This document shows, piece by piece, positions 1 to 64,000 of a stretch of 64,000 bases of DNA; the stretch's first letter is position 1; each line of letters starts with the position of its first letter. The translations under genes and the position numbers were made by a program. Origin of the DNA: Leucoraja ocellata (lineage: Eukaryota); assembly GCA_036785375.1 (NCBI GenBank), contig JAWMAR010001001.1, positions 62,001 to 126,000 of the forward strand, read 5' to 3'. The notes below the pieces were generated by a model. That model saw nothing but the letters and a program-made list of their open reading frames with translations. It ran no database searches and was not told where the DNA came from.

Positions 1-319
1 TTGGCTATTTAGTGGCCTAACCAGCAAAGTTAAAAGAACACCTGCAGGCTTTTCTGCAATTAATGTTCTGTTCATTTTTAAAAAAAACATCTAACGCTTC
101 AAATTCCCTGCACTGGAGGTGGGGAGTTGGACTCCATACTGATGTTACTTTTACAAAATATTCCAATCAGTCCAAAGAGCTTTTATGGATTATTAATAAA
201 GTCCATCCAGGAACCTGGTCCAGACTTCACGCTGTTTCAATGATGGCCACCTTTTGTACCTGTGTTTGGCCAGGTGAACGCAATTATTAAGAACATACAC
301 AGAACAGTACAGCACAGGC

Positions 320-490
320 CCTTCGACCCCCACTTCCAGTTTTCACCACCCTTCTATGAGCAGTCTGAGGAAGGGTCCCGACCTGAAATGTCACCTATCC
401 ATGTTCTTCACAGATGCTGCCTGACCCACCCGCTGAGTTACTCCTGCACTTTGTGTCTTTTTTTGTAAACAAGCATCTGCAGTACCTTTG
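320..490 (+). mobile_element. Penelope-derived 3' end/pLTR fragment with a degenerate hammerhead-like core
   Basis: CAGTCTGAGGAAGGGTCCCGACCTGAAATGTCACC followed by ...AGATGCTGCCTGACCC...GAGTTACTCC; the same motif ends the Penelope ORFs at 32685 and 55965. Confidence 0.7.
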
Positions 491-1596
491 CAGGGCTCTC
501 GGACCACCATGGACACGCCAAACTAAGTGGCAAATTAAAATAATGATGCTTACTCCAATAATTAAAATAAAATTACTAACACAATTCGATTTTGTGCACC
601 GAATCTAACCATGATGTATATCTTCGCTCTTGAAATATAGACTTGTGAGGTAGTTTTGGTGCAGTTTGGTGGAAGATATCATTAACCACAAAATCGTCAT
701 CCATAAAATTAGTAGCACTTTCTCTCTCTAGCGTAGACTTGTGATAGAGACATTGTTGCATGATCAGCCAGCCTAATACCCTTATCTCTGCCTCCTATTT
801 ACTTATTCAAACTACGACGGTATTTAATTCACTATGTTTTTGCTGTTCTGTGAAGATTGCAGAGAGGAGTATCAAGTCCCTGAATGGAATTTTAAGTTAA
901 TTTGCTTTCCACTGATAATAACTAGTGAACAGATTTTATAGATTCTGTCATTCTATTGATGGATAGCAATTCCAACAGTTTATATGCATAGTTTGGGTTG
1001 AAGTTATGCTCAGACTGTTAGTGCCTGCTGTTTGCAAGGAAATTTGAAAGCACAGAGCATGGAGATGCATCACCAAGAAGTATAACGCTATGTTGAAAGA
1101 CAGAGACTGCGCATGATTCCACTCTCGCTGCAGTGCTATCTGCAGTAATAGGAAAACAGCAATCAAAATGATCTATTGCTTCAAATCTAAAACAGATTTT
1201 TACCTTGAATAAATCACAGAATTTATTAAGAACATTTTCAAGATAACCATCTAAAAAACTAATGCACTCGAAAAAAATAAAATAAGGAAATTCAGGACAT
1301 AGATATAATGGTGAGTGCAAACTAGAACTATATTTTTACTAGACATTAATTGGCATCTGCTTCTATTTGAACCTATAATTCATCAGAGCAAAATGTATGA
1401 ATTAAATTATGCACACTGTCCCCATGTATATTTACTACATTAAAAATCATGTTTAACAGTCATTGCACACCAGGACAAACTACCAACTTCATATAAGGTG
1501 TTATTTAATCTTCTATTCTCCAGATTTTATTTTTTTTTAAAACACCACATAAATATGGGAACAAACCATTAGGTCTTTTTTCCCCATATCATCTTA

Positions 1597-4453
1597 GCTG
1601 TATATGAATGCGCGAAGTATAAGGAACAAAGTGGAGCTTGAGGCTCAGTTAGAAACTGGCAGGTATGATGTTGTGGGAATTACTGAGACATGGCTGCATG
1701 AGGGCCAGGGCTGAGAACTGAATATTCAAGGGTATACCTCCTATCGAAAAGACAGACAGGTGGGCAGGGGGGGGGGGGGTTTCACCATTGGTGAGGAATG
1801 AAAGGGGTGACATTGAAACAGGAGATGTGGAGTCAGTATGCATAGAACTAAGGAATTGTAAGGGTAAAAATACCATAATGGGACTAATCTACAGGCCTCC
1901 AGACAGTAGCCTGAACATAGGGCGCAAGTTGAATCAGGAGTTAAAATTGGCATGTAGCAAAAGTAATGCTGTGGTTGTTATGGCAGATTTCAACATGCAG
2001 GTAGACTGGGAAAATCAGTTTGGTACTGGACCCCAAGAAAGGGACTTTGTAGAGTGCCTTTGTGATGGATTCTTAGAACAGCTTGTATTGGAGCCTACCA
2101 GGGGGAAGGCAATTCTGGATTTAGTGTTATGTAATTAACTGGATTTGATAAAGGATCTCGAGGTTAATGAGCCATTAGGAGGTAGTGACCATAACATGGT
2201 CAGGTTTAATCTACAATTGGAGAGGGAGAAGGGTAGATCGGAGGTGTCAGTTGAATAAAGGGGACTATGGGGCCATGAGGGAGGAGCTGGCCAAAGTTGA
2301 CTGGAAAGATACACTAGCAGGGATGACAGTGGAACAAAAATGGCAGGTGTTTCTAGGAATAATACAGAAGGTGCAGGATCAGTTCATTCTTGGTAGGAAG
2401 AAAGATTCCAAGGGGAGAAAGGTGTGACCATGGTTGACAAGGGACGTCGGGGGCAGTTTGAAAAATAAAGCGAAGAAGAACAATGTAGCAAAGATGAGCG
2501 GGAAGCAAGAGTATTGGGTAATGTTTAAAGAAAAGAAGATAACCAAAAAGACAATACGGGGAGAAAAGATGAGATGCGAAGGTAAGCTAGCCAAGAATAT
2601 AAAGCAGGATAGTAAAAGCTTCTTTAGGTATGTGAAGAGGAAAAAATTAGTTAAGACCAAAGTTGGATCCTTGAAGACCGAAAAAAGTAAATTTATTATG
2701 GGGTCAAGGAAATGGCAGATGAGATGAACAGGTACTTTGGATCTGTCTTCACTAAGGAGGACATAAACAATCTTCCTGATATAGTAGTGGCCAGAGGATC
2801 TGGGGTGACGGAGGAACTGAAGGAAATCCACATTAGGCAGGAAATGGTGTTGGATGGACTGATGGGACTGAAGGCTGATAAATCTCCAGGGCCTGATGGT
2901 CTGCATCCCAGGGTACTTAATGAAGTGGCTCTAGAAATCGTGGATTTATTGGTGATAATTTTATAATGTTCTACAGACTCAGGATCAGTTCCTGTGGATT
3001 GGACAGTAGCTAATGTTGTCCTACTTTTTAAGAAAGGCGGGAGAGAGAAAACAGGGAATTATAGACCAGTTAGCCTTACGTTGGTGGTGGGGAAGATGCT
3101 GGAGTCAATTATAAAAGATGAAATAGCCACACATTTGGATAGCAGTAACAGGATTGGTCCGAGTCAGCATGGATTTACAAAGGGGAAATCATGCTTGACT
3201 AATCTTCTGGAATTTTTTGAAGATGTAACTAGGAAAATGGACAAGGGAGAGCCAGTGGATGTAGTGTACCTGGACTTTCAGAAAGCATTTGATAAGGTCC
3301 CACATAGGAGATTAGTGGGCACAATTAGGGCACATGGTATTGGGAGTAGAGTGTTGACATGGATAGAGAAGTGGTTGGCAGACAGGAAACAAAGAGTAGG
3401 GATTAACGGGACCCTTTCAGAAAGGCAGGCAGTGACTAATGGGGTAGTGCTAGGCTCGGTGCTGGGAACGCAGCTATTTACAATATACATCAATGATTTG
3501 GATGAAGGGATTCAAAGTAACGGTAGCAAATTTGCAGATGACACAAAGCTGGGTGGCAGTGTGAACTGTACGGAGGATGCTATGAGAATGCAGGGTGACT
3601 TGGACAGGTTGGGGGAGTGGGCAGATGCATGGCAGATGAAGTTTAATGCGGATAAATGTGAGGTTATCCACTTTGGTAGCAAAAACAGGAAGGCAGATTA
3701 CTATCTAAATGGTGTCAAGTTAGGAAAAGGGGAAGTACAACGGGATCTGGGGGTCCTTGTTCATCAGTCTATGAAAGTAAGCATGCAGGTACAGCAGGCA
3801 GTGAAGAAAGTAAATGGCATGTTGGCCTTTATAACAAGAGGAATCAAATATAGGAGCAAAGAGGTCCTTCTGCAGTTGTACAGAACCCTAATGAGACCAC
3901 ACCTGGAGTATTGTGTACACTTTTGATCCCCTAATTTGAGGAAGGACATTCTTGCTATTGACAGAGTGTAGCGTAGTATTACAAGGCTAATTCCCGGGAT
4001 GGTGGGACTGTCATATGCTGAGAGAATGGAGCAGCTGGGCTTGTACACTCTGGAGTTTAGAAGGATAAGAGGGGATCTCATTGAAACATATAAGATTGTT
4101 AAGGGTTTGGACACGCTAGAGGCAGGAAACACTTTCCCGATGTTGGAGGCGTCCAGAACCAGGGGCCACAGTTTAAGAATAAGAAGTAAGCCATTTAGAA
4201 CGGAGACGAGGAAACACTTTTTCTCACAGAGAGTGGTGAGACTGCGGAATTCTCTGCCTCAGAGGGCGGTAGAGGCAGGTTCTCTGGATGCTTTCAAGAG
4301 AGAGCTAGATAGGGCTCTTAAATATAGTGGAGTCAGGGGATATGGGGAGAAGGCAGGAACGGGATACTGATTGGGGATGATCAGCCATGATCACATTGAA
4401 TGGCGGTGCTGGCTCGAAGGACCGAATGGCCTACTCCTTCACCTATTGTCTAT
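1597..4453 (+). mobile_element. CR1-clade LINE (HER1-like), near-complete ORF2 (APE endonuclease + RT) and 3' tail; disrupted
   Basis: YMNARSIRNK and GITETWL at the start, GLIYRPP, DFN, KSPGPDGLHPRVL, NYRPVSLT, LDFQKAFDKVPH, KFADDTKL, RPHLEYC, TRGHSLR; in-frame stops and frameshifts split the ORF; CR1-type 3' tail GGCCTACTCC...CCTATTGTCTAT. Confidence 0.95.
2994..3926 (+). pseudogene. CR1 reverse transcriptase domain (longest intact frame, 310 aa)
   Basis: ORF track; QHGF, AFDKV, FADD motifs; flanked by stop codons. Confidence 0.9.
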
Positions 4454-4759
4454 CTTATTCTTCAACCTCTTCTCTCCAGAAATGTGCTTATCTTTTAAAT
4501 CAATTTATACTGCCCCTATCAATAATGTTTCTTCACGATTTATTACAACTCCTTTACCTGTTAGTAAATCTATACTCGGTTTTATCTCCTTCTTCTCAAA
4601 TCAACTAGTGCAACATGTAACTGAATATATATTTGAGGTGAAATGAGTGTGCCTGGGTTAAAACAACCAATTGACCAGAGCAGCACTGTCAATTCCCTTC
4701 ACAGGCTTGAAAACCTCCAATATTCCTGCATTCTGCAAAAAAGTACTCCCAAATTCTTT

Positions 4760-4882
4760 TTTTTTTGCTTCTTCTCGCTCGCCACATCAGTCTGAAGAAG
4801 GGTCTCGACCTGAAACGTCACCTATTCCTTCACTCCATAAATGCTGCCTCGCCCGCTGAGTTTCTCCAGCATTTTTATCTAC
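4760..4882 (+). mobile_element. Short Penelope 3'-end insertion with 14-bp target duplication and hammerhead core
   Basis: CTCCCAAATTCTTT at 4746-4759 and 4883-4896; CTGAAGA (4792) ... GAAA (4812) CGTC. Confidence 0.8.
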
Positions 4883-7104
4883 CTCCCAAATTCTTTAAAT
4901 GCTTTACCATTATATAGTTGATATTGCAAATACAGTCTATAGAGGAATAAGTATTGTGAAATGATTTTCCTGGTGCAAAAGACTGCAAGCTAAAGCAGCA
5001 CTTTCTGAAATGAGATCAGATATGATCGATTTATAAACATATTTATTCCACAATGCAATTTGTACATGACCAAATGATTTATTGACGTGATTGCACCAAT
5101 CACCTTTACACATTTAAAGATGTTGCTAGAAAAGCAAATATTCTTCACAACATTTTTGCTAGAGCTGGTAAAAATATTAATACAAATGATTGAACTTCCC
5201 ACTGTCTCTAGATTATCAGAGTGCTTGATCAGTATTCCATGCTGGATAAGTAGAAATATCCTCCAACTAAATATTAGGAAAATGTGTTCATGTCCCTTCA
5301 AATGTTTTACCTTAGCTCCTGGCTCTGTTCTTATTTCATGCAAATGTCTGACACTCAATCAGGCTATTCACAACCTGGGTCTCCTTTTTGACCAGTAGAT
5401 TAGCTGCATAATCACTAACAATAACTACTTCCACCTCAGCAATATTTCCCAACTGTATTTTCACCTCTGCTCATTTGACATTCATACCCACAGCCATGTG
5501 TTCATTACACATGATTATCCCTCTGCACTTCCGGATGGCCTCCCACATTTGACCGAAAGAGTTTATAATGAGTGACCTATGACCTGGGCATGCGCAGTCG
5601 GATTACCAAACTCGCTTTTACTCACATTTTAATGGTTAATGTATCGTGCAAAGGTTAAAAGTGAAATTTGCGATAATTCATAATGAGTGCGTCCACATTA
5701 ACTTATTTTCAACAGACGTAATGCAGTTTCCATTGCAAACTGTTTGACTGTCTAAAGGAAGGGGCAGTCCAGCTGATAGTGGGACTTCCCCTTTAAGAGG
5801 GTTCTCAACCAGTGCTATTGAACTTGGCAAATTGTAAGTCTGAATAAGGGTCCCGACCCAAAAAATCATCCATTCCTTCTTTCCAGAGATGCTGCCTGTT
5901 GTTCCAGCGTTTTGTGTCTATCTTTGGCAAATTGTAACTCAACGTCTCGTCATTCTCTATTGGAGTTCTCTGATGGAAGGAGGAGTACATGTATTGCTAT
6001 GATTATAAACAATTGCAGCTTCCCTTTATCGGAAAATTGAAATTTGGTGTACATTTCCAGTGTACTTGTTTCTTCTTTCATCTATATCAATCAGTTTGAC
6101 ACCAAGAAATATCAATGCAATATAAATAGATATAAATCTATCCTCTAAGTCTCTCCACCATTCCCTGAGATATCAGTTTTTTCCATATCTGGGTTCATCA
6201 TTAAAATAATTTCATCATCCTCATGGTTTGCTCCCATGCTCTGGAATGTCCTCTACCTCATAGCCTCGTGTTCTCTTTCCCTTTCAACTCACTTCCTTAG
6301 TCACGCATTTGGAGATCCACCTTAATGGTCTGAACATCGACTGGCAGCTGGTGGTTACTGTAGTGTTGTTTTTTTCATGGAAGATACAACACAATAAGCA
6401 AGAATCCCAAGGAGCTCAGCCTCCCAGTTCATACATGGGTGGACGGTACCTGGTACTAATGATCCAGATTGCATCAGTATGAGTCATTGCAATATAAAAA
6501 TAACACAACTTGTCAAAGTCTCCCACGCAGCATCAGGTAAGGAATCTCTGAACGTTAAAGTTTTATTACATTTGGATTTAGAGCTAAAAAATTAATGGCA
6601 TTTGATATGTATGAGGAAAGTATTTTAGTTGTCTCGTCTATGAGCAAGGACATCAGACTGAAGCACTGTCTTTCACGCGGGTCATCTTCTTTCACTCCCA
6701 AATAAATTTAATGGGGATGTTAATGCATCCTCACTGTTACATGTACATAATATATTTGTCTTTCAAAAGGACACAAAGTGCTGGAATAACTTCAGGCAGC
6801 TTCTCTGGCGAACGTGGATAGATGATGTTGCAGGATGGGACCCTTCTTCAGATCTTTCTTTTTCTCTCATTTTGCATTGAGAGCCAAACTTAGCTATTCT
6901 TTCTTTCCAAGCTTACAGACACTATGTATGAGTAAAGCACGTCCACTGCTATTCTAACTAAGATCTTCAATATCAACATATCTTTTTCTTATTCCTATAG
7001 AAAAGCATGCCTCCATTTTGGGGCAAGGCATTAGTTGGTGTGTGGCACTGTTCACATATGGCTCTCATGGGATGCAACCCTTTTTCATCTGAATCTGAAT
7101 CTGA

Positions 7105-7466
7105 ATCTTTTAGTTTAGTTTTGGGATACAGCAATGAAACAGGCCCTTCGGCCCACCAAGTCCGCACCGACCAGCAATCCCCGCACATTAACACTATCCT
7201 ACACACACTAGGGATCATTTTACACATACACCAAGCCAATTAACCTACATAACCATAAGTCTTTGGAGTGTAGGAGGAAACCGAAGATCTTGGAGAAATC
7301 TCACGGGGTCATGGGAAGAACGTAAATCTCCGTACAGACAGTACCCGTAGTTGGGATCGAACCCGGGTCTCCAGCGCTGCAAGGCAGCAACTCTACCGCT
7401 GCACCACCATGCGGCCATAAACCTGCACCACCGTGCCGCACTAAAACTGCGCCATTGTGCCGCCAT
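7105..7466 (-). mobile_element. tRNA-derived V-SINE (HE1-like) with partly reiterated 5' head
   Basis: Minus strand: A-box-like GGTGCAGCGGTAGAG, B box GGTTCGATCCC, V-domain TCGGTTTCCTCCTACACTCCAAAGAC, CR1-like tail GGGCCGAAGGGCCTGTTTC and (AAACT)n. Confidence 0.9.
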
Positions 7467-7937
7467 GTCGTTTGGTAGATTTAATTCTGTTTTTTGTGTG
7501 TGGGTACAGATCTAATTATGTACAGTTTTGCCAGTGTATGATTCTTCATCAGTATGGTTTGCTGGTTATTGTTCCAGAAGATATGCCACAGCTAGAGTAT
7601 TGCACTATTGAAGTATAGTTCGATTGCATTACGATTTTTTAAGAGGTAAAGCATTGTGATATGGTATTAGATTAGATAGGACGAGTGGATATGGTTTTGC
7701 TGAGGTAAGGTGCACCTGGTGTATAATTGCATTGAAACTGTTAAAGCAAGGACTTTAATGCTCCTTCATTCGCCATGAAAAAAACTTGTCTGGTGTATAG
7801 GGAGGTTTCACAGCAGTCGGGTCACGACCCATGACCCGTACTGTTGCTACGCTACGCCAAGTGGAGTACACGCGATGAACTGCAGGTAAGCACTTACCAT
7901 TGTTTCCAGCATAGCGGGCCCGTTAATACCCGCCGAA

Positions 7938-8123
7938 ATGGTCAATTTTTGCGCTGTAAATAATTATGGAAATCGGGATAAGCGTGTGTGACATTTAGCA
8001 TACTTCAGAATTCCAAAAGTGAGGAGAAATGACGGTAGATAGAAGCGAGAGCTGAAGGGACAACAACAGACAGAGTGCTTGGCGAACATTGGCCGTTTGC
8101 TCACTGCATTTCATCAATTAAGG
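7938..8123 (+). pseudogene. Second, degraded THAP exon copy (left arm)
   Basis: MVNFCAVNNYGNRDKRV*HLAYFRIPKVRRNDGR*KRELKGQQQ..., with internal stops and a deletion before CSLHF. Confidence 0.75.
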
Positions 8124-8293
8124 CATTATTTGTGCTTTTTCTTGATTCCTTTGGCATCTAAAAAGTTTCAGAAGTGATACATCTGGCTGTAAAATTTTAA
8201 AATCGCCCATGGTTCTCAAGTGGGTTTTTACATACAAAAAGAAAATGCCTCTGAAGCAAAATTTACAGCCAGATTTATCACTCCTGAGACTTT

Positions 8294-8557
8294 TTAGATA
8301 ACAAAGGAATCAAGAAAAACCACAAATAATGCCTTACTGTTGTTGAAATGCAGTGAGCAAACGCGATAATTCCCAATATTTTCAATTCCGATATCTGCAC
8401 GGCCAATGTTCGCAAAGCACTTTAGTTGTTGATGTCCCTTCAGCTCTCGCTTCTCTTTACCTTCATTTCGCTTCACTTTTGGAATTCTAAAGTTGGGTAC
8501 ATGTCTCTCACACTTACCCCGACTTCCACAATGCTTTACAGCGCAAAAATTCAACAT
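8294..8557 (-). pseudogene. THAP-type C2CH zinc-finger exon remnant
   Basis: MLNFCAVKHC...FRIPKV...RVCSLHF matches the THAP signature (M-x3-C-x4-C...P...VC-x2-HF); starts at TTG, the conserved Trp is absent, and a GTAAGG donor-like site follows HFNN. Confidence 0.8.
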
Positions 8558-9464
8558 TTTGGCAGTTTTTAACAGGTAGGAAAGTACGCGTTTCTTGCAT
8601 TAATAACATATACCGGAAGTTACGGATGTCCTCCAGATGGATTGAGCGGCTCCGTGCGTCATGCCCTATGACCCAGTGACCTTACGTGCAACCCCCCTAT
8701 TCTCCAGATTGGCGGAACTTTGAAGTATTATTCACAGTTAAAAGTATGTTTCCTTCATTTATTAAAGCAATAGAATGATAATTAGAATTCAACTGAATAT
8801 CAATTGCATTGCAGACTGGAGGGGTAGTGGCTTTATAGTGCGCTGATGCTGTCTGCTTTGCGGTCGTGCTGTGCAGGATTCACCAGAGAGAGGGACTGCT
8901 GAACTCCTTTCTCGTGTATGCCAGTTAGTCCATTGGACGACGGGGTTCTTAATTTTAACAGCTGCTGAAAAAATAACCAACATACAATGAGTTGCACCAC
9001 CTGGCCCAATATTTCCTTTGAAGATAGACAGAAGAAGGGTCTCAACCCAAAACGTCACCTATTCTTTTTCTCCAGAGATGCTGCCAGAACCGCTGAGTTA
9101 CTCCAGCATTTCGTGTTTATCTTTGGTGTAGACTAGCAGCTGCAGTTCCTTCCTACACTAATATTTCCTCCTTTGGTTCAATATAATTTTTTTCTAAATA
9201 CCGCTCCCATGGAGCATTGTGAGATGGCTTCGTACATTAAGGTGCTATAAAATCACAACATTTTCTGTATTTGGAAAATGAATGTCAAACTTGTTTTGTA
9301 AACAGAGACACATGGAACAAATATTCTAACTTTGTCACAGAAGCAGAAAGTAAAGTCATCCTGGGACTGGAAATAGGAAATGGCCCAATTTTTGTTTGAA
9401 TGCCATCTATGACATCGGGTCGATATAGGCCCAATCCTTTTACTTAATAAATGTGAAATTAGTG

Positions 9465-9670
9465 GAACAGATGGCAGTGGAGGCCAATTCGCTGGATGTT
9501 TTCAAGTGAGAGTTAGATTTAGCTCTTATGGCTAAAGGAATCAAGGGGTATGGGGGAAAAAAGCAGGAATGGAGTACTGATTTTAGATGATCAGCCATGA
9601 TCATATTGAATGGCGGTGCTGGCTCGAAGGGCCGAATGGCCTACTCCTGCACCTATTTTTCTATGTTTCT
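9465..9670 (+). mobile_element. CR1 3' end fragment
   Basis: Matches 4260-4450 (GATCAGCCATGATCATATTGAATGGCGGTGCTGGCTCGAAGGGCCGAATGGCCTACTCCTGCACC). Confidence 0.9.
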
Positions 9671-11057
9671 GTTACAACATGGAGCATAGAACAGTACAGC
9701 CTAGGAACAGGCCCTTTGGCCCACAAAGTCTGCACCAAACATAATGCCAAGTTAAACTAAACACCTCTGCCTGCATGTGATCCATGTCCCTCCATTCCCT
9801 ACACATCCATTGCCTCTCCAAACCCCTCTAAGATGCTTCTACCGCATCTACCTCCTCCCCCGCCCAAGGCATTGCATTCCATACACTCTGTGTATTGTCT
9901 TATTGTATTCAATATTAGGGGGGAAATAATGGTTTAAACACTGTTTAATGGTGTCAGAATTATTTAAGAGCTACTGATCTTGTCACAAAGATTATGTATA
10001 ATAAACTAAAATTATACCCATTCTGACTAATTTGTTATCTTACAACAATTTTACTTAAATAGAACAAACATTGAAAGATTCTGGAAGAAATTCAAGAAAT
10101 CATTTGATTTTAAGCATCATTGACCTTGGCATCAACTTACTCACTAGCCCAGTTTTAAATATATGATATGGAAGCGAGTGACAAAGAAAAGGAAAGGTTC
10201 CTAACAACCATTTCAATAGACAGTCGAAAGCTAATTGTGATTCATCACATCACCAACATGCCAAAACAGTGCAGTGTGCACACAAAGGGGATAGACGTGC
10301 ATCCTTTAATGCTGCATTTTCATTTCCCAGGTGGAGAAAACTTTCTGGAAAAAAAATTACATAGGGATCTGAGAAATCACTGCTTGTAACTCTGCATCCA
10401 CTGGGAAAGCAAACTGTTATAATTTAGTATGAAGATCATTAATCTGTTGCTTCTGTTCAATTGATTATAAAGGGTTTCAACTACCAAGGGGAAAGAAAGA
10501 AAATCAGAAATCCTAGGACCACTTGAAAATTTGAAATATCTAGGCCAACTGAAAATTTGAACAGCTGAGAAGGTCTTTTGAGACCAGCTGCCAAACTAAT
10601 CTTAATAGAGCAAGACAAATAATTTCTATGCTTGCATATGCAAACTTCAGCATTTAACTATCAAACACAAAATTAGGGAAGGGACAGTGGAATTGGCTAT
10701 GAGGCTGCATCTGTTTCAAAAGAAAATTGAGTGTTTGAGTCTATTTTTTGAAGATTGATGAACTACTGTAACTATTTTTACATTAAAATATGATTTAAAA
10801 ATAGCCAAATTGTTTCTTTAGCAAATTGCTGCAAGAACTCAGCAGGTTATGTAGCACCTGTGGAGGCAAGAGGATAATCGGCTTTTCGGGTCGACCCCTG
10901 CATCAGTCTTTCTTCATTTTTGTTAACAATTATCCAGTGTTAAGCAAAATTTACCAACCGTTTAGCATTGATTTAAAATATCCCAGGCAGTTTTATCTTG
11001 TTTAAATCATGACTGTCACATTTGCACGAAGCTTGAAGGAGGAAAAAAAATAAAGAG

Positions 11058-11245
11058 GGGACACAAAGAAACTGCAGATGCTGGAATCTTGACAAAACAC
11101 AAAGTGCTGGAGGAACTCAGCGGGTCAAGCAACATCTGGGGAAGGAATGGACAGGTGACATTTCCTCAGACTCTGAAGCAGGGTTCCAACCTTGTCCATT
11201 CCCTCCACAGATGCTACCTGACCCGCTGAATTCCTCCAGTACTTT
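11058..11245. mobile_element. Palindromic Penelope-end-derived element
   Basis: GTGCTGGAGGAACTCAGCGGGTCAAGCAACATCTG is inverted against CAGATGCTACCTGACCCGCTGAATTCCTCCAGTAC. Confidence 0.75.
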
Positions 11246-12597
11246 TGAGTATTCTGACTTTTTGATGTATTTTTAATTTAACATCTGTACGTATATCACC
11301 TGTATACTGACAGATGTTCAACAAAGAATGTCAAAAAGACTTTACCCTCACATTATTTTAAGCCATGTTTGGCCTCTATCCTTTCCCCTTGCAGCCTTAC
11401 ATTTTATGAAGTCGACTCTTTCAGCATGAAGGACAGTACGTCATTGTTCAGCTTGATTCCTTCAGTGTTGCTTCAGTACTAGTTCTACAGGGCATTTTCT
11501 CAATTTAGAACAGTTTTCTTTGATGGAACTGAATTGTTCCTTTCAGCTACAATATTTGTGACTTATGGGTCAGGCCATAATTTAAACGTTTACAGAAAAG
11601 GACACAGTTAAAGGGTTATGAAGATAAAATGCATTAAAAAAGAACTTTGACGGATGAGTGAAAGTATGTTGTCTACTCATAAGACGTACAAATTCCCCCT
11701 TTCATCTTTGAACAGAGCAAACCAAGAAGAAAAATGTATTACTCTCAGATGAAATGCTGCTTGACCCTGTAAAAATTTTTTTAAAGGAAAACTGTGACAT
11801 TTTTAGAATGCCTTTTTTGTTATTGCTCATTTTTCAGGATCCGGATAGCACTGGTTTGCCCATCCCTAGTTTAAGATGATTCAAAATGCATGGCAGCGGA
11901 TCACGATGATAAATCAGATACACTGTGATTGAGGAGAATGTTTGAATCGAAATGTATTGAAGACAATTTGATGGGGAAAGCAGTGCAGGGCATCTGGCAT
12001 ACAGCTCCCATTCTGTTTAGCTTTGTGATCTAACTGTTGTGATGACATGTTCCACCTTCTACAGTGCACATACAAAAGACAGTTAAAATATGCTCACCTT
12101 TAAACACAGCTGTCTTAAATGTCAGTTTTTCAGGTGCAGTGTAAACCATTATACCTTGAGAATAAAATATTCAGTGAATAGTCAAATGCTATATACATAT
12201 AGGGCTGAATTTGATAGCTCCCAAAAACAGGATAGGGAGTCATGAAGCACAATAAATCCATGCCCATTGATTGTAATGCAGGCAGCGTAATGACTATGTG
12301 CTGCATGCTCCTTGCAATGATTTCAGCAACCAGCCAGCACCAGCCGTGCTATTGATAGGCTTTGTTCTTCAGCAAGGGGCTAATATTGTCCGTGTCAGTC
12401 AACCAGTTACAGTCGGTTAAAGGTGCAGCTACTGATAGCTACGTGGAGCAGCAACCTGCTGTCCTGTTAGGAAGATGGCATTCATTCCCAGTGTTATCAG
12501 GTGTTATCAGGCTTTCAAACGGACCTTCCATAGGCTTGGGTACAGTGCAATTCACCTCTACCGCAATGAGGACAATGGACTTTGTCAATGCAACTGA

Positions 12598-14110
12598 TTA
12601 AATTCTTTTTTTTTTATCATCAATCTACACACAATACCCCATAATAAAAAAGCGAAAACACTTATTTAGAAATTTTTGCAAAGTAATTAAAAAGAAATAA
12701 CTGAAATATCACATTCACATAAGTATTCAGACCTTTTACTCAGTACTTTGTTGTGGCACCTTTGGCAGTGATTACAGACCCGAGTCTTATTGGGTATGAC
12801 GCTATGAGCTTGGCACACCTGTATTTGGGTAATTTCTCCCATTCTTCTCTGCAGATCCTCTCAAGCTCTGTCAGGTTGGATGGGGAGCATCGATGCACCG
12901 CTATTTTCAGGTCCCTCCAGAGATGTTCAAATGGGTTCAAGTCCAGGCTCTAGCTGGGCCACTCAAGGACATTCACAGACTTGTCACAAAGCCACTCCTG
13001 CGTTGTCTTGGCTTAGGGTCGTTGTCCTGTTGGAAGGTGAACATCTACTCCAGCTTGAGATCCAGGACCCTCTGGAGCAGGTTTCCATCAAGGATCTTTC
13101 TGTACTTTGCTCGGTTCATCTTTCCCTCGATCCTGACTAGTCCCCCAGTTCCTGCCGTTGAATAACATCCCCACAGCATGATGCTGCCACCACTATGCTT
13201 CACTGTAGGTATGGTATTGGCCAGGTGATGAGCAGTGCCTGGTTTTCTCGAGATGAGACGCTTCGCATTCAGGCCAAACAGTTCAATCTTGGTTTCATCA
13301 GACCAGAGAATCTTGTTTAGGTGCCTTTTGGCAAGCTCCAAGCGGGCTGTCATGTGCTGTTTACCTTCCATCTGGCCACTCCACCATAAAGGCCTGATTG
13401 GTGGAATGCTGCAGATATAGTTGTCCTTCTGGAAGATTCTCCCATCTCCACAGAGGAATGTTGGAGCTCTGCCAGAGTGACCATCGGGTTCTTGGTCACC
13501 TTCCTGAACAAGGCCCTTCTCCCCCGATTGCTCAGTTTGGCCGGGCGGTCAGCTCTATGAAGAGTCCTGAAGGTTCCAAGGTTCTTCCACTTAAGAATGA
13601 CGGAGGTCACTGTGCTCTTCAGGACCTGCAATGCTGCAGAAATTGTTTTATACCCGTCCCCAGATTTGCGTCTCGACACAATCCTGTCTTGGACGTCTAC
13701 GGACAATTCCTTCATCTTCAAGGCTTGGTTTTTGCTCTGACATGCACCGTAAACTGTACGACCTTATATTGACAGGTGTGTGCCTTTCCAAATCATGTCC
13801 AATCAATTTAATTTACCACTGGTGGACTTCAATCGAGTTGTAGAAACATCTCAAGGATAATCAATGCAAACAGAATGAACCTAAGCTCAATTTTGAATGT
13901 CATAGCAAAGGGTCTGAATATTTATGTAAATGTGGTATTTCAGTTATATCTTTTTAATTACTTTGCAAACATTTCTAAACACCTGTTTTTGCTTCTTCAT
14001 TCTGTGGTATTGTGTGATAATAAAAATAATTTAATCCATTTTAAAATAAGGCTGTAACGTAACAAAATGTGGAAAAATTGAAGGGGTTTGAACACTTTCT
14101 GAATGCACTG
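12598..14110 (-). mobile_element. Tc1-family DNA transposon with long (IR/DR-type) TIRs; left TIR truncated
   Basis: Right end reads CAGTGCATTCAGAAAGTGTTCAAACCCC on the minus strand and abuts TA (14111-14112); 12598-12733 is inverted against about 13905-14040; transposase motifs inside. Confidence 0.95.
12740..13721 (-). pseudogene. Tc1 transposase, frameshifted
   Basis: KELSVD..DRIV (paired-like HTH), RPAKLS, LWSDETKIELFG, TVKHSGGSIMLWGC, NPFEHLW, GATTKY spread over three frames. Confidence 0.93.
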
Positions 14111-14875
14111 TATATTCTGCACTCTGTGTCTTCCCCTTTGTCTATCTATTGTACATGAGTTGGAACTGATTATATATGTATGTATGGTATATCTGATCTG
14201 TCTGCATGCAAAATAACGTTTTTTACTGTACTGGACACATGGCAATAATAAACCTAAACAGCTCAGATTGCCATAGAACCAGTCGTGGCTTTCCTCAAGG
14301 TCTTCTGTACTCTCCTGTACTAAAAGGAACAGTTTTCCATCTGGAAAAAGATGGGACAGCTGATGCCTGGAATGCACTGGTAGTTTTTTGAGATTAGTGA
14401 ATTCACTCACAGGATTTCAGCATTGTTATATTTTTTGCCCATGCAGATTCACCTTGAACTGATTGGGCGTGCTGGGCTATTTAAGAGGGCATTTCAGAAT
14501 TAATCACACTGCTGCAATTTGAAATTGCATATAAATCAGCCTGGTTAAGGATCATAGGTTTCCTTCCCTCAAGGACAGGTAGGCTTTTATGGAAAGTTGG
14601 TAGTTTGCTGGTCATGGTTAATGATACAACAGCATTATTCCAAATTAAACACAGAGAATGCTGGAATTGTTAGCAGGACATGTAGCAATTGTGGGAATTT
14701 CCATCCAAGGACTACTTGTTCAAACAGTTATGGTGAAGGTTCTTTAATTTGAAATATTAACTCATTTTCTCTCTCCACAGATGATGTCTGATCTGCATAG
14801 TGTTCCCAGTGTTTTCTGTTTTTATTTCTAACTATTTTTTGGTTAGATATGTTTTTTTTCTCCAAACCATTCATC

Positions 14876-15195
14876 TTAGTTTAGTTTAGTTTTTAGTTTA
14901 GAGATACAGCGCGTAAACAGGCCCTTTGGCCCATCGAACCCGCACCGACCAGGATCCTCGCACACTAATGCTATCCTACACACAGTAGGGACAATTTACA
15001 TTTATACAAAACCGATTAACCAACAAACCTTTTCGCCTTTGGAGTGTGGGAGGAAACCGAAGATCTCGGAGAAAACCCACGCAGTCACAGGGAGAATGTA
15101 CAAAGTCCGTACGGACAGCACCTGTAGTCAGGATCGAACCCGAGACTCTGGCGCTGTAAGGCAGCAATTCTACCGCAGCGCTACTGTGCCACCCC
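14876..15195 (-). mobile_element. tRNA-derived V-SINE (HE1-like)
   Basis: Minus-strand A and B boxes (GGGTTCGATCCTG), V-domain, (AAACT)n tail. Confidence 0.92.
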
Positions 15196-15368
15196 TACAC
15201 AGGTAGACCACGTAATTTGATCACTATGCTACCATTACCTATTGCAACCTCTTTGGTGTTCATGGAGATGTGAAGAAACCACATCCTCCCTTCGTCACCT
15301 TCACTCCCATTGACCTCATCTTTTTGTTTGAATGTCATCGATTTTCAAACTTTTAAAAATATCTTTTA

Positions 15369-16366
15369 TGGGTGATTCTTCAGTAAGTGTCTACTTTTAA
15401 GTTTCTGGAAACCCAAAAATAAAACTTACAATTTTGCAACTTTGAATGTTGCTTCACATAGATGAATATCTCTACTATGGGAAAAATATGTTTGACGCAA
15501 TCCTTTATTTTGTCCTTTTTTTTTTCCAGGTTGCCCATCGCATTCAGTCATATCCATCGCATTTTTATGATGAACAACACAGCAAAATATAACTGAATGC
15601 GATGGGCAACCTGGAAAAAAAAGTGGAAAAAAAATTAAATTCTCTAAAAGATGGCACCAAACATATTTTCCCCATAGTAGTGATGTTCATTTATCAATTT
15701 TCATTTATCAATTAAAATTGATAATTATGGTAATTGTTGGATTATTTTACACATTATGAGCATAAAATGCTCGTGACGGATATGACGCAGCGTGATGGCG
15801 ATGATCAATCAAGTCATCTCTCTCACGCTGAGCTGGGGGCTGGGGCTGGGGCTCAGGGTGTGGATCTTGGGCTGGGGGTCTGGGGCTGGGGATGTGGGGC
15901 TGGGGATGTGGATCTGGGGCTCGGGATCTGGGAGCTGGTGCTGGGGGCTGAGGCCTGGGGGCTGGGAGCTGGGGGCTGGCGCTAGCGTGGGACTAGCGTT
16001 GGGGCTAGCATTGTGGTTAGCGTTAGGGAAGAAAATATAAGCTGGAGATGGAGCTAGATGGAGATCGGGGTTTACGTTATGGAGGTGGCGTGACGGGAAT
16101 GGTGGCCCAACCCTTTAGCTCAGCATGGCCTCGCCGGAAGGCCATGCCTGGTCATATAATTTGTACGAATGGCACATGGCAGGAACGCATCTCCAAGTTT
16201 CGGGGGGATCGAACATCGGGATTTAAAAAAAACTTTTCCTTTAGTGTTTAATCTTTATTTATGAGGATATAGAAAAAGAAGAAATGGGATAGAATTATGG
16301 ATTTTCCTTATATACAGCATCAAAGTAGCGGGACACCAAAGTAGACACTTACTGAAGAATCACCCA
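15369..16366. mobile_element. Non-autonomous TIR DNA transposon (about 1 kb, unclassified)
   Basis: Perfect 30-bp inverted termini ATGGGTGATTCTTCAGTAAGTGTCTACTTT / AAAGTAGACACTTACTGAAGAATCACCCAT; a TA or AT 2-bp duplication fits equally well; no transposase ORF. Confidence 0.88.
15829..15985 (+). repeat. G-rich (GGGGCT)n-like degenerate repeat
   Basis: Numerous GGGG runs separated by CT, AT or TCT. Confidence 0.85.
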
Positions 16367-16899
16367 TATAGTCAGAGGGCCTAAAAAAAAAAAATTGATT
16401 TAAATAATGTTAAAAAATGAACACGAGCTATTTTCTAAATTAAAAGGTTGAAAAATGAAACCAATAATCAAGGTCTGGATGAAGAGACGAGGAATGAAAT
16501 GGGATTTGAAAGAGGCCTAGACAGCCCTTTTGTCGACTGTGAGGAACCCATGGTTGCACTGGGGAATGGAGGCATTGTAACTCAGTATGAATAAGTAATG
16601 CAGTCCAGATGAATGGTTTTTAGACGAGATTTCAAATCTCAATTTAGCAAATGGGGTATTTCAGCATAACAAACAAAAATATGATTAATGTAAGATTATT
16701 GTCAAAGGATGGCTTATTGTCATCAGGGACTCTGTGGGCCTAAGGGCATGTTTCCTCATTGTATATATGGCTCTGATTAAAGACATCACAGCAAAATTAC
16801 AAGAATGCATGCCTTTTCGCACACTCAGCAATCCTATTTTGTTTGTGTGCCAGCCATCCTTGCTGTGAAGTTGAGGAGCTGAACACAATATCATTGAGC

Positions 16900-17330
16900 C
16901 AAACAGCATGGAAACAGGCCCTTCATGCCAACAAAGATGCCCCATCCAAGCCAGTCTCATTTGCCTGCGCCTGCCAAACCATTCCTATCCATGTCCCTGT
17001 CCGAATATCTTTTAAATCCTGTTTTAGGACCCACCTCAACTACCTCCACTGGCAGCTCGTTCCATATACACACCACCCTCTGAGTGAAAAGGTTGCCTCT
17101 CAGGTTTCGATTAAATCCTTCGCCTCTCACCTTAAACTAGGTCCTCTGGTTCTTAATTCCCCTACTCTGGGTAAAAGACTTCTCATGATTTTATACACCT
17201 CTAGAAGATCACCCCTCAGTCCCCTAAGAATAAAGAATAAAGTCCTAGTTTGTCAAACGTCTCCTTATAGCTCAGGCTCTCAAAACCTGGCAACATCCTC
17301 GTAAAACTTCTCTGCATTCTTTCCATCTTA
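16900..17330 (-). mobile_element. CR1 3' fragment (older subfamily)
   Basis: Minus frame MERMQRSFTRMLPGFESLSYKE; TRG-like region and CR1 tail. Confidence 0.85.
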
Positions 17331-17547
17331 AAAAGTACAACCATATCCTGTCCTTGGCACATTGGTATTCCACTGCTTATTTCAGCAGTGGGTCCAGCAG
17401 TATTGTAGGAAGTTAGCTGCACCTGCATTTACTTGTTGCCTGTCTTGAACTTCCACATTTGGCTGAGAGTGGCCCTGTAGCTGGCAGCTAGCCGCAGTAA
17501 CAATATTTCAGTACTGGCTAAATTGACTAGCCAAACATGTGACAAAG

Positions 17548-17760
17548 AATCTGTGGAATTCATTGCCACAGACGTCTGTGGAGGTCAAATCAATGGATAT
17601 TTCTAAGGCGGAGATTGATAGATTCTTGATTAGTAAGGGTGTTGGGGTTATGGGGAGAGGGCGGGAGGATAGGGTTGAGATAGATCAGCCATGATAGAAT
17701 CGCGGAGTAGACCTAATGGGCTGAATGGTCTAATTCTGCTCCTATAACTTATGAACATGA
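17548..17760 (+). mobile_element. CR1 3' end fragment
   Basis: AATCTGTGGAATTCATTGCCACAG...GATCAGCCATGATAGAAT...CCTATAACTTATG. Confidence 0.85.
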
Positions 17761-18032
17761 ATATGATCAACTAGCCTGTCAGCTTTTTTTTTGGGGGGGG
17801 GGGGGGGTTAATGTATGGACAACATATTGCCCCTCGACTGTACTGTCACCATGACTCCAGATCATAACAATGCAATTGATCATGGATATCCTGGACACAG
17901 AATAATGAGAAAGTGTTCTATGATAACTGGTTCACAATAGCAGACTCTACCACTTGTAGTGAGCGGTAGAACATGGAGGAAACTAACACCAGAAAATTCA
18001 GAGTCCGAAGAAGGATCCCAACCTAAAACATC

Positions 18033-18257
18033 TTGGGGGGTGTCCTGTGGCGGTCCCTGGGGGGTAGGCCACTCCTTGGATCATCCCCCTCGACGATTGA
18101 GGGACAGGGGCGTAGGTCTGCCACGGGGTTTACCGGTCGACTCCCGAGGGGTAGAGATAAGAGTGTCGGTGTGTGTTCTTGAACTGTTGGAATTAAAAAG
18201 CTTCTTTTGAATCCGCCTGGCGTCCGGTCTTTTCCTGACCTTGACCAGGCCACTACA
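18033..18257 (+). mobile_element. Putative polypurine tract + LTR fragment inserted in a Penelope-end repeat
   Basis: TTGGGGGGG followed by TGT...ACA (18041-18257) with an internal ATTAAA; the host repeat resumes at ACCTATCCATG. Confidence 0.5.
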
Positions 18258-19889
18258 ACCTATCCATGTTCTCCAGAGGTGCAGCCTGACCCACTTGAGT
18301 TACTCCAGCACTTAGTGTATTTTTTTTGTAAACCAGCATCAGCAGTTCCCCGTTTCTTGTTCTTCACCAGAAAATACTGGCTTTGTTAATATTACATATA
18401 TATATTAAGGAACATTTCCTCTTTTAAATAGCTAAGTACTCTTCAAGATCAAATTGGACAAAAAAGCATAAGCATTGTGATAACTCTGAAGGTAGTTCAC
18501 ACAGATGTTTGACTGAATGTTCAAGGTTTGCTGATAAAATCTTAATTCTTGTACTTCATCGTGGTTTTAAGGGTTGTGTTGTGCTGTTTAGCTTTCACTG
18601 GCATATCTGCTTCTCTGGGATACATGGGTTACTGATAATTTAATAAAGTATAGCACGTTATGTGATGAATCATGTATGAGTACATGGCAGTTAATCTTTG
18701 ATGACCTGGTTTAACCACTTAAGAGTTTTGGAAACAAATGTTTGATCGACAAGTAAAGGAATGTCTGTCTTGGTTTCACGAGCCTTGTGTTTGGCTTATG
18801 ATCACAAACTGCAACCCTCCTCATTTGTGTAGCCGAACAGTTATATGATTCACTGCTCCCTGAACATGTCACACAATGGCTCAGTAATGGGATGTAATCG
18901 CAAAGTGCAGGGGTGGGTGTGGAGTAGTGAAGGGGCACAGAGAAGCAGTTCCTTTTCACTGCTCTACATGTGCTAAGTGTGAGATTAAGATAGGGCATAA
19001 GCAACAGTACTGAACTTCAAAACAGCGCTACTGGCATTAAATCAATGGCGTGTGCTGACTGATGCCATGATCTGCCAGCTCTGCCTGTTTACAATTCACT
19101 TTCACTGAGCAGTTACAATCAGACTCCAGAATAGTATCCATAAAGCCATCAGAGGAACCACTTTGGAACTCTCATGGTGCTCAGAAATACGTCCCATCGA
19201 ACCCAGCGTGTGAATAATCTTTGAAGGTGACATAGAGTCATTATTTCATTTCTCAATTATTTCATATCTCTGCAGTTCCATTATCCCAGTGAGTTATCTT
19301 GGTTTATCAAATTCATGTTAGCCATAGCCAAGGTTATTTACTTACATACTTAAATATTTCTGAGGATCGCACGAATGTAATAGGACAACTTTAAATAAAA
19401 ACTACCTCTTAAATTAGTAATGCTATAATATTGTTCTAGTTCTTGAGATTCAGTTTCTGAAGGTTAAATATCAACCTGAAATGTGTATTTCGATTATGAT
19501 GCAATAAGACAAACGTTTATTTGCTCAAACCCATCAGTGTAGATCAAAAAGGGCGACATGCTAACAATCACACAGGCAGACTGGCAGATGCAGGGGGTGA
19601 AAGACCATCCAAATGCATATTTTCACAAGAATCATTTTGCTGAGCCTTTAATTATAAATATAAGGAGTTAATTAAACATACAACTTCACATTGCTCTTTG
19701 TTTACTCATCCTATACCTATCAAATAAATTGGAAGTTTTTAATCATAATTTGAATTGCTTTTTCATTCTCGCAAATCTCAGCATGTCATGGCAAAGTAAT
19801 CTGTTGGCATATGTGAACCAGGAGACATATGCCTGAATTCTCTCCCCTTCTCTTCACTAGGCAAGCTACCAGTGCCCCTTTCTCCTGCA

Positions 19890-20390
19890 CATACAAGTGC
19901 CCTCTACTGGACTGGATGTTCAACCTAGGCCAGGTATGCTCTCCTTGCAGTTCGATGGAACCTCCCTTCCATTGCCTCCATTTACACCTCTCGCTGTCTC
20001 GGCAAAGCCAACGTAATCATGGACGAGTTGCACCCTGGCCACTCCCTCTTCTCCCCTCTCCCATCGGGCAAAAGGTATAGAAGTGTGAAAATGCACACAT
20101 CCAAATTCAGGGACAGTTTCTTTCCAGCTGTTAACAGGCAAATGAACCATCCTACCAACAACTAAATAGCTGTACTATCTAACTAATTGGAAACCCTTGG
20201 ACTATCTTAGATCGGATTTTACCGCACTTTATCTTGCGCTAAACATTATTCATGTTATTCCCTTTATCATGTATCTGTACACTGTGGATTGCTTGATTGT
20301 AATCATGCATTGTCTTTCTATTGACTGGTTAGCACGTAACAATAGCTTTTCACTGTACCTCGGTACACACGACAATAAACTAAACTAAGC
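19890..20390 (+). mobile_element. Rex1/Babar-like LINE 3' fragment
   Basis: LLPSGKRYRS-like frame (CTCCCATCGGGCAAAAGGTATAGAAG), DSFFPAV, tail TTTTCACTGTACCTCGGTACACACGACAATAAACTAAACT. Confidence 0.8.
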
Positions 20391-20854
20391 CACTGTCTCT
20401 GCCTTTAAAATATTCAAAGACTCCATCCTTTGAGAATCAATTTCAAAGACTCGTGACTCTCTGAGGAAAGAAAAAATTATCTTCCACTGTCAAGTCTTGA
20501 CATCCTGTCAAGAACCTATATATTTCAGTCAAGTCCCTTCTTATTGGAAGTTGAACTGATACAAACCTAGCCTATCTAGCGTAGACAAAAATGCTGGAGA
20601 AACTCAGCGGGTGAGGCAGCATCTATGGTGTGAAGGAAATAGGCAACATTTCGGGTCGAGACCCTTCTTCAGCCTATCTACCTTTGTGTTACCATAACAT
20701 AACTTGCTCATTCCAGTTATTAACTAGTAAACTTTCTCTGCATTGTTTTCAATGCATTAACATTCTTCTTTATACAAGGATATCAGTATGATACTTGATT
20801 CTCCGTCATCTTGGTTCACCATTGCTCAGTATAACAGAAGCTTTAGCTCTCTAG

Positions 20855-21062
20855 AAGGAACTGCAGATGCTGGAAAATCGAAGGTACACAAAAATGCTGG
20901 AGAAACTCAGCGGGTGCAGCAGCATCTATGGAGCGAAGGAACCTTCACCCCGCCACCCCCTATCAGTCTGAAGAAGGGTTTAGGCCCGAAACGTTACCCA
21001 TTTCCTTCGCTCCATAGATGCTGCTGCACCCGCTGAGTTTCTCCAGCATTTTTGTGTACCTT
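20855..21062. mobile_element. Palindromic Penelope-end element with hammerhead core
   Basis: Arms AAGGTACACAAAAATGCTGGAGAAACTCAGCGGGTGCAGCAGCATCTATGGAGCGAAGGAA and its exact reverse complement; CTGAAGA...GAAACGTT in the loop. Confidence 0.88.
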
Positions 21063-21169
21063 TAGTTCTCTACTTTTGTGTTCAATTCTCCTAGCAATAA
21101 ACAAAACATTCTGTTAGCTTTTCTAATTATTTTCTGTACCCGTGTATCTATACCTGCCTCATGGATTGC

Positions 21170-21400
21170 CAAACACTAGAGGGCATAGCTTTAACGTCTG
21201 AGGGGGAAAGTTTAAAGGAGATGCGAGGCGAACGTTTTTTTACACAGAGAATGGTAGGTGCCTGGAACATGCTACCGCAGGCGGTGGTGGAAGCAGATAT
21301 GATAGTGGCATTTAAACAGCTTTTAGATTGGCATATGGATATGCAACAAATGGAAGGATATGGATCACATGCAGGCAAAGGGCCTGTTCCTTTACTATGC
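21170..21400 (+). mobile_element. CR1 3' fragment
   Basis: FFTQRMVGAWNMLPQAVVEA frame. Confidence 0.85.
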
Positions 21401-23744
21401 AGCAAGTAACAAATTCATTATTCCATTTTTGGCACATATGACACTTAAACACTCTTTAGACTCTGTAGATTCTTTACTCTGCCTTTTTATCTCAGAGCTC
21501 AGGTTTGTTTAAGTTTAAATAGCTCACAGTTTGATGAATACGTACAATACCTGATAGTTGAGTAAAGATAACATTAGTCTCATTTAGTCCCTGTCTAAGG
21601 ATGCAGGTACCATGTTTCAATTTAAATGTTTAATCTGGTTTACTTCGATCAAATGTAGCCTGGCCTGTTGAGTATTTCCAGCATTTTCTAACTTTACTTT
21701 CCAATGAAACAATAGTTTGGAAGATAGTGCGGTCAAATAGATATTGAGTTGTATGAATATTAATTTAGACCTCAACACATTCTTAAAATGGAGGATGATT
21801 GAAGGATAGGTAGAAGTTAGATGAATTTGCTTTTTAAAATAAAGTAACATTAAGCTTCAGGCTTTTAAGCTGCAAGAGTTCCTTACATAACATTCTAGCT
21901 CTGACCTGTCAGTCATAAGGGACAGAAAGACTGAAAGGATGTAAAAGTCTTCTTCTATCATGAAGTAATTATGCATGCAAGGTAAAAATAAATCCATCGG
22001 AAACCAAATGGAAGAGAATTGAAAAGAGACTAAAAGCTGATTCAATATGGAATACATTGCCTGAAAAGAAAGGTTAAGGAATCATAAAACAGAGACAGCA
22101 GAAGACATTAGAAAGCTTCATTTGGACACTTACAAGGTGTTCTGTTTACAAGAAGAGTTTCATGGAATTTTATAATACGATTTAGAATTTAAAGAATCAA
22201 TAATAATAGAATATTCTGCCACACCAGAACAATAGATGGTCCAATTCCATAAGTAAATGACAGGAAACAGATAGATCAAAAGGCTGTGTGGTGCATTACA
22301 GTTGCTTCAAGGGGTATAAATATTTCATCCTCAGTCTTTGCCGTGACCTGTTAGTGAAAGACTCTGCCAGTGCACGATTATTTTTGGAAAATCAGGGCAG
22401 TAGAGGGAAAAGTCAATAAAATCACAGATATCACATTAATAATTGTTTAGTCCAATCTGATCTGTCAAATTGTAGTTTCTAGAATTTGTCCGATTATTGC
22501 AAAAATTTGCTTTGTTTAACCTGCGTGTTACTTGAATAAAACAATTTTAAACTCCTCTTACCAAGGAGATTTAGATTTGGAAATGTTTTAAATTCTAACT
22601 GGAGGCTCTTCCTGCTGTTCAGATCCTGTTTCCTGTCTGTGGTGTTAGTTACATATTACATATTGTACCACACAATAAACTGTTTTGTGTAGAATTTAAT
22701 TTCACTCGATTCCATAAACGCATTGGGTTAGAGAGAAATGCAGTATCATAACAGGCCCTTCAGCCCAATACAAATGAAAATTGAAAGGACATATTTTATT
22801 CTCCCGAAAGACTATTCCCTTTTGGCTGTTACCTCAGCCATTCTTCAATACTACGTTCCCACGCCAAGGATTTCCAAATAGTGGGGATTACTCAGTGGTC
22901 TAATAACTAACTACCGCAGCCAACCTCAATACCCGGTGGACCATGGCCGGAGTAACACCCGGTCAAGTTTGCCCGAGTCTATGTGCTTGTGGTGCTGCTG
23001 CAAGCAAGGTTTGCATTGTACCTGTACCTCTTCATATTTGTGCAAATGACAATAAACTCAATGACATCATTGTACAATGTCCAATTCATAACTTCTTGGC
23101 AACAATTGGAAACATTCAGGCATGGGGCAATAAATGATAAGCAACATTTGCAAATATGAGTGCCTTGTAATGACATTCAGGAGTCAGAAAGAGCCAAACC
23201 ATTTAGTCTTCACATTTAACAGCATTATCATCCCTTTACATCAACATCCTTGGTTTTCCAAACACTGGAAGTTCAATTGGACTAAGCACTTAAATAATAT
23301 GGCCACAAGAACATGTAGGAAAAAGGATTTCCTGCAGCCAGTATTTCATCTCCTGATTCCACAAAGCCTTAACCTATCTGCAAGATGCAATTCAGGTGTA
23401 GACCTGTGCAAAGATTGCAATGATTTGCAATCTTTGATGAGCCATTATGCTGAAAGGTTGTTCACAAATATCCCAATTACAGCCAAAAATCGCCAAAAGA
23501 TTAGAACTATTTCTGCAATCTATCGCGCAGTTATTTAGATATGACCGCAAGGTACAAATACAAGATTCATTCACTACAGATCATTTACAAATGCCAGGAC
23601 CTAAAGATGAATATTGATGATTATATCAACTTTCAGAACAAATAATAACATACATATGTTCCTGAATTAAAGTATTTGTGCGTAAAACAACTGGGTGTAT
23701 CACAAAGCCTGTTTGTTGTGAGGAAGTAGTACAAGTAATACAAA

Positions 23745-24173
23745 CATTGAGGGAATTGTAGATAGCATGGGAGGTTGTTTAAGTCCGCAACACTATACAG
23801 ATTAACTGGAATGTTGGGCTGAGCAATGGCAAATGGAGTTTAACCCTGACAAATGTAAGGTAATGCAATTGGGAATGCAAGCAAGGGTAGGATATAAACG
23901 GGAAGTAGCAGAATTCCAGAGAGTGGTAATGCACAGAGGAATCTTGGGGTACAACATCACTGTTCCCTGCAAGTAGCAACACAGGTGTGTAGGGTGATGA
24001 AGACATATAGCATGCTTGCCTTCATGGGCCCTGGAAGAGCTGAGATGTCATATTGTAGCCCTTATAATACATTGGTTAGATCACAGCCAGAGTACTAAGG
24101 GCAGTTCTGATGCCACACTATGAGAGATGTGATTGTGCTTGAGAGGGTACAGAGGAGATTTACCAAGATGTTG
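23745..24173 (+). mobile_element. Degenerate CR1 RT/C-terminal fragment
   Basis: W.EQWQMEFNPDKCKVM and LERVQRRFTKML remnants. Confidence 0.8.
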
Positions 24174-24663
24174 GAGCACACACGCCACGAGTTGACAGAG
24201 CCATGCGGCCGGGCCGGGGTCGGCCCCATGGAGGCATCGGAGAGGACCCGGCAGCGTTAGTGAAGGTGTTGGTGCTATGGTCGATGGGGGAGCCGATCGC
24301 CGAGCATGACGGACCACATGGAGTGAGGGAAGGGACAAAGAAGGAACCGAGCGTGAGGGGAGGGGGGGCACCGTGAGGGGGGGGGGGGGGAAACAATGGA
24401 CAACGGAGGTGGGAGAACAATGGAGACCCAGTGTGGGGGGGGGGCCGTGAGGGAGGGGGAGCACAACAGCGACCCGACGTTGGTGGGGGGGCGTGAGGGA
24501 TGGGGGATGGTGGGGGAGAACAAAGGGAGACATGGCGCAGATAGTGTATACTTGTGTATACTTTGTAACTTTGTCTGCGACATTACTTGGCAACTATTTG
24601 CAAACCGTGGGTATGCAAGCAACGAATTTCACTGTGACGCGTCACGTGACAAAGTATTCATTC
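24174..24663 (+). mobile_element. GC-rich non-autonomous retroposon with a Rex1/L2-like tail
   Basis: CpG-rich body; 3' GAATTTCACTGTGACGCGTCACGTGACAAAGTATTCATTC (stem-loop plus ATTC repeats). Confidence 0.55.
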
Positions 24664-25247
24664 GAAAGAAACAGTGAAAAATTAAAGGAAATCAAAATTG
24701 GGAATTTGATTGCAATTGTTTAGAAAATTTACTTATCAAGAAAGCAAGAGGCCTGGAATATAAATGCAAACTCATTTCTACATTGTACAAAAATGCCACC
24801 TTAAATTAGAAATATAACCATCACTGAAGATAAAGTATGACTCAATCGCAGAAACTTTGGTGTCCAAAGAACTGCAAAGCAACATCCAATGCATGGATAA
24901 GTCAAAGTGTATGCTGTGTAGTGGAGTCTTTAGTAGCCGGAGAAAGAATGGTCACTAGAAGTGTATGAAGCGAGTATATCATGACACCAAATCTGTTTTG
25001 GGCACTTTAACGTTCCAGCTGACTGTATCCCTTAACCTTGCACGATTCAGCACACATCAACATTAGATTTTATGTATTTTTTTATGGTTTCAGTTTGCAA
25101 GTAGTCCAGCCATGATGATGCCTCCAAGGCAATGGAGGCTGAAGGTGAAACATCAGACCCTGGTTGCGTCCACAAGTGTGCAAATAAAGTGGACACTGCT
25201 TCTAAAATGGAAAGAATTCAGTGCAAATTTTATGTAAACATGTGTCA

Positions 25248-25425
25248 TAGAAACAAAAAAACATTGAAAATAGGTGCAGGAGGAGGCCATTCGGCCCTTC
25301 GAGCCAGCACCGCCATTCATTGTGATCATGGCTGATCGTCCCCTATCAATAACCCGTGCCTGCCTTCTCCCCATATCCCTTGACTCCACTAGCCCCTAGA
25401 GCTCTATCTAACACTCTCTTAAAGT
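25248..25425 (-). mobile_element. CR1 3' end fragment
   Basis: Reverse complement of the 4300-4450 tail (GYGEKAGTGY frame). Confidence 0.9.
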
Positions 25426-28349
25426 TGTCAACTTGGCACTGGTCTTTCCCCGATACTGACTGTAGACTTTTAGACGGGCTTCCCAATGTATTAAGTACCA
25501 TTATGCACTGTATACATCTCCCTTGTTTTAAATATGCCTTCAGCAGCAAAACCTGTATACAACCTTCCCATCTGGATAGCTGACAGATGCACTAAATACT
25601 GGCCCCATTCCTGGCTGCAAATGCTGGTGTCTGATGGCCCACAATGTGGTGTCCATCTTGAAACTATCTTCTAAATAACACGCAGTACCAGCCTACAAGC
25701 CAGTGTGCCTCAGAGTGAGCGACATCTTATTGCCACCGGTTATTCTCCAATCTCTTACAATAGAGCATAATAACTGTCAGTATGTGCGGTCAATGAGAAG
25801 TACACAGCACTGCTCAGTTTATGAAGATGAAGTTGCGGATAAGAATGAAATATGGGAGTTCAGATTAATAGAGATTTTTGACGGGAATATGATGTATTGA
25901 AAAGTGCTGAAGTGGTGCATTTGGTAGAAGATGGTATTTAAAGATATTCTCATGGACCTGATGACATGACGTTAATAACATTTTTGCAGCACTGTATCCA
26001 GATCCTCAGCAGTTGACACCTGCCACTGACTACCAAACACACTCTACTTCTCACTCCCTTCTGCAATGTATCCAGGCAACCGTCTAGCTCTCAATTGATA
26101 GAGGACTTCACAACTACTTTAATCCCCCCCATCAAGTCACTCTTCACAACTGGCTCTTCCCTCTGCTGTGCCGGTTTCAGCTCTCTCTGGTCAGACTCAT
26201 TTATTGAATGACTGACAGCGACAATGTACTTTGCCATCAAGAGATCAAGCTGTGTGTCAGTGGCAGTGACTAACTTAAACCAGCACTAGTCATTTATGAT
26301 ACCGCATCCTGCTGATAAGTCCAGCTGAACACCATTGTGGTTTGTGCTTGCCACATGCTAAAATCATTATAATGGACAACTTCACTACAAACGTATTGAG
26401 CTGTACGAGCTACTAGCAACATGTGTGGGATAATCGGGAATTATGATTTCCACACACATTTTCCAGAATACCCACCGATCACTCTTGTTTTCCTTTAGCT
26501 GCTTCAGCATACGTAAAACATTCTAAACAAGATGGTATACACAGTCATTCCTTAGCCACAATTATTTAGAGAACAACATATTTACTTTCGTAAGTACAAA
26601 TGATTGAACTTTCAATGCAATGTTACTTTGCAATCAACAGCCTAACCAAAGTAAAATTAAGTGAATCAGACATTATAAGATACAAACATAATATAATTTT
26701 CCAATAGTGTTAAGTGTACAGAAGATGATCACATTTCAGTGGAAAACAATCCACATAAAACATTTATTTCTCAAATGTAGTTCTTCTCCGAGTTTTAAGA
26801 TAGTACTTAATTGTGAAAACAAATAAACTAAAGGCAAATACTGAAAAGGTCCAAAAACAAAAACAAAAGAAAATATTACCTAAAATATGAATTAAAGAAA
26901 TGATAATAAATTTACTAAGTGAATTTCCAACCTGATATCATGTCAGGTTGACTGATGATTTAACAATCTCATAATATATTTCTCATAAAATGAAAAATAA
27001 CAAAAACCTTTGAACAAAACTATTATTCTTCTGGTGAATGGTCACAAAATAATATGATTTGAACATCCTGAACTATTTACTAATTATAACATAGAAGAAC
27101 AGCATTCATATCACTGTGCCATTCTGGGGGAAAAAACTATCTACTCCAGCACAACACCTTACCAATTCCAAATGTTTTCAACGTTACAAATATTTTGTAA
27201 CTTCATTTAAAAATCCATTTCAGATTCCACCAATGGGAAAACTAAACCCCCAGCTGCTGGAAGCATACATTTCCTGTGTTTTTCATTCTTTTGTTTTATC
27301 TACACACTCTAGGTAATGTTCCAAAAGAAGCATTTTCCCGGATGTGATTTTCCCAATCTCAAGTTCAACTTCCTTGTTTGAATACCAATATCTCCACTTG
27401 CTTTTGTGTCTCCTCCAAAAGATGATATGGTCTCAGACAGTCAGTCTTACACCTCTCCACAGCCCTGATATTCTCCTAAAAATAATGACACTGAAAGCTG
27501 AAATTGACAGCCTGGAATTTGTGGCAGTCAGCAAGGAAATGACAATTACCATTGATCCTTCTTGCAGATTGGTGGTGGGATGGGGTGTGTTATAAGTGGA
27601 CGCTTGCTCTATCTGATGTCTGATCCAATGCAATGCACTTCACAGAACATCTGTGGTATTTCACAGCAGGACAAGATACAGCAAGGAATCAGATTGATGA
27701 TTTCAGATACTCAGTAGAAAATTGTTGTATTCATTTGAGCTAAATTTACATATAATGGCAACTTTATGTACTTAGAAAATCCAATGTGACTGAAGTGAAT
27801 AGAACCACATTTCATTAGCAGCTACTGACTACACTACTACAGCTGCTACTACATTGTGCATGTAATACCAGTGATTGGGAGTGACCTTGAAATATAAAGC
27901 AGTAAATATATATAACAGGCGTTTTTTTAACTAAACAAAGAACAAAGAACTCAAACGGGTTTAAAAGACCAAAATAAAAGAGAATAAATGAAGGACCTGA
28001 TAGATTTCTGGACATGAAATGAATCATGAGTAGTGGGCACTAGGTAGAAGATCAGCCAAGATCTTGATGAATGGGGAACAGGCTTGAAAGGTTAGATAGC
28101 CTTTACCTAGTTCCTAATTTATTATGTCCTTATCAGAGTAATAAATTAAGACCTTCAACAGTAATTAAATTATTAAGAAATGTGATTTCACCCTTGTAAA
28201 ATTGTCAGAGTGTGGGAGGTTGTTTGTAATTATCAATTGCTAAACTGCTAAAAATTCTAACTCGATCCTTACTCCTAAATACACCTGCTAAATATATCAT
28301 ATTTTGTGTCCTTATAAGGAACATGGGCAACAAATAGAAATGTATGTAA

Positions 28350-28565
28350 GAAAGAACTGCAGATGCTGGTTTATACTGAAGATAGACACAAAGTGCTAGA
28401 GTAACTCAGCGGGTTACTCTAGCGGGCAGCATCTCTAGAGAAAAGGATGGGTGTCATTTCGGATCAGAACAGTCTGAAGAAGGGTTACAACCCAAAATTT
28501 CACCCATCCTTTTACTCCAGAGATGCTGAATGTCCCACTGAGTTACTCCAGCACGTTGTGTCTAT
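28350..28565. mobile_element. Palindromic Penelope-end element
   Basis: GAACTGCAGATGCTGG...GTAACTCAGCGGG and its inverted partner, with CAGTCTGAAGAAGGG between them. Confidence 0.8.
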
Positions 28566-28634
28566 AAATGGGAAAGTACCTAGGTTCATGCCAATGCATC
28601 TCATATCAAGGCCAGTCCATTAGCAAGGGGTTAC

Positions 28635-28952
28635 TAAGGGATTGGACACGCTAGATGGAGGAAACATGTTCCCGATGTTGGGGGGGGGGGGTCCAGGGGC
28701 CACAGTTTAAGAATAAGGGGTAGGTCATTTAGAACTGAGATGAGGAAAATCTTTTTCACACAGAGGGTTGTGAATTTGTGGAATTCTCTGCCTCAGAAGG
28801 CAGTGGTAGCTGATTCACTGGATGCATTCAAGAGAGAGTTAGATAGAGCTCTTAGGGCTAGCAGAATCAAGGGGTAAGGGGAGAAGGCAGGAGCGGGATA
28901 CTGATTGTGGATGATCGGCCATGATCACATTGAATGGCAGTGCTGGCTCGAA
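28635..28952 (+). mobile_element. CR1 3' fragment
   Basis: Matches 4100-4420. Confidence 0.9.
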
Positions 28953-29557
28953 GGTCTCACCAGGGTCCTGTACAACTGCAGTAGGCCTTCCTGCACCTAT
29001 ACTCAAATCCTCTCCCTATTTAAGGCAACATGCCATTAGCTTTTTTCACTGCCTGCTTTACCTGCATGTTTACTTTCAGTAACTGATGTACAAGGACATC
29101 AAGGTCTTGTTGCACCCTCCCCCCCTTTTCCTCATCTGACACCATTCAGATAATAATCTGCACTCTTGTTCTTGCCACCAAAGTGAATAACCTCACATTT
29201 ATCCACATTATACTGCATCTGCTATGCATCTGCTCACTTACCCAACCTATCCAAGTCACCGTGCTGCCTCATAGCATCCTCCTCGCAGCTCACACTGCCA
29301 CCCAGCTTTGTGTCATCCGCAAACTTGGAGATGTTACATTTAATTCCTTCGACTAACTCATTAATATATATTGTAAATAACTGGGGTCCTAGCACTGAGC
29401 CTTGCGGCACCCCACTAGTCACTGCCTGCCATTCTGAAAAGGAGCCGTTAATACCGACTCTTTGCTTCCAGTCTGCCGACCAGTTCTCTATCCATGTCAA
29501 TACCCTACCCCAATACCATATTCTCTAATTTTGCATATTAATCTCTTGTGTGGGACC
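28953..29557 (-). mobile_element. CR1 RT fragment, inverted relative to its neighbour
   Basis: VTSGVPQGSVLGPQLFTIYIN...KFADDTKLGG on the minus strand. Confidence 0.93.
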
Positions 29558-29803
29558 TGATGGAAGTGCAAAAGATTGAGGGAGGAATAGATGGATAAGT
29601 AGTCTAATTCTTTTTCTATAGTGTGTATATCAAAAACAAGAGTGTGTAGGCTTATGGTGAGAGCAAGGAGTTTTAAGGGGATCTAACGGCTAACATTTTT
29701 GTTCCCCACAGATATCAGGAACATGCTGCCAGGAGAGGCGGTGGTATCAAATAGTTTGGCAAGAAATTAAACATAAACTTAAATAGGCAATACCTAATAG
29801 ATA

Positions 29804-30223
29804 GAAAACAACTCCGAGCATCCATCCAGCCAACTGAGACAAAAGCACACTGGATAGCCACCAAGGGGTCACAGGAGTGGAAGGTAACCTCATCTCCATT
29901 ACACAGCTACATCTCTTCACCAGATAAAAGCTGTCCAGTGGTTGACCTCCCCAGAGGAGCATGGGTGAAGCTCAACAGACTTGGTACTGGAGTTGGGCGT
30001 TTCAATGCCAGTGTGTGGAGATGGGGGCTCCGCCAGAGCCCAGCCTGTGAATGGGGAGCTGAACAAAAGACAGCCAACCATGTCATCTCTGGGTGCCCGC
30101 TCTACCACCCACCAAATGGAACTCAGGGCCTGGCAGACATTGACTCAGAGACAACGACCTGGCTGCTCAACACCCAGCTTGAGATCTAACTGTTCCTTTG
30201 GTTTCATTCGCAAGAAGAAGAAG
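29804..30223 (+). mobile_element. 5'-truncated Ingi/Vingi-like LINE 3' end
   Basis: WVKLNRLGTGVGRFNASVWRWGL..SPACE(W)GAEQKTANHVISGCP zinc-knuckle-type C-terminus; tail CATTCGCAAGAAGAAGAAG; ATAGATA duplicated at 29797-29803 and 30224-30230; splits an older CR1 tail. Confidence 0.75.
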
Positions 30224-30994
30224 ATAGATATGGTCTTAATGTGGTAAGATGTGATTAGTGTAGATAGGCAAAATTGTCAGCATTAAGATGGTGGGCTGAT
30301 GGGCCCATTTCTATGTAGAACCAATCTAATAGTGTAAATGTTGGTCTGCTATTTGGGAAGTTTCTGATTCCGATTCTTAAATAAGCATGTGTACACCCCA
30401 GAATCAGCTGTCAAATTCATTTTATAACAATTGTTGTTATTGTTAATGGTGAGGCTAACAGCAAAATGTGTTGTTTGCTTCACCATCATTATTTATGCAA
30501 AACCCAGACAATTATTCTCATTGTGATAGAGCAACTTCTTTACATTGGCTTCTTGACCTTCTTTATATATAACAAAGGATTCCCACATACCTCTTCAAGG
30601 GTTTAAAGTCATATTTTTAAAGACCTGAATATCCATCTATCTATATTACTAAAAGTCTGTTCTTGACCGGTTTTGGCCATCTGTGCTGCGATTTCCGAGA
30701 GAACGCCGCCACCTACGGCCGTCATTTTTGGCCACCTTGCTCAGAGCCCCCAATCCGCCGCATGTGTGCCGAGGATTTTTCCCGTCGATTAAAAATGACA
30801 GAGATATTAATGTTTTTACAAAATGCCTCATTCTCTCTGCTGCCCCCGCTGGTGGCGGGTGGAGGGACTATAAAACCAGGAAGTGGTGTGCCTCACTCAC
30901 TCTTCAAGATGGAGGAAGGCAGAGGGTCACGTTTCTCCGAGCTGTGAATAACACTGAACACATGTCTACTCAAATGTATGTGCCATTTCTAGCT

Positions 30995-31668
30995 TCAGGT
31001 TCCTGGGTGTTAACATCTCCGATGACCTCTCTTGGACCCACAATACCTTAACTCTGATCAAGAAGGCTCACCAGCGTCTCTTCTTCATGAGGAGACTGAA
31101 GAAGGTCCATCTGTCTCCTCAGATCCTGGTGAACTTCTACCGCTGCACCATCAAGAGCATCCTTACCAACTGTATCACAGTATAGTATGGCAACTGCTCT
31201 GTCTCCGACCGGAAGGCCTTGCAGAGGGTGGTGTAAATTGCCCAACGCATCACCGGTTCCTCGCTCCACTCCAATGAGTCTGTCCAAAGCAAGCGTTGTC
31301 TGCGGAGGGCGCTCAGCATCGCCAAGGACTGCAATCACCCCAACCATGGACTGTTTACCCTCCCACCATCCGGGAGGCGCTACAGGTCTCTCCGTTGCCG
31401 GACCAGCAGGTCCAGGAACAGCTTCTTCCCGGCGGCTCTCACTCTACTCAACAACGTACCTCGGTGACTGCCAATCACCCCCCCCTCCGGACACTCCTCC
31501 CACAGGAAAAACACTATGTCTGTATATATGCTAATATAAATATTTATTCAAATCATATGCTATGTCGCTCTTCCAGGGAGATGCTAAATGCATTTCGTTG
31601 TCTCTGTACTGTACACTGACAATGACAATTAAAGTTCAATCTGAATTCAGATCTGAATCTGAATCTGA
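30995..31668 (+). mobile_element. Rex1/Babar LINE 3' fragment nested in the Helitron
   Basis: LIKKAHQRLFFMRRLKK, NFYRCTIKSILT, LPPSGRRYRS, NSFFPAA; tail GCATTTCGTTGTC...GACAATTAAA then (TCTGAA)n. Confidence 0.9.
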
Positions 31669-31674
31669 ATCCTT

Positions 31675-31813
31675 AGTGGTTCTAAAGCTTGCAAAAAAAG
31701 TGTCTATTGGTTCTAAATCTTGTAAAAAATGTCTATTGGTTCTAAAGCTTGCAAAATGTGTCTCTATTGGTTCTAAAGCTTGCAAAATGTGTCTCTATTG
31801 GTTCTAAAGCTTG
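31675..31813 (+). repeat. Tandem array, 29-31-bp unit (TGTCTATTGGTTCTAAAGCTTGCAAAAAA), left part
   Basis: About 5 units. Confidence 0.95.
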
Positions 31814-32782
31814 CATCAGAAATGTCCTCGTTCTTCAGGGAACGGAGATTCCTCTCCGCCACCATAGATGAAGCTCACAACAGGGCCTCATCCATACCCC
31901 GTAACACTGCTCTCTCTCCCCATCCCCACACTCGCAACAAGGGCAGAGTCCCTCTGGTCCTCACCTTTCACCCCACCAGCCAGCAAATACAACACATAAT
32001 CCTCTGCCATTTCCGCCACCTCCAACGTGACCCCACCACTCGCCACATCTTCCCATCTCCCCCCATGTCTGCCTTCCGCAAAGACCGCTCCCTCCGCAAC
32101 TCCCTTGTCAATTCTTCCCTTCCCTCCCGCACCACTCCCTCCCCGGGTACTTTCCGTTGCAACTGCAAGAAATGCAACACCCGTCCCTTCACCTCCCCCC
32201 TCGACTCCATTCAAGGACCCAAGCAATCGTTCCAGGTGCGACAAAGGTTCACCTGCATCTCCTCCAACCTCATCTACTGCATCCTCTGCTCTAGGTGTCA
32301 GCTGATTTACATCGGGGAGACTAAGCGTAGGTTGGGCGATCGTTTCGCCGAACACCTCCGCTCAGTCCGCAATAACCAACCTGACCTCCCGGTGGCTCAG
32401 CACTTCAACTCCCCCTCCCATTCCCAATCCAACCTCTCTGTCCTGGGTCTCCTTCATTGCCAGAGTGAGCAACAGCGGAAATTGGAGGAACAGCACCTCA
32501 TATTCCGCCTGGGGACCTTGCGTCCGGATGGCATTAATATTGAATTCTCCCAATTTTGCTAGCCCTTACTGTCTCCTCCCCTTCCTTAACCCTTGAGCTG
32601 TCTCCTCCCACCCTCCTATCCGCCCGCCCTTGGGCTCATCCTCCTCCCCTTTTCCTTCCTTCTCCCCCCCCCCCCACCCTCCATCAGTCTGAAGAAGGGT
32701 TTCGGCTCGAAACGTTGCCTATTTCCTTCGCTCCATAAATGCTGCTGCACCCGCTGAGTTTCTCCAGCAATTTTGTGTACCT
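31814..32782 (+). mobile_element. Penelope-like element, 5'-truncated (GIY-YIG endonuclease + 3' end)
   Basis: NLIYCILCSRCQLIYIGETKRRLGDRFAEH and E..LIFRLGT..P.GIN; 3' end carries CTGAAGA...GAAAC. Confidence 0.95.
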
Positions 32783-33017
32783 GCAAAAAATGTCTATTGG
32801 TTCTAAAGCTTGCAAAAAATGTCTATTGGTTCTAAAGCTTGCAAAAAAAAGTGTCTATTGGTTCTAAAGCTTGCAAAAAAAGGTCTATTGGTTCTAAAGC
32901 TTGCAAAAATGTCTATTGGTTCTAAAATGCTTGCAAAAAATGTCTATTGGTTCTAAAGCTTGCAAAAATGTCTATTGGTTCTAAAGCTTACAAACAAAAT
33001 GTCTATTGGATCTAAAA
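32783..33017 (+). repeat. Tandem array, 29-31-bp unit, right part
   Basis: About 8 units resuming directly after the Penelope insertion. Confidence 0.95.
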
Positions 33018-33041
33018 TGATTCATACTAGCGCTCCAGAAT

Positions 33042-33285
33042 TTACTGCAAATGGTGGCTTGGTTGCTTTGGCTTGAAGTTGAAAGGCACTACTTACTGCA
33101 AATGGTGGCTTGGTTGTTTTGACTTGAAGTTGAAAGACATTACTTACTGCAAATGATGGCTTGGGTGTGGCTTGAAGTTGAAAGCCACCACTTACTGCAA
33201 ATGGTGGCATGAAGTTGAAAGGCACTACTTACTGCAAATGGTGGCTTGGGTGCTTTGGCTTGAAGTTAAAAGGCACTACTGTAAA
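33042..33285 (+). repeat. Tandem array, 51-bp unit (TTACTGCAAATGGTGGCTTGGTTGCTTTGGCTTGAAGTTGAAAGGCACTAC)
   Basis: About 5 units, one internally deleted. Confidence 0.9.
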
Positions 33286-34062
33286 TGCACTTCCTGTTTG
33301 CACTGTATATTGATTTTAGATAAAACGCTACCACTTACGGCTGTGATTTTTGGCCATCTTACTCAGTCCCCCTCCGCTGAGCAGATGCAGAGAATTCTTC
33401 CCATCAATGAAAAATAAAAGTGTTATTAGTTGTTTTTTTAAAATGTTGAGAATCTCTCTCCTGTCAATCACTCCATGAAAGCCACGCCTTTTCCAGTGGG
33501 GGTGGAGGGGTTATAAAACCCAGAAATGTGAGTGTGGCTCAGTCTCTGCAAGATGGAGGGAGAGGTCACGACTCGCTGTCTTTAGTGGCTTTGCACCCTA
33601 CTTCAAATGGTATGAAACTGCACTTAAATTTGGTGGCCTTATACCCTGCTTGAAATAGAATTTCAAGGATTAGCCGCGAGTCAACTACCAGCCCACCCGC
33701 CGTGAGTGAGTGAGTTGCCAGCACAACAGGCTTGATTGACTGAGACGCCAGCCCAAGAATCCATTTGGCGCACAATTTGCATACTAGCCCTCTGGAAACC
33801 AGTCCCTTCAGCCCATAACACCCATACTAGCGCTCCAGAAAGCCCCCCCCCCCCCCAACTGGCCACCGATATTAAAATTGGTGGAGAGGTGGAATATTGC
33901 GTTGGATGACCAGCCCTCCTGTGTGATGCTGGGACCCAACGGGTCCCACTTAGTCTAGTATTAAGATAAAATTAGAACCAGAGACAAATCATTAAATTAT
34001 TTTAACACATGCAAGCCAGCTTGGATATGCTAAAGTCTAGTCGTGATTGATGAATTTAAAGT

Positions 34063-34400
34063 AAAACACAAAATGCTAAAGTAATTCAGTGGGTCAGGCA
34101 GCATCTGTGGAGGGAATGGGCAGGCAACATTTTGGGTTGGAACCCTTCGTCAGACTGACCTTCAGATTGATAGTAATCAAATCCCCCTCATCTGTATTCA
34201 CCTATCACTGGTCGGGCTTTATTCAGCCCTCAAAGCCCTTTTCCAGCTTTCTCCCCTTACTACTCCATCAGGCTGAAGAAGGGTCTTGACCCAAAACGTC
34301 ACCTGCCCATTTCCTCCACAGATGCTGGCTAACCTGCAGATTTCCTCCAGCACTTTGTAGTTTTTTGCTCAGGATTCCAGCAACTGCAGTTCCTTGTGGC
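34063..34400. mobile_element. Palindromic Penelope-end element
   Basis: Inverted arms; CTGAAGAAGGGTCTTGACCCAAAACGTC near 34273. Confidence 0.78.
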
Positions 34401-35279
34401 TCCATTGATGAACTTAACGCATGTTTGAAGAAGTGATCAATTGCAGCAAATGTGATGTGGACATCTATTCAAAAGACATTTGAAACAATATCTCAAAATA
34501 CCCAGGCTATGCTAAAAGGAACCAACAGATTGTAGATCAAAGGTACACAAAAAAGCTGGAGAAACTCAGCGGGTGCAGCAGCATCTATAGAGCGAAGGAA
34601 ATAGGCAACGTTTCGGGCCAAAACCCTTGTAGATCAAAGTGGTTGGCAAACAAGAAACAGTAAACATAAATGTGTTTTTATGTTTGCTATTAATACAGAT
34701 ATGGAAGGTACTGCAAACAATATGGTGACATGATATAATACTTGAAAATGATAGAAAGTCCAGCCGATTGGGTATTTAATGTTGCTAGGTGTCAAACAAT
34801 ATATTTTGGAAGGAATGCTTTTGAATATGTATAGGCATTTAAAGATTCATATGATTAGAGAGACAAGCATTCAAATAAATAATTAGTTTCATGAGAATTC
34901 TGCTAGAAAATCATAAAAATGTCATAAAGTCATTAACAAGTGATAAAGTGGACGTTAGAATACAAAGCAAGACATATAAAGGCAAACTAATGAATACTAA
35001 AAGTATTAAAAAGGTTGAGACAGGACGGGAATTAAAAATGGCAGAAATGTTAAACAAATATTTTGTATTTAACTGGGATATCGAGGAACTATAGGCCAGC
35101 CAATGTAATATCAGTTGGCAGGAGAAGGTTGGACTCATTTTTTAAGGAAGAAGGACTATGCATTTGGAAAAGGATAAGATGACAAGACAAGGGCACTAAT
35201 ATTTAATGGAAGAGAACTTTCATTTTTAAGCTGGAAAGTATTCTAAGAAGATTTACTAAATTGTTGCGAGGATTTGCGG

Positions 35280-35482
35280 ACAATAAACAATAGGTGCAGG
35301 AGTAGGCCATTTGGCCCTTCGAGCCAGTCAATATGATCATGGCTGATCATCCCCAATCAGTACCCCATTCCTGCTTTCTCCCCATATCCCCTTGACTATG
35401 CTAACTTTAAGAGCCCCATCTAGCTCTCTCTTGAAACTATCCGGAGAACCGGCCTCCACCACCCTCCGAGGCAGAGAATTCC
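35280..35482 (-). mobile_element. CR1 3' end fragment
   Basis: Reverse complement of 4245-4450. Confidence 0.88.
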
Positions 35483-36976
35483 CAACTCCCTGTGTGAGTT
35501 GTGGATTGTGGACCTGAGCAACAGGGAAAGGTTTGGCAGGACAAGGCCTTATTGCTTGGATACAGGATGCCGAGGGGTAGTGTGCCTGTAAAGCTGCAGC
35601 AAGAAAGGATTTCACTATTTTGGTTCTTATCCAGTGCATATGACAAATATATACTCTTCTCCCTGCCCTATTCTCCTGAAATCACAAACAGTTCTACTCA
35701 GTTTACAATGCATTTAAATTAAAAATTAAGATTTATGATATAATATTACATTTTATAAAATAGTCACAACATTGAAGCTATGATACATTTTCATAGCCAC
35801 CTACCATTAGGCTCACATACATTAAACGATTTCATACATTGCACATGAATGTCAGTGGAATGTCTTAATCATTCCCATTGATTCAAACTGATACATTGTG
35901 CAACAAACACAATCCTGCACAGATGCTTCAACTGGATCCAATCCACGTTCCAAGAAACAGTGTGTGTTATTGGAATAAATCCCTTAAGAATTAAATTCAA
36001 CATTATAGCCAAATGTTAATAGAAGACAGTTTCAAATCTCTCTAAGGCTTACTAGTCAAACATTTTGGAACGTGACTGCAAATATGCATTCGATGAAAAT
36101 TCATGCTGTAAACAGACTTTTTTTTAAGGATGATGACAAGTTTCCTTATCTAAATAATATTAGTTAACCTGATTTATATAAAGAAAATTTCAAGTTTTAA
36201 AGCCATAAAAAAAAAACTGGGAGCAACTATTTATGCCTAGATTTTATTGTAAGTCATTTAAAATTTTCAACTGTTGTAGTGGTATTGCTGTGTGGGTTAT
36301 TAGTCTTGCAAAATAACCATGTACAATGCCCCTTAACTTGCCCATGTAATAAAATATTCCACAAATGCAACATTCTTGCATTATTGTAGGCTAGTCTTAC
36401 ATAAAAGGTCAACAACTCAGATTTGCATGCACTATGCTCTGAGCATTCTTTAAAAAAGATGTCAACTGTGGCTAACTGGTCGCATTGTGAACCCAGTCAT
36501 TTTTGGTACAAGCCTTGCAGAGACTTGTATCCACCATCCACACCTGCTACAGAATGTGGTTTCATTGGACTTGGTTGAGATCTTAATCTATTGCTGAATC
36601 TACTTTCTATATAAAAAAACAAATTATATGAGGAGGAATATGGACAGGGGAGGTTTGCTAAACGTTCTGACCATTGATGATCACTCGCCAATATGTAAAG
36701 AAATTTATCCTTGAATCAGTGATGTTAAATGGGCAACATACTCGCATCTGTGAAGCAGTAATTTTCAAGATCTGGTTTCACTGACTTCAAAGAACTGCAT
36801 TGAGCTGCAAGAATGGTCATCACCCTGATCTGAATGGAGTTACCAAATCGGAGCAGACTTGCTTGCTTTATATTAATATTTCAATTACTTGCGTTTCAAT
36901 ATTTCTAATTAAGGAATGGGAAATGTCCTTTCGACATCTGAAAAAGTGCCCTCACTGTTATACTGTCATAGTTACA

Positions 36977-37510
36977 AGCGGCACGGTGGCGCAGCAGAGA
37001 CCCGGGTTCGATCCTGACTATTGGTGTTGTACGGAGTTTGTACATTCTCCCTGTGACCGCCGTGGGTTTTCTTCAGCTAATAGGAACTGCAGATGCTGGT
37101 TTAAACCAAAGATAGACACAAAATGCTGGACTAACTCAGCGGGACAGGCAGCATCTCTGGATAGAAGGGATACATGACATTTCAGGTTGAGACCCTTCTT
37201 CAGACCGAGTCAGGGTAGAGGGAGATACAGAGATAAGTAAGTGTAAGGTGTGAGCATATCCAGAGATACCGCCTGTCCCACTGAGTTACTCCAGTATTTT
37301 GTCTATCTTGGGTTTTTTCCGGGATCTCCGGTTTCCTCCCACTCTTCAAAGACGTACGGTTTGTAGGTTAATTTGTGGCTTGCTATAATTGTAAATTGGC
37401 CCTAGTGTGTGTAGATAGCGTTAATGTGCGCTGATCGCGGGTTGGCGCGGAATCGGTGGGCCGAAGGGCCTGTTTCTGCACTATATCTCTGTATCTCTAA
37501 ATTAAACTAA
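36977..37510 (+). mobile_element. V-SINE (HE1-like) interrupted by a palindromic Penelope-end element (about 37080-37308)
   Basis: Head GCGGCACGGTGGCGCAGC...GGGTTCGATCCTG; the SINE resumes at GGGTTTTTTCCGGGATCTCCGGTTTCCTCCCAC and ends in AAACTAAA. Confidence 0.88.
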
Positions 37511-37859
37511 AGTGAAATGTTAGTTTTACCACACTATGCAACGTTTCTTCAGTCAATTGTTTAGAGTTCCGGTTTTTAATGTAGTCTGATTTCACAAAAT
37601 AATTTAACACTGGATCATGTTCTTAAGAATCCTATAAATTCTAGGCATCATTTCCTTATTAATGCTACAGAATGTTATAACTGTAACGTGCTGATTTTTG
37701 ACTGAACTATATCCTTGTCTGTAAGCCAAAAAAATTGAAATAAACCTTACAAATTAAATTAATTGTGGAAGCATCATCCAAATTCAAGAGGTCAAAAAGT
37801 AATTGAATGGTTGGGAGCTGCAGTCACGGTTATACTGTAATAGTTATGGTGACTCTTTA

Positions 37860-38090
37860 GCCGACCGAGTTCTTTGTTGACCATCAAACACCCATTTTTA
37901 TGCTAATACTACCTTAACCCATTTTATATTCCCCACATTCTCCCCAGATTCTACCACTCAGATGAGAAGAAACCCATGAATTCACTGGGAGAGCGTGCAA
38001 GCTCCTTGGAGACAACACCAGGGGACAGGATTGAACCCGAGTCGCTGGAGCTGTGCGGCAGCAACTCTACTTGCAGCACCACTGCGCTGT
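37860..38090 (-). mobile_element. Degenerate V-SINE
   Basis: Minus-strand head CGCAGTGGTGCTGCAAGTAGAGTTGCTGCC...GGGTTCAATCCTG. Confidence 0.7.
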
Positions 38091-40879
38091 CTGAAAGTGT
38101 ATTTGCCGAGAATGTGGCAGAAACCTGTTTTCTAGACTTTGGGTCATTTTATTATAATAATCATTTGTTAAATTCATGTTAATGTTCTGTTGTCATGATA
38201 GTCAGAGGCATTCATGCTCGGAGTGCAAGATTTACATTACACTGGAGGAATAAGAGCAAGGCAAGAGATAATGAAAGGGTATTTTGTGGAAACGGACAGT
38301 ACACTCGATAAAGGCACAAACCGGCATTGATTTGTTAGCTGATAACATGAGTCACTGGGAGCAGGCTGCGGTCTCTCTCTCCAGGGATCTTCCCCATGAT
38401 CAAAGAGATCTATAACTCCACTTTCCCCGTCTGGAACACCTAATTCGTAATAATAACCAAATTATAAATGATTCAGCAAGCCATAATGATGCTGAAAGAG
38501 TACCCCCGACTTCTCACACAACTGAAACTGGGCAGAAATCTTTAACCGACTTTGACTAATATTCTTGCAACACTTATTTCTTCATTATTCTTGTTTTTGA
38601 CCTTTGTTTTCAGAGTGCAGAAAGGAGTTATCAGCCTTGGTTAAAGTGGATACCACTGGTCTCAAATCAGTATTCCTAACACAGGACTAGGCTGAGCAGT
38701 GCAAGTACCTTAAATTGCCCGAGAATAAGTAAATCATGGCTATTCCCTGGGTAGCAGACATTGACATGTAGAATGAGGTGGCTGACATTATTCACAATCT
38801 GCTGTCAGTGAATGAAATCCATTCCTGTTGATCAAATTGATAGCACTTTCACATACGGCCTTTTATCTTACAAAGAGGATCAAGCCATTCTGATTGCAGC
38901 CTAAGCTTAGATGGAGCCATGGGGAGATTCAATACAGATGTATGCATCAATTGGTCATAGGTCACATTCCCAATACACTGGCACTAAACTGATTTTACAA
39001 ATGGCTCCTACATTGCCAGATTAGTCAAGTTCTCCATTATCTGTACTTGGTCACACCTCTGCTCATCTAATACTTGATTTTCCAAAAGAGGAGAGTAAGT
39101 GGAAAGCCTCCATCTTTGGTCTACGCCACAAACTACATCCTGTTGGCTTCATCCCATTGACAACTCTCCAAAACTAAACAACACTGCTTGTAACATTGGC
39201 CAAAGTGTTCCTTTCTAATCTACTCTCTCCCTTTTCAGCCTTAGTTCAACTAGAAACAGGTCTTGAACATTCTGGAAGCTCAGCAAAAAACTATGGACAG
39301 CTAGATCTCATTGATTTCAACATGACAATAACAAAATATTCAAAGTTAGTGAGGATAAACTTTGGCCAGGATATCTGCCAGAAACCTATTCATCAAACCT
39401 GTTTCTTCGATGTGATGGTATGAGTATCACACTCTGAAGTCTAATGCTATTATGAACAAGGCCAGACTGGCTAAATTGGCAAGTTCAGCAAGGAAGTTGA
39501 AGACCTCAGCATCAACCACACAGAGGAATTTCTCAAATATGATAGAGGCTCTGTCAGCTAAGAGTACATAATGTCTACATTTAGTCTAGATTGTTTTACA
39601 GTACAGCCTAGGTCTTGCAAGGGTGAACTAATTGCACCAATCATCTGAATTTACTGCATCCAATTTGCGTGTGGCTCATCCGCATGAGAACTAGTTGTTA
39701 AATGGCTCCTGATATTTAATGCTTGTACTGATTGGTGGTGGTAATTTGGTTATTGTTCATGTGTGAAATACGAGGTCATGACATCAGTAACAAGTGGCAA
39801 TATGATGCATATAATAGCGAGATAAATATATTACAGTATATGTGTGGGCTGACATCGGGACTCACGAACACACCATCACTGCAGCACTGTTTATGCAGCC
39901 AGTTAAAGAACTGGTCGAATGGAAATCAACTAAAAATACACCATCCTCGGTTCAGCTTTTAAAAGCTGTTAGGTTTGTCTTGATCCTGCTGTCAGCCTTG
40001 TGAGATTCATGTGTTAAATCAATATATAATATCACAGGCAGGACACAGGGACTTAAGCAACAACCTGTACTTTGTGTAAAGCCACTTGAAGCTTTGCTGT
40101 GTTACAATATGATTTCAATGTATCATTTCAGATGTCTCACCATTTCAGCTTTGTCCCCAGTGAAGTACACTTTCATATTAGTGTGCATCCTCATTTTTCA
40201 GTTTTCAAATGCTTGTCGTGTATTTTTACTTGAGCAGTTAACAGAAACAATTTTTACCTCGTTAAATCTGGGTTTTTTTAAAAATGGAGTCTACTTCCAA
40301 TTAATTTGAATATATTTCAGTGAATGATTGAACAGTAAAGTTGATAATAATGATTCCATTTTATCAGCATATATTGCAGCTACTGTTCCGTGGAGTATGC
40401 ATTTTGGTGTTGATACATTTCAATAAAGAAGTCAGTGATAATGAAGTAACCACTAGTGCTGAACAGGCCAATTGTCACCTTGTTAAGTTATATAATCAGG
40501 TGAATGTTATTAATCAACAGCATCAGATTCAGTGAATTAATCAGCTGGATCGTTCATTCTGATTTTTTAAAGTAAGATTTCTAATACTCCGCAATAAACA
40601 GTAGTGCCTGATTTTTCACATCTATTTAATCAAATTAATGTGAAAGTAGAAAAATCATTCCATCAGTTTTGTGGACAATAAGAAAATCATGTCTCACTAC
40701 TGTCTCAGTTACCAGGACAGAAGAGCCCAAATGCATATGCGGCCATGATTGACAATGAGTGAGGAGATCGCGACACAGACAAACACGAACAGTGCTTTTT
40801 AAATATTCAAAACGATGCCAACAAGTTTTAGGTAATAAATAAAGATTCAAGGAGAGGGTAACCTTTGTATTTTTGCAAA

Positions 40880-41100
40880 ATGATTTGCATTTCTGCAGCC
40901 ACTTTCATGATCTCACGCCATTCCATATTGCTTTACGCTCAATGAAGTGCTTTAGAAGTGTAGTCCCTCATGTTATGTGAGAAACACAGCAACCAATTTG
41001 CACACAAACAGCAATATGAAAATTACCAGTTAACCTTTGGTGATATTTGATTGAAGCGTAAATACTGGTTTAGGCACCTGGGATAACTTCACTGCTCTCG
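40880..41100 (-). mobile_element. Deu-domain SINE (SacSINE1/AmnSINE-like), degenerate
   Basis: AATGAAGTGCTTTAGAAGTGTAGTC...GCAACCAATTTGCACACAAACAGCAAT resembles the recalled DeuSINE reverse consensus. Confidence 0.65.
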
Positions 41101-41329
41101 ATAAACTCACCCTGATATGAATGTTTCTGTCAATTGCTTGTTAGAAATGGATCAGTGCAAGTACTTAATCCCAGCCAGAACTGTCGATAACATTGTTTGA
41201 TATTGATAATAAAATGGTGCCTGCCTTTGCTCAGCCAGCAGCACTTTCACTTTGGAGTCAGAATATTGAAAGGGCAACCCCACTCCAGAGATTGTACTGC
41301 TGAAAGACTGTTTTTTTTTTCCAGAGATT

Positions 41330-41500
41330 TTAAACGTTTGCTCTACTTGAAGAACAGGGAGGACTTTCCAGTGTTCCAGTTAAGATTTATCCCTCAACCA
41401 ATATGAATGAAACAGATTATCTGGTCATTTATAATCACTGCTGTCTGTAGGATCATGCTCCATGCAAATTAGCCATTGTGCTCCCTTCTCTGCGATGATG
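41330..41500 (+). mobile_element. Deu-domain SINE fragment
   Basis: ATTTATCCCTCAACCAA...AAACAGATTATCTGGTCATT...TGCAAATTAGC; inverted relative to 40880-41100. Confidence 0.65.
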
Positions 41501-43404
41501 AATGCAATTCCAAAGCACCATGTTGGCTGCACAGTGTCAAACGTTGTCATATCAGCTCCATGGTCCATAGTTCGCCATGCTCTCGACGTGCCACAGGCAC
41601 CGGAGGCCCTGCAGCAGCTTGGGGCTCAGACCGACGAGCCTTTGCTGTGTCCCACCCACAGGCCCGGCTCGCCCACCACGGAACTGCGAACCCGCCTGGG
41701 GAGGGAAGGCCTCCAATCCCGGCCTCTGACCTGATGACCTTACGTGCAAACCCCCCCCTATAAAAAGCAGAAATAAGTCACCTTTCATTTTTGCTGCCCC
41801 TCACTTTAAGGGAGGACAGACTAAAGATTCACATTACTCCCCCCTTGATGAGCCTAGCAATAAATTTAGTCAGAATTGCTCCTACATAGGAAGAGAGATA
41901 AATTGGGAATGCAGAGCAGGACAACACGTTTTGTGCAAGGGAATGCCACATAAAATTCAAGTGAATATGAGACGTGACTCCTGAGTCAAGAGTGCTTTAT
42001 TGTCATATGTCCCAGATAGAACAATGAAATTCTTACTTGCTGCAGCACAACAGAATATGTAAACATAGTACACTGTAAAAAATATGACAAACACGAGAGA
42101 TAATGGAAATAAAGCATTGTTCGCAGAACTAGCACGCACAATGGCCTTTCCTACTGCATTGAAACTGGGGGAAATGAGATCGACTCGAGGTCATGGATTG
42201 TGTATTGTTCAGAAAGAGGCAGCATTGGAGGGTTGGGACATTGGCAGAATGTGCATTGGGATCTCAAGGTTTGGGTCATGATTACACAGAAATTATGCTT
42301 GGCTTCTGAGTGGAGGTGTCAGGGTCTTGATCATATAGAGTTGCTAGAAGGTCACGTGATAGGAGCAGAATTAGGCCATTCAGCCCATCAAGTCTACTCC
42401 GCTGTTCAATCATGGCTGATCTATCTCTCCTCCCTCACCCCTGTCTCCTTCCTTCTCCCCATAACCCCCGACTTCCGAGGTGAGACAAAGGATTGCAGTT
42501 AGATCAAGGTATGTTTGTTGGCAGAGGAGGATAGTGAGTGTCTGATCAGAATCTAAGGTGATGGATATAGCTTTCACTTTGAGAACACTTTCTTGCAGCT
42601 GACTAAAAGCAGCAGAACATGGTCAAGGAAATCACTTTTAATTCATGAAAAAGCAGACCACATTATTCAAATTTTTTCTAAAATAAATGATTGACACTAG
42701 TTTTCCGATAACCTTTTACCATGTACTGCGCTTAAACATTGCATTGCATTCCAGGTCTTTACCTTATCAGTACCAACGTCAGCTCAAAGTTTAATTTAAC
42801 ACTGACATGTTTGTGGATCACCTTGGAGATTAGAAATTGCAATGTCCTATTTTAATTGTATCAAAGCAGCTCATTGTATCTCATTAGCGTCCTCATGAGA
42901 GCTTTGTGTACATGATTCTAACACCTCAATCTACAATGAAAACCATTGTTCTCTTACCATATGCTGATCTGATACTGGTAACTGCTGGATTCTTCAATTA
43001 CAAACCATTATAAAACGACTGTGTTTGCCTTTTTAAAGCTTTTAATAAGTATCAGTTGGGGAAAAAAGATTATGAATGACATAGGTGGGAATTATTTCAC
43101 ATTTTTTCCAAAATATACACAAGCAGAAAATATCAAATGAATCAACCATTATTGTGCAAATGTAGATGTTTTGCCTTCATCTGACATTACACTAGAGGTG
43201 CCACAAGTATGGTAGAATTAAATGATTATTTTAGGTATAAGTAGAGCTCTGCCACTAAATTGATAAGATGCAACAAGGAATCCACAGAACATTTTTTATA
43301 GATACAAAAAAATAATAAAAACCTCTGAAGAATTCCCTTTAAGAGCTTTAAGAATTAAGCTATTTAAGTTCCCTTTAAGAATTCCCAAAAGAGCAATGTG
43401 TAAC

Positions 43405-43610
43405 AAGGAACGTGCAGATGTTGGTTTAAACCAAAGATAGACACAAAAAACTGGAGTAACTCAGCGGGAGAGGCAGCATCTCTGGAGAGAAGGAATGGGT
43501 GACGTTTCGGGTGTCTGAAGAAGGATCTCGACCCGAAACGTCACCCATTCCTTGTCTCCAGAGATGCTGCCTGTCCCGCTGTGTTACTCCAGCTTTTTGC
43601 GTCTATCTTC
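43405..43610. mobile_element. Palindromic Penelope-end element with hammerhead core
   Basis: Near-perfect inverted arms; CTGAAGAAGGATCTCGACCCGAAACGTC. Confidence 0.85.
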
Positions 43611-43625
43611 CCTTTATTCTAAGGA

Positions 43626-44062
43626 TTTTTTTTTTGTTTTTTTTAATTTATTTATTTTTATTAGTACAGTAAATTACAGTAATACACATCACATATATCT
43701 TATTACATTTGTTGTACCACTTCATTTCTCGAGCTTTAAAAAAGGTAGAAATAAAAGTAGTAAGGAAAGTGAGCAAGTGTCGTGAAGGTGCAGGAAAGTG
43801 TTCGGAAAAGAAAGCCCCTTAGAGAAGAAGTTAGAGAAGGAAGTAAAGAAAGGAAATAGACCCTAGAAAGAGAAGAAAAAGGAGAAACAATTGCTCTATT
43901 ATAACACAAACCTCCGCAGAAAAGGATATACCAACCGTATTTTTTTTTTTACCCCCCATTACCAGATCCTGGTACCATTTATTTTTTAAATTACCATTGC
44001 ACCTTATGCTTGTAATAGTTCCATAAATGCAGACCACGTCTTTTGGAAGTGGTCTGCTTTGC
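43626..44062 (-). mobile_element. L1/Tx1-like LINE 3' end with poly(A) tail
   Basis: Minus frame KADHFQKTWSAFMELLQA* (L1-type F.K.W..F C-terminus), 3' UTR, AATAAA and poly(A); flanked by direct repeats of about 90 bp. Confidence 0.75.
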
Positions 44063-45077
44063 TGAAACGTCACCCATTCCTTGTCTCCAGAGATGCTGCC
44101 TGTCCCGCTGTGTTAATCCAGCTCTTTGCGTCTATCTTCCCTATATTCTAGGGTTTAATGATATCTTTTAAGGCAGAGCAACATTAGAATCATCAAAACA
44201 TCAACATGCTGAAAGAACTTGGACAGGGTTATATTTTTTTAATCAAATCTGAAAGATTAAAATGTCTTAAATGTACTTTTTTTGCCATTTTAACCAAATG
44301 CATAATTTGAAGCTTCCACACTATGGTAAAAAAAATCTTCAGGCTAAAAAGTAGTGTAAACTGGTTACTGTTGGGAGGCCCAAAAGAGCAGTGTGCTACC
44401 ACAATCAAAATCAACAAGATCTTATGCGACTGAGTCAGTTACTTATGTAACTATCACCATCATTGACTAAGTCAGAATCAGTTAAGCCTGGAATGGGTTT
44501 GAGAGAAAAAAAAACAAAGTGTTGGAGGTACCAAATGAGTCAGGCAACATCTGTGGTGGGAATGGACAGGTGACAGTTCAGGCCAGAACCATTCTTCAGA
44601 CTGAATGTCATATGGTGAATTTTAGCAGGTTGACGAAGGATCCTGATTCAAAATGTCATCTGTCCATTCCCTCAACAAATGCTGCCTTACACACTGAGTT
44701 CCATCAGCGCTTTAAGTTTTGCGCAAGATTCCAGCATCTGTAGTTTTTCTGTCTCCATGCTTTTGAAATAGATGGAGGAGAGCGAGGATAGTTGGACCTG
44801 AAGTCGGAGAGAGGAGGACAGTTTCAAAGGCATAAAGGAAGAGAAAGTAGTGAATGGAAGGAATATTGAGAGAAGGGACTGTGATAAACATATCAACGAA
44901 ACAGAGTTAAAGGGTGAGGACATCAAGAGTCAAACAGGTGATTAGATTTTGAGGGTATTAGATTATCGATTATGGCTCTGAATGACATTGGCAGCAGGTA
45001 TTGGTTTGGAGTGAACAGTTGACAAATTAGGACCTACTGATATAAATCTTCACTTGCCTTGGACAACAAATACAATG

Positions 45078-45380
45078 GGCAGTCACGGTGGCGCAGCGGT
45101 AGAGTTGCTGCCTTACACCGAATGCAGCGCCGGAGACCCGGGTTCAATCCCGATTACGAAGTTTACATTCACCCCGTTACCTGTGTGGGTTTTCTCCGAA
45201 ATCTTCGGTTTCTTCCCACACTCCAAAGACGTACAGTTTTGTACGTTACTTGACTTTGTAAATGTAAAAATTGTACCTGGTGGGTGTAGGATAGTGTTAA
45301 TGTGCAGGGATCGCTGGTTGGCATGGACCCGGTGGGCTGAAGGGCCAGTTTCCATGCTGTATCTCTAACCTAAACTAAAC
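45078..45380 (+). mobile_element. tRNA-derived V-SINE (HE1-like)
   Basis: CACGGTGGCGCAGCGGTAGAG A box, GGGTTCAATCCC B box, V-domain, AAACTAAAC tail. Confidence 0.92.
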
Positions 45381-45989
45381 GGCATTTCTCCCTCCCATTA
45401 CAGATATCAGATTTTTCCTCTTTAAATTCAATTAAAAATCTACCACCGTTAATATTTATAAAAGGAGCAGAAACAGAGTTCAGAGAATTTGTAATGCTGA
45501 CATTATTTTTGATAACATGCAATTTTTCAGTCTTCCCAAAGTGCTAAAAAAATGAATATTTTCTACTGTGCATGAAAATACATTTTCAGAACTCCCTGAA
45601 GGTTCACTTGGTTAAAAGTTGAGTAGATGAATGCCATAGACAAGGAATATTTCTACATCATTTGGAGCCTCCAACTGGTTTCACTGATTTTAGTGAAGCT
45701 GGCATGAATGCCTCTGAGCTACTGAACAGAAAACAACTGTCGCGCCCACTCATTACCATCCTGTTGCTTGCAGAGAACAGATAATAAGTAAGGATAGCCT
45801 TTCTCCTATCATCAGGTAGCTGCACTTCACCGAAGGAGTCTGGTTCAAATATGGGTCTCAAGAGTGATTCATTATGGGGCAATGACTCAGTGCTGCATGG
45901 CACTGGCATTACTAGTAAATGTGCTATATTGGCTTGCAGTTTAATGGAAGTCAGTCCCATATAGATCAGAGTGCAATGCAAAAAAGGGG

Positions 45990-46525
45990 AAGGATGAGAC
46001 CCCACAAACCTGTCTATATCGACGGGACAATGGTGGAGAGAGTCAATAGCTTAAAGTCACTGGGTGTGCATATTTCTGAAGATCTTTCCTGGACTAAGCA
46101 CACTGATGCGATTATAAAGAAAGCCCATCAATGCCCTACTTCCTGAGAAGATTACGGAGATTAGGTATGTCAGAGAAGATTCTCTTGAACGTCTACAGGT
46201 GTACAGTAGAGAACATATTGAATGGTTGCATTACAGCCTAGTTCAGCAACTTGAATGCCCAGGAGCGAAGGAGACTGCAAAAAGTTGTGAACACTGCCCA
46301 CATCACAGCCCCACATCACCCTGGCCACACAGTCATTTCACCCCTGGCATTGGGTAGAAGGTACAGGAGCCTGAAAACTGTAATGTTCAGGTACAGGTTC
46401 CTTCCCTACAGCCATTAGTCTATTAAACAGTACAATCTCCAAATAAGCTCTGAACTACACAGTTATTATTATACTGTTATTTTTGTTTGTTTTTTATGTG
46501 TACATAAAATGTGTATAGGTTTAGT
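45990..46525 (+). mobile_element. Rex1/Babar LINE 3' fragment (tail continues at about 47300-47490, after the Helitron)
   Basis: VERVNSLKSLGVHISEDLSWTKHTDAIIKKAHQ frame; tail GAATTTCATT...ATGACAATAAAACACTCTTGACTC downstream. Confidence 0.85.
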
Positions 46526-46529
46526 AATA

Positions 46530-47281
46530 TATATATATTACTAAAACTTTCATCTTGTTTGTTTGTCCGTATATATGCGTGCGTGTGGTGAGTTTCGGAA
46601 ACGCCGCCAAAACGGTACAAGACAGCTCTACAATTTTTTGCCCACCTTACTCATCATTGTCCTGCGGTGTGCAGTACCAAGTTTTGTTCAGGTTGATGTT
46701 ATAGTTTCCAAGGTATTGACATTTAAAACTTTACAGAAAACACTTTTCAAACCACTTTTCCACTTGCCCTGCCATCAGCCGCATTCGACATCACAATGAC
46801 GTCACAACGGGACTCCAAATTTCATTTAAAAAAATCACCATGTTTTTTTTTGCTTGGCCTAACAACGGGGACCCAATGGCTCCACGGGTATTTAAAACAT
46901 AAAATAACTTAAAACAGCGCCCCCATCCGCACATGCACAGTTGGGGGAGGGTACCCCTGTGCCTCACAACAGTGACCTCTGGCGTCGCAACGGGACCCCC
47001 TCAACCGCACCTGCGCAGTTGGGCCCTTTCCAGATTTTCAGATCGCCATCCTTTTTCCCCTTTGCCTGTACTTGCCTGGCCTCACAACAGGGACACAACG
47101 GTTCAACGGGTAAGTTTCCTACTATTTTACAAACGCCTCCATGGGTCCTCTCTTCAATTTATTAACTTTAACTTAATTTCAGCCGATAATGGCACAACTT
47201 TTAACGCAGCAGCCGCGCATGCACAGTTTGGTGGAATATTGCGTTGGAGGAGCGGGCCTAACGAGTCCGCGCTTGGTCTAG
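46530..47281 (+). mobile_element. Second non-autonomous Helitron
   Basis: Shares 5' TATATTACTAAAA and subterminal GGTGGAATATTGCGTTGG with 30636-33958; imperfect GC hairpin then GTCTAG|T. Confidence 0.75.
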
Positions 47282-49189
47282 TATATATATACACACACTA
47301 AATTTTTTTTCTTGTTTATTATATCGTTTACAGTGTACTATGTTTACATATTCATACCAAGCAAGTAAGAATTTCATTATTCTATATCGGACATATGACA
47401 ATAAAACACTCTTGACTCTCTTGACTAAGCTTTTCACTGTACCTCGGTACACTTGACAATAAACTAAATTGATCTGACTCTTGACTCTTGAGTATGTAAA
47501 CACTGAATTTTCAAATTTCAGGTAATCCCCATCCCTGGTGTTCTTCTGCCACACACACATTCACGTCCATTCAGTTTTCTTCTCCCCTTGTTTATCTTTC
47601 TCATCCACTCTCTCAAATCCTTACCCAACCTAGTTCCATCTCCCATTATACTCCCCATCTGGTTCTTCTATACCTACCAGCTTCTGTCCCACCTCTTCCT
47701 CATACCGCTATATATTATCTTTCATCTCCCTTCTCTGTCCTGATGCAAGATATAGATCCAAAACAGCGAAGTACAACTTTTGCCTCAGCAAATGCTAATT
47801 TTTTTCTACTGAATTATTCCAACATTCTGTGTTTGGTTTGTGATTCTTTCATCTGCAATCTCTCTTTTGTCTTCGTAAGACTCAAATATTCGCTATCTTA
47901 GACCAAAGTAGATGAAGGTTTGGAGGAAATGTACATCTAATGAAACATCAGCAGCGACAAGGCTGTGTCTAGTTCTTTTCCACAATACTGACATTGACAA
48001 GACAAACATATATACTTTTAAAAATCCTTTAGAATAAACTAGAACTAATTCACATTTGTGGGAGATTAAAACTAATTCTTTTGATGAAATTTATGAATTT
48101 TACTGAGAAAGTCCACTTTAGGGAGTAAATCATTTCTATTCTTTGAATCAATGAAAGTGTTGCATAAATCAAATCACAACAGTACAAGTCAAATGCTGTC
48201 GCCCAGCATTATTCCTGAACCCCTAACCTTGGAAACATTCCTGGTGAACTAGTTTAGCATGTTACATTAATCATACCAAGCTGTCCTGTAGTGTCTTAGA
48301 ATGAACTGAATACCAATTAGTACTAAATTATGGATAGTGATATGCTGCAGCCCACACCTGATGGACCAGGGTTAGCAATGCCTTTCACTCAGTACAATTA
48401 TCAGAAAAATCAAGTGTTATTTCGCACCACTAGTGTAGAGTAGACATAAATCTGCATTGCACAAGTGAAAGGATCGTATCTCAACCTGCAGAATATATTG
48501 CCCTATCTCTCCGCTATCTTGTTTGTACTGTTCTTTCAGTTCAAAATTCGATGAACCTTAATTGTTCCCAGTAAAATATTGGTTCAAACTTCAGCTCAAG
48601 ATAAAATCTGCCGTTGATATTGCTCCTTGCATCATCAACATTTGGGAGTGCACAAAAAGCTATTGAACTTGATTCAGAATTAAGGATTGCTCTTCATTTA
48701 TTTAGTTCGCTTGAAATTATTATTTTTTAACATGTACAAGTTTCTTATTTTCCAGTCAATTTCTGGGGGCTAAAATTGGGTTGATTCCATAAATAAATCA
48801 GGTTATGGGTCTTCATCAGAGACGACGACCACTGAACCTCCACTTGTTGAAGTACGGATGTATTTTTGACAGGGGATGATTAAGACAGTGCTCATCCAGA
48901 ATGAATGTTGTCAATTTCAGTAATTGTAAAGGCTGCTGGAATGAATCAAGGTTTGCTCAGCAACAGAAGTGAAGGGTCGAAACCTGAAGCACTATTTAAA
49001 GTACTGCTACTCAAAGTGCTAAGTACATAAAATAAATCCTACCAGCTGGCGCAACGGAACAGGCCACGAGTGCCTGACGACTGTTCCTTTTACTGTTGCT
49101 GCTCCAGTACTGGCGCGTGCCAAACATGTGCCACTCCTACCTAAATGAGGAAATCTGCCCCTAGCATCAGATAGCCCGACGCAATACAA

Positions 49190-49850
49190 AATAGAATATG
49201 CTGGAAATACACAGGTCAGGCCGCATCTGTGGTAGGGAAGAAACAGAGCTAACATTTCAGGTTGAAGACCACTGGGAGGAGATAAAAGAAGCTTGTTAAG
49301 CTGCAGGGAGGGTGGGTGAGGGGAAGAGAGTGAGAACATAGACAAAAGAATGTAGGAGTTGTAAAATGTAACGTGTAATGATGTGCCAGCCTGGACATGT
49401 CCTCCAGTTACAGAGAAAAAAACCCAATTGCAAGCTGAGCCAATATCACAGCTGTACAACTGACAAAAGCAGAAATCCAATTACCTTAAGTTGTAGAATT
49501 CAATATTAGATCTAGAAACCAGCACTGTGCCCAGAACGAAGATGAGGTGCTGCTCCTTAAGCTTGCAACAGCCACCATTGCAACAGTGCAGGAAGCTATT
49601 TGGTACTGGACCAGATAACCATGTTTATAGTCTATAGTTGTAGTCATCCCAGTTTTGCCCTACCACAGATATCCTCCATCTCCCAACCTCATTGCAGAGT
49701 AACGTTCTTCTTTCTCTCCTTCCCAGTTCCGACAAAGAGTTCTCCAACTGAAACGTTAAATCTGTTTCTCTTCCCACAAATGCGGCCCGACCTGCTGCAT
49801 ATTTACAACATTCTCTGTTTTTATTTCAGCTTTCCAAAATCTGCAGTTCT
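49190..49850. mobile_element. Old inverted Penelope fragments
   Basis: Minus-strand E..HLIF.LG-like remnant (GAAGATGAGGTGCTGCTCC) between inverted pLTR-like arms. Confidence 0.6.
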
Positions 49851-50384
49851 GTTGATTTATTCTGACAGGGTTGCTGGCACAGTTCTGTTGATGGAACAAG
49901 CCAGAGGAATGTTCCCCTGCATGTAACAAATCATTAATTTGAAATGTTTTTAACGTACCACAACCACTGTTACTCTCCAGATTCAATGTGATAATGCTCT
50001 CTTTTTTTCTTTGTCATTTAAAAGTCTGCTTTCCAAAGTCAAAGTTCCTTGTATGTAGTGCTGTTTTTGCACAAATCTGAATAATGCAAGAATCCCATCA
50101 AAAAACGCAAATGGAAGCCAACCTATCAATCACTGTCAGCTGGGATTACTTATTTTGGCAAGGCACGCTACATTGTACTATAAAATATGCACAGCTAAAA
50201 TTCATGTTGATGGCCCCAACCAATAAAGCATTGTGGCACCTATTTTTAATGCCATAAGTACATTTGAAATATCATAGTCATAGATAGTTCTCAATTTTGC
50301 ACTTTATTGATAAATTAATCTCAACCTCTACATTAAAAAAAAATAGGTTGGCAACAAGCTTTAGAATTCTTGCTTAGTTTAGAA

Positions 50385-52223
50385 CAGTGGTTCTCAACTT
50401 TTTTTTCAGTTCAAGATTCAAGATTCAATTTAATTGTCATTTGGACCCCTTGAGGTCCAAACGAAATGCCGTTTCTGCAGCCATACATTACAAACAAATA
50501 GACCAAAGACACAACATAATTTACATAAACATCCATCACATCGCTGTGATGGAAGGCCAATAAAACTTATCTCTCCACTGCACTCTCCCCCCCCCCCCCC
50601 CCCCCCCCCCCCGATGTCAGAGTCAAAGTCAAAGCCCCCGGCTGACGATGGCAATTGGCCCGCGGCCATTAAAGCCACGCCGGGTGGTGCGAGGTTGCAC
50701 ACCGTGTCTTGGTGTTAGAGCCCCCGGCGTGCGCTTGCAGAGTCCCGCGGCCATTCCAAGCCGCGCGGGGCGGTGCTGTAAGGCCCCGCTCCAGGAGCTC
50801 TTCGACCCCGCAACTCGGGCGGGAGAAGTCGCCGTTGCGAGAGCCCTGAAAAGCGGTCTCCCTCCAGGGACCCGCGGGCTCCCGGTGCCGCCGTCCGCCA
50901 GACCCGCAGTTGCAGCCTCCGAATCTCCGGAGGTCGGGCCGCAGCAGCAGCAGCGCTCCACCACCGCTCCACCCGCTCCGGACTCGGCCAGCTCCGCGAC
51001 GGTGAGGTGCGTCGTCGGCACCAGAGTCCCCGGTCTTCTCCTGTTGGAGGCCGCTCCTCGTTGCAGCCCCAACGACAACGGAGACCCGACAAGAAAAGGT
51101 CGGGTCTCCCGTGCAGGGAAAGTTACCCCCTCCCTCCCTCCCACCCCACCCCCACCCCCCCCACACACACACCCCAACAAAAAAAATAACAAAAACTATA
51201 TAGAAACATAGACAAAAAATAATAAAAACGCGGACGGGCTGCAGAGGCCGCTGCTGACAAGAGTCGCGCCACCTACCGGAACCCCCTGTGAAATATTTTT
51301 TCAGCCAAGTACCCCCTAACCAGCGCAAAGCATTTTTGGTTGAAAAAAAAAAGACTTAAAACAGAGCACTGTGCCATCAGTGTCTGATTTATTAAACTTT
51401 GGAACTGATAGACTCTAAACCATTGGTCCCGTCTCTCACTTTGCTGTTCTCCTGCCTGTCCTGTCCTGTCCACTAAATTTGCTTTATTTGACTACAATAC
51501 CTGCCCCTCAACTTCTCTGCTGCCTCATTTATGCATGGGACCCTCTGCCTCAAGAGTAGCGCTAGCAAATCTCCCTCCCAGAATATTTGTTCCCCTCCAG
51601 TTTAGATGTGACCGTGAGGGGGGAGAGGGGGGAGGGGGGGGGATAGATTGAGGAGTTAAGTCACAGGGAGACTGTCACATCGGCACTCAGAAACGATCTT
51701 GACCAGGTGACATAACAGTGGAAGAAAATTTTGGTTATAGTGAACACAACTCCATAAGTTTTTAGATTATTTAAAACGGGGAGAGGGCTGGACCTTGCGG
51801 GGAGGTACTGCATTGGGTTGCTGCCTGGCTTGCTGAGTCTTTCCAGTGACATACAGAAAGTACAGCAGTCGGGCCAAAGGAAATGCCGCTGAACGTTTCA
51901 ACCCCGGTGTGAGACACTCGGCGGTGACGCCTCCCCGGCGCTGAGTTTCCCGTGGTCCACTTGCAAGGTGAGCTGCAGCACGATGTGGGCGGATGTGGAG
52001 CGGAGCCTCAGTGAGCCCGGGCTGGCTGCGATGGCCGTGGAGGCGGAGGTGGCGGCGGGGGCAGCGCAGCGCCGGGGGGAGCTGGCGTACCGCTGAGCCG
52101 GCGGCCGGCAGCAAGAGAGGATGAACAGGAAGAGTGTAGGCCTATATTTTAAAATCTCACGTACCCCCTGGAGTGCCTTCACGTACCCCCAAGGGTACCC
52201 GTACCCCCATTTGAGAACCACTG
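50385..52223. mobile_element. Non-autonomous hAT (Charlie/Buster-type) transposon
   Basis: TIRs CAGTGGTTCTCAA / TTGAGAACCACTG; perfect 8-bp TSD GTTTAGAA (50377-50384, 52224-52231); subterminal GTACCCCC repeats. Confidence 0.93.
50410..51280 (-). mobile_element. GC-rich non-autonomous non-LTR element with a Rex1-type tail, nested in the hAT
   Basis: Minus 3' end GCATTTCGT-TTGGACC..GGTCCAA-ATGACAATTAAA-(TTGAATC)n resembles the Rex1 tail at 31588-31668; no RT homology seen. Confidence 0.7.
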
Positions 52224-52699
52224 GTTTAGAAAATAATTCTTGTTTAGAAAATAATCAACATTGATTTAGTTTCAGTGCTGGAGTGCCAGATATTGAACTA
52301 TATCATTATTTTTATTCCATATAACAAATTATTCTATCTTGTTGAATTAAATCTCCCATAGCTGTTTCCAATAAAAAGTAACCTTGGATTAGTTTAGATT
52401 GAGTAAATTGGGGAAAATTGTTTCCATTGCCAAAGATTAATAATTTTCAAACTTGGGGAAAAGATGCAAGCAGAACGTGAGAACAAACTTTTTATGCAGC
52501 AAGCTGTTGCGATCTGGAACTCAGTGCCTGGGGAGGTGGAATGATGGAAATAGAGTTTATCAGGGTTTTCAAAAGGGAATTGGATCAGCACTTGAAAGAG
52601 AATAACTTACAGCAACGCTGGGGAAGGATTGATGGACTAGGACTGACAAGATTGTTTTGACATGAACCAACATAGAGTTGATGGACAAAATAGCCTTAA

Positions 52700-53027
52700 T
52701 AAACAATAGACAATAAGTGCAGGAGTAGAATAAGGAGTACAACTGTAGAATAACCTCATTGCTCCTTGTTATGAAGGCCACCATGCCATTAGCTTTCTTC
52801 ACTGACTGGTGTACCTAAATGCTTATTTTCAGTGACTGATGAACAAGGACCCCCAGATCTCTTTGTACTTCCAATTTAAAAAAATTGACACCATTCAAAT
52901 AATAATAATCTGCCTTCCTGTTTTTGCCACCAAAATGGATAACCTCACATTTATCCACATTAAACTGCATCTGCCCATTCACCCAACCTGTCCAAGTCAC
53001 CCTGCATCCTCATAGCATCCTCCTCAG
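52700..53027 (-). mobile_element. CR1 fragment with internal deletion
   Basis: QMQFNVDKCEVIHFGGKNRKADY and KKANGMVAFITR frames joined to the CR1 tail. Confidence 0.88.
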
Positions 53028-53109
53028 GAGTTCTATGATTCTGCAAGAGTTCTATGATTCCGATTCTATAAACCAAAGAACTTTACAGCCAAAACAGAAT
53101 ATCTGAATT

Positions 53110-53345
53110 ATGGTTGGTGTTGCAATGTAGGAAGTAACCAGAAAAATGGACACATTGTGATCTCATAAACATCGTTGAAATACCTTATAGAATCACCAGT
53201 GTACTTAATGAGATAAATATTGGATAGGATGGAGACTGATGCATGTTCTTCTTCAATGGTGCCATAAAATCTTTTACTCCAGTTTGGAAGAAGATACAGG
53301 ATTTCACCTGAAAGATAGTGACCTCGAAATATGATTGCACAACAC
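53110..53345 (-). mobile_element. Degenerate Deu-domain SINE
   Basis: TGTTGCAATGTAGGAAG...GATAAATATTGG...TTCTTCAATGGTGCCATAAAATCTTTTAC...GAAAGA is collinear with 40880-41100 and the recalled DeuSINE consensus. Confidence 0.55.
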
Positions 53346-55898
53346 CTTATATCAACATGACAAAGATCTGTTTCCACACCATTGATCAATTTTGTCTACA
53401 TTTCTTGCGTTGTTAATAAGATGTGAACATTTATTAATTATTTTGCGCACCTTCATACTATCTTCTGAAATGTAACTTGCTCAAATAAAGCCAAAACGAG
53501 TGTAATCCCCAAAATCCATCCACAGATGGATTTTCCACCATGTTATGTGAATCACAATTGTTCATTCACAAAAAAAAACAACAGCCTTTAATAATGCCAT
53601 AGGTTCCAAACTGACTATTCTTTTATTTCAGAATCATCTTGCTTGCAGTCATGGCAGAGTGCAGCTCACTTTCTGAAAACAAAATTTGAGGAGAGTTACT
53701 CAATTGGAATGCCAGTCACTGGGATGGAGCAGGTTCCTTCTCAATATTTAATGTCTGGAAAAGCCAGAGGTAGAGATCGCATGTTCTTCAGATTAGAAAT
53801 GTACAAAACTAAACTGGAGAAGGAAATCTAAAACCTGCTCCCCCTATCATTAAATCTTAGATTTCAAGAAGCAGCTCTGAAAGGAACACACTGCAGTACA
53901 ACCAGCATTCTTACAGCTACTTGTAAAGTGTTAGCAAGGATTGAGTGCGTCAGAATGATGAGACGGGGGTTGAAGGGTCCTGCTCGGGGAAGGCTGGAAT
54001 GAAGGGGTGGAAGGTGAGGGCAGAGAAACTGTACAGCCTTCTGATGAATAATGTGTGCACAAGGCAGCCTTCTTGTACAAAGGGCAGGAGGAAGACAGGC
54101 AGACAGGTGTCTGTGTGATGACGTGCACTTTTAGAAAGCTTCCTGCATAGCCAAATGCTCTTTTTACTTGTGAATACAAAGGCTGTATTCACCAAAATGA
54201 AAGTGAAGAGCAATTCTTGACTTTTGCGATGCAGCAGTGAGCTGCACATATTCACATATCAACACAGACATGCTGCAAGAATCCTGAGAGTAAGGGTGAG
54301 TGTGCGAGTTTGTATTTGTAGTTTCCAGAAGTCACAAATAACTTCAAGTAGCCTTACTTGAACACAATAAACACAAGTGCCTGCATTGTTCTCTTCGTTC
54401 ATTTGCGGAATATCCCAGCATTTACATAAATGGATTGTCTTTACACTGGAATGTAACCATTTTTTGTACAGGTTATAAATCATCTTCTGGCTGCCTACAC
54501 AGCTGAAAGAAACACATTTTTGACACATAGGTTTGCAGAGTAACATCGTCAAGTTGAAAGAATACCTCTTCACCATCACTGCAAGTGGCATCAATAAGTG
54601 AAAATGGCTGGTTAATAATCAAAAGTGCCCAGGAGTACTGAGATCCGAGTCCTGATGCTTATTCTATGTGGCAGAATTTTTTTAATTATGAACCTCAATT
54701 GTTGAATAAGTCATCTGTGAACCGTGAGACTAAATGTGACTTCTCAATGTACTTAACAAATCAGTGATCTTTGAAAGAAGTGAAGATGCAAAGGGAGCAG
54801 GTAGCCATCATCTCGGGTCCTGTCTCACGTCGGTTTCCGGGAGACTTCCCAAGACAAATCATGAATTCTTATGCCTCTAACAGGCATAAATGCAGCACAA
54901 TTGTAGATGATACTTAAAGGAAAATATCTTGCTGAAATCACGGCAATTGGTACCTCCTACTTTTAATGCGTGAACAGCAGAAAACAATTTATTTAAGCTT
55001 CTGCAAGCTCTAACAACATGACACCCAAAATAGTATGAAAATGAATGAAAGTCCAGTAGATTGTATTTCCAATAGCAACCTGAAAGTAATCGGGACTAAA
55101 ACATTCCATTAAATATTCACTGAGGAAAATATTCCCCTTGCGTTGCCTGTAAAACTGAAAAATTCTATTAAAATCAATAATAATTCTCTACTGCCATATA
55201 AATTATGTTTCAGCTATTGTGACATGCAATCAAGATGTAGATTGCTTGGGGAATCTTGTTTCCCCTCACCTTGCAATTCTTTGCATTAAAATATAGCTCA
55301 GTACAACAATCTTGTAACATCATCAACAAGTTCATTAATTGGAAATTCCTACTTGAAATCTCAGTAACAACCTCCTCATCAAATTTTCCAGCAATGACCA
55401 ACTGCTTCTGGAGTTTACTTTATGTAATGTGAATCTTACCCACTTAAGACATAGGCACAAAGGTCCAACTTAAACTGCAGGGTGAACCTCAAATATGGTG
55501 GGTGAATTGCAAAGCAGTAACAATTACTTATTTTTAGCAATAATTCGCAAAAAGTCAATCAATATCTTCAGTTCTCAGTGGGGAGGTGTGCTACTGAAAA
55601 ATATTTTATTCCTGATAGAAATGGTGCCGTCTTGCGACCCCTATTGGAACTAGCTGCTGGTCTTCTTAGTTGTCAACCATCATTCTTTAGCAAGGGCCGT
55701 GAATATGGGGCAGAATTTGACACTGATGATACTTCTGAACCTTTTGAATGTTGTAGTCGGCAGGGCAGTACTCTGCATATCGCCAACTTGGACAATTTTA
55801 CATTTTTATCAAGCCAATTAACCTACAAACCTGTATGTCTTTGGAGTGTGGGAGGAAACCGAAGATCTCGGAGAAAACTTCCTCCCCAACATGAGCTA

Positions 55899-57485
55899 AA
55901 GGTCACACAGAAAAGCTGGAGAAACTCAGCGGGTGCAGCAGCATCTATGGAGCGAAGGAAATAGGCAACGTTTCGGGCCGAAACCCTTCTTCAGACTGAT
56001 CAGAGGTGGGGGTGGGTGGGGACAAGAAAGGGAAAAGGAGGAGTAGCCGGAAGGCTGGAGGGTGGGAGGAGACAGCAGGGGAGCTGAGGAAGGGGAGGAG
56101 ACAGCAAGGACTAACAGAATTGGGAGAAGTCGATGTTCATGCCCCCGGGGTGCAGACTCCCCAAACGGAATATGAGGTGCTGTTCCTCCAATTTCCGGTG
56201 CTGCTCGCTGTGGCCATGGAGGAGACCCAGGACAGAGAGGTCGGAGGCGGAGTGGGAGGGGGAGTTGAAGTGCTGAGCCACCGGGAGGTCAGCTAGGTTA
56301 TTGCGGACCGAGCGGAGGTGTTCGGCGAAACGATCGCCCAACCTCCGCTTGGTCTCACCGATATAGATCTGCTGACATCTAGAACAGCGGACGCAATAGA
56401 TGAGGTTGGAAGAGATGCAGGTAAACCTCTGTCGCACCTGGAACGATTGCTTGGGTCCCTGAACGGAGTTGAGGGGGGAGGTAAAGGGACAAGTGTTGCA
56501 TCTCCTGCGGCCGCAAGGGAAAGTGCCCGGGGAGGGGGTGGACCGAGAGGGAAGGGAAGAATTGACAAGGGAGTTATGGAGGGAGCGGTCTTTGCGGAAG
56601 GCAGATATGGGGGGAGATGGGAAGATGTGGCTAGTAGTGGGGTCACGTTGGAGGTGGCGAAACTGACGGAGGATTATTTTTTGTATGTGATGGCTGGTGG
56701 GGTGAAAGGTGAGGACTAGGGGGACTCGGCCCTTGTTGCGAGTGCGGGGATGGGGAGAGAGAGCAGTGTTGCGGGGTATGGAAGAGACCCTGGTGCGAGC
56801 CTCATTTATGGTGGAGGAGGGGAACCCCCGTTCCCTGAATAGTGAGGACATTTCAGATGTCCTGGTGTGGAACGCCTCATCCGTGGAGCAGATGCGGCGT
56901 AGACGGAGGAATTGGGAGTAGGGGATGGAGTCCTTACAGGGTGGGAAGAAGTGTAGTCCAGATAGCCATGGGAGTCAGTGGGTTTATAGTGTATGTCGGT
57001 TAGAAGTCTATCACCTGCAATGGAGATAGTGAGGTCAAGGAATGGTAGGGAAGTGTCGGAGATGGTCCAGGTGTATTTCAGTGCCGGGTGGAAATTAGTG
57101 GTGAAGTGGATGAAGTCAGTCAGTTGTGTGCGGGTGCAGGAGGTGGCACCAAAGCAGTCGTCGATGTAGCGGAGGTAGAGGTTGGGGATGGGGCCCTGGT
57201 ATGTATTGAACAAGGATTGCTCGACGTAACCTACAAATAGGCAGGCATAGCTGGGGCCCATGCGTGTGCCCATAGCTACGCCTTGTATTTGGAGGAAGTG
57301 GGAGGAGTCGAACTCGAAGTTATTGAGGGTAAGGACCAGCTCCGCTAGGCGGAGGAGAGTGTCAGTGGCTGGGTATGGGTTGCTTCTCTGGTCGAGGAAG
57401 AACCGGAGGGCTGTGAGACCATCGTGGTGGGGGATGGAGGTGTATAGTGATTGGACGTCCATGGTGAAGATGAGGGGGTGAGGGC
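55899..57485 (-). mobile_element. Penelope-like element, 5'-truncated (RT C-terminal part + GIY-YIG + 3' end)
   Basis: MDVQSLYTSIP, GVAMGTRMGP, YLRYIDD, LPFLDL, then a frameshift to NLIYCVRC...IYIGETKR; hammerhead-like core near 55965-55996. Confidence 0.96.
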
Positions 57486-58522
57486 CTCATCAGTTAAAGG
57501 TCCCCTGATACCATCCAGAGCCAACTGCCCTCAGTGCAATTCAGAGCCTGAATAACCAAAGCCTCTGTTAACAGACCCATGAGGACACCATTTCACCTAT
57601 TCTCTGACAGAGGCCCACACACATTAATCTCTTTAATCATTTCTTTCTTATCTTTGTGGAGTGTAAAAAGGGAGAGATAGAAAAAAAGAATGTGTCAGTG
57701 TGAGGGGATGAATGGGCTGACATTTGATGCTAACAACCTCAGCTGTACAGTAGATTTGTAATGAAGACCTAATGCTGTAGAATCACAAATTTTGTAATAT
57801 CACTATTTAGGTAAGGCTTTAATGAGCACATTCTGACTATAGCCTTATCCAATACAGGGATTTTAATACTATTAGTATGCCATTTAAATTGCACTCTGTA
57901 CAAATCAACAACAAAGAAAGAATGATCTACCTTTGGGAGTTAGGTTGCAATAACTTTTCCCTGGACAACTATAGTTTGATGCATTTAATTACTTTAAATC
58001 ATTCATCCTTCAAAGATTACAACGTACGTTTGGAATTACTTCCCTTCAATGCCTTGAGCAATGATTTATCAATATTTCTCAAGCATTATCACTTGTCTGG
58101 GCCTGGAGGCCATGGAACTTGTGATCATTACGAGAATGTTATATTAACAAGTGAAAAAATTCTATGACCTTCACATACCTACTTCAATCACGATAGTGAA
58201 AAATAACAAGGAAGTGCTTTCAACAGCTTCAAATTGATTATGGTAGGGTTTGCTGCTGTGAAATACCTTTCAAAAATTCTTTGAGACAACAATAGAAAAT
58301 CTATATCCTAATCGCTTAGCTTAATTCTGCTTTAAAATTCTAAATCCAAAATACAACTAAAAAGTTGTTTTATAAGTCTTCAATAAAACCTAATGCTGGA
58401 AATACAAAATAAATTATGAAGTATCAGTGTAGGATGTATCATCATTTTAGGGTGAAGCTTTATAGCTAATTTTAAATACAAAGGTGAAATTAAAAAGAAA
58501 GTTTAAATCTGTTTCTTAAAGA

Positions 58523-58675
58523 TAGGGCTCTTAAAGATAGAGTAGTCAGGGGATATGGGGAGAAGGCAGGAACAGGGTACTGATTGGGGATGATCAGCCA
58601 TGATCACATTGAATGGCGGTGCTGGCTCGAGGGCCGAATGGCCTGCTCCTGTACTTATTGTCTATTGTCTATTTT
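58523..58675 (+). mobile_element. CR1 3' end fragment
   Basis: Matches 4310-4450; ends TATTGTCTATTGTCTAT. Confidence 0.9.
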
Positions 58676-59236
58676 CTATTCTAATGGGCATGCTTTCAGG
58701 TGACAAATCTGTCAATTATCTTATTTAAGGAGCCTGCATGTCTCTATTTAACAATTTTATCCTTCACCAAAGGTTTGGGATCTCAGCCAAAAAAAGGGAA
58801 TGTGCATGAGTTCAGTAGACATAAAGCACGGCCAAGAGAAAGATTATTTCCCTGCAGGTCCAATAAGATTATCGACATTGCTCCTTCGCAGAAGTCTCTG
58901 GCTCGCACATCACTGTGATCTTCGATCGTCCACCCCATTGCTCCAACTAACGGTATGCAAGTTCTGCACCACCGAAGCCCATGAATGGTTCTGCAATTAT
59001 AAATTCTGATTTAGACAACAGCCAAGAAATTGTAGTGTGGTAAAAGTGTCATTGCACAAAGGCGTGGTGGGTTGTGTGGGTTGACGGTGACAGCATTAGA
59101 CTCATTTGAGGTCATTAGGGCCAATGCATCATGTGCAATAAAACAGACCTTGAATATCAAGCACCATTTACACTAACCCTGCACCTCATAGATAAATTGA
59201 GCTTGGAACTCATCATTGACAATGAGTGGAACGTAT

Positions 59237-59289
59237 GGGTGGGAGATTGCAACCTTCACGTGGTCCGCTCTGTTTCGACGAATGCAATC
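59237..59289 (+). ncRNA. Candidate HDV-like self-cleaving ribozyme (minimal P4)
   Basis: P1 GGGTGG/CCGCTC, P2 GATTGCA/TGCAATC, P3 ACC/GGT, L3 TTCACGT and J4/2 CGAA in canonical nested order. Confidence 0.65.
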
Positions 59290-59367
59290 AACCCGGTGTG
59301 CACAATCAAATAAAACAAGTTGTTCTACAACTTTAGGCTGTGCACGCCATACACAAGAAGAAAAAGA
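59237..59367 (+). mobile_element. 131-bp non-autonomous Vingi/Ingi-type retroposon
   Basis: 12-bp TSD AGTGGAA(C/T)GTAT (59225-59236, 59368-59379); tail CATACACAAGAAGAAAAAG resembles the tail at 30205-30223. Confidence 0.8.
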
Positions 59368-60267
59368 AGTGGAATGTATAGATTGGCATCAAAGGAAGAT
59401 GGGCCAAAATGACCCATTACTGTGCTGTATAATTCTATGATTCTCTGAAAATGTTGAAGAAGAAACTCAAGAGTTCTTGACTTCCTGGTAGCAGTTCAGG
59501 TGAGGTCTAAACACCATCCATGCAGAGCTCAGCCTTCCAGTTCAATTCTGCTTCAGTTGCAAGGTATTTTGTGTAGTCTATATTGAAACGTGGGTAGCTG
59601 AGGTAAGGGGTTATGAGGAGGTCTTGTAGAAGGTGGGGGCACATCTGCTCCTCCTGGCTCCACAGGAAATGTTTTAGCACCTGTTTAAAAGTGCCAAAGG
59701 AGGGGATTTGGAGCCAGGTCCATTCACACATATCCTTACACTTCAAATCTGTGCTCCTGGATCTAAGTAAAATGTGAATTCCCATTTCCGTATGCAAAGG
59801 ACCTTTTCACAGATGTCTGAAAAATGTCTCAAAGAAATACTTTAGCCAAAAGATACCTGCACTCATTTTACACTGCAACACAAATGCAAAAAAGGTTTAA
59901 ATTCTCCCCCTTGCAGGGTAGAATTCAAATGATCAATTATTTAAATGGTTAAACTTCAGAGACAGATTACTGTTCTTTTCACAGCTGTTCACAATATGAC
60001 AACACCAGCACAGTTTATCCAGTAAGTAAGACGGCAGACATAAATGAAATAACATTACCTTCAGAGTGGATAGGATTTCACATGATCACCATTGTGAATT
60101 TTCTACAATCTCCTGTGATAAGGAAAAGTTACTGGGAACAACTAAAAAAATATTTATGCTTTCATGGCATGCCAAACTAACTCAGCTCTGTGAGTAAATG
60201 TCACAATTCAGGTCAGCAGTCTGGTGTATGTAAAATACACCAGCATGTAAAATATATCTCAATACAA

Positions 60268-61390
60268 TTCTTCTCCTTAGGCAGTCCCTTGGGATTAAAG
60301 ACGACTTATTCCATTCCTGTTTTTGAGTGTTCTACAGTGGCTAATGACGTCAATGTAGGAACCACGGACTCTTCTACAGATGGGTCAGGTGTTAACTGAT
60401 GGTGAAGGTGGGTGGGCAATTTATGAGGGGATCAGCTGTTCCACTGGGTTCCCCAAGCAAGGTGTCATAGTTCTCAATAATGTCTTAAAAGCTCCTATTC
60501 CACTTTGACTGATTCCCAAGTGTCAGTGGTGTTTGAACCTTTTTTGAACCTTTCATTCTTTCCACCAGGTAATCTGTTCCCAGGACAGCATCCAAAAGAG
60601 AATGGTGTTTCGTGAGTCTGCTGTCAAGCTTGCAAACAATGTGACTTGAACAACATAGCCAACCAAATAAAACACAAAGTGCTGGAGTAACTCAGCAGGT
60701 TAGCAGGATTTCTGGAGGACGTGGCGAGGCGATGTTTCGGCTCGGGACCCTCTTCAGGCTGGGGCAGAATTATTCAGCAAATTGCGGGTGGATGTAGGTG
60801 AGAGGGTTTTTGGATAAGTAGATAGTTGAACACATGCCAGAGATGAGAAGGCTAAAGGTGTGAGTTAAGGATATTGGTTTGGTTAGCTATTGGTGTGGCA
60901 TGGTTATCTAGAAGGATTTTCACACGCCCCATTTATCCAATGCCTTGCCGTGTCTGCTGCAAGTAATTCAGAGCTCAGAAGTATATATGAGGGCAGAGAC
61001 CTGGGCTTCCTACAGCAGGCATTTCAAGGTACTGAGAAATTATTCTTAGGCCCCCTTCGGTCATGGCTGACCATGGGTGTCTCCAGGGTTGGAGCACACC
61101 AGCGTGTGACTGGTGCACAGACAGCCACCACATGGACCTTGGAGACCCTTTTCTGCTGCAGCCTTCATCCGCCTTCCCAGCCATTGTGACGCTCCACTAA
61201 GGTCAGCTATCATCCTCAGCTTGTTCCACCGTTGAGGTCTTGGTTGGATTGCTCTTTGTCAGAGTCCTCCCCCTCAACCTTACCGTCATGGGTGGCCCTA
61301 CCAGGAGCATAGCTCCAGACGGCATCGCTCTCAGGATCTCAGGACAACACAAGCTTCTCTGCCACAACAAGGTGACAATCCACAGATTAT
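60268..61390 (-). mobile_element. RTE-clade (Expander/Rex3-like) element, internally deleted, with a Penelope-end insertion at about 60670-60880
   Basis: Minus-strand 5' UTR GTCACCTTGTTGTGG...GATCCTGAGAGCGATGCCGTCTGGAGCTATGCTCCTGGTAGGGCCACCCATG resembles the recalled RTE 5' UTR; putative 3' end ...GACTGCCTAAGGAGAAGAA. Confidence 0.65.
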
Positions 61391-61398
61391 TGAGAAAT
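61246..61398 (-). ncRNA. Candidate HDV-like ribozyme at the RTE 5' end
   Basis: P2 GGATTGT/GCAATCC, P3-L3 ACC-TTGTTGT-GGC, long P4, J4/2 GACAAAGA; P1 weak. Confidence 0.5.
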
Positions 61399-61714
61399 TA
61401 TAATTATACAACTATAACCGCTATGAAGTTGGAATGAACTACTAGTCAGTTTGTCAAGGCGTTATCTAGCACTGCGTTTACAAGCATCGATAAATAATAA
61501 ATTACAGTAAATTATTCAACAAAATGCTCTTCATCCACACAACCACAACAATCTGAGGTACAGGCATGAAGATCTCAAATAATATATATTTCAAAATAAA
61601 ATCTTTGTACCAGAAGTGGACAATTGTAATGCATAAATGTAATTTCATACAGGTGACATAATGCTTGTCAGAATCCATTGTGACTCAAGGGCAGGAAATA
61701 TGAAAGGAAAATAT

Positions 61715-62087
61715 GAGGGAGGATCTTATAGAAACTTACAAAATTCTTAAGACGTTGGACAGGCTAGATGCAGGAAGATTGTTCCCGATGTTGGGGATTA
61801 AGGATAAAGGGGAAATCTTTTAGGACCGAGATGAGAAAAACATTTTTCACACAGAGAGTGGTAAATCTCTGGAATTCTCTGCCACAGAAGGTAGTTGAGG
61901 CCCGTTCATTGGCTATATTTAAGAGGGAGTTAGATGTGGCCCTTGTGGCTAAAGGGGTCAGGGGGTATGGAGAGAAGGCAGGTACAGGATACTGAGTTGA
62001 ATGATCAGCCTTGATCATATTGAATGGTGGTGTAGGCTCGAAGGGCCAAATGGCCTACTCCTGCACCTATTTTCTATGTTTCTATGA
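61715..62087 (+). mobile_element. CR1 3' fragment
   Basis: FFTQRVVNLWNSLPQKVVEA...GYGEKAGTGY frame and tail. Confidence 0.92.
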
Positions 62088-62627
62088 AAACTGTTATTTT
62101 TAAATCTGAAAAAGCATCACCATGTAAATGACAAAATCCTCCCCCATTTACTACCCATATTTTCCACAGTTGAAAGAGATAGGAAACAAATGTAGATCAA
62201 AAATATGGGAACTCCTTTCTGATATTGTCTCCACTGCAAGATTCTGCTAAAAAAAAATCCAATGATGTGTTTTGGAAACATTGTTTCTAGGCTTCTTTAA
62301 ACTATCTATACAAGACCAACTGAATGCCTATAATCTAGGAATCAAATGGATTGTACTGCATCTCATAAATTGGATGGAAATGTGAAGTTGTTCCTATTTG
62401 TATCTCGTTAAAAAACAACCCACATTCATATTAATCCAGATCATGTTGCAAGTGAGGTGAATGAGGTAACTGGTAGCATTTTATACTTGCGTTTGGCATC
62501 AACTGTACGATAGCCAACTTGATCAGGACCAACATAATCCATTCTCATCCAAGAATATAAATTGGAGGGGACACAAGAGACTAAAGATGCTTGAATCTGG
62601 ACCAAAAATTCAAACTGGTGTTCAAAC

Positions 62628-62990
62628 TCAGAGCACTTCAACTCCCCTTCCCATTCCGAATCCGACCTTCCTGTCGTGGGCCTCCTCCATGGCCAGAGTG
62701 AGCACCACCGGAAATTGGAGGAGCAGCACCTCATATTCCGCTTGGGCAGTCTGCACCCCAGCGGCATGAACATTGACTTCTCCAATTTCCGGTAGCTCTT
62801 GCTGTCTCCTCCCCTTCTCAGCTCTCCCTCAGCCCTCTGGCTCCTCCTCTTCCTTTCTTCTTCCCGCCCCCCCCCCCCCCCCCACCCTACATCAGTTTGA
62901 AGAAGGGTTTCGGCCCGAAACATTGCCTATTTCCTTCACTCCATAGATGCTGCCTCACCCGCTGAGTTTCTCCAGCACTGTTGTCTACAT
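62628..62990 (+). mobile_element. Penelope 3' fragment (GIY-YIG C-terminus + 3' end)
   Basis: HFNSPSHSESDL...KLEEQHLIFRLGSLHPSGMNIDFSNFR*; matches 32400-32780. Confidence 0.92.
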
Positions 62991-64000
62991 CAGAGGAACA
63001 AGTAGCATCTGTTGGGGAAAATAAATTGTCCATATTTCAGGTCAAGACCTCCTGCAATGGGACTGGGAGTGGAGGGGGAAAATATGGAGCCAGGTGAGGG
63101 AGAAGGACGATGAAGGCAGAGACAGCTACCAGAGGGTGATAAATGGGGGAATAAATGTTATCAGTGCTGGAATCTGACAAGCAAAGAAGATGACAATGCG
63201 ATCCGCTTAAACCTCAGTGAAAATATGATGGAAACAGATAGGAAGGGGATCTGCTGGTTGAAATGGTATCTTAATCAAATTAGTTTACCAATTTGCATGA
63301 TTTTATGTGTGTAAATAGTGGGTCCTTTGCAATGTGAAAATAACCAAAGAAAAGAGAATACAAATCAGCACACTGTCAATTGTTTTTGCCTGCAATCTAG
63401 AGTAGATGGTGTTTATTGACCCTCACTCAGTCCATAAATACTGACTACTTAATTAATATATTTTTAAATACAGTTAAACCCCTGTCACAAAATAGCGAGA
63501 CTAAATCTGTGGATAAATATAAATGAGATTGAAAATGTCATGACATGACGTACTTTGAGATTAGATACATTAAAGGTATTGAGAACAAATATAAATAGGA
63601 AGAAATCCAAGGGGTGAAAAAAGATGAAAATTACCCAAAGGCACAACCTAACCAAATACAGTATAATTTGCTTTCGAAAACACACAAATGAAATCACCTC
63701 AACTGAGATAATTTATGCAAATTGTACACAACCAGCTTTCTTATGGATTCATTCAACTGGCTTATCTCCTGAAGAGAGCTTTGTCAATGTTTCAATGTCC
63801 TTCTAATTTTCCATCCCGGTCCACAATATATAATAATTAAGGACTGAGGATAATCATTATTTTTATTGGTACAACCAACATAATCCTGGTCTCTGCCCCA
63901 ACCTTTTCACATTTCTCACCCTTCCACCTGCTCCAAAATCACAAACTCTTTTGCCATGTGGGGTTTAAATTAGCTGATATTGCTTTGACCCATGATCCAC

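Follow-up and report, generated by a model that had tools for sequence, protein, structure and literature searches.

Short non-autonomous partners of LINEs that begin with a ribozyme are known from trypanosomatids, where NARTc and RIME share the first ~77 nt of the Ingi-group elements L1Tc and ingi, respectively; in the sections of the literature available to us, this segment (Pr77, L1TcRz) is presented as an HDV-like ribozyme that starts at +1 and possesses a single-pair P1.1 (PMC3185411, PMC4035085). Elements in which, as in the one described here, only the 5' and the 3' ends of a LINE are kept also include the Vingi-1_EE derivatives, Bov-A and the R2 SIDEs. The available text of PMC5786205 attributes such bipartite non-autonomous LINEs to the RTE, Ingi, Vingi and R2 clades, and names Vingi as a maker of bipartite derivatives and not as a ribozyme carrier. 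R2 SIDEs are reported, in the parts consulted, to carry a 5' ribozyme (PMC3414825, PMC6765202). A ribozyme-headed, two-ended architecture is already known from NARTc, RIME and the R2 SIDEs. A further point of reference is provided by the minimal HDV-like ribozymes (drz-Mtgn-1, theta), which lack P4 and have a C at the start of J4/2; according to the available sections of PMC10879173, which covered human, mouse and protists among the eukaryotes, they are ~99% confined to phages.

Here we analysed a short repeat on the forward strand of a 64,000-nt stretch of DNA (hereafter the window). We consider it, with a probability of about 0.78, to be a non-autonomous retrotransposon that originated by internal deletion from a ~3-kb Vingi-like LINE and that carries a predicted self-cutting, 54-nt HDV-type head. 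While L1TcRz comprises 77 nt and has P4, the predicted ribozyme of the short element makes do with 54 nt and without P4; and in contrast to NARTc and RIME, the element resides in an animal host, in ~10^4 copies, and its parent has no RNase H. A P4-less fold that the accessible literature reports almost only from phages would head a high-copy animal retrotransposon and be represented by thousands of natural variants.

Boundaries and abundance of the element

An earlier note on this DNA had described a 131-bp unit with an AAG tail, bracketed by a 12-bp target site duplication (TSD) with one mismatch and devoid of tRNA-type A and B boxes. All of this was borne out in the window copy (Table 1), whose two TSD copies are identical at 11/12 positions. 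Within 2 mismatches, our box scan of the element found no A box, and the single B-like word with 1 mismatch lies inside its A-rich middle; ARAGORN detected no tRNA in 9/9 loci. The element thus lacks the Pol III RNA-derived head (tRNA, 5S or 7SL) with A and B boxes that defines a SINE.

The further copies on which the earlier proposal depended exist in the thousands. A search of the window's own assembly (3.44 Gb) yielded 2,420 candidates, with all 40 of those scored matching at 89-100%, and a 21-nt tail word has 3,968 exact genomic occurrences while its reversed control word has 0. From a mean divergence of 6.4%, we estimate the family at ~16,000 copies, duplicated haplotypes included. Nor is the family private to this genome, since three putative RNA contig sets from three other organisms contain it with the same 5' boundary. 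One locus, L002 (G000:C156:3832506-3832636), has flanks identical to those of the window copy, and many loci are present twice in the assembly, which inflates counts.

Copies for the boundary analysis were picked by their tail, so as to avoid selecting for the head, and comprise 90 of the first 100 tail-word matches listed. Nine of them are duplicates; among the 81 independent copies, 68 reach the first three head positions, seven are cut inside the head and six are headless. A TSD was detected in 60 copies (10-12 bp long in 43), and in 48/60 its end falls no more than 1 nt from a single site (+1), so that the conserved 5' boundary held. P1 had been drawn from 59237, the first base after the TSD of the window copy; +1 corresponds to window position 59236 and not to 59237, and is occupied by G in 57/68 full-headed copies and by T in the window copy. 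As is typical of a bipartite non-autonomous LINE, many copies have transposed independently, with TSDs and a tail. The stretch up to the AAG tail measures 129 nt in 35/68 copies. At three positions, five short copies (L119, L158, L162, L176, L185) agree with the parent LINE and not with the main family; they probably represent an older subfamily.

Table 1. Positions of the features of the element and of a related LINE copy in the window
Feature	Position	Strand	Remark
5' copy of the 12-bp TSD	59225..59236	+	Last base T59236 occupies the slot of the family's ribozyme G+1
Whole non-autonomous element	59237..59367	+	10-nt-shorter variant
HDV-like fold without P4, 54 nt	59236..59289	+	
P1, 7 bp	59236-59242 with 59265-59271	+	
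J1/2, 2 nt	59243-59244	+	
P2, 7 bp	59245-59251 with 59283-59289	+	
P3, 3 bp	59252-59254 with 59262-59264	+	
L3, 7 nt	59255-59261	+	
P1.1, single Watson-Crick pair	C59257-G59272	+	
Linker in place of P4, 6 nt	59273-59278	+	
J4/2	59279-59282	+	
Candidate catalytic cytosine (position of HDV C75)	59279	+	C in 65/68 copies and in all five LINE families
Part contributed by the 5' end of Fam4, the Vingi-like parent	59237..59312	+	73/79 columns
Body hairpin, 5' arm, from the LINE 5' UTR just behind the ribozyme	59295..59304	+	
Part from the parent's 3' end (last codons, stop, 3' UTR, tail start)	59320..59362	+	39/41
Body hairpin, 3' arm, from the LINE 3' UTR	59339..59348	+	
AAG-repeat tail	59354..59367	+	
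3' copy of the TSD	59368..59379	+	
Copy of the sister family Fam1 (Vingi-like LINE), truncated at its 5' end	29804..30223	+	Not the parent

With regard to the remainder of the window, no host gene is evident among its 15 ORFs of at least 150 aa. Judged by eye, four apparent fragments of mobile elements lie at 2967-3926, 13045-13548, 31777-32562 and 56111-57486: one of a CR1/L2-type RT, one of a Tc1-like transposase and two of Penelope-like RT/GIY-YIG proteins.

Derivation from a Vingi-like LINE

A fourth LINE family (Fam4) emerged from the 90 tail matches, two of which are its 3' ends. The majority sequence of the short family is identical to Fam4 in 73/79 columns at the 5' end and in 39/41 at the 3' end, the two parts being separated by ~13 nt of A-rich filler, and 29/30 Fam4 3' ends match the last 32-48 nt of the element at 81-95%. 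The head runs directly into the endonuclease frame in one Fam4 copy, and in 3/20 fetched regions (two independent loci) head and tail lie 2,765-3,291 bp apart inside TSDs. The 5' and 3' parts of the short element are consequently the two ends of one autonomous-type LINE, the arrangement that characterizes bipartite derivatives. The 5' ends of Fam4 are more ragged than those of the short family, with 5/12 reaching the first three positions.

Pfam searches with eight ORF pieces detected an RT and, through a weak match, an endonuclease; they revealed RNase H neither in these pieces nor in the 571-aa C-terminal frame of Fam5. This compact architecture (2.8-3.3 kb) of an APE endonuclease and an RT without RNase H corresponds to that of the Vingi clade, which the available text of PMC13708176 describes as having both domains in a single frame; the parent presumably also had a single frame, its copies being frameshifted. 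In an RT tree, four of our families group with 20 unnamed proteins without PF00075, apart from six RNase H-bearing ones (support 100/100, midpoint root). We speak of Vingi-like LINEs, the label being derived from the architecture and from the consulted part of PMC13708176. As none of the 20 Fam4 regions contains an intact parent ORF, the mobiliser is a presumptive one.

The earlier note had proposed mobilisation by Vingi, with the LINE at 29804 as the partner. Its suggestion of a Vingi-type ancestry stands, but the partner was misassigned: the parent is Fam4, whose RT shares 28-43% identity with that of Fam1, the family to which the LINE in the window belongs, and the alleged likeness of the tails amounts to just 17 of the last 20 nt. 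Full-length copies of Fam1 start with a longer, related but different fold and have a different 3' UTR. Two further families from the endonuclease search were likewise rejected as parents, as head and tail differ in both Fam2 and Fam3, a rearranged ~1.8-kb tandem unit.

Several rearranged relatives were encountered. The ribozyme head is inverted relative to the rest of the element in four Fam4 loci (L203, L213, L217, L231) and the tail in two (L267, L273), as might result if part of the element was turned round in the course of insertion. Fam4 has also given rise to other internally deleted derivatives, which differ in their breakpoints (L207, L232 and L138; about 400 bp, 870 bp and <100 bp). 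The rearranged ~1.8-kb units with a Vingi-like endonuclease frame (L100, L102, L104-L108, L110) stand in tandem on many small contigs; some keep the full HDV-like fold and others are without its 3' half. Their head gave an Rfam match to HDV-F-prausnitzii with an E value of 0.019, below the cut-off.

A P4-less HDV-like fold at the 5' end

The first 54 nt can be folded into a nested P2, a 3-bp P3 and P1.1 in the order found in HDV, with covariation in support. P4 is absent, as in the minimal HDV-like subtype. These features match the published descriptor for HDV-like ribozymes, which in the available text includes U..CG in L3 and C-R-R-A in J4/2 (PMC6326823): L3 TTCACGT and J4/2 CGAA of the short family fit it, and J4/2 of the parent (CTAA) and of Fam2 (CCAA) fit only the relaxed form C-N-R-A. 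P1.1 consists of a single pair, a situation known from L1TcRz (PMC3185411) and described as compatible with fast cleavage (PMC13635239) in the sections of these reports at hand.

P2, P3 and the 7-nt L3 are present as the earlier note had drawn them, and C59279 indeed lies at the start of J4/2; by analogy with HDV C75, we infer a catalytic role for it (PMC6326823, available part). Three elements of the original drawing require revision. P1 does not consist of 6 bp from 59237 on; it has 7 bp and starts at 59236, with the family's G+1 facing T59271 in a G-U wobble. One of the two G-U pairs proposed for P1 involves T59269, which is private decay of the window copy (C in 63/68). Finally, the suggested GT-TTCG-AC P4 makes use of G59272, the P1.1 partner of C59257, and of the candidate catalytic C59279, and cannot stand; only 6 nt are located between these two bases.

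The pairings are kept across copies: each P1 pair is retained in 59-64 of the 68 copies, and all 18 pairs together with G+1, the C and the A are intact in 26/68. The window copy, for which the G required at position 1 of the 7-bp P1 is replaced by T, is probably a weak or dead cutter because it lacks G+1 and carries a change in P1.

The HDV descriptor search suggested by the earlier note gave one match in the window, obtained only without the required +1 G, and 0 in 19.2 Mb of shuffled window. Across 1.6 Mb of loci, 35 matches have a C at the catalytic position, two a T (decayed copies) and none an A or G. Applied locus by locus, the strict descriptor failed to detect decayed Fam2-4 copies, and family majorities were therefore used for comparisons between families.

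Short copies decay neutrally, and covariation was consequently taken from relatives. Five Vingi-like LINE families (Fam1-5) start with an HDV-like fold written in different letters; in a parse in which the lengths of J1/2 and the linker were free and chosen to allow pairing, and in which Fam3 is represented by three copies, 90/90 helix cells are paired (permutation mean 64; 0 of 100,000 as good). Two-sided changes affect 15/18 pairs, including P1.1 (C-G to U-A), P1 position 1 being excluded from this count as it reads A in Fam3 and Fam4 from few or truncated copies. The catalytic-site letters (G+1, U..CG in L3, the C at the start of J4/2 and its last A) were kept while the helices turned over. 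Rfam, too, assigns heads of sister families to HDV-type families (CPEB3 and, below the cut-off, HDV-F-prausnitzii). Of all the evidence for a real fold under selection, this covariation carries the most weight. In the literature that we searched, there is no precedent for HDV-like folds heading Vingi-like LINEs devoid of RNase H: in its accessible parts we found no link between Vingi and ribozymes (Repbase, Dfam and patents may already cover Vingi ribozymes or the family), no ribozyme link for Ingi in vertebrates, and, in the literature on shark, skate or SINE, no paper naming Vingi.

A predicted stem that joins the two ends

The body hairpin noted earlier is well supported (z -4.1, with 0 of 200 shuffles as good). 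Its two arms are ~3 kb apart in the parent LINE, and 9 or 10 of the 10 pairs are kept in 51 of the 61 short copies that could be scored (68 in total). Fam5 and Fam1 have complementary stretches, written in different letters, at the two corresponding places, and Fam2 has a weak one. In windows that were narrowed after a first look at the data, 7, 0, 20 and 106 of 1,000 shuffles were as good for Fam4, Fam5, Fam1 and Fam2, respectively; in wider windows these numbers are 4, 37, 77 and 279. We interpret the end stem as a probable recognition structure for which both ends are required. In the accessible literature on bipartite LINEs, no end-to-end stem is mentioned. Pairing of LINE ends, new to the literature searched, would account for the restriction of two-ended derivatives to certain clades, and, if true, the stem would have to be considered as a rule in designing Vingi gene-writing templates, in which both UTRs are used.

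Proposed mechanism and alternative explanations

The reading that we favour builds on direct observations: ends shared with the parent, TSDs, a sharp 5' boundary and a fold conserved over five LINE families. According to it, an internal deletion of a ~3-kb Vingi-like LINE would have left the first ~80 and the last ~41 bases. A host or internal Pol II transcript would read through an intact copy, and the ribozyme would cut co-transcriptionally just 5' of the first G of the element, thereby setting its 5' end. The arms from the 5' UTR and the 3' UTR would then pair into a stem that adjoins the CATACGC-AAG end and probably serves as the binding structure for the LINE protein, which would explain why both ends have been kept. 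The protein of the parent LINE would finally copy the freed RNA, target-primed reverse transcription generating the 10-12-bp TSDs.

RNA data from an organism carrying the family, ~6% of one poly(A) RNA-seq run, yielded 602 reads for one copy and 759 for another, both orientations being represented. Reads across the 5' junction with varied upstream sequence numbered 231 and at least 226 in two mappings, and no pile-up of molecule starts was found anywhere on the two copies. Such reads are expected from passenger copies in host transcripts and neither support nor exclude cleavage; a poly(A) library is poorly suited here.

The most serious competitor of self-cleavage retains the same ancestry and regards the P4-less head as a relic, or as a binding or protection module that cuts poorly, with an internal promoter setting the 5' end. 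The missing pile-up of starts and the many uncut junction reads suit this explanation, as does the replacement of P4 by only 6 nt, and a sharp 5' end fits an internal promoter equally well. Precedents are available: Pr77 acts as a promoter as well as a ribozyme and drives transcripts that start at +1 (PMC3383444, PMC3185411), and 5' ends are protected by the fold of the R2 ribozyme (PMC13708176), as stated in the consulted sections of these reports. We nevertheless judge it unlikely: the catalytic-site letters have been kept across families despite the turnover of the helices, P4-less HDV-like ribozymes are active in vitro according to the available text of PMC10879173, and most of the poly(A) reads derive from passenger copies that have decayed and lie in either orientation. 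Still less credible is a mere chance reading of a G/C-rich 5' UTR. Rfam has no ribozyme match for the short head, be it in the window copy or in two intact copies, and the nested minimum free energy of the 53-nt head is no better than that of shuffles (z +1.5); nested folding, however, cannot model a pseudoknot, and the descriptor null of 0 in 19.2 Mb, the covariation over five families and the exact position at the 5' end refute a chance fold unless the family parses are misaligned.

The earlier note had regarded the repeat as a SINE-like family. Its multi-copy nature and the lack of a tRNA head are confirmed, but the label is not, and bipartite non-autonomous LINE describes it better. Its size and copy number, the 17 of its last 20 nt that recur in the LINE at 29804-30223, and a B-box-like word (2 mismatches) at the linker would be in keeping with a genuine Pol III SINE, or with one mobilised by Fam1, the LINE family present in the window. 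We consider this highly improbable, as there is neither a tRNA nor an A box, the parent LINE itself starts with this head, which leads straight into the endonuclease frame, and the tail matches another family, Fam4, over 41-43 nt; identification of the Fam4 parent has largely refuted it. Cross-mobilisation by the sister family Fam1 may nevertheless contribute.

CPEB3-type heads and a wider proposal

The mammalian CPEB3 ribozyme (RF00622) resembles the short element in that its Rfam consensus has the same L3, J4/2 and G+1; it differs in being located in a host intron and in possessing P4, and its Rfam model does not pick up the short element. Among 59 scored candidates, 56 exceed the RF00622 cut-off (best 64.7 bits versus 35), and in 17/30 loci, several of them duplicates, an endonuclease frame follows the match. 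Among them is Fam5 (L283-L312 in G000, e.g., C522:768985-769069 and C82:979131), a young 3.13-kb LINE family with copies ~95-97% alike; the six copies examined have AAG tails as well as TSDs next to the first G and measure 3.13-3.15 kb, except for one that an insertion has lengthened to 3.99 kb.

Comparison with the Rfam consensus, which alone stands for the mammalian side, suggests that the mammalian CPEB3 ribozyme may descend from such a Vingi-like element. As Fam5 matches well above the RF00622 cut-off, the origin of the CPEB3 ribozyme becomes testable. In the accessible literature we found no work linking it to a Vingi-like LINE, and a term search of PMC8233481, in the portion available, gave no mention of origin or transposons. 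More broadly, Vingi-like elements might generally be ribozyme-headed with paired ends, the short element being their smallest working form (a 54-nt P4-less ribozyme plus end stem, ~16,000-fold in an animal) and the CPEB3 ribozyme a domesticated 5' end; for this wider proposal we see the odds as evenly balanced.

The CPEB3-like heads of eight loci (L288, L293, L297, L299, L302, L309, L325, L326) differ from that of Fam5 and fall into two or more types. Five of the eight were fetched as longer regions, and in none of these does an endonuclease frame follow the head. By eye, some of the eight look closer to the Rfam consensus than Fam5 does.
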